DNA of 32,000 nt from Microcystis aeruginosa NIES-2549. Its GTDB lineage: Bacteria > Cyanobacteriota > Cyanobacteriia > Cyanobacteriales > Microcystaceae. Below, in pieces: positions 1 to 32,000 of this stretch. The stretch spans positions 1,350,001-1,382,000 of the forward strand of contig NZ_CP011304.1 in assembly GCF_000981785.2 (NCBI RefSeq). The letters run 5' to 3'. The notes beneath the pieces are model-generated. The model was not told where the DNA came from, did not search any database, and was given only the letters and a program-made list of their open reading frames with translations. Position 1 is the first letter of the stretch, and the number at the start of each line of letters is the position of its first letter. A program made the position numbers and the translations under genes.

Positions 1-82
1 TCGCTTTATTAATTTTTATATACAAGTTACCCTAGAGTCTTTACAATTACAAGAGTTTTGTCGGGAAAAAGATTAGGAATGA

Positions 83-260
83 GGGAAGTGGGGAGATGGG
101 GAGATGGGGAGATGGGGTGTGGGGTGTAGGGTGTGGGGTGTGGGGTGTGGGGGGAAATGGGGAGGTGGGGAAATTTCAACTAATACCCCAAAACCCCAAC
201 CTCCAACCCCTCACTGATTACTGATTACTGATCACTGATTACTGATCACTGATCACTGAT
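83..260. repeat. Composite heptanucleotide tandem-repeat module: G-rich GGGGAGA/GGGGTGT array (83-170), C-rich partial complement (186-210), 7 x YACTGAT (212-260)
   Basis: Read directly. At least 12 G3-G6 tracts are separated by 3-4 nt. They are followed by CCCCAAAACCCCAACCTCCAACCCC and then seven head-to-tail 7-nt units (CACTGAT/TACTGAT). The same architecture recurs at 11866-11977 and, inverted, at 4005-4099. Confidence 0.9.
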
Positions 261-348
261 GCTTCCCCTTCCCTAGTCTGGACGGTTAGCTTAAAATAAA
301 TGTAAGGATATGTAAACTTTCGTAACTATCTCGCCAATTGGCTAACCA

Positions 349-1320
349 ATGATCCCAACAACTTCTTTATTCGCACCCGTTGACGATGATCTCCGTCTTT
401 TGACCGATAACTTAAAAAATCTCGTCGGCGCTCGTCATCCCATTTTAGCGGCGGCAGCAGAACATTTGTTCGAGGCCGGTGGTAAACGCGTTCGACCGGC
501 GATCGTGTTGCTGGTATCTCGCGCTACTATGTTAGACCGGGATATCACTCCCCGTCATCGTCGATTAGCGGAAATCACCGAGATGATCCACACTGCCAGT
601 CTCGTCCATGATGATGTGGTAGATGAGGCAGAATTGCGGCGCAGTGTTCCCACCGTTAACAGTTTATTTGACAATCGTGTGGCGGTTTTAGCGGGAGATT
701 TTCTTTTCGCTCAATCCTCTTGGTATCTAGCTAATTTAGATAATTTAGAAGTGGTAAAATTGCTCTCGGAAGTGATTCGCGATTTTGCTGAAGGGGAAAT
801 TCAACAGGGAATTAATCGCTTTGATACCAGTATCTCCTTAGAAGCTTATCTAGAAAAAAGTTACTACAAAACTGCTTCTTTAATTGCCAACAGTGCCAAA
901 GCAGCTGGGGTATTAAGCGAGCAATCGGCCGAAGTTAATCATCATTTATATAATTATGGTCGTGATTTAGGATTAGCTTTTCAAATCGTCGATGATATTC
1001 TCGATTTTACCTCCCCCACGGAAGTATTAGGAAAACCCTCTGGCTCCGATTTGATCAGTGGTAATATCACCGCTCCTGCTCTCTTTGCCATGGAGGAAAA
1101 TCCCTATATAGAAGTGTTGATCGAACGGGAATTTAGTCAGGAAGGAGACATCGAAAAAGCTCTTGACTTTATTCACTCTAGCCAAGGTATTCCTCGCTCA
1201 AAAGAATTAGCCAATCAATACGGTCAAAGTGCCTTAAAACACCTTGACTGTTTAGCTTCTTCTCCCTCAAAAGATGTGTTAATTGAGCTAGTAGATTACG
1301 TTTTGAGCCGAATTTATTAG
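349..1320 (+). CDS. sds: Solanesyl (all-trans-polyprenyl) diphosphate synthase
   Basis: 323-aa ORF with both trans-prenyltransferase Asp-rich motifs (LVHDDVVDE and QIVDDILDF) and the GKRVRP motif. The length is typical of cyanobacterial Sds. Confidence 0.9.
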   Translation: MIPTTSLFAPVDDDLRLLTDNLKNLVGARHPILAAAAEHLFEAGGKRVRPAIVLLVSRATMLDRDITPRHRRLAEITEMIHTASLVHDDVVDEAELRRSVPTVNSLFDNRVAVLAGDFLFAQSSWYLANLDNLEVVKLLSEVIRDFAEGEIQQGINRFDTSISLEAYLEKSYYKTASLIANSAKAAGVLSEQSAEVNHHLYNYGRDLGLAFQIVDDILDFTSPTEVLGKPSGSDLISGNITAPALFAMEENPYIEVLIEREFSQEGDIEKALDFIHSSQGIPRSKELANQYGQSALKHLDCLASSPSKDVLIELVDYVLSRIY

Positions 1321-1862
1321 GGAATAATAGTTCTCGCCGTAGCAATAGTCCAAGCATCGACTAATAATAAAAATAGGGTGAGAATAAAAAGAATTCCATA
1401 CATCCAAGGTTGAGAAAGGGGGCGAATATCAGTCATATCCAAGTTAGTTTTTTCCTCGATTATTTTGACCATGCGATTAAATCCCACTACTCGCATCGGC
1501 AATAAATAGGCTTTTTCTGCGGAGCGATCAAGGAAATAATAAACTAAACCACCCTGTCCCGTACTGCGACATTTAAGTTCTTTTATATCTGTCCAATTTA
1601 ACCACCAACCAGAGCGAAGAAAAGCGGGAAACCATTGGGGATAGGTAACTTGTATCCCTGTCTCTGATAAAATCACCCTTTCACTTAAAGCTCCGTATAA
1701 AGCGATTAATCCTAAGCTAATTCCTACCCAGAGAAAATTGGGATTAACGGGGGAATTAGTGACTTTTGCTAAAAAGGGTAAAGGGATGGTTAACGCCACA
1801 TATAAACTTAATAAAGTTACCCGAATTATTGGTGAAATGCGAAAAGTTGTTGTCTCGTTCAT
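1317..1862 (-). CDS. Hypothetical membrane protein
   Basis: 181-aa ORF with two N-terminal and one C-terminal hydrophobic spans. It has a 4-nt tail-to-tail overlap with sds. No family was recognised. Confidence 0.55.
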   Translation of the reverse strand: MNETTTFRISPIIRVTLLSLYVALTIPLPFLAKVTNSPVNPNFLWVGISLGLIALYGALSERVILSETGIQVTYPQWFPAFLRSGWWLNWTDIKELKCRSTGQGGLVYYFLDRSAEKAYLLPMRVVGFNRMVKIIEEKTNLDMTDIRPLSQPWMYGILFILTLFLLLVDAWTIATARTIIP

Positions 1863-1874
1863 TTGATAACCTTA

Positions 1875-1988
1875 ATCAGTAAACAGTAAACAGTGAAAAG
1901 AAGGCTCCGAACTTGCCACTTAATACTTTAACACTTTAATACTTAATACTGCTCACTGATAACTGATAACTGATCACTGATCACTGAG
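1875..1988. repeat. Short tandem repeats: 3 x AWCAGTR (1875-1895), 4 x ACTT(T)AAY (1918-1947), 5 x NACTGAT (1954-1988)
   Basis: Read directly. The NACTGAT array is the same unit as at 212-260 and 11929-11977, and it runs into the 3' end of the ferredoxin ORF. Confidence 0.85.
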
Positions 1989-2299
1989 TCTCCTTGTCCC
2001 CAAAAACCATCGTATTTAGTAACTTCGATATCACCAAAAACTTTGACTTGACAAGCAAGACGACGGTTATTATCGGGGTTATGGGGAGGTAAAGAAAGAC
2101 GCGCTTTTTCCTGCCAATTGATAGCAGAAACTTCGCCCACAATTGCCACCGCACAGGTTCCACAGCTGCCGATGCCGCGACAATTGATTAACTTGGAACC
2201 GCCGTTATACAAAGAAATGTCATGTTTTAATAATATGCGACGGAGATTTGCCCCTCGATCGCAGGTGATTGTTTGACCGTAAACTGTTATTCTAGGCAT
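1943..2299 (-). CDS. 2Fe-2S ferredoxin-like protein
   Basis: 118-aa ORF with the Cys cluster CRGIGSCGTC plus a distal Cys in RLACQV (C-X5-C-X2-C...C), which fits a 2Fe-2S fold. The last 14 codons are encoded by the heptamer repeat. Confidence 0.75.
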   Translation of the reverse strand: MPRITVYGQTITCDRGANLRRILLKHDISLYNGGSKLINCRGIGSCGTCAVAIVGEVSAINWQEKARLSLPPHNPDNNRRLACQVKVFGDIEVTKYDGFWGQGDSVISDQLSVISEQY

Positions 2300-2361
2300 T
2301 AGGGGCGTGATTTTAAGTGGCTACAGTTATTAATTAATATTAACACCTATTGACTATTTCT

Positions 2362-4002
2362 ATGAACAATGGTAAGCGCATTTGGGTCTATGACACTACT
2401 CTCCGGGATGGGGCCCAGCGAGAAGGTATTTCTCTCTCCCTAGAAGATAAAATTAAAATCGCCAGGGAATTAGATCGGATGGGTATTCCTTTTATCGAAG
2501 GCGGTTGGCCCGGCGCAAACCCAAGAGACGGTCAATTTTTCTGGAAACTGCACGAAGAACCCCTAAAACAAGCAGAATTAGTCGCTTTTTGTTCCACTCG
2601 TCGCCCCCATATCGAGGCCCGGGAAGATCGGATGTTAACCGCCATTCTCGCCGCTAGAACCCGTTGGGTGACAATTTTCGGCAAATCTTGGGATCTGCAC
2701 GTCACAGAGGGCTTAAAAACCAGTCTGGAGGAGAATTTAGCCATGATAGGAGATACGATCGAGTATCTACGCTGTCAGGGAAAACGAGTCATTTATGATG
2801 CCGAACATTGGTTTGATGGTTACAAAAATAACCCCGAATACGCCCTTTTAACCCTCAAAACCGCCAGGGATGCCGGGGCCGAATGGTTAGTTTTCTGTGA
2901 TACCAACGGCGGCACTTTACCCCAAGAAATCGCCCCGATTGTGGAGAAAGTGCGGGAGCAATTGGATATCGATCCTGATAACGAAAATGGGACTAAATTA
3001 GGCATCCATGCCCATAATGACGCGGGAACCGCCGTAGCCAACTCCTTAGCGGCAGTTAACGAGGGCGCACGCATGATTCAAGGCACAATTAACGGTTATG
3101 GGGAACGCTGCGGCAATGCCAATTTATGTACTTTAATTCCCAATCTTCAGTTAAAAATGGGATTTTCTTGTCTAGAAGAAAATCAATTAGGCCGATTGGC
3201 GGGAACTAGCCGAAAAATCAGCGAAATGGTCAATTTAGCCCCAGATGATCATGCTCCCTTCGTCGGACGTTCCGCTTTTGCCCATAAAGGCGGTATTCAC
3301 GTTTCTGCGGTGGCGAAAAATCCCCTCACCTACGAACATATTAACCCGGAAGCGATCGGGAATCAGCGCCGCATCGTCATTTCTGACCAATCGGGGTTAA
3401 GTAATGTGTTAGCGAAAGCGCGTAGTTTTGGCATCGATTTAAATAAAGATGATCCCACCTGTCGGCAAATTTTGGAACGTTTAAAAATCTTGGAAAGTCA
3501 GGGTTATCAATTTGAGGCAGCCGAAGCTAGTTTTGAGTTATTAATGCGGGAAGCTTTGGGACAGAGAAGCCACCTTTTTGAATTAAAAGGATTCCAAGTT
3601 TATTGTGATATGCTCCGGGATAGTGGTAATGCGATTGCAACAATTAAAGTACGGGTAAAAGAGGAAGATTTATTAGAAGTGGCCGAGGGTAACGGGCCTG
3701 TGGCTGCTTTAGATCTGGCTTTAAGAAAGGCTTTAGTCAAATTCTATCCCGAAATTGCTAACTTTCACCTGACCGATTATAAAGTAAGAATCCTCGATAG
3801 TGGTTCGGGGACGGCAGCGAAAACTAGGGTTTTAATCGAGTCCAGTAACGGTCAACAAAGATGGACTACTGTGGGAGTGTCTAGTAATATTTTAGAAGCT
3901 TCCTATCAAGCAGTAGTAGAAGGAATTGAATATGGTTTATATCTGCTGCAAAACAATAAACTAGAATTATCGGGTCAATTTTGTCCTTTGGGAATAATTT
4001 AG
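2362..4002 (+). CDS. cimA: (R)-citramalate synthase (LeuA/HMGL-like family)
   Basis: YDTTLRDGAQ and IEGGWPGANPRD signatures match the CimA-type N-terminus. HAHND is present and there is a C-terminal LeuA-dimer-like region. The ATG is at 2362; an alternative TTG at 2350 opens the tracked ORF. Confidence 0.85.
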   Translation: MNNGKRIWVYDTTLRDGAQREGISLSLEDKIKIARELDRMGIPFIEGGWPGANPRDGQFFWKLHEEPLKQAELVAFCSTRRPHIEAREDRMLTAILAARTRWVTIFGKSWDLHVTEGLKTSLEENLAMIGDTIEYLRCQGKRVIYDAEHWFDGYKNNPEYALLTLKTARDAGAEWLVFCDTNGGTLPQEIAPIVEKVREQLDIDPDNENGTKLGIHAHNDAGTAVANSLAAVNEGARMIQGTINGYGERCGNANLCTLIPNLQLKMGFSCLEENQLGRLAGTSRKISEMVNLAPDDHAPFVGRSAFAHKGGIHVSAVAKNPLTYEHINPEAIGNQRRIVISDQSGLSNVLAKARSFGIDLNKDDPTCRQILERLKILESQGYQFEAAEASFELLMREALGQRSHLFELKGFQVYCDMLRDSGNAIATIKVRVKEEDLLEVAEGNGPVAALDLALRKALVKFYPEIANFHLTDYKVRILDSGSGTAAKTRVLIESSNGQQRWTTVGVSSNILEASYQAVVEGIEYGLYLLQNNKLELSGQFCPLGII

Positions 4003-4004
4003 GG

Positions 4005-4099
4005 AACAGTTATCAGTTATCAGTAATCAGTTATCAGGAGTCAGTTATCAGTTATCAGATTTTTTATCCCCACACCCCACACCCCACTTCCTGCTCCCC
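4005..4099. repeat. Composite heptamer module in inverted orientation: 8 x WATCAGT (4005-4060) plus C-rich CCCCACA array (4068-4099)
   Basis: Read directly. It is the reverse complement of the NACTGAT and GGGGTGT arrays and starts 3 nt after the cimA stop. Confidence 0.9.
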
Positions 4100-4119
4100 T
4101 TTATGGGATTGAATGTTTA

Positions 4120-4644
4120 CTAGGATAATAATCGGGTAACAAAAGAATTTTGCCAACGACGAGCCAAGGCCCGCAGATACATATTAACGGGAAACTGATA
4201 ATATTCGATAATTAACCAGAGTAAACAAATACCATGGCAAATAAAGGTTAAAATCGACCAAAATAGAGGCACCCATGACAAAGGACTCCCCTCGACCGGA
4301 GGAAAAAGATAGGCCCCCGTAGCCACAATTGCTGTGGGAAAAATCACAAATCCTAAACCGATAATTAAGTAAAAACCTGCCATCTCCATTCCTTCTCTCG
4401 GTAAACCCTGCCAATACTTACCATTCCAATACCAAGTTAAGGGTAATTGACTATCGGCCATTTTTAAAACCTGTTGTTCTAAATTAGCAGTAAAAATGTG
4501 TTGACAAAAGTTACAAGCATAGGCTTCCATGAGTGGTAAAGTGGCGATTTTACCATGGCGACAGACGGGACAAGAATAGGTATCGTGATAGTTTAATCGG
4601 GTTGGCTCGGTCATGGTAATGTGAGTGAGAGTAAAAAAGGCCAT
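4120..4644 (-). CDS. Hypothetical zinc-ribbon membrane protein
   Basis: Two CxxC pairs (CPVC, CNFC) are followed by about 3 hydrophobic helices. The start could instead be the internal Met at 4614 (MTEPT). Confidence 0.55.
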   Translation of the reverse strand: MAFFTLTHITMTEPTRLNYHDTYSCPVCRHGKIATLPLMEAYACNFCQHIFTANLEQQVLKMADSQLPLTWYWNGKYWQGLPREGMEMAGFYLIIGLGFVIFPTAIVATGAYLFPPVEGSPLSWVPLFWSILTFICHGICLLWLIIEYYQFPVNMYLRALARRWQNSFVTRLLS

Positions 4645-4678
4645 TGCAGATAATTAACTTTTCCCTATTGATAACTAA

Positions 4679-5143
4679 TTAAGCAAGATTAGAAGGAATT
4701 GTCCCTAGTTTTTGCAGTTGTTTTTCAATATTAGCCTTTAATTGGGTCCGGGAGATTTCTTTTCCTGTTTGAGCGGTGTGTGCATTTTCCAGAAAAATAA
4801 TACTATCTACTTTTTCTACGGCAAATAATTGGAATAAAAGATGGGTTACAGGAATCAGGAGCGTTGATAGGGGGGAATTAGCAGTATTTTCAGCAGATAG
4901 GGCCATTTTTTCCGTAGCAAAGGCATAGATCACCCTTTTTTCCTGTTGCGGCTGCTGCCGATGAGCTAAGGTGGTTAGTAACCAATCACCCTGGCTATTC
5001 TGCACCACATAGTATTGTAAATGTTTTAACTGTCTAGCAAAAGCCGCGAGGACAGGATTAACCGCTTCTTCCATGACCACGGTGGCCAGTCCGTAATTGA
5101 CCGCTTCTCGACTTAAAATATGCAGTTGGGCCTTTAATTTCAT
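4679..5143 (-). CDS. Hypothetical protein
   Basis: 154-aa ORF, co-directional and tightly spaced with its neighbours. No motif was recognised. Confidence 0.45.
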   Translation of the reverse strand: MKLKAQLHILSREAVNYGLATVVMEEAVNPVLAAFARQLKHLQYYVVQNSQGDWLLTTLAHRQQPQQEKRVIYAFATEKMALSAENTANSPLSTLLIPVTHLLFQLFAVEKVDSIIFLENAHTAQTGKEISRTQLKANIEKQLQKLGTIPSNLA

Positions 5144-5207
5144 GGCTAATAATGTCTATAAACTAATCGATGGCGATGACATTCATTTCTTGACTCGGCA
5201 ACCCCAG

Positions 5208-5987
5208 TTAAAATTGTCGTCTTGAAAAGATGAGGATGGAGATACCCAATAATAGACCAGTATAAACGAGACTGTAGAGGGCATTACCCATTAAGACATC
5301 AGCACTAGGCAGCAAACCATAAACGGCCTCGTTTCTAAAATTCAATCTCTCCAAATCTGGGAGAATTAGATAAATATTTTTAGTGATAGCGAGGATATTG
5401 GCATTTTTGCTGATTATACCCAATTGGATCAGATCTTTGCTGATGTGACCCATTAGATAGAACCCAAAAGTCATTAACGTGGCTATAATCGAACTGGTAA
5501 ATACCCCAAAAGTGATCGCCACGGCCGCGATGAGAATTAATTCCAAACCGAGATAGAAAACCGAGACAATCAGGGGTAAAGCTTGAAAAGATACTTTCAT
5601 CCCCAGCAACATCAGCAGGTAAATCACCAACATTACCCCCAACATCACCGCTAAAACCCCGGACAAACCCAAGTGTTTACCGAGGATAAATTCGGCCCGA
5701 CTCAGGGGTTTGGGAATCAAAACTAAAATAGTTCTCTTGTCAATTTCCTTATTAATTAGCTCTGTACCCACAAAAACCGCGACAATTACCCCTAATAACC
5801 CGATAGCGGCTAATCCCAAGTCAAGAAAGATTTTCTCATGGGTTCCCACCGCAATTTCCGGTAATAAACGCCAAGCGAAGGCCATCAATAGGGCAAAAAA
5901 CCCGATAAAGTAAAGAATGCGATCGCGAATAACCTCGCGAAAACTATTAGCTGCGATCGCCCAGATTCTCAGGATGCTGATACCCAT
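5208..5987 (-). CDS. ABC-2 type transporter permease
   Basis: 259 aa with about 6 hydrophobic spans and an overall ABC-2/NosY-like layout. There is no cognate ATPase in the window. Confidence 0.6.
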   Translation of the reverse strand: MGISILRIWAIAANSFREVIRDRILYFIGFFALLMAFAWRLLPEIAVGTHEKIFLDLGLAAIGLLGVIVAVFVGTELINKEIDKRTILVLIPKPLSRAEFILGKHLGLSGVLAVMLGVMLVIYLLMLLGMKVSFQALPLIVSVFYLGLELILIAAVAITFGVFTSSIIATLMTFGFYLMGHISKDLIQLGIISKNANILAITKNIYLILPDLERLNFRNEAVYGLLPSADVLMGNALYSLVYTGLLLGISILIFSRRQF

Positions 5988-6248
5988 AGCTTTTCATCAA
6001 AATAATATCTGTCTTTTCTTTTGAGATTACCCATTTCCGTGGCAAAAGTGGACCTCCTCTAAAAATCAAAAATTGTCGCGGTTGGTTAGCAGTCCCTAGG
6101 GATAACTAGGTATTGTTAAGTTAGCTAAAAAAGCAGCTAATCCTTACTGTTCCAGTGTTACCTTATCTTTGCAGGCAGCTGACTCCTTGGTTTTGTTGTA
6201 GTTGTCCTGAAACTTCCTCACCGTCCCAATCCGCCATCAAGAATAAGC

Positions 6249-6827
6249 CTAGGATAAATTGATCTCTAATAACCCCGGTGGTGGCGTAATCTCGATGCGT
6301 GCCGCTTTCAGATCCACCAGTGGCACAATTTCTTTGACGAAGGGGACCAGGGCCCGGGCCCCTGAGTCGGAGGATGAACTTTTTTTCTTGAGGGGGGCGA
6401 GATTTGCTTCTAGTTGCACTGCTAAAATGTCATTACCCGCCCACAAAATATCCACCACAACCCCGATTTTTTCTCCTGTCAGGTGATGATAAACCTCTAA
6501 GTTTACTAGCTCGCTAACATGATATTCATCCGCTTTTAGGCGAGGTTTTTCTAGTTTATTCGCCCATAATTTATATCCGCGCAAAGCTTCAGCTTGTTCC
6601 CGATTTTCAACCCCCTCTAACTTGATAACATAAACATTTTTTCCCGGTAGCTCACGTCCCCTGAGCAGAGTAATTTCTCGGATTTCTCCCCCCTGGGCCC
6701 CTTGTATTCCCCTAATACCTCGCTTCTCAAAACGTTCGGGAAAATCTGATACCGATAAAACTCGCAATTCTCCCTCCAGTCCCTGGGGTGCTACTATTGT
6801 CCCAATTTCTAGCCAATTTTCTTCCAT
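6249..6827 (-). CDS. rimM: 16S rRNA processing protein RimM
   Basis: The N-terminal signature IGTIVAPQGLEGELRV and a C-terminal PRC-barrel-like segment (ILVPFVKEIVP..VDL) are present. The length is 192 aa. Confidence 0.85.
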   Translation of the reverse strand: MEENWLEIGTIVAPQGLEGELRVLSVSDFPERFEKRGIRGIQGAQGGEIREITLLRGRELPGKNVYVIKLEGVENREQAEALRGYKLWANKLEKPRLKADEYHVSELVNLEVYHHLTGEKIGVVVDILWAGNDILAVQLEANLAPLKKKSSSSDSGARALVPFVKEIVPLVDLKAARIEITPPPGLLEINLS

Positions 6828-6977
6828 TGTCTCGACATTTTTTGCTATAGCTTTCCCTAGTATATAGCCTTTTTTGTCTCGCTCCTAGATTTTAAAAGTC
6901 TTGGTAAGGTAAAATTTTTAGTTGACCTCTACTCCTGACCATTTTTTGACTTTTTACTGGTGACTTTTTACTGAATT

Positions 6978-7775
6978 ATGACTATTTGGCAAGCGGATTT
7001 TTATAAATCTTCATCTTCTTCCCCTCTTGGCACAGTCTGGCAATTGTTAATTTTCGATCCTCTCGGTCATCTTATTTATGAAAATTCCTGTCCCCAATCC
7101 CAAGCTAATAGTGACTGGTTAACCCAACAGTTACAGCAAGCTTGTCAAGTCTCCTCCCCAGAAATTATCCAAGTTTTTCGCCCCCAATGCGCCAATTTAT
7201 TTCTCCTCGCTGGTCAAAATTTACAGATCAAAATCGAGTTAACCCGTCACGTTAATGCCCTGAAAAAACAGCTAGAATTACGCCAAATCCCCATCAATAT
7301 CGACTCTCCTCCACCGCAACCCCTACCGGAGCAATTTTTAGGTCAAGAGTGGCGTTTTGCTCGTTTTCCCGCCGTTGATTTAGTTAATTTTTTTGGCGAT
7401 CGCCGAATACCGATTCTTTCCCTACCAGAGGCCTTTTCTCCTTTAAAATTAGGTTTAGCCTCCACTTTAATGATCCCCGGTCTGGTTATTACCGGTGGTA
7501 AAAAATCTCTTGCCATCGCTCGTTGGCTAGGGGAAATTAACCCAGTATTTATCGATCATATTCCCACAGAAAGGGGGCGATCGGGCGGTTTAGTCTTGGA
7601 ATCGGGCCTAAATGAGCGTTGGATTTTTCTCACCTATGAGGATGAAGAAGTGGCCCAGGCAGCCAATGCTTATCAGGCAACCAAAGAGGAAAGCCAAGGT
7701 TTGCACTTTCTCCTCATACAACCGGATGATTCCGGTCGCACTTTTACCGGCTTTTGGCTACTGAAGCAAGTTTAA
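6978..7775 (+). CDS. Tab2/ATAB2-like RNA-binding protein (DUF1092 family)
   Basis: The N-terminus WQADFY...WQLLIFD resembles the family signature as I remember it (W-E-x-DFY ... WELLICD). The size is about 265 aa. This call rests on recollection only. Confidence 0.5.
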   Translation: MTIWQADFYKSSSSSPLGTVWQLLIFDPLGHLIYENSCPQSQANSDWLTQQLQQACQVSSPEIIQVFRPQCANLFLLAGQNLQIKIELTRHVNALKKQLELRQIPINIDSPPPQPLPEQFLGQEWRFARFPAVDLVNFFGDRRIPILSLPEAFSPLKLGLASTLMIPGLVITGGKKSLAIARWLGEINPVFIDHIPTERGRSGGLVLESGLNERWIFLTYEDEEVAQAANAYQATKEESQGLHFLLIQPDDSGRTFTGFWLLKQV

Positions 7776-8558
7776 CCCCCAAGCTGTCCCCAAGAGGCAG
7801 AGAATGCCGGCTAAACCCGCTAAAGGTTGGTTATAGATACCTTTAACCCAAACTAACCCAGAATCGCTGTAAGACATCAATTCGGCACTGTCTAGCAAGG
7901 CCAATCCCCATACCCAACCGCTATGAAGTCCCCAAGCTAATCCTAAACTACCATGATCGATCGCCCGCGCCCAGACCAGAACCATGCCCATCAGAAATAA
8001 ACCGGGTAGTTGCGGCAGCGTTTGCTGACGTTCCCAAAGCAGGTGCAGCAGGGCAAAAATTAGGCTAGAAATGGCTCCCGCCACCCCAAAACCGTATTCT
8101 TGGCTTAATTGGCTCAAAAAGATGCCCCGAAAGATTAATTCCTCGGTAATACCCACCCAGAGGGCCACTATCAACAGGGGTAAACTCAAGGAAAAAGCAC
8201 GAGTTAGATTTTTGGGCTGCCAATGTACCCAGGTCAAAATCCCCTCTAGAAAAAAAATTATCCCTAATCCCACCACTGCCAAGATTAATCCTTTAGTTAG
8301 GGAGATAAATAGGGAAAATGACCAAATTAATCCGTAATTATCGAGGCTGCTCCCCTCTATCTTGAATAATCCCCAGATAACTAAGGGAGCCAAGGCGTAA
8401 AGAGAGGCCACCAAGGGCAATTTTTGGTCAGGTTTTGTCCCTTGCAGCGGTTGCCATCCCAAACGACTCCCTAAACCAATGGCAATGGGCAGCCAGAGAA
8501 TTAACCAGGCTAACAGGAAAATAATAATTTTTATTAAGGCGGTAATCTCCATTGTCAA
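7758..8558 (-). CDS. CPBP family intramembrane glutamic endopeptidase (CAAX protease-like)
   Basis: Polytopic membrane protein with EELIFRG (EExxxR) and FALLH (FxxxH) motifs. It has an 18-nt tail-to-tail overlap with the Tab2-like gene. Confidence 0.8.
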   Translation of the reverse strand: MTMEITALIKIIIFLLAWLILWLPIAIGLGSRLGWQPLQGTKPDQKLPLVASLYALAPLVIWGLFKIEGSSLDNYGLIWSFSLFISLTKGLILAVVGLGIIFFLEGILTWVHWQPKNLTRAFSLSLPLLIVALWVGITEELIFRGIFLSQLSQEYGFGVAGAISSLIFALLHLLWERQQTLPQLPGLFLMGMVLVWARAIDHGSLGLAWGLHSGWVWGLALLDSAELMSYSDSGLVWVKGIYNQPLAGLAGILCLLGTAWGLNLLQ

Positions 8559-8826
8559 TTAGGTGTTATGGAAGTGGGGTGTGGGAAGAATAAATAAAAA
8601 TAATCTCCTGTCTCGGAGTCTCCTGTCTCCTGATGGCTAAAACAACAAACCCTCTAGGGACAGAATAACAGTGGAACTTTGCTCTGGTAAAGCCTAGCTC
8701 CAACAAAAATCTATCCTTAGGGGGTTGCGAAAAAGAAGAAAAAGTGCTTGAATAAAACCCCTCAAGTTGATGAAAGAGGCGGTCAGGGGTTAGAATTGGG
8801 GATAAGAATCTATATTGTCTTTTTGG

Positions 8827-8869
8827 TCGGTCTTGTCAAAACTAGCCCTTTTGACTGCCGATTTTTTTT
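8827..8869 (+). terminator. Intrinsic terminator-like hairpin followed by T8 (plus-strand polarity)
   Basis: TCGGTCTTGTCAAAA-ctagccc-TTTTGACTGCCGA is followed directly by TTTTTTTT (8862-8869). No annotated plus-strand gene lies upstream. Confidence 0.5.
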
Positions 8870-8895
8870 ATCCTTATCCCTACTCCGTAACCTAT

Positions 8896-9282
8896 TTAAG
8901 CTTCTACTGGTTCTTCTGATTCCGTTTGTTTGAGGTGGATGTGCTTGTAGCCAAGTTTGATTTCAAATTCATCCCCGGGCTGCAAGTTCATTTGTTCGGT
9001 ATAGGTGGAACCGATGACGATTTGACCATTTTTATGGACACTAACCCGGAAAGTGGGTTCGCGGCCGCGGCCATCTTTAGTGCCTTCGGGATCGAGAGGA
9101 ACGCCTTTTGCACCCAAAACAGCATCGTAAAAGTCGGTTAAATTAACCCGAACTTGGCCATCTTTACTTTGGGAGTAGTAACCACAACGTTTTGCCGTTT
9201 CGCGACGGGGTAAGTGGGCCAACTCTTTGACTTTTTGTAGTAGAGCTTTCCCGGTTAGGGGAGTAGGAGAGATATCACTCAT
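8896..9282 (-). CDS. Cyanobacterial AbrB-family transcriptional regulator (cyAbrB/CalA-like)
   Basis: 128 aa. The C-terminal SpoVT/AbrB-like segment is IVIGSTYTEQMNLQPGDEFEIKLG. The N-terminal region is typical of the cyAbrB clade. Confidence 0.8.
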   Translation of the reverse strand: MSDISPTPLTGKALLQKVKELAHLPRRETAKRCGYYSQSKDGQVRVNLTDFYDAVLGAKGVPLDPEGTKDGRGREPTFRVSVHKNGQIVIGSTYTEQMNLQPGDEFEIKLGYKHIHLKQTESEEPVEA

Positions 9283-9805
9283 GGTACTTTTAAATGTCCC
9301 TTGATTTTTGACTGACTGTCAATTAAGTTTACACTGACAAATTGATCATACCAAAAATCTTGCCAAAAATGTCTAGAGGGGAATAATAAATTTTTTAAAA
9401 CTGATGGTTCGATGATGACAATCGTGCTAAGAAGACCCCAGACTAGGTAGTAAGTGTAAACCTTGTGGGGGAGAGGAAATTTTTGGTTAAGACTCTCGCA
9501 ATTTTTGGTCGGGTGCGAAGAAAACAGGGGGGAGAAAGTAAGGACATAAAACGGATCAAGCTATACCCAGCAAGGAATTGAGAAACTATACTTGTGGTTG
9601 GAGTTGGCAAAAAACTAATGACCCAGAGCAGTAAATCCGGGGTGATTAAACTGTTTTCGATCGACTTGCCCATCTATGATTAGGTCTAGATACTCACCCC
9701 TTGGCTAAACCGACTGGGGAAAATCTTAAGGATTAATTACCATTACTAGCTCCCCTTTGGCCCGTTAACATCGATTATCCTGAGTATTAGGAGTCCCTCA
9801 CCCCC

Positions 9806-10798
9806 GTGCCGAGTATGGAAATTTCTTTTAAAATTCTGCGTCAACGACCCAACGACAGCCCCTACCTAGAAAATTTTACCCTAGAGGTGGAGGCGGGAAA
9901 TACAATTCTCGACTGCCTTAATCGCATCAAATGGGAACTTGATGGAACTTTGGCCTTTCGTAAAAATTGCCGCAATACAATTTGTGGCAGCTGTGCTATG
10001 AAAATTAACGGTCGTTCGGCCTTGGCTTGTCAACAAAATATCGCCAGTGAATTAAACCATTGTAGCCAAAAAGATGCCGGAGAAATTCCCGAAATCACGA
10101 TCGCACCCCTAGGCAATTTACCAATTATCCGGGATTTAATCGTCAATATGCAACCGTTTTGGGACGATTTAGAAAGGGTTGAACCTTATATTAGTAGTCA
10201 AGCGCGCACCATTCCCGAACGAGAATTTCTGCAAACTCCAGAAGAAAGAGCCAATCTCAATCAGATGGGTAACTGCATTATGTGCGGGGCCTGTTATTCG
10301 GAATGTAACGCCAAGCAAGTCAATCCCGATTTTGTCGGGCCCCACGCTTTGGCAAAAGCGCAGCGCACCCTAGCAGATTCTCGCGATGGTAATCAAGAAG
10401 GTCGTCTAGAACTTTATAACCAAGGCACCGCAGGGGTTTGGGGGTGTACCCGTTGCTATTTCTGTAATGCGGTTTGTCCCATGGAAGTGGACCCCATGGA
10501 TCAGATCGGTAAAATTAAACAGGAAATACTCGCTCGCAAGTCGGCCGATAGTAGTCGTCCCATTCGTCACCGAAAAGTTTTAGTGGAATTAGTCAAAGCA
10601 GGGGGATGGGTGGATGAACGCCAATTCGGCCTCTATGTGCTGGGCAATTATTGGCGCGATTTACAGGGTTTATTAAGTATTGCCCCCCTGGGATTGCGGA
10701 TGATTGCTAAGGGTAAATTTCCCACTTCCTTTGAAGCTTCCGAGGGAACCGAGGAAGTAAGAGGTTTAATTACTGCCATTCAAAATTCTCGCTCTTGA
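9806..10798 (+). CDS. sdhB: Succinate dehydrogenase/fumarate reductase iron-sulfur subunit
   Basis: Three Cys clusters are present: CRNTICGSC (2Fe-2S), CIMCGACYSEC (4Fe-4S) and CTRCYFCNAVCP. The start is GTG at 9806 or ATG at 9815. Confidence 0.8.
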   Translation: MPSMEISFKILRQRPNDSPYLENFTLEVEAGNTILDCLNRIKWELDGTLAFRKNCRNTICGSCAMKINGRSALACQQNIASELNHCSQKDAGEIPEITIAPLGNLPIIRDLIVNMQPFWDDLERVEPYISSQARTIPEREFLQTPEERANLNQMGNCIMCGACYSECNAKQVNPDFVGPHALAKAQRTLADSRDGNQEGRLELYNQGTAGVWGCTRCYFCNAVCPMEVDPMDQIGKIKQEILARKSADSSRPIRHRKVLVELVKAGGWVDERQFGLYVLGNYWRDLQGLLSIAPLGLRMIAKGKFPTSFEASEGTEEVRGLITAIQNSRS

Positions 10799-10860
10799 TA
10801 GTTAGAGTAATTCTGAGATAATTATGATCTATATTCTATTTGACTGGAGAACCCCTTATC

Positions 10861-11863
10861 ATGTTCGATCGAGATAGTATCCGTGGTTTTTCTGCCCTGA
10901 TTACCCTTGTGGGAGTCGCTTCTAGTTTGGGTTTTAGCCTCAACGCACCGGCTTTCTCCCAAGCTATCTCTAACAATTTACCATTACTCTTAGCCCAAAA
11001 AAGCGAAAAGGTGCGAGTAGCGGTTTTAGACTTCGATTATAGCGGTCTTAGTAATCCCCAATGGTTAACATTTCTCAATGGTGGAGCCAGTGGTGTCAGT
11101 GATATTCTCGTCAATAAATTGGTAGAAAGTGGTCGCTATACAGTCATTGAGCGCAGTCGCATTGATGCTGTCCTCAGAGAACAGAATTTGGGGGCTTCGG
11201 GACGGGTAGATGCCGCTACCGCCGCTCAAATCGGGCAAATTTTGGGGGTAGATGTGGTGATTATCGGTTCGATTACCCAATTCGATTTACAAAAAAAAAC
11301 AATCCGGTGGCTCGTTTATTATTTTTAGCACCGCTAAGACAGAAACCGATGCTTTTGTCAAGTTAAATGTCCGGGCAATTAATACCACCACGGCCGAAAT
11401 TATTACCACCGCTCAGGGAGATGGTACTGCCAATCAATCCGATGGTTCAACCGTGGTTTTAGGGGTTGGGGGTGGTTCCCAAACCTCCAACGAAGGGAAA
11501 TTACTCAGTATTGCCACCGATAAGGCAGTAGCGCAGGTGGTGGGTAATCTCAATGATAAAGCCGACCAAATCGCCGCTACACCGCGCTCGCTCCCGACTG
11601 TCACCGCTTTAGTGGCTGCCGTGGCCGGAAATCAGGTAATTCTCAATAAAGGCACGGGAGAGGGTTATCGTGTTGGTTTACGCATTTCCATTGAACGGAC
11701 GACTCAAACGGTCAAGGATCCGCAAACGGGTAAGGTTATCCGTCAGATTACTCAACCGATTGGCACTCTCGAAATTGTCGAAGCTGATGGTCAATCTAGC
11801 GTCGGTCGCATCATTACCGGTAATGGTTTTAAAATCGGAGATTTAGCTAAACCGATTCGTTAA
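10861..11863 (+). pseudogene. CsgG/HfaB-family (curli-secretion-like) lipoprotein gene, interrupted by a +1 frameshift in an A9 tract
   Basis: The N-terminal half contains VAVLDF...VIERSRIDAVLREQNLG...IGQILGVDVVIIGSITQFD, a CsgG-type pattern. It terminates 12 codons after A9 (11291-11299). Removing one A joins it in frame to the 11453-11863 ORF via ...QKKQSGGSFIIFSTAKTETDAFVKLNVRAINTTTAEI... Confidence 0.7.
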
Positions 11864-11865
11864 TT

Positions 11866-11977
11866 GGGGAAGTGGGGAGCGGGGTGTGGGGTGTGGGGAG
11901 CGGGGAGATCGGTAAACTTAAAACTCAAATCTGATAACTGATAACTGATCACTGATAACTGATAAGTGAACACTCAC
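11866..11977. repeat. Composite heptamer module: G-rich array (11866-11912) plus 7 x NACTGAT-like units (11929-11977)
   Basis: Read directly. It starts 3 nt after the CsgG-like stop codon. Confidence 0.9.
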
Positions 11978-12065
11978 GAAAATTTGAAGTTATGTAAAGC
12001 GAAGCCTGGGGTCAGGTAAGACAACCGATAGAATTTATAATCGGAATCCCTTGCATATTCCCTAG

Positions 12066-13058
<993 letters not shown>

Positions 13059-13074
13059 TTTCCGATTTTGAGAC

Positions 13075-13112
13075 TGAAAAGGGACACAAGGTAACTTGTG
13101 TCCTACCGAAGC
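13075..13112. repeat. Hairpin repeat, copy 1 (GGACACAAG-gtaa-CTTGTGTCC core)
   Basis: The 23-nt core GGACACAAGGTAACTTGTGTCCT is identical to 25287-25309. The flanks TGAAAA and CGAAGC are also shared. Confidence 0.85.
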
Positions 13113-13420
13113 GGGGAGCGCCGGGACAGGGAGCAACAGTCCATAACTGGGTTTTTAAAGTTTGATTGGCAGTTAATGATATTATTAAAAACCGATTTGG
13201 TATTAGGCTCTCTTGGATTTGGTGGGTAAAATGTATTCTAAGATACATTCCTCCTAGCGAGGGGCTAGACGAACCACAAAGACAGAAAGAACACAAAGAT
13301 TGATCGATCATATTGTAAGTTAAACTTATCACACAGAACCTAGAAGAGCCATTGTCCAATTGACGAAACGCTCGGCAACCGTAAAGATAGCCTGATCTCT
13401 ATGCTGTTGCCAGATTTTGT

Positions 13421-14662
13421 TTAGCTTTCCCGTTTTTTGACTAGAATGACACCGCAACCGATCACCAGCAATCCTGCGAGGGTTGAGGGTTCGGGTACAG
13501 TTTCCACGCTAAAGGCGAGAAATTGAGTAAATTGGAGCTGGGTAAAGTTATTGTCGCTGACGAGAATTATTGATCGCTTGCCGTTCGGTAAATCGGGGCC
13601 GAAGGTAATCCCCTCCACGTTATCGATGGGGATATTTAACGAGGTCAGATCGAATAATAGGGTTTTCTGGGCGGCCACGATACCCGAAACCCCATTAATA
13701 CTGGGAAAGGCACTAATATCGGTGGCCCCCTCCAGGGAAACCTCGTAGATTTTCACAGTATAGCCCGTATTCCCCGGTGTTATGGAGAAAGAACGTTCTA
13801 GGGAGAGAAAGCGTTTGCCACTATTATCAAGTGCCAGTAAATCGACGAGTCCGTTGACATCGAAAAGGCTTGGAATAGTCGGGGGAAGGGCGATTGGATC
13901 GGTATTGTAGAGGAATTGAGCGATCGGCTGTCCATTAGCGAGATCGTACTGCAATATCCGTGAGGGAGAACCGTTCGTTGGCGTCGCAGCCGGCCCATCC
14001 TGCACAAGCGCGTTCTCGGAGGCCGTGAACAGGAATCGCTGATCTGGGGTGGTGGTCAGACTTTCTAGAGCCAGATTATTGCGAACCCCGCTTGTGGTGG
14101 GAATCGGGTTCGGCGCGGGGATAAACTGGTTTGGAATCGGTAAAGTATCGTTCTGTTGACCGTTGGCCAGCGCGAATCGATTGACAAAGGGATCGAGAAT
14201 CTGATTGTTAGAGACCTCCCCTTCGGAGGAAATATACAGATTAGAACCCACGAGCGCGATCCCTTCTGGATCGAGACTCAGCGCGGGGAAAGTTTGCCCG
14301 TTAGTCTGTAACAGTGGGGTAACACCGGTAAAGGTAACGCCGCTATTCGTCCCATTAACATTAAATAGCGTCGGATTGATCGTTGCGGTGTAGAAACGCG
14401 CCGGGCCGTTCTGAGAGCGATCGTCCGAGATGATGTAAAAGTTATTACCCGCCGGATCGTAGGTAATGCCCGATAATCCCCCGACCGGAACGGAGACACC
14501 GTTCACGGTTCCCGCTGGGCCTGAGGGAATCAACCCCGTGGGAACAATCGATTGACCGAGAAATTGTAAATTTAAAGGCGAAGCTTGAACCGACGAGGTA
14601 GCAAGGAAACCGACCGTTATGCTTCCGGCGATCCCGATGAAAAAACGAGAGGGGGATTTCAT
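13421..14662 (-). CDS. Secreted phytase-like esterase family protein with PEP-CTERM sorting signal
   Basis: Signal peptide MKSPSRFFIGIAGSITVGFLATSSVQA. Motif blocks LDPEGIA, SENALVQDG, LERSF, NVEGITF and SDNNF are typical of the esterase-like-activity-of-phytase family. The C-terminus is VPEPSTLAGLLVIGCGVILVKKRES (PEP, then a TM helix, then a basic tail). Confidence 0.7.
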   Translation of the reverse strand: MKSPSRFFIGIAGSITVGFLATSSVQASPLNLQFLGQSIVPTGLIPSGPAGTVNGVSVPVGGLSGITYDPAGNNFYIISDDRSQNGPARFYTATINPTLFNVNGTNSGVTFTGVTPLLQTNGQTFPALSLDPEGIALVGSNLYISSEGEVSNNQILDPFVNRFALANGQQNDTLPIPNQFIPAPNPIPTTSGVRNNLALESLTTTPDQRFLFTASENALVQDGPAATPTNGSPSRILQYDLANGQPIAQFLYNTDPIALPPTIPSLFDVNGLVDLLALDNSGKRFLSLERSFSITPGNTGYTVKIYEVSLEGATDISAFPSINGVSGIVAAQKTLLFDLTSLNIPIDNVEGITFGPDLPNGKRSIILVSDNNFTQLQFTQFLAFSVETVPEPSTLAGLLVIGCGVILVKKRES

Positions 14663-14868
14663 GATTTCTATCCAAAAAAACATTAGAACTCTTGCAAATT
14701 AATTATATGTTACAATCGTGTGTTAACTAATTTTTTTGGGAAAATTAGTTATTTAGTACATTTGCGCTAAATGAAAGCCTGAAGTTTAACTTTTAACCCA
14801 AAACTCTTTAGATATGCTTTAATCTCTTCGGGTCTAATTCCCCGCCGCTCGCAGGGTATAATAGAAAA

Positions 14869-15015
14869 ATGAGTGAATACATCCATAAGAGCCATAATGT
14901 AAGTGTTTTGCTATATATCGTAAAGCCGTTTTCGACAAACAGGTAGATAGCTTGTTGAAAGAAGTCTGTCTGAAGATGGAAAAACGATAGGAGATCAAGT
15001 TTGTAGAAATTGGGC
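14869..15015 (+). pseudogene. Remnant of an IS200/IS605-family tnpA (Y1 transposase)
   Basis: It reads MSEYIHKSHNVSVLLY, then a frame break, then AVFDKQVDSLLKEVCLKMEKR*EIKFVEIG. This matches the N-terminal ~50 aa of TnpA, with an internal deletion and a stop. The rest is missing. Confidence 0.55.
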
Positions 15016-15348
15016 TGTTCTCGACTTTGTGTGATAATTTTTGCTCATGAAATCGTGAAATGTTTACTGGGAAAAACTTTGAGGACTATTTTGTTAAATA
15101 AACTATCAGTATACTGAGAGGGGGACAAGCACGGGGTTTATGTCTCTTTGTTATAATTCAAAGGCTAGGCTATAATAACTCTTCATAAACACCGATAATT
15201 TTAGTCAAAGACCTAAAAAAGGAAGATCATTATTCTGAGAGCGTGTAATTAGTATAATTAAAGTAAAAATCATTCCAATGTAGCCATAATTAAAAATATT
15301 AATGTAACTGGACTTAAACCTGAACAAATTCAGCAGATACAGGTACTT

Positions 15349-15486
15349 ATGGCCGCATTTAAAGCTCAAAATCAACTCAATAAAAGTGAAACTGAAATTG
15401 ATATGATTGAATACCTGTTGTCAAATCCTATAGAGGTTGATAATTTAGAATTTATGAAACGAGAAGAAATTTATGACAGAACTTAA
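15349..15486 (+). CDS. Putative antitoxin partner of the PIN toxin (possibly N-terminally damaged)
   Basis: A small ORF overlaps the PIN ATG by 14 nt, which is typical TA geometry. The frame is open back to 15262, but the only upstream ATG (15278) is out of frame by one base. No family was recognised. Confidence 0.35.
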   Translation: MAAFKAQNQLNKSETEIDMIEYLLSNPIEVDNLEFMKREEIYDRT

Positions 15487-15583
15487 AAGTCATATTTGTT
15501 TTGTTGAGTCTAATATTTAGCTTTATGCTTTTTCCACTGATAAAAAAGAAGAAAGTAAAAGAATATTGGCAAAACAATTAATT

Positions 15584-17267
15584 AGGGTTTGCTGAAAAAG
15601 TCATTGAAAAGTACAGGTCTCTTAATCAATGATTTCACTTAGCTACAAGCATAAGCTTTAGTTGTTGATTAATTTTTAAGTTATAACTTATCCTAATCAT
15701 TGACCGAGAAAAAGTGCTGTTTTTCCATTTCAGACATAAAAAAGCCCAAAAAACCTGCCTCAACAGGTTAGAAAGATTCATGACTAAAAAAGTAATAGCA
15801 ATCGCTGAAAAGGAAGTATGAGGAAGTTTAGCCATCACTTTACCTAAGCTAAATCTTCTTTTCCCCTGTCCAAATTTGCCCTCTATACAATTCCGAATCC
15901 TCTCATCATCGGTAGCTTGTTTCTTTTGTTCTTTACTAACATTTTTGGCTGGTCTTCCTAATGGGGGACCACTGATTCTGATTCCCCTTTCTTTACACCA
16001 AGCTCGGTTTTCTCTGGTTCGATAAATTTTGTCCACATGAACTGATTCTGGATAGTATCCTGTATAGTCATAATAAGCTTCTATTTGTGCTTTTAAATCT
16101 CCTGATTCATTAAAGTTATCCCAACTAATTCGGTCTAAAAATATGTAACCATCTATACAGCTTGCTGAGAATTTAGCCCCAAATTCTACGGGTTTTCCAG
16201 CTTTTCCTCTGACTATCGGACGGATGTGGGGTTGAGTTAAGCTGACAATTCTGTCTTCAATACTCTGTTTGTTATTTTGGTACATCCAGAGTTGTTGACG
16301 ATAAACTTCTGTGACTACTAACAACAGTTTATAGTCTCTTTTTTTCAAGCTTTGTAGAGAGGCTCCTTCTGCTAAAAGTTGTTCAATATGGTCGAGATTT
16401 CTTTTCAGATATTGCAGTTGTCTTTTCAGAGCTTTTCGTCTTTGTTTGACGGTAGGTTTTCTTTTTTTCGCTACTTCTAAATAACTTTTTCTGGCTAGAA
16501 GACGATAGGTTCTCGGTTTTTGAACAAGTTTTCCTTTTAAAGTTTCATAGAGAATATCAATAATTTTTTCGGTTTGTTTTCTTCCTTGATTTAACAGGTT
16601 TAAATCCGTAGGATAACTAATATCTGCGGGCGCACAACTGGCATCTAAAATTAATTTACCTCGATTTTCTGGTTGACTTTGGGTTTCGCTCTCTAACTTT
16701 TTTTCGGTGTTTTCTTCTTCTTTTATTTCTCTCGAATTTTTGACCATAAAGCGATTCACTTTATTAATTAGTTCCAGAGTGATTCTTTCTCGAAAGTGAA
16801 CCAACATTGACGCTTCAAACCGGGGTTCATTGCTGTAGGATGAAAACCCCAAGAAGTATTGTAAATAAGGATTTTCTTTGATTTGTTCTACCGTTTCTCT
16901 ATCGCTTGTTCCTAATTTTTCTTTAATAATTAATGCTCCGAGTGCTGTCCTGAATGTTTTGGCGGGTGTGCCCATTTCTTCTGAAAAAAGTGATGCGTAT
17001 TCCGCTTCAAATTCTGACCAGGGAATGAGGTTGGCCATAATTACCCAACGATTGTCTTGGGATAATTTCCCCTCAAAGGGCAGCTCGAAGTTTTCTGGTG
17101 GGGTTGAGGGTAACTCGCTTTTACGGTACATTAGCACTAATTAGAGAAGATGCAAGGGTGATGCAAGGGTTTTAAGAGATTCTAGCAGATTTAAGTGCAT
17201 TTGGGAAGCTCTCAATCAAGCTAAAAGCCCTTTCCTGTAAGGTTTTTACCATTATTCAGCAAACCCT
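15584..17267 (-). mobile_element. IS5-superfamily (IS5/IS1182-like) insertion sequence, 1684 bp
   Basis: Perfect terminal inverted repeats AGGGTTTGCTGAA / TTCAGCAAACCCT, with 4-bp direct repeats AATT at 15580-15583 and 17268-17271. The exact ends are ambiguous by +/-2 nt because the flank is palindromic (TTAATTAGGG...CCCTAATTAA). A single 500-aa transposase ORF lies inside. Confidence 0.85.
15635..17137 (-). CDS. DDE transposase (InsH-like N-terminal domain, IS5 superfamily)
   Basis: The N-terminal block PAKTFRTALGALIIKEKLGTSDRETVEQIKENPYLQYFLGF is typical of the DUF772/InsH N-terminal domain. The ORF is intact at 500 aa. The start is at 17137 or 17131 (MYRKSE). Confidence 0.8.
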   Translation of the reverse strand: MLMYRKSELPSTPPENFELPFEGKLSQDNRWVIMANLIPWSEFEAEYASLFSEEMGTPAKTFRTALGALIIKEKLGTSDRETVEQIKENPYLQYFLGFSSYSNEPRFEASMLVHFRERITLELINKVNRFMVKNSREIKEEENTEKKLESETQSQPENRGKLILDASCAPADISYPTDLNLLNQGRKQTEKIIDILYETLKGKLVQKPRTYRLLARKSYLEVAKKRKPTVKQRRKALKRQLQYLKRNLDHIEQLLAEGASLQSLKKRDYKLLLVVTEVYRQQLWMYQNNKQSIEDRIVSLTQPHIRPIVRGKAGKPVEFGAKFSASCIDGYIFLDRISWDNFNESGDLKAQIEAYYDYTGYYPESVHVDKIYRTRENRAWCKERGIRISGPPLGRPAKNVSKEQKKQATDDERIRNCIEGKFGQGKRRFSLGKVMAKLPHTSFSAIAITFLVMNLSNLLRQVFWAFLCLKWKNSTFSRSMIRISYNLKINQQLKLMLVAK

Positions 17268-17602
17268 AATTAAAGAAAAGTCCATCATTATCAGTACCCA
17301 AATAATTAATGAGGTTTCTTGTAATTTACTTAAAAAGCATAAGCTTGATGAAAAACAACTGTTTAAATTAATTGTTTCCTTTTATAGCAAATATCAAGTT
17401 ATCTCATTTAATCTTGATATTTTTGAATCTGCATCTAATCTGATAATTCAATACCATCTATCATTTTGGGATAGTTTAGTGATTGCTTGCGCTTTATTTT
17501 ATGATGCAAATATTTTGTATTCAGAAGATATGCAAGATGGTTTAATTATTAATAAAAAATTCACTATTATTAATCCCTTTAAGCAATAAAATTATTTTAC
17601 TG

Positions 17603-17927
17603 GTTAATGATGCTGTCTTTAACATTTCTAAAACCAGTCCTAACGGTACAGTCGTCGGCACAATTAACGCCACTGATGCCGATAACAACCCCTTAACCTA
17701 CAATATCACCGCGGGTAATCCTAACCTCGATGGCGATGGTAAGTAGTCATGCAAAATAAATTTCCTAGTGAAGATAGGCAAGAGGCAAGAGGCAAGAGGC
17801 AAAAGCTTTGTCGAAACGTGTAATTAATTTTGCTCAGGTACTTATCTCCGCCTTTACCATCAATAATAGCGGCCAAATTGCCATGGCTGACTCCGATGAC
17901 AAGGCTGTAGTCATCTCCCTACCCTAA
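17603..17927 (+). pseudogene. 3' remnant of a cadherin-repeat adhesin paralogue, carrying a MITE insertion
   Basis: VNDAVFNISKTSPNGTVVGTINATDADNNPLTYNITAGNPNLDGDG, then the MITE, then ISAFTINNSGQIAMADSDDKAVVISLP*. A 53-nt run (ATTTCTAAAACC...GCCACTGA) is identical to repeat 3 of the giant gene (about 22220-22272). Confidence 0.75.
17742..17842. mobile_element. 101-bp MITE with TA target duplication
   Basis: Termini AGTAgtcatGCAAAAT / ATTTTGCtcaggTACT are imperfect inverted repeats. TA is present at 17740-17741 and 17843-17844. Excision leaving one TA restores the host reading frame (GAT GGT ATC TCC). The element contains 3.5 x GGCAAGA. Confidence 0.65.
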
Positions 17928-18291
17928 CTGACTTGACAAAAGTTGATCAAAATATAACCTTAGCAACATAAATCGGCTTATCCCTAGGTAAATCCTTGCA
18001 GGAGTGCCATTATACCAGATATTTTCTCTCTGCTCGATTTATTTAATAAGCTCTGCTGATGAATGAAAAAAAAAAAAATAAACTAGGCTTATAACTATTC
18101 GCCTCTACAATCTAAGCATTATCCCTAACCAGTGCTAAATTTTCTGACATCCAAGCTTGATTAATGGTTTTGGTGTCTTTAAAGGCAGTTTTCTCCACTA
18201 TTCGCTTACTTATCAACTTTATCTAACTCGAACTAAGGTTCGGGTGGATTCCCTATTGACTCTGTACCATCTTTTTCACACGAGGTATATC

Positions 18292-21200
18292 ATGGCTATC
18301 ATCTACGTTAAATCCGGTTCTACTGGTAATGGTTCAGCGTGGAATAATGCTTATGGCGGTTTAGCAAGTGCCATAACTGCGGCACAAGCTGGCGATGAGA
18401 TTTGGGTGTCTGCGGGTACTTATAAACCCACGACGGGGACTGACAGAACCGCGAGTTTTACCCTAAAAAATAATGTCGGGATTTATGGCGGATTCGCCGG
18501 AACAGAAACCGCAGTAAATCAGCGTAATATTACCACTAATGTCACCATTTTAAGCGGTGAAATTGGTGTAGCGGGGATTGCGGATAATTCTTATCATGTT
18601 GTTACAGGAAGTAGTACGAATAATACAGCGATTCTCGACGGTTTTACGATTACGAAAGGGAATGCGAACGGTACGACGGGAAATCAGGGTACTGGTGGCG
18701 GAATGTACGTCAATAATGGCAGTCCTACCGTCAGAAATACAGTTTTTATTGATAATAATGCTACTTCTGGAGGTGGATTATACAACGAGCAGGGAAGCAA
18801 TCCTTTTCTGTCGGATGTACGGTTTGAATTTAATACTGCTACGGATGGAGCGGCGATTTATAATCGTTTGAGTAGTCCCTTCATTACTAATGCCACTTTT
18901 CGACTGAATACGGCGGTTAATAACGGTGGTGCGCTTTACAATGCTAGTAGTAGTAGTCCTACGGTGACTAATGCTGTTTTTACCCGAAATACAGCGACTA
19001 CAGCCGATGGGGGTGCAGTTTACAATATCTCAAGTCTTCCTAATTTCACTAATACTGATTTTAGTGGGAATGTGGCGGCGCGAGGAGGCGCGATTTCTAA
19101 TAATTCTAGTACCATTGGTTTAAGTAATAGTATTATCTACGGAAACCAAGATCGACGTGGTACAGGACCCGAAATTTTTAACAATGGCGGTACGATTAAT
19201 ACGAACAATAGCATCATTAAGGGCGGTGTCTTTAATGGTACGGATGTTGATCCCAAATTTGTTAACGCGAGTGGGGATGATTTACGCTTATTAGCAGGTT
19301 CTCCAGCTATAGATACAGGTAATTCTGCCTCATTACCAACGGATCGTCAAGATATTGATGCAGATGGCAATACTACAGAAGCTACGCCTTTAGATTTGGC
19401 GCGTAATCCCCGTATTGCTGGTTCTAGTGTGGATATTGGCGCGTTTGAGGGTGCAACTACGCCACCAACGGCGACTAAGCGCATTATTTATGTGAACGCG
19501 GCAGCGACAGGGGGTAATAGTGGTACTTCTTGGACGAATGCGTTTACTGATTTACAAGCAGCGTTAAATGCTGCACCCTTATTAGGGGATGAAATTTGGG
19601 TGGCTGCGGGTACTTATAAACCGACGACAACCACAGACAGGACAGCAACTTTTACCCTGAAAAACCAAGTTAAGGTTTATGGGGGTTTTGCTGGAACTGA
19701 AACGACTTTAGAGCAGCGAAATGTTACCAATAATGTCACTACTTTAAGTGGCGATATTGGAGGAACAACGAATGCTCAGGATAATGTTTATCACGTTGTT
19801 ACTGCGAGTTTTACCAATAATACAACGGTGTTAGATGGGTTTACCATTGCAGCAGGTAATGCCAATGGTACGGGAACGGATCAAAATAATGGCGGTGGTA
19901 TTTTTATCAATGATGGTACTCCGGTTTTGAGTAACCTAATTTTTGATAATAATAATGCTTCTGCTAATGGCGGAGGATTATTTAACACAGGTGCAAGTAA
20001 TCCTACCTTAACTAATGTTACTTTCCGTAATAATAATGCTGCCAATGGTGGAGGTATTTTTAACACGGGTAGCAGTAATCCTACCCTGACAAATGCGACA
20101 TTTACTAGCAATAATGCCAGTAGTCAAGGTGGTGCGATTTACAACAATAGTAGTAATCCCACTCTCAATACTGCTACTTTTACCAACAATACAGCCACGA
20201 ATAGTGGTGGTGCAATTTTCAATACCAGTAGCAATCCTACCCTCAATAATGTCACCTTCACTAATAACCGAACAACTGCATCTAGCGGTGGTGGTGGAGC
20301 GCTTTACAATGGTAGTAGCAGTAATCCCACCCTCAATCAAGTTAGCTTTCAACAAAACAGTTCGGCTAATGGGGGTGCAATCTTCAATACCAGTAGCAGT
20401 CCTATCCTAACTGATGTAACTTTTGGTAGTAATAGTGCTACTAATGGTGGTGCTATTTCTAACAACAGTAGCTATACAGCAGGGGGGACTAATTTTCATC
20501 TAACACGAGTTACTTTTACTAACAATAGTGCTAGTTTTCAAGGTGGGGCAATCTTTAACGCCAGTAGTAATCCCAGAATGACCAATATAACCTTTACTGG
20601 GAATACAACCACTGATCCAGCTAATGGTGGAACTGGAAGTGATCAAGGAGGTGCTATTTACAACACGAGTAGTAATCCCACTATCAATAGCACTACATTT
20701 AGTCAGAACAGCGCAAATAGCGATGGTGGTGCTATTTATAATTACTATAGTAGCCCAACTTTGACTGATATTACCTTCACCAACAACAGTAGCGTTAATG
20801 GTAGTGGTGGTGCAGTTTACAACACATATTACACCACTGCTACTCTAACCAACGCTAACTTTAATTTGAATAGTGCTAACAATGGTTTTGGTGGTGCTAT
20901 CTATGGTAGCAGTAGCAGTGTCATTAATCTAACTCAGAATAATTTCCAACAAAATAGTGCTAGTAGTGGTGGTGCGATTTACAACAGTAGCAGTAGTTCC
21001 AATCTGACCAATGTTAGCTTTAGTCAAAATGCTGCTAGTAGTAACGGTGGCGCAATTTATTCTACAAGTAGCAGTTCTACCCAAACTAATGTTACCTTCA
21101 GCCGTAATAATGCTATCAGTCAAGGGGGAGCAATTTGGATTAATGGAAGTGGTGCTAATACCTTAGTTAATACCAGTTTTTATGGCAATGCGTCCAGTAG

Positions 21201-23907
21201 CGGTAGTGCCATCTTTAATAGTGGAACTGCTCCTACTCTCCGTAATAGCATCATTTGGGGACATGGAGGAACAGCTATTGTCGGAAGTCCTACCATCACC
21301 AATAGTATCGTACAGGGAGGATATACCGGAACAGGAAACGTCACCGTTGATCCTTTAACAACTCCTGCAACTGCAATATTTGTTGATCCCAACTTCGATG
21401 ACTTACGCTTAAAAAGCGGTTCCCCTGCGATTGATGCAGGTAGCAATACTTTCCTCCCCGCAGACAGTCGAGACTTAGACAAAGACGGAAACACCACCGA
21501 ACCCCTCTCCCAAGACTTAGGGAATAATCCTCGCGTTAACGGTACTACAGTTGATATAGGTGCTTATGAATTTACACCCCCCGTCAATCAACCTCCTGTT
21601 ATCACTAACAAAACCTTTACCATTGCTAAAAGTAGTGCAGTGGGTGCTACCGTTGGTACTGTCCCCATTAGTGACCCCGAAAATAACCCTTTCACCGTCA
21701 CTATTACTAATGGTAATACTGACACAGATAACGACGGAACTCGTCCTTTTGCCATCAGTAACGCAGGAGTAATTACCGTTACTGACCCTGGTGATTTTGG
21801 CACAAATACAAGCTTTAATCTGACCATTGCTGCTAGTGATGGTAGCGCGACAGGAACAGGTAATGCAGTTATTAACTTAAATAGTCCGCCTACTGTTAAT
21901 AACGCCACCTTCTCTATTGTTAACAACAGTGCGGTGGGTGCAACTGTTGGTACTGTCACCGCCAGCGACCCGGAAAACAATCCCTTGACATTTAGCATTA
22001 CTAATGGTAATACGGACACAGATAATGACGGAACTCGTCCTTTTGCCATCAACAACTCAGGGGTAATTACCGTTACCGACCCCGGTGATTTTGGGACAAA
22101 TAACAGCTTTAATTTAACCGTCACCGCGAATGATGGTAACGCCACAGGAAACGGTGCAATTGTTGTTAACCTAACCAGTCCTGTCAACCGTCCCCCAGTG
22201 GTTAATGATGCTGTGTTTAGCATTTCTAAAACCAGTCCTAACGGTACAGTCGTCGGCACAATTAACGCCACTGACCCCGACAATAACCCCTTAACCTACA
22301 GTATCACCGCCGGAAATCCCGATACTGATGGGGACACTATCAAAGCCTTTGCTATTAGTAACACTGGGGTAATTACCGTTACCGATACTAATGATGTCAG
22401 CGCACAAACTAACCCCTTTAACCTGACAATTCAAGCCAGTGACGGCGCTTTAACCGATACGGGTATCGCTACCGTTAACCTAAATAATGTCAATCCTCTC
22501 AGCTTCCAACTGAAACTATATGAGGATAATAACGGGACAGTTGGCAGTGAAATTACTGGGAACAATCCCATTCTCGGTAATAGCTTCTTTGCGGAAATCC
22601 TCGTCGGTGATATTCGTACCAATGCAGCCGGTTTAATCATTAATTCCCTTGATTTTGGCTTCGCCGCTGATGTTGCTCAAAATATCAATAACTTCGCCGA
22701 TATTGGCAATGTCAACAGTCCCCTAGTTACTTCTAGTTTCCCCCTATTCCGAGGCGGGACTTTAGATAATACTAACGGACTAATTGATAACTTAAGTGGC
22801 GGTTCCGTCCCTCAAGCAAGTCAAGGTTCAGCGATTGGGGTCAATCAATTAAATCGCTTTAGTCTGCTACGATTTAATGTAGTCGGGACACGGGACAACT
22901 CCAACTTAAACCTCACCTTTGATCCTTCCCAAATTGGTTTTGCTGATGGCACATTTGCTGATCCTAATGGTACTTTAAGCTTAACCCGTAATATCATTAT
23001 CAATGATGCTCCCATCGTCGGTAGCATTAACAACGTCAACCTCGCCGAAAGAAACGCAGCAGGTACAGTAGTAGTAGCCGGTAACTTAGTCGAAGCAACC
23101 GATGATAATTACGGACAAACTCCCACCTTTAGCCTCAGTACCTCTCCTAAAGATGGCTCAGGAAATGACCTTTTTGCTATCAATGCAACCACTGGAGAAA
23201 TTACCCTCACTCAAGCAGGTTCTAATACCATTGACTATGAAAGTGGAGTAATATCCTATCAATTGGGAGTCAAAGCAACCGATGGTTATAAACTCTCTAC
23301 GGAAAAGACATTTAACGTTAATATTACTAACGTTAATGAAGGGACAATCGTAGTAGATAAAAACGCCATCACCTTCGGCACAAAACTCTCCCAATACCGC
23401 CAAGGTGCAACCGATAGCCTCTTTGTCCGTCCCAATTTTGCTGACCGAACCCAATACATTGATATTACTAATACCGCAGTGGGAACTAACGATGTACTCG
23501 CCATTGCTGGTATTACTGTCAACGCACAAAATGTCACCACAGATGCCAATTTTGCCAATGGAGACATACTGCTAAACCCCGGACAAACTCGACGTATTGC
23601 TTTAGCATATACACCCAAAGCAGCGCGAGAAAACTTTAATTTGGCTAACGGTTTAGTCATCAACAGTAATGCTCAAAACAATTCCGCTTTGAACATTCAA
23701 CTAACAGGGAAATCAACCTTTAACAGTGATATTTCCTACGATGGACGGGTGAATTTAACCGACTTAAACACCTTACAACGTCCGGGGTTATTCGGTAGTA
23801 GCAGTGGACAAACTAACTATGACCCTACTGCTGATATTACTGGAGATGGAAGAATTAATCTGTCCGAATTGGTTCCCTTAAATTCTGAATTTGGGTTAGT
23901 TATTTAG
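18292..23907 (+). CDS. Giant (1871-aa) surface-adhesin-like protein: 2 x right-handed beta-helix modules (Pmp-type GGAI/FxxN coils), 3+1 cadherin-like repeats, cohesin-like domain, beta-sandwich, C-terminal dockerin
   Basis: ATG at 18292 is preceded by GAGG 6 nt upstream. The TTG-extended ORF from 18157 adds a non-signal-like leader.
Domain layout read from the translation:
- Module A, 18292-19450.
- Module B, 19477-21573. Both modules open with IIYV..G..G.SW.NA...GDEIWV.AGTYKPT and close with DDLRL..GSPAID.G...D.DGNT.E...D.....R......VDIGA(F/Y)E.
- Cadherin-like repeats, 21592-22494.
- Cohesin-like domain, 22495-22990.
- Cadherin repeat ending NVNE, about 23000-23345.
- Dockerin, 23728-23904. 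Confidence 0.85.
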   Translation: MAIIYVKSGSTGNGSAWNNAYGGLASAITAAQAGDEIWVSAGTYKPTTGTDRTASFTLKNNVGIYGGFAGTETAVNQRNITTNVTILSGEIGVAGIADNSYHVVTGSSTNNTAILDGFTITKGNANGTTGNQGTGGGMYVNNGSPTVRNTVFIDNNATSGGGLYNEQGSNPFLSDVRFEFNTATDGAAIYNRLSSPFITNATFRLNTAVNNGGALYNASSSSPTVTNAVFTRNTATTADGGAVYNISSLPNFTNTDFSGNVAARGGAISNNSSTIGLSNSIIYGNQDRRGTGPEIFNNGGTINTNNSIIKGGVFNGTDVDPKFVNASGDDLRLLAGSPAIDTGNSASLPTDRQDIDADGNTTEATPLDLARNPRIAGSSVDIGAFEGATTPPTATKRIIYVNAAATGGNSGTSWTNAFTDLQAALNAAPLLGDEIWVAAGTYKPTTTTDRTATFTLKNQVKVYGGFAGTETTLEQRNVTNNVTTLSGDIGGTTNAQDNVYHVVTASFTNNTTVLDGFTIAAGNANGTGTDQNNGGGIFINDGTPVLSNLIFDNNNASANGGGLFNTGASNPTLTNVTFRNNNAANGGGIFNTGSSNPTLTNATFTSNNASSQGGAIYNNSSNPTLNTATFTNNTATNSGGAIFNTSSNPTLNNVTFTNNRTTASSGGGGALYNGSSSNPTLNQVSFQQNSSANGGAIFNTSSSPILTDVTFGSNSATNGGAISNNSSYTAGGTNFHLTRVTFTNNSASFQGGAIFNASSNPRMTNITFTGNTTTDPANGGTGSDQGGAIYNTSSNPTINSTTFSQNSANSDGGAIYNYYSSPTLTDITFTNNSSVNGSGGAVYNTYYTTATLTNANFNLNSANNGFGGAIYGSSSSVINLTQNNFQQNSASSGGAIYNSSSSSNLTNVSFSQNAASSNGGAIYSTSSSSTQTNVTFSRNNAISQGGAIWINGSGANTLVNTSFYGNASSSGSAIFNSGTAPTLRNSIIWGHGGTAIVGSPTITNSIVQGGYTGTGNVTVDPLTTPATAIFVDPNFDDLRLKSGSPAIDAGSNTFLPADSRDLDKDGNTTEPLSQDLGNNPRVNGTTVDIGAYEFTPPVNQPPVITNKTFTIAKSSAVGATVGTVPISDPENNPFTVTITNGNTDTDNDGTRPFAISNAGVITVTDPGDFGTNTSFNLTIAASDGSATGTGNAVINLNSPPTVNNATFSIVNNSAVGATVGTVTASDPENNPLTFSITNGNTDTDNDGTRPFAINNSGVITVTDPGDFGTNNSFNLTVTANDGNATGNGAIVVNLTSPVNRPPVVNDAVFSISKTSPNGTVVGTINATDPDNNPLTYSITAGNPDTDGDTIKAFAISNTGVITVTDTNDVSAQTNPFNLTIQASDGALTDTGIATVNLNNVNPLSFQLKLYEDNNGTVGSEITGNNPILGNSFFAEILVGDIRTNAAGLIINSLDFGFAADVAQNINNFADIGNVNSPLVTSSFPLFRGGTLDNTNGLIDNLSGGSVPQASQGSAIGVNQLNRFSLLRFNVVGTRDNSNLNLTFDPSQIGFADGTFADPNGTLSLTRNIIINDAPIVGSINNVNLAERNAAGTVVVAGNLVEATDDNYGQTPTFSLSTSPKDGSGNDLFAINATTGEITLTQAGSNTIDYESGVISYQLGVKATDGYKLSTEKTFNVNITNVNEGTIVVDKNAITFGTKLSQYRQGATDSLFVRPNFADRTQYIDITNTAVGTNDVLAIAGITVNAQNVTTDANFANGDILLNPGQTRRIALAYTPKAARENFNLANGLVINSNAQNNSALNIQLTGKSTFNSDISYDGRVNLTDLNTLQRPGLFGSSSGQTNYDPTADITGDGRINLSELVPLNSEFGLVI
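21592..22494 (+). repeat. Three tandem ~300-bp cadherin-like coding repeats (21592-21885, 21886-22191, 22192-22494)
   Basis: Repeats 1 and 2 share long, nearly identical nucleotide runs (for example GACGGAACTCGTCCTTTTGCCATCA). Repeat 3 is more diverged. Confidence 0.85.
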
Positions 23908-23921
23908 ATTAACTCTGTAGG

Positions 23922-23945
23922 TTGGGTTGACCCAAGGAAACCCAA
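23922..23945 (+). terminator. Hairpin TTGGGTT-N10-AACCCAA just after the giant-gene stop
   Basis: A 7-bp stem lies 15 nt after the stop codon. It has no U-tail. It resembles a dispersed cyanobacterial GTTGGGTT...AACCCAAC repeat as I remember it. Terminator function is uncertain. Confidence 0.3.
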
Positions 23946-24000
23946 GAATTCAGATTAATTATGATGGCTTTTGATTAGGTTTGATGGGTTAGCGCACTTC

Positions 24001-24219
24001 CTAAACCATCCTACAAAATAAAGGTTCAGGTAAGGGTTCATTATCTGCTTGATAAGCAATCATTAGGGATTCTATAGCTTCTTTTCCATTAGCGACAGCT
24101 TCCTCATAAGTATCTCCATGAGTACGCCAATATTGCCCTGGAAAATCAGGCAATGCAACCAAAAAACAATTATCTTCATCAGACCATTGAATCACCATGC
24201 GATATTTAATTTGTGCCAT
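24001..24219 (-). CDS. hicB: HicB-family antitoxin (short, UPF0150-like)
   Basis: MAQIKYRMVIQWSDEDNCFLVALPDFPG...THGDTYEEAVANGKEAIE is a HicB N-terminal fold pattern. The start lies 1 nt after the hicA stop. Confidence 0.7.
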   Translation of the reverse strand: MAQIKYRMVIQWSDEDNCFLVALPDFPGQYWRTHGDTYEEAVANGKEAIESLMIAYQADNEPLPEPLFCRMV

Positions 24220-24220
24220 T

Positions 24221-24352
24221 TTATTGATTCCTCTTAACTTCTTTTTCTTGATACAGTTTGGCATCGGTACTGTCTTTTCCAGAAACAGTAACTTTACCAG
24301 AGTACAAATGATGTACCCAGTTAGTGTGACTTCCCTTGCCGGGTTGTAGCAT
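24221..24352 (-). CDS. hicA: HicA-like toxin, unusually short (43 aa; possibly N-terminally truncated)
   Basis: My reverse-strand translation is MLQPGKGSHTNWVHHLYSGKVTVSGKDSTDAKLYQEKEVKRNQ*. GKGSH...VTVSG matches the HicA core, but the usual ~25-aa N-terminal helix is absent. Upstream in frame, VKKVSELKQ is preceded by TGA. Confidence 0.5.
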   Translation of the reverse strand: MLQPGKGSHTNWVHHLYSGKVTVSGKDSTDAKLYQEKEVKRNQ

Positions 24353-24395
24353 TTGTTTTAACTCACTAACTTTTTTAACTCAGGAGAACTACATT

Positions 24396-25016
24396 ATGTC
24401 TAGTCTGACTACTCAATTCAACCTCAAAACTGATAATAGTGGCCTAGTGGGAACTATTATTAATAGTCCTCTCCGTGTAGGCGATAGATTTTTTGTAGAA
24501 ATTTTAATGGAAAATAGTGATATTAATCCAGTCGGTATCACTAGCAGTGCCATTAATTTATCCTTCGATCCTCGCTCAATTCAAAACATCGATAATCCTT
24601 TCACTCCCTCAGATATCAATAGTCCTCTTGTTACCTCTAGGTTCCCCTTTGGACGGACGGGAATCTTAGACAATACCAATGGTTCAATTACTAACTTAGG
24701 CGGCGGTGCTTTCCCCTTAGCAGGCATTGGTTCACCTCTGGGAATTAATCAATTGGATACTTTTAGTTTATTGCACTTCCAAGTAATCGGCAATGGTAAT
24801 TCTAGTCTGGTACTTAATATTGATTTATCTCAAACTGGTTTTAGCGATGGCAGTGTTGCCAGTTATTCTGGCAATCAAAGTCAGTTTATAAAAATAGTTC
24901 AAGTGGGTTCATCGACAGCTATTCCCGAACCTTCTACAATTTTGGCAATAGTAATATTAGGGTTAGGTGTATTGCTGTCTAAAAAGCGCAATCAAGACAA
25001 TAGTAATGATGGTTAA
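24396..25016 (+). CDS. Cohesin-like domain protein with PEP-CTERM anchor
   Basis: ATG at 24396 with AGGAG 10 nt upstream. Residues ~5-160 are paralogous to giant-protein residues encoded at 22495-22990. The shared blocks are NSPLVTS.FP, LDNTNG.I.NL.GG, NQL..FSLL.F.V.G and SQ.GF.DG. The C-terminus is IPEPSTILAIVILGLGVLLSKKR. No N-terminal signal peptide is visible. Confidence 0.75.
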   Translation: MSSLTTQFNLKTDNSGLVGTIINSPLRVGDRFFVEILMENSDINPVGITSSAINLSFDPRSIQNIDNPFTPSDINSPLVTSRFPFGRTGILDNTNGSITNLGGGAFPLAGIGSPLGINQLDTFSLLHFQVIGNGNSSLVLNIDLSQTGFSDGSVASYSGNQSQFIKIVQVGSSTAIPEPSTILAIVILGLGVLLSKKRNQDNSNDG

Positions 25017-25279
25017 TTGATGTTTTTCGGGGACGTAAGCGATCGAGTTTACATCCCCGTGTGTAGTTTAGTCAACTTGGTTCATTATGCAAATCGATGT
25101 TACACTTAGCTGGAAACCCTATCCGGCAAGGGATTAATTCAATTTAGAGCGGGAAAAAAACACGAAAGACTTATCTGGAAGGTGTTTCAATCCCTTAGGC
25201 TCCTGATAAACCGCCGAGAAGCATACCAAACTCAGAAGAGCCATTTTCAGTAACAACCTTATCTGTAAGAAAGCCGCCA

Positions 25280-25318
25280 TGAAAAAGGACACAAGGTAAC
25301 TTGTGTCCTTGTCGAAGC
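25280..25318 (-). terminator. Hairpin repeat, copy 2; acts as the dnaK intrinsic terminator
   Basis: On the minus strand, AAGGACACAAG-ttac-CTTGTGTCCTT is followed by TTTTC, about 20 nt after the dnaK stop. The core is identical to 13082-13104. Confidence 0.7.
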
Positions 25319-25332
25319 TAGGAACTTAATTT

Positions 25333-27237
25333 TTATTTAGCGTCGGAGAATTCGGCATCGATGACATCATCGCCGCCACCAGCACCACCAGAGGGGCCAT
25401 TGTCATCATTGCCACCGGGGGGATTGCTAGGGGACCCTTGCTGATACATACTGCTGCCGATCGCGTAGAGGACTTGTTGTAATTCCGGTAGGATGGTTTT
25501 GATCTTACCATCATCGTCTTGAGCGATCGCTTCTTCCAGGTCTTTAATCAACCCTTGGGCTTTATTTTTCTCGGATGGGGGAACCTTATCGCCTAACTCT
25601 TCCAACTGCTTCTCAGCTTGATAAACCAGGGAATCAGCTTGATTTTTGCGTTCAATGCGTTCGCGACGTTCCTTATCGACCGAGGCGTTCGATTCTGCCT
25701 CATTAACCATGCGTTCCACTTCATTTTGGGGCAGGGTAGAAGCGCCGGTGATGCTGATCGATTGTTCTTTTCCTGTACCTTTATCCTTAGCGGTGACATT
25801 TAAAATACCGTTAGCATCGATGTCAAAAACCACTTCGATTTGAGGCACACCACGAGGCGCGGGAGGGATGCCATCGAGTCGGAAAGTTCCCAAACTCTTG
25901 TTATCTTTGGCCATTTCCCGTTCCCCTTGCAGGACGTGGATTTCTACGTTAGTTTGTCCATCTACTGCCGTGGAGAAAACTTCCGATTTTTTGGTGGGGA
26001 TAGTGGTGTTGCGGGTAATAATCCGCGTCATCACACCGCCGAGGGTTTCCACACCCAAAGACAGGGGCGAAACATCAAGCAGAAGAATATCTTTGACTTC
26101 ACCGGCGAGAACACCACCTTGAATGGCAGCACCGACGGCTACCACTTCATCGGGGTTAACGCTTTGGTTAGGATCTTTGCCGAGAACTTTTTTAACTAAT
26201 TCTTGAACGGCGGGAATCCGGGTTGAACCACCGACGAGAACCACTTCATCGAGGGCAGATTTATTGATTTTGGCATCACGGATGGCATTTTCGACGGGAA
26301 TCCGACAGCGATCAATTAAATCGGCGCAAATTTCCTCAAATTTAGCTCTGGTTAAAGTGGTATCTAGGTGTTTTGGTCCTTCGGCGGTAGCGGTGATGAA
26401 GGGCAGGTTAATTTCCGCTTGGGTAACGCTAGAAAGTTCAATTTTGGCTTTTTCTGCCGCTTCTGTGAGACGTTGCAGGGCCTGTTTATCTTGACGGAGA
26501 TCTATTCCTTCAACTTTTTTGAATTCTCCGGCTAGATAATCGACGATTTTTTTATCGAAGTCATCACCACCGAGATGAGTATCTCCAGAGGTAGCAAGAA
26601 CTTCAAAGACACCATCACCCACTTCTAGAACCGATACGTCAAAGGTTCCCCCACCCAAGTCAAAAACGAGAATGGTTTCGTTAGCTTTTTTGTCTAATCC
26701 GTAGGCAAGAGAGGCGGCGGTGGGTTCGTTGATAATGCGGAGAACTTCAACCCCAGCAATTCTCCCGGCATCTTTGGTGGCTTGACGTTGGGAGTCATTA
26801 AAATAAGCGGGTACGGTGATGACTGCTTGGGTAACGGTTTCGCCGAGGTATTTACTGGCATCTTCCACCAGTTTCCGCAGTACCTGGGCGGAAATTTCTT
26901 CGGGGGCGAATTGTTTGCCCTGGGCGGGACAGTCTAATTTAACGTTGCCGTTGCCGTCTTGGAGAGTTTTGTAGGATACTTCTGTGGCTTCGTTGGTAAC
27001 TTCGTTGAATTTCCGGCCGATGAAGCGTTTGACGGAATAAAAGGTATTTTGCGGGTTCATTACCGCTTGACGTTTGGCGATTTGTCCTACTAGGCGGTCG
27101 CCATTTTTGGCGTAGGCGACGACTGAGGGCGTGGTTCTAAATCCTTCGGCGTTGGCGATAACGGTGGGTTTACCCCCTTCCATAACCGCGACGCAGGAGT
27201 TAGTCGTCCCTAAGTCAATTCCAACTACTTTTCCCAT
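25333..27237 (-). CDS. dnaK: Molecular chaperone DnaK (Hsp70; DnaK2-like)
   Basis: [22 protein letters not shown] and [10 protein letters not shown] motifs are present. The acidic/Gly-rich C-terminus ends [12 protein letters not shown]. The start is at 27237, not the tracked 27261. Confidence 0.95.
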
Positions 27238-27469
27238 AATCTTTGTGCTGCTCCGATACAACTATAGTGACTTCTAGAATCGGAACTGTACTCGGTTTTT
27301 AGGCGATACCCACCCTTATCAGTTCCTTCGTTATCTCTATAGTGCAAAATAACCCCGCTTTCTCGATAGTGTAGGTATCCGAACCTTTTTGGTAGTATTG
27401 CAGTAGTCGGTAAACCTCTGGTAAAAGTTAACAATTGTCGTGGGGGCAGTCTGAACGAGTAATTTAGAT

Positions 27470-27676
27470 AGGGGCTGCTGAAAAAGTTTTTCGTGGGGGC
27501 AGGGTGTGGGGTGTGGGGTGTAGGGTTTTACCGATTTTGAGGTAGTCAGTTACCTAATTTTCAGGGAAAAAGTCCAGGAATTTTACCCCCGATCCTCCAA
27601 TGGTCGGCACTTTTTGAGGTAAAAAAAGTCTAAAAGCCTTATCCAACAAGGTTTTTAGATTTTTTCAGCAAGCCCT
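27470..27676. mobile_element. 207-bp MITE related to the IS at 15584-17267
   Basis: Termini AGGGGCTGCTGAAAAAGT / TTTTTCAGCAAGCCCT correspond to the IS termini AGGGTTTGCTGAAAAAGT / TTCAGCAAACCCT. The subterminal block CTAAAAGCC..AAGGTTTTTA is shared with the IS right end. 4-bp direct repeats AGAT lie at 27466-27469 and 27677-27680. The element carries a GGGGTGT heptamer array. Confidence 0.75.
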
Positions 27677-27809
27677 AGATAGTCAATAGCTTATCCTCTG
27701 CGCTAAAATTACGATCGCCGATAACAATTTATCTAAATTCATCGCAGAATCTCCATTGCCTTATTGTCTTGGTTGCATCGGCTTTTGACCTGATTATTTC
27801 ATAAAAAAT

Positions 27810-28991
27810 ATGACTTACGAAACTCTGGAACTTTCCACACCGACACCGATTTTATCTTGGGCGGGCCATGAATTGGGACCCCAAGAAACCCAAATGGTCA
27901 AAAATGTCGCTTCCCTCCCCTTTGTTTATAAACACATTTCTTTAATGCCCGATGTTCACTTGGGTAAAGGTGCTTTAGTCGGTTCGGTGATTGCCACCAA
28001 AGATGCCGTAATTCCTGCCGCCGTTGGAGTCGATATCGGTTGCGGCATGGCTGCCCTAAAAATGCCTTTTACTGGTGAACAATTGCAGGGAAAACTTAAA
28101 AAAATTCGCCTCGATGTGGAGGCGAATATTCCCGTCGGTTTTGCGGAAAATAAAGAAGTGGATCGGGAAGTAACTAAATGGCCAAAATGGGCGGAATTTA
28201 AACAGATTCATCGAGGCGTACAAAACCTAGAGAAAAAAGCCCTTAAACAAATGGGTTCCCTGGGAGGTGGCAATCACTTTATCGAAATTTGTTTAGATAC
28301 AGATAATCAAGTTTGGTTAATGCTCCATTCCGGTTCTAGAGGTATTGGTAATCAACTGGCCCAATGTCATATTGATACGGCCAAAGAGTTAGCAAAACTA
28401 GCAGAATGTAAATTACCCGACCTCGATTTGGCCTACTTTGTCGCTGGTACAGAAGAATTTGCCGCCTACTGGCATGACCTACAATGGGCCCAGGAATATG
28501 CCCGTTATAATCGGGAAATTATGATGGCTAGATTTAAACGGATTGTTGAAAAACATCTAGCGGGAGGCAAACCAACTAAACCCCTCTTAGTAGTTAATTG
28601 TCATCACAATTATGCCGAAAAAGAAATTCATTTTGGGGAGGAAGTTTATGTCACCCGAAAAGGAGCCGTCCGCGCCAGAGAAACCGATTATGGTATTATC
28701 CCCGGTTCCATGGGAGCGCAATCTTATATTGTTAAAGGTAAAGGAGAACATAATAGCTTCTGTTCCTGTTCCCACGGGGCCGGGCGCTTGATGTCGAGAA
28801 ATCTGGCTAAAAAAACCTTTACTCTTGATGATTTAATCGCCCAAACCCAAGGGGTTGAATGCCGCAAAGATGAGGGCGTTATTGATGAGATTCCGGGGGC
28901 CTATAAACCGATCCAACAGGTGATGAATCAACAGGCTGATCTAGTGGAAATTGTCGCCACTCTCAAGCAGGTGATGTGTGTCAAAGGTTAA
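27810..28991 (+). CDS. rtcB: RNA-splicing ligase RtcB
   Basis: GGGNHFIE, HSGSRG, NCHHNY and SCSHGAGR motifs are present in a 393-aa ORF. There is no rtcA or rtcR nearby. Confidence 0.9.
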   Translation: MTYETLELSTPTPILSWAGHELGPQETQMVKNVASLPFVYKHISLMPDVHLGKGALVGSVIATKDAVIPAAVGVDIGCGMAALKMPFTGEQLQGKLKKIRLDVEANIPVGFAENKEVDREVTKWPKWAEFKQIHRGVQNLEKKALKQMGSLGGGNHFIEICLDTDNQVWLMLHSGSRGIGNQLAQCHIDTAKELAKLAECKLPDLDLAYFVAGTEEFAAYWHDLQWAQEYARYNREIMMARFKRIVEKHLAGGKPTKPLLVVNCHHNYAEKEIHFGEEVYVTRKGAVRARETDYGIIPGSMGAQSYIVKGKGEHNSFCSCSHGAGRLMSRNLAKKTFTLDDLIAQTQGVECRKDEGVIDEIPGAYKPIQQVMNQQADLVEIVATLKQVMCVKG

Positions 28992-29103
28992 AAATCATGG
29001 CCAGAGCGATCGATTTTTACGGAACCCGAATTTTTACGCGATTTTGGGGACAGATTATTTCTTGATTGGGCCCAGAATCAGTGAGCAGTCTAGGAATTTA
29101 GGG

Positions 29104-29868
29104 TCACAGATCCAGTAACATCAACTCCTCGACTAAATCAAAATTAGCCGTTACCGATTGCACATCATCGAGAGATTCTAGGGTGTCGATTAACTTCAAT
29201 AAAAAACGGGCCTGGTCTCGATCGCTCACTTCTAGGGTATTAGTGGGAATCCAGCGTAATTCTGCTTCTTTGACCTTAAATCCCGCTGCTTGCAGAACCT
29301 TATTCAATCTCTCCAGGTTAGACACCTCAGTAAACACTTCTGCTCCTTGACCTTCCTCCGCACTGTCAAAAAACTCGTAGGATTGGGCCTGGCCCTCTAG
29401 GGAAGCTTCTAAAAGCTGATCCTCATCAATAGTTCCCTCAAGACGAATTACCCCCTTATGGTCAAACATCCAGCCTACACAGCCCGTTTCACCTAAATTA
29501 CCGCCATTTTTGCTAAAAGCCACCCGCAGATCCGCAGCCGTGCGATTGCGATTATCGGTCAGTGCTTCGATCAGGATCGCCACACCCCCGGGACCATAAC
29601 CCTCGTAGCGAATTTCCTCAAAAGCTGAGTCATTTTCCCAAGTTCCCGCCCCTTTAGCGATCGCTCTTTCGATATTGTCATTAGGAATACCGGCCGCCTT
29701 GGCTTTTTCGATCGCCGTGCGTAGCTGAAAATTGCCCGCCGGATCGGGAACACCGTTACGCGTAGCCACGATAATGGCCCGGGATAACTGGGTGAAAGTT
29801 TTACCTTTTTTGGCATCAACCCGGGCTTTTTGTCGTTTAATATTTGCCCATTTACTATGACCAGCCAT
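29104..29868 (-). CDS. YebC/PmpR family DNA-binding transcriptional regulator
   Basis: The N-terminus [23 protein letters not shown] is diagnostic. The length is 254 aa. Confidence 0.9.
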
Positions 29869-30082
29869 ATCTATCTAAGATATCCAACATCAAAAATCTA
29901 GCAGATCGATCACTCTTGGTAAATCCGGGGATAATTGTCAACGAGTGCCGGGTAATGATCATAAATCCTGTTTAGAAACTATAGGGGAGCGGGTAGTGCG
30001 AGCATTTGTCCTAAAATTCCCGATAGGCGGTTTAAATCCAGTACAGCTTATTATAGAAAAGGTTGATTGATCAGGTGGCAAT

Positions 30083-30568
30083 ATGGCGCAATTTTCTCGC
30101 AAAACTCTACTAACCTTGTTTGCTAGTATATTAGTATTATTATTCTCCTTGGCTCCAGCCCAAGCGCTAAGTTATAATAACCGCAATTTGACCGATAATG
30201 ACTTTGCGGGGCAGGATTTGCGCGATTCCACCTTCGATCACTCTAATCTGCGCGGTAGTAACTTCAGTCATGCCAATCTAGAAGGAGTGCGCTTTTTTTC
30301 TGCCAACTTGGAGGGGGCTGACTTTAGCGATGCCAATATGAGAAATGTGGATTTAGAATCGGCCCGTTTAACCAAAGCCAACTTTACCAATGCCGTTCTC
30401 GAAGGAGCTTTTGCCACTAACATTTTAATCAAAGGTGCAATTATCGACGGGGCCGATTTTACCGATACAATTATTCGCTCCGATGTGGAAAAATATCTTT
30501 GTGAGATAGCCACAGGAACTAACCCCATAACTGGCAGAAATACCCGCGATACCCTATTTTGTCCCTAA
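30083..30568 (+). CDS. Pentapeptide-repeat protein with signal peptide (probable lumenal/periplasmic)
   Basis: A signal-like N-terminus ([20 protein letters not shown]) is followed by consecutive A(N/D)LxG-type pentapeptides ([33 protein letters not shown]...). Confidence 0.8.
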
Positions 30569-30720
30569 TCGCGCTGTCATGACCGATCGAATTAGAGCCA
30601 GATCGGCCATAATTGCTGTAAGCTAGTATTCGATTTTTTAACAAAACCTTTAGAATAGACTTTCAAGTAAGTCAGTTCGATCGATCAGTCCCCTCTTGGA
30701 AAAAGGAAATTGTAACCATC

Positions 30721-32000
30721 GTGTCCACCAGTACCCTCGGCAATCAAGACAAAGAGCAGAAACCTAGTAGTGACTCGGATAGCTTTTTCCAAGGAGTCTC
30801 TAGAGTCGCAGGGGGAACTGTTCTCGGCCTGTTGATGGTATCCACGGCCGTGGTGACGGGGGCTGTGGTAGGATTAGCGATTAGTTACCGCAATCTACCC
30901 GATGTGAGGATTTTACGCGGTTACGTCCCCACGGAAACCAGTTATATCTACGATGTTAAAGGCAGACCCCTGACCAGCTTACACGGGGAAGCGCATCGGG
31001 AAGTGGTGGAACTCGATCAAATTTCTCCCAATCTAAAACGGGCCGTGATGGCGATCGAAGATAGCCATTTTTATCACCATCGTGGTATTAATCCTAATAG
31101 TATCGGTCGGGCAGTAGTGGCTAACTGGAAAAGTGGCGGTGTGGTAGAAGGTGCATCTACCCTCACCATGCAGTTAGTCAAAAATATCTTTCTTTCCCAT
31201 CAGCGTACCGTTAGCCGTAAATTAGCCGAGGCGGTCCTGGCAGTACGAGTGGAACAGGTTTTTAGCAAAAATGACATTCTGGAAATGTACCTCAATAATA
31301 TCTATTGGGGTCATAATAATTACGGAGTGCAAACCGCCGCTAAAAGTTATTTTAATAAACCCGCCTCCGAGTTAAATGTAGCAGAATCGGCGATGATGGC
31401 GGGAATAATCCAAGCGCCGGAAGTTTATAGTCCTTTTAATAATTATAAAACCGCCAAGGAAAGACAGGCACTGGTTCTCAGTCGGATGCGTGCCTTAGGT
31501 TGGATTACCCCCGCACAGGAAGAGGCCGCTTTAAAGGAACCACTGAAACTGGGTAAACCCACCGCTTGGCAAGAAAGTAAATTACCCTACGTTACCGATG
31601 CAGTGGTGGCAGAATTGCGGCAAAAATTTGGCAAAGAAACCCTAACTAAAGGGGGAATGCGGATTCAAACCACGATCGATCTCGACTTTCAAAACATGGC
31701 CGAGTCTACCATCCAAAGGGCCTATAATAGCTTGCGTCGTCGCGGTATTCGTACCAAAGACCTACAAATTTCTCTAGTCGCAGTGGATCCCCGCACCCAT
31801 TTTGTTAAGGCGCTCGTCGGTGGCGTTGATTACAATAAAAGTCAATTAAACCGGGCCATCCAATCCCGTCGTCAACCGGGGTCAGCTTTTAAACCTTTTG
31901 TCTATTATACTGCCTTCGCTAGTGGTCGTTTTACCCCCGAAACGGTGGTTAATGATGCTCCCATTCGTTTTCGCGAGGCTGGCGGCTTCTATAGCCCAAA
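30721..32000 (+). CDS. Class A penicillin-binding protein (transglycosylase/transpeptidase), 3'-truncated by the window end
   Basis: Not in the ORF track because it is open at the window edge. GTG at 30721 with AAGGA 13 nt upstream. A TM anchor is present. GT51 motifs are EDSHFYHHRG, GASTLTMQL and RKLAEA. The transpeptidase SxxK motif is GSAFKPF. Confidence 0.85.
   Translation, partial: MSTSTLGNQDKEQKPSSDSDSFFQGVSRVAGGTVLGLLMVSTAVVTGAVVGLAISYRNLPDVRILRGYVPTETSYIYDVKGRPLTSLHGEAHREVVELDQISPNLKRAVMAIEDSHFYHHRGINPNSIGRAVVANWKSGGVVEGASTLTMQLVKNIFLSHQRTVSRKLAEAVLAVRVEQVFSKNDILEMYLNNIYWGHNNYGVQTAAKSYFNKPASELNVAESAMMAGIIQAPEVYSPFNNYKTAKERQALVLSRMRALGWITPAQEEAALKEPLKLGKPTAWQESKLPYVTDAVVAELRQKFGKETLTKGGMRIQTTIDLDFQNMAESTIQRAYNSLRRRGIRTKDLQISLVAVDPRTHFVKALVGGVDYNKSQLNRAIQSRRQPGSAFKPFVYYTAFASGRFTPETVVNDAPIRFREAGGFYSP

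Follow-up and report, generated by a model that had tools for sequence, protein, structure and literature searches.

Locus and gene layout

The window (the whole 32 kb stretch of DNA that was analysed) comes from Microcystis aeruginosa NIES-2549, a bloom-forming cyanobacterium. On its forward strand it carries a gene for a giant adhesin-like protein, followed by a gene for a small protein that combines one cohesin-like domain with a PEP-CTERM-type tail (Table 1). The giant protein was read from the ATG at 18292 within an open reading frame at 18157..23907 (+), giving 1871 aa, and was matched by exact-sequence look-up to AKE63695.1/WP_046661486.1. Between the two genes lie a hicB-like antitoxin gene, whose true product is likely to comprise 72 aa (24001-24219) and is 94% identical to a Crocosphaera HicB, and a degraded hicA remnant (tblastn: 70% identity to L002 HicA, two 7-aa deletions and an internal stop). 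The 32 kb window was scanned for exosortase, type I secretion, transporter (ABC/MFP/TolC) and EPS genes and none was found.

Table 1. Features of the locus, with window coordinates and the evidence for each
Feature	Position	Strand	Evidence
Giant adhesin-like protein gene, 1871 aa	18292..23907	+	ORF list; Pfam and NCBIfam domains; exact-sequence look-up
Two right-handed beta-helix/PMP-repeat units, aa ~1-395 and ~400-1095	18292..21576	+	Pfam, NCBIfam
Three tandem cadherin-like repeats, aa ~1100-1400	21592..22491	+	Pfam Cadherin; tblastn self-matches
Internal cohesin-like domain, aa 1403-1560	22498..22971	+	Paralogy; fold deduced from the model of the small protein
Fourth cadherin-like repeat, aa ~1584-1679	23041..23328	+	Pfam Cadherin 27.6 bits, C-terminal fragment
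Ig-like (MSP/PapD/ASH-type) beta-sandwich directly before the dockerin	23338..23706	+	AF2 model m28d40d5957a0, Foldseek
Dockerin, two F-hand Ca-loop/helix segments, aa 1813-1871	23728..23904	+	Dockerin_1, model, Foldseek
hicB-like antitoxin gene, between the giant and small genes	24001..24264	-	HicB_lk_antitox 33.3 bits
Degraded hicA toxin remnant (pseudogene)	24209..24376	-	tblastn with L002 HicA
Small single-cohesin-like PEP-CTERM protein gene, 206 aa	24396..25016	+	ORF; conserved ATG; homologues
Cohesin-like beta-sandwich of the small protein, aa 1-165	24396..24890	+	AF2 model, Foldseek
PEP-CTERM-type tail (IPEPS, transmembrane helix, KKR), aa 176-198	24921..24989	+	TIGR02595

Modules of the giant protein

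The N-terminal part of the giant protein was matched by Chlam_PMP (93.8 bits, 11 stretches) and Beta_helix (36.7 bits) of Pfam and by POMP_repeat (69.6 bits) and choice_anch_Q (63.2 bits, two stretches, best at aa 1038-1094), each beta-helix/PMP unit being closed by a choice-of-anchor-Q segment. This end is a variable passenger, with 55-62% identity in some other Microcystis strains. Pfam Cadherin matched the protein at 92.1 bits in four stretches (best at aa 1309-1396) and the cadherin-like repeats gave repeated self-matches in tblastn; the fourth repeat lies just below the cutoff of 28.8 bits. RTX motifs were sought in the giant protein with Pfam, NCBIfam and a regular expression, and none was found. 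The Ig-like module was matched by MSP, PapD and HYDIN ASH domains in Foldseek, and weakly by X-Doc chains (E~1e-2, r.m.s.d. ~13 Å). Its place is that of the X module in an X-Doc dyad, and it is kept together with the dockerin across many different cargo proteins.

Dockerins (PF00404) are defined by two tandem F-hand segments of ~22 residues, each consisting of a 12-residue Ca2+ loop of the pattern D-x-[DNST]-x-[DN]-G-x-[IV]-x-x-x-[DE] and then a helix, and they bind cohesins in a Ca2+-dependent manner. At the C-terminus of the giant protein, Ca-loop motifs of 12 residues were located twice, as DISYDGRVNLTD at aa 1813 (nt 23728) and as DITGDGRINLSE at aa 1848 (nt 23833), with a D1-to-D1 spacing of 35 residues. 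On the last 68 aa alone Dockerin_1 scored 36.0 bits (E = 7.9e-9), well clear of the Pfam gathering threshold of 22.9 bits, and on the last 302 aa it scored 27.6 bits; on the whole 1871-aa protein, which is compositionally biased and of low complexity, the score was under the cutoff (19.5 bits, E = 1.1e-3). The AF2 model contained a helix after each loop (pLDDT 76-89) and was superposed by Foldseek on the solved dockerin 2y3n_B with a TM score of 0.81 and an r.m.s.d. of 1.7 Å over 62 columns (27% identity), the E value being only 1.5e-2 because the module is small. Precomputed PF00404 matches are also present on the homologues P0083, P0089, P0103 and P0108. The C-terminus of the giant protein is a real dockerin, and the duplicated type I signature described in an earlier note on this DNA was confirmed in both copies, with the correction that 19 residues, not 20, separate the two 16-mers.

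The shared cohesin-like domain

By BLASTP, aa 1403-1560 of the giant protein aligned with aa 4-159 of the small protein at 47% identity and 63% positives (E = 2e-33), in agreement with the paralogy that the earlier note had assigned to 22495-22990. Cohesins adopt a nine-stranded beta jelly-roll of about 140-170 residues and use their 8-3-6-5 sheet to bind dockerins; the AF2 model of the small protein (pLDDT 77) was all-beta with 10-11 strands. A Foldseek search of the PDB with this model gave 36 matches at E<=1e-3, almost all of which were cohesins of types I, II and III (best E = 1.1e-5, probability 1.00), at moderate target-normalised TM scores of 0.45-0.69. They included the anchoring ScaE cohesin 2zf9, the type II cohesins 5g5d, 5k39, 2b59 and 1qzn were among the best, and the highest TM score, 0.69, was obtained with the cohesin-like module 2jh2 of Clostridium perfringens. 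At the sequence level, the family profile matched only two entries among all PDB sequences, both of them cohesins and both weak (E~0.4), and hhalign against the CipA cohesin 1AOH was also weak (probability 7%, P = 0.005). Pfam Cohesin (PF00963) matched neither copy in the window, even at E<=10. The proposal that the shared domain is a cohesin module thus stood for the predicted fold and failed for the Pfam HMM: going by the model, the domain is cohesin-like by fold and not a sequence-level member of the cohesins.

The domain defines a large family of 345 representative clusters, including Planctomycete and RTX-type proteins, which current HMM libraries miss. Among relatives retrieved with the domain profile, Pfam Cohesin matched 4/60 full-length members (best E = 8.1e-9) and 2/37 domain-only sequences (best E = 2e-3), and in P0237 its match covers the same region as the family domain. 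Dockerin_1 matched 11/60 full-length members, and the two kinds of module are found together in two phyla. Relatives in which the cohesin-like domain begins at Met1 carry RTX repeats.

PEP-CTERM tail and export

The tail of the small protein reads IPEPS-TILAIVILGLGVLLS-KKR. It scored 23.7 bits with TIGR02595 PEP_CTERM (cutoff 16), in keeping with the textbook signal recognized in the earlier note, and 13.9 bits with Pfam PF07589, below the cutoff of 20.7; among family members 7/25 matched TIGR02595 (E<=0.01) and 2/25 matched cyano_PEP TIGR04155. In the model a C-terminal helix at aa 181-203 is the sole hydrophobic segment. Since KKR follows this helix, the positive-inside rule predicts a cytoplasmic C-terminus and an external N-terminal domain.

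Exosortase substrates are defined as carrying an N-terminal Sec signal peptide (PMC12188702). Such a peptide, on which the earlier note was silent, is absent from the small protein in every genus compared and is absent from the giant protein too, so that tethering by a PEP-CTERM anchor, as previously proposed, agrees with the tail match but departs from the norm for exosortase substrates. The small protein starts with MSSLTTQFNLKTDN, a segment that already forms strand 1 of the cohesin-like domain; its ATG is conserved and preceded by an AGGAG motif, the window and 14 loci have in-frame stops 1-22 codons before it, and all 79 homologues start at the same position. That an apparent PEP-CTERM protein should consistently lack a signal peptide is an export puzzle by itself. 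The export route is probably Sec-independent, possibly type I secretion in the case of the giant protein, and the small protein is presumably processed by an exosortase. The signal-less giant protein is compatible with type I secretion, and RTX-bearing relatives exist.

Gene order in related genomes

At each related locus whose upstream DNA was long enough, a dockerin-ending gene immediately precedes the cohesin-like gene; about 16 independent loci show this order, which spans two paralogous cassettes and at least four genera. Cassette A occurs in Microcystis, Gloeothece and Crocosphaera; in Aphanothece sacrum the upstream DNA holds only a fragment of the C-terminal region of the giant protein, with no dockerin match. 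Cassette B has a different cargo (FG-GAP/Calx-beta/LVIVD), which bears a dockerin and, in the sequenced part, no internal cohesin (P0098, P0102, P0104; L018), the small protein being the sole cohesin-like partner encoded nearby. At all loci the type of dockerin pairs with the type of small protein (A with A, B with B), and the genes flanking the cassettes are completely different between genera. On another cyanobacterial contig a dockerin-ending gene is followed by one whose product opens with the cohesin-like domain and carries cadherin and RTX modules in place of PEP-CTERM. The conserved linkage of the two genes expected from the earlier note therefore extends over genera and over both cassettes. 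Identity between genera is 78-98% for the dockerin versus 55-62% for the small protein.

Comparison with known systems

In Ruminococcus flavefaciens, ScaE carries a single cohesin and an LPXTG/sortase anchor and serves as the type III cohesin receptor for the X-Doc dyads of two proteins, ScaB and the adhesion protein CttA; one gene cluster encodes all three (PMC5301203). The small protein likewise joins a single cohesin-like domain to a C-terminal sorting signal that would fix it in the envelope, the giant protein ends, as the ScaE ligands do, in an Ig-like module and a dockerin at the extreme C-terminus, the putative ligand is adhesin-like rather than an enzyme, as with CttA, and the genes are clustered. 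The differences are that the Microcystis anchor is of the PEP-CTERM type (the Gram-negative exosortase class) instead of LPXTG/sortase, that the pair has neither signal peptides nor carbohydrate-active enzymes, that the Pfam Cohesin HMM does not recognize the divergent cohesin-like domain, that the Ig-like module resembles X modules weakly and that the host is an oxygenic phototroph. By analogy, the system is most likely a counterpart of CttA-XDoc/ScaE with PEP-CTERM replacing LPXTG.

In Clostridium thermocellum the X-Doc of CipA docks to SdbA, OlpB and Orf2p (type II cohesin anchoring). CipA resembles the giant protein, as read here, in being a scaffoldin with its own cohesins and a C-terminal X-Doc that enters a cell-bound cohesin, in a hierarchical arrangement; it differs in its use of SLH repeats on a Gram-positive wall and in its multi-enzyme cellulosome cargo, whereas the Microcystis system comprises one or two cohesin-like modules with cargo of the adhesin type. 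Cellulosomes consist of dockerin-bearing carbohydrate-active enzymes on a multi-cohesin scaffoldin. A cellulosome was rejected here: the dockerin-bearing proteins found are of beta-helix/PMP, cadherin, FG-GAP, Calx-beta, LVIVD and VWD types, and no glycoside hydrolase was seen among them.

Surveys of bacterial and archaeal sequences have reported non-cellulosomal cohesin and dockerin modules. The C. perfringens toxin/glycosidase complexes (cohesin-like module, 2jh2; GH84C, 2w1n) also use cohesin-like and dockerin modules outside cellulose degradation, but there the enzymes are secreted by Gram-positive bacteria, have signal peptides and lack a PEP-CTERM anchor. Like LapA and the RTX adhesins, the giant protein is very large and repetitive, has no Sec signal and contains Ca2+-binding (cadherin-like) repeats, and relatives in the cohesin-like family bear RTX repeats; unlike them, it would be retained by a C-terminal dockerin instead of an N-terminal plug. 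Type I secretion adhesins of the RTX class have RTX nonapeptide repeats, a C-terminal secretion signal and neighbouring ABC/MFP genes; membership of this class was rejected on the lack of RTX motifs in the giant protein and of adjacent ABC, MFP and TolC transporter genes in the window.

PEP-CTERM proteins mediate cell surface-polysaccharide adhesion in Nostoc (PMC12188702). The tail of the small protein has the PEP motif, transmembrane helix and basic cluster known from PEP-CTERM/exosortase sorting, for example by cyanoexosortase B of N. punctiforme, and the hosts are EPS-rich cyanobacteria; the lack of a Sec signal peptide sets the small-protein family apart from canonical substrates. In the literature library that was searched, no paper joined cohesin, dockerin and PEP-CTERM, and none was found relevantly linking Microcystis with dockerin.

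Proposed mechanism and alternative readings

With moderate confidence, the locus is read as a two-gene non-cellulosomal cohesin-dockerin tethering cassette. The giant protein would be an adhesin-like surface protein with a variable beta-helix/PMP end, a calcium-dependent cadherin stalk and a conserved 'plug' of Ig-like module and dockerin. The small protein would act as a one-cohesin anchoring scaffoldin whose beta-sandwich would receive the dockerin, a contact of presumed specificity that the conserved adjacency of the two genes suggests indirectly. The PEP-CTERM helix would keep the small protein in the cytoplasmic membrane at first, until it is passed on, presumably by an exosortase, to the envelope or to the slime of exopolysaccharide. 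Through its own cohesin-like domain the giant protein may recruit additional dockerin-bearing proteins or more copies of itself, resulting in a protein network bound to the cell surface or the mucilage, with a plausible role in adhesion or colony formation. The earlier note's view of the giant protein as dockerin-bearing cargo was accurate as to the dockerin; its own internal cohesin gives it the look of an adaptor scaffoldin or a self-associating protein more than of simple cargo.

The partner of the dockerin could instead be the internal cohesin-like domain, either of another copy of the giant protein, giving head-to-tail fibres, or, in an autoinhibited clasp, of the chain itself; the small protein would then be only a chain terminator, a competitor or unrelated. 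Both modules do sit on the giant protein, and the cohesin-like domain and a dockerin loop pair share a chain in 32/150 family representatives. In Crocosphaera XPORK-15E and Gloeothece the internal cohesin (82-92%) and the dockerin (82-90%) are conserved jointly while the small protein has drifted (55-62%), and this tracking could mean that the main partner is the internal cohesin and not the small protein. In three Crocosphaera MAGs, however, the internal cohesin has diverged like the small one (50-58%), and the cassette B cargo without an internal cohesin still has the small cohesin-like gene next to it. In classical scaffoldins such as CipA, moreover, the cohesins and the dockerin of the same chain do not bind each other. 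We consider this arrangement unlikely.

An equally improbable reading is that no cohesin-dockerin pair exists: the beta-sandwich would bind a polysaccharide or another ligand in the manner of a CBM, the dockerin-like segment would serve a Sec-independent (type I) substrate as an element for folding or secretion that Ca2+ triggers, and the genes would be adjacent because both act in the slime matrix, rather than through direct contact of their products. The missing Pfam Cohesin match, the missing signal peptides, the RTX repeats of the Met1-type relatives, which are typical of type I substrates, and the placing of the dockerin at the very C-terminus, the region of type I secretion signals, are consistent with it. 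Against it, the top Foldseek ranks were cohesins and not CBMs, the dockerin has both canonical F-hands and the dockerin fold, its adjacency to the cohesin-like gene survives changes of cargo, anchor type and flanking genes, and the two modules co-occur in two phyla.

Very improbable is a tail-anchored small protein whose cytoplasmic cohesin-like domain captures the dockerin of the unsecreted giant protein and delivers or holds it at a secretion site: the absence of signal peptides from both proteins in all genera and the single hydrophobic helix agree with this, but the KKR predicts an external N-terminal domain, the tail fits the PEP-CTERM sorting model, and dockerins, cadherins and cohesins all work outside the cell and depend on Ca2+.

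A broader extension of the tethering cassette is offered tentatively, as less likely than not. Slime-forming unicellular cyanobacteria, and Planctomycetes in parallel, might own a Sec-independent surface 'adhesome' made up of a hitherto unrecognized and very divergent cohesin family and canonical dockerins, in which hypervariable giant adhesins would plug via the conserved Ig-dockerin dyad into signal-less one-cohesin anchors, inserted N-out by the PEP-CTERM helix and passed by exosortase to the exopolysaccharide, and internal cohesins would chain the adhesins into the protein network of the Microcystis colony.

How Microcystis cells cohere in buoyant, grazing-resistant colonies is a long-standing question in bloom ecology, and little is known of the proteins in the mucilage. 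The cassette provides a concrete hypothesis, a Ca2+-dependent plug and socket, of the kind known in cellulose-degrading clostridia, by which giant adhesins that vary between strains would be attached to the cell or slime. Calcium promotes the aggregation of Microcystis, and the cassette, if true, would link colony cohesion to calcium, extend the cohesin-dockerin principle to Gram-negative phototrophs and supply the first scaffoldin-type client for the exosortase/PEP-CTERM system.

The cohesin-like family itself reaches well beyond colony-forming cyanobacteria, including into the Planctomycetes. Its genes are currently annotated as 'PEP-CTERM sorting domain', 'cadherin domain' or even 'alkaline phosphatase'.

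Gene pair and domain order

The cassette comprises two genes on the same strand, one encoding a giant adhesin-like protein and the other a small protein with a PEP-CTERM tail. The giant protein was identified by exact look-up as AKE63695.1 / WP_046661486.1 of Microcystis aeruginosa NIES-2549. It is named 'alkaline phosphatase' in GenBank and 'cadherin repeat domain-containing protein' in RefSeq; homologues of the small protein are named just 'PEP-CTERM sorting domain-containing protein' or 'hypothetical', and the cohesin-like and dockerin modules both go unrecognized in public annotation. The 'alkaline phosphatase' label (in the GenBank records of both NIES-2549 and NIES-2481) is probably a misannotation because no phosphatase domain was found in the giant protein (window 18292-23907). 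A promoter/terminator scan of 17100-25400 gave counts equal to the shuffled expectation and thus called no operon boundary.

Genes of the cassette, domain order of the giant protein and neighbouring features (positions in the window)
Feature	Position	Strand	Basis or remark
Giant gene	ORF 18157..23907, ATG at 18292	+	ORF list, 1871 aa
Small-protein gene	ORF 24336..25016, ATG at 24396	+	ORF list, 206 aa
Giant domain 1: two beta-helix/PMP-repeat units, choice-of-anchor-Q segment closing each			domain scans
Giant domain 2: three cadherin repeats, after beta-helix/PMP units			domain scans
Giant domain 3: ~160-aa domain without family assignment, after third cadherin repeat			domain scans
Giant domain 4: fourth cadherin repeat, after ~160-aa domain			domain scans
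Giant domain 5: Ig-like domain, after fourth cadherin repeat			domain scans
Giant domain 6: dockerin, C-terminal, after Ig-like domain			domain scans
CsgG-like ORF	10840-11328	+	profile positions 4-107 of 210
136-aa ORF, no assignment	11453-11863	+	after CsgG-like ORF
IS transposase	15635-17137	-	DDE_Tnp_1_2 + DUF772
hicAB	24001-24376	-	toxin-antitoxin module

Dockerin and Ig-like domain

The duplicated Ca-loop/helix signature of a dockerin, which the earlier note had placed at the end of the giant protein, was borne out. The two 12-residue Ca-loop motifs were located at aa 1813 and 1848 (nt 23728 and 23833), with a D1-to-D1 spacing of 35 residues. Pfam Dockerin_1 scored 19.5 bits on the whole, compositionally biased protein (just below the threshold of 22.9), 27.6 bits on the C-terminal 302 aa (above it) and 36.0 bits (E = 7.9e-9) on the 68-aa module alone. 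When the last 189 aa were modelled with AlphaFold2 (pLDDT 75 overall, 76-89 across the dockerin), each Ca-loop was followed by a helix, and the modelled dockerin superposed on the solved dockerin 2y3n_B with TM 0.81, an rmsd of 1.7 Å and 27% identity. Positions 10/11 of the two F-hands are near-symmetrical (L-T and L-S), which would be compatible with a dual binding mode.

Together with the preceding Ig-like domain the dockerin forms a conserved unit (the last ~190 aa) that is common to otherwise unrelated cargo proteins and was seen in Microcystis, Dolichospermum, Snowella and others. The Ig-like domain sits where the X module sits in X-Doc dyads, and Foldseek found its predicted model to resemble MSP/PapD/ASH domains. 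Its assignment as a true X module was rejected, the Foldseek X-Doc matches being weak (E ~1e-2, rmsd ~13 Å); judged from the model, it appears X-like by position only.

Cohesin-like domain

Residues 1403-1560 of the giant protein align with residues 4-159 of the small protein at 47% identity (E = 2e-33), in agreement with the paralogy claimed earlier. The further proposal that this shared domain is a cohesin module stood for the predicted fold and failed for the sequence family. Pfam Cohesin matched neither the small protein nor the internal domain at any listed E-value, and the domain has no sequence-level membership of PF00963; direct Cohesin assignment of either was discarded, the Pfam and NCBIfam scans giving no Cohesin match. 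A phmmer search of the small protein against PDB chains returned nothing relevant (just a porin at E = 0.49), and the close-family profile A1 had no match among PDB sequences. The broad profile A5 matched exactly two of all PDB sequences, both cohesins and both sub-threshold (E ~0.4). Alignment of the broad profile to the verified CipA cohesin 1AOH with hhalign gave a weak 36-column match (probability 7%) that covers the 'G-x-x-x-x-(Y/W)DP-x-VLE' strand region only; it was set aside as too weak to serve as stand-alone evidence of homology.

The AlphaFold2 model of the small protein (pLDDT 77) is all-beta apart from a helix at the C-terminus. Foldseek against the PDB gave 36 matches at E <= 1e-3, few of which were not cohesins of types I, II and III (best E 1.1e-5 for 5lxv_A, target-normalised TM up to 0.69); among them are 2zf9, the anchoring cohesin of ScaE, and 2jh2, a cohesin-like module from Clostridium perfringens. 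Fold-level membership is supported by these predictions, and the shared domain is best described as a cohesin-like module that has diverged strongly.

When 1.84 billion representative proteins were searched with a profile of the domain, 345 clusters were found at E <= 1e-3, 215 of them at E <= 1e-10. Dockerin_1 and Planc_extracel each matched 11 of the 60 family proteins scanned and Pfam Cohesin matched four (best E = 8.1e-9, a match that may fall in a second domain of that protein). With domain-only sequences, Cohesin matched 2 of 37 (best E = 2e-3) and was the sole family to match more than one member; in the homologue P0237 its match and that of the domain profile cover the same region. A dockerin loop pair occurs in the same chain as the cohesin-like domain in 32 of 150 family representatives, and the Planctomycete LExLExRxLL N-terminal motif is present in 30 of the 150. 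Planctomycete-type relatives are numerous (P0125, P0128, P0155, P0163, P0178, P0194, P0239 and others), each chain joining the cohesin-like domain and a dockerin pair to an N-terminal 'Planctomycete extracellular' motif, LExLExRxLLA; they constitute another, larger lineage in which the two modules are paired.

Conserved gene linkage

The surroundings of the small-protein gene were taken from isolate genomes and MAGs, and each part of the giant protein was placed by tblastn. The linkage of the two genes holds in related genomes of several genera and for two paralogous gene pairs (cassettes A and B), a dockerin-ending gene lying upstream in both. In cassette A, at loci with enough upstream DNA, the Ig-dockerin dyad forms the end of the same-strand gene just before the small-protein gene, as found in Microcystis (L006-L011), Gloeothece verrucosa PCC 7822 (L001) and Crocosphaera (L002/L015, L012-L014, L016), and the flanking genes are unrelated between genera. 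No dockerin was matched upstream in Aphanothece sacrum (L005), where just a fragment of the C-terminal region of the giant protein is left. Cassette B carries a Microcystis paralogue of the small protein (P0064, 209 aa, 52% identical), and a dockerin-ending gene precedes the P0064-type gene there too (L017 and L018). Its dockerin is of a different subtype (DITYNGKVDRGDL...DINGD[GS]xINLGDF) and its cargo also differs, with cadherins plus FG-GAP/VCBS, Calx-beta or LVIVD repeats and, in the sequenced part, no internal cohesin-like domain. Throughout the loci compared, the subtype of the dockerin matches that of the small protein. In some decayed cassettes just a dockerin fragment remains upstream (L003/L004, L019, L020).

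A further cyanobacterial contig (L022) encodes a 1723-aa protein with the same dyad at its end, followed by a 497-aa protein in which the cohesin-like domain starts at Met1 and is succeeded by cadherin and RTX modules, with no PEP-CTERM tail; the adjacency outlasts a change of anchor. The order in this contig (2638-10146) continues with a 203-aa protein that is not cohesin-like; it does possess a signal peptide, and its hydrophobic, basic tail (VPWE...KKYK) is PEP-CTERM-like. Euhalothece sp. KZN 001 (L023, MDVL01000999.1, 77-17414) has at least five consecutive same-strand dockerin-bearing genes, their products being dockerin-ending surface proteins of PMP/cadherin, DUF7402/cadherin, VWD/Big_9 and DUF6923 types; three of these proteins also have the cohesin-like domain, and the locus is a scaffoldin-like gene cluster. 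The conserved linkage of dockerin and cohesin-like genes is, in our reading of these loci, the strongest functional evidence.

The 7.1-kb contig L006 (JADBXP010000038.1) is labelled MAG Chitinophagaceae bacterium, and the cassette of Microcystis is complete on it, with 95-100% protein identity. Its place in a Bacteroidota MAG is almost certainly a binning error, the contig being from Microcystis.

Proposed mechanism

Since nothing carbohydrate-active was seen among its cargo, the cassette does not qualify as a cellulosome. Cohesins and dockerins outside cellulosomes have been described in surveys and in toxin complexes of C. perfringens. The cassette putatively works like an anchoring-scaffoldin/X-Doc pair. 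In R. flavefaciens, CttA, which serves adhesion, and ScaB, a scaffoldin, bear C-terminal X-Doc dyads that plug into the single cohesin of ScaE; an LPXTG/sortase signal attaches ScaE to the wall, and one gene cluster encodes all three proteins (PMC5301203). The Microcystis architecture repeats this logic, with PEP-CTERM/exosortase as the Gram-negative counterpart of the LPXTG/sortase signal. The small protein, with its one cohesin, would receive the giant protein and be sorted by PEP-CTERM/exosortase, and the giant protein would act through its internal cohesin as an adaptor recruiting further dockerin proteins or copies of itself; we hold this, with moderate confidence, to be the most likely mechanism. 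In Nostoc, cell surface and polysaccharide adhere to each other by way of the PEP-CTERM/exosortase system (PMC12188702).

Of all elements compared between genera, the dockerin is conserved best (78-98% identical) and the small protein is 55-62% identical; the internal cohesin is 82-92% identical in Crocosphaera XPORK-15E and Gloeothece. Since the dockerin and the internal cohesin are more conserved than the small protein, the internal cohesin could be a partner, even the main one. A homotypic polymer, with the small protein having no receptor role, is unlikely in our judgement. We give similarly little credence to the modules not binding each other at all. The parts of the cassette and their genomic linkage are well supported; the cohesin-dockerin interaction and the export route are still proposals. 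In the literature searched, no paper joined cohesin, dockerin and PEP-CTERM, and nothing relevant linked Microcystis with dockerin or with cadherin and colony formation. The cassette bears on Microcystis colony biology and is directly testable.

Sorting signal and export

The tail of the small protein (IPEPS, helix, KKR), taken for a PEP-CTERM signal in the first reading, scored 23.7 bits against TIGR02595 (cutoff 16) and is upheld; Pfam's shorter PEP-CTERM model stayed below its cutoff. Among 25 family members of the small protein, TIGR02595 matched seven at E <= 0.01 and the cyanobacterial variant TIGR04155 two (E down to 9e-9). Exosortase substrates are described with an N-terminal Sec signal (PMC12188702); the small protein has no signal peptide, its residue 4 aligning with the first strand of the internal domain, and is for this reason not a canonical substrate. 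An AGGAG motif precedes its ATG by 7-9 nt, and in-frame stop codons occur 1-22 codons before the ATG, both in the window and at 14 further loci. A mis-called start was rejected, the in-frame upstream extension being short, unconserved and unlike a signal peptide. The giant protein and its orthologues also have no signal peptide and start directly with the beta-helix cap (MAIIYVKSG... in the giant protein).

That the small protein is a cytoplasm-facing, tail-anchored receptor is very improbable, as under the positive-inside rule a KKR cluster that follows the helix favours an N-domain on the outside. For the anchoring model it is a difficulty that 170 residues would have to cross the membrane. 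Cyanobacterial relatives with the cohesin-like domain at Met1 have RTX repeats or a 'bluetail' C-terminus, which suggests that the family is habitually exported by a Sec-independent, type-I-like route; such export is plausible for the giant protein and not plausible for the small protein with its C-terminal membrane helix.

No exosortase, type I secretion or EPS genes were found within the 32-kb window, and the neighbours of the cassette are housekeeping genes, an IS element and DnaK. An ORF resembling CsgG, a curli-type outer-membrane secretion component, lies 7 kb upstream of the giant gene and may be part of a split or truncated gene. The IS transposase lies 1.1 kb upstream of the giant gene, and the intervening 1.15-kb stretch contains no ORF of >=80 aa.

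Sequence variation and possible recombination

The beta-helix/PMP passenger (window 18292-21576) is hypervariable within Microcystis (55-62% identity in L007, L010 and L011), and the C-terminal 470 aa of the giant protein are 88-100% identical among strains, L006 also being among the loci compared; a protein displayed on the surface would be expected to show just this combination of a variable head and a constant module for anchoring. Conservation across genera forms a mosaic: relative to Crocosphaera XPORK-15E and Gloeothece, identity is 82-94% for the C-terminal region and hicB and just 55-62% for the small protein, which suggests recombination or horizontal transfer of a segment, or very unequal constraint. 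The hicAB module occupies the short interval that separates the dockerin gene from the cohesin-like gene. It has this position in Microcystis, Crocosphaera and Aphanothece (L002 9102-9525, L005 9413-9836, L013 ~3238-3468) and is absent from Gloeothece. In the window, hicB is intact and shares 94% identity with its Crocosphaera counterpart; hicA has decayed and carries an internal stop as well as two deletions of 7 aa.
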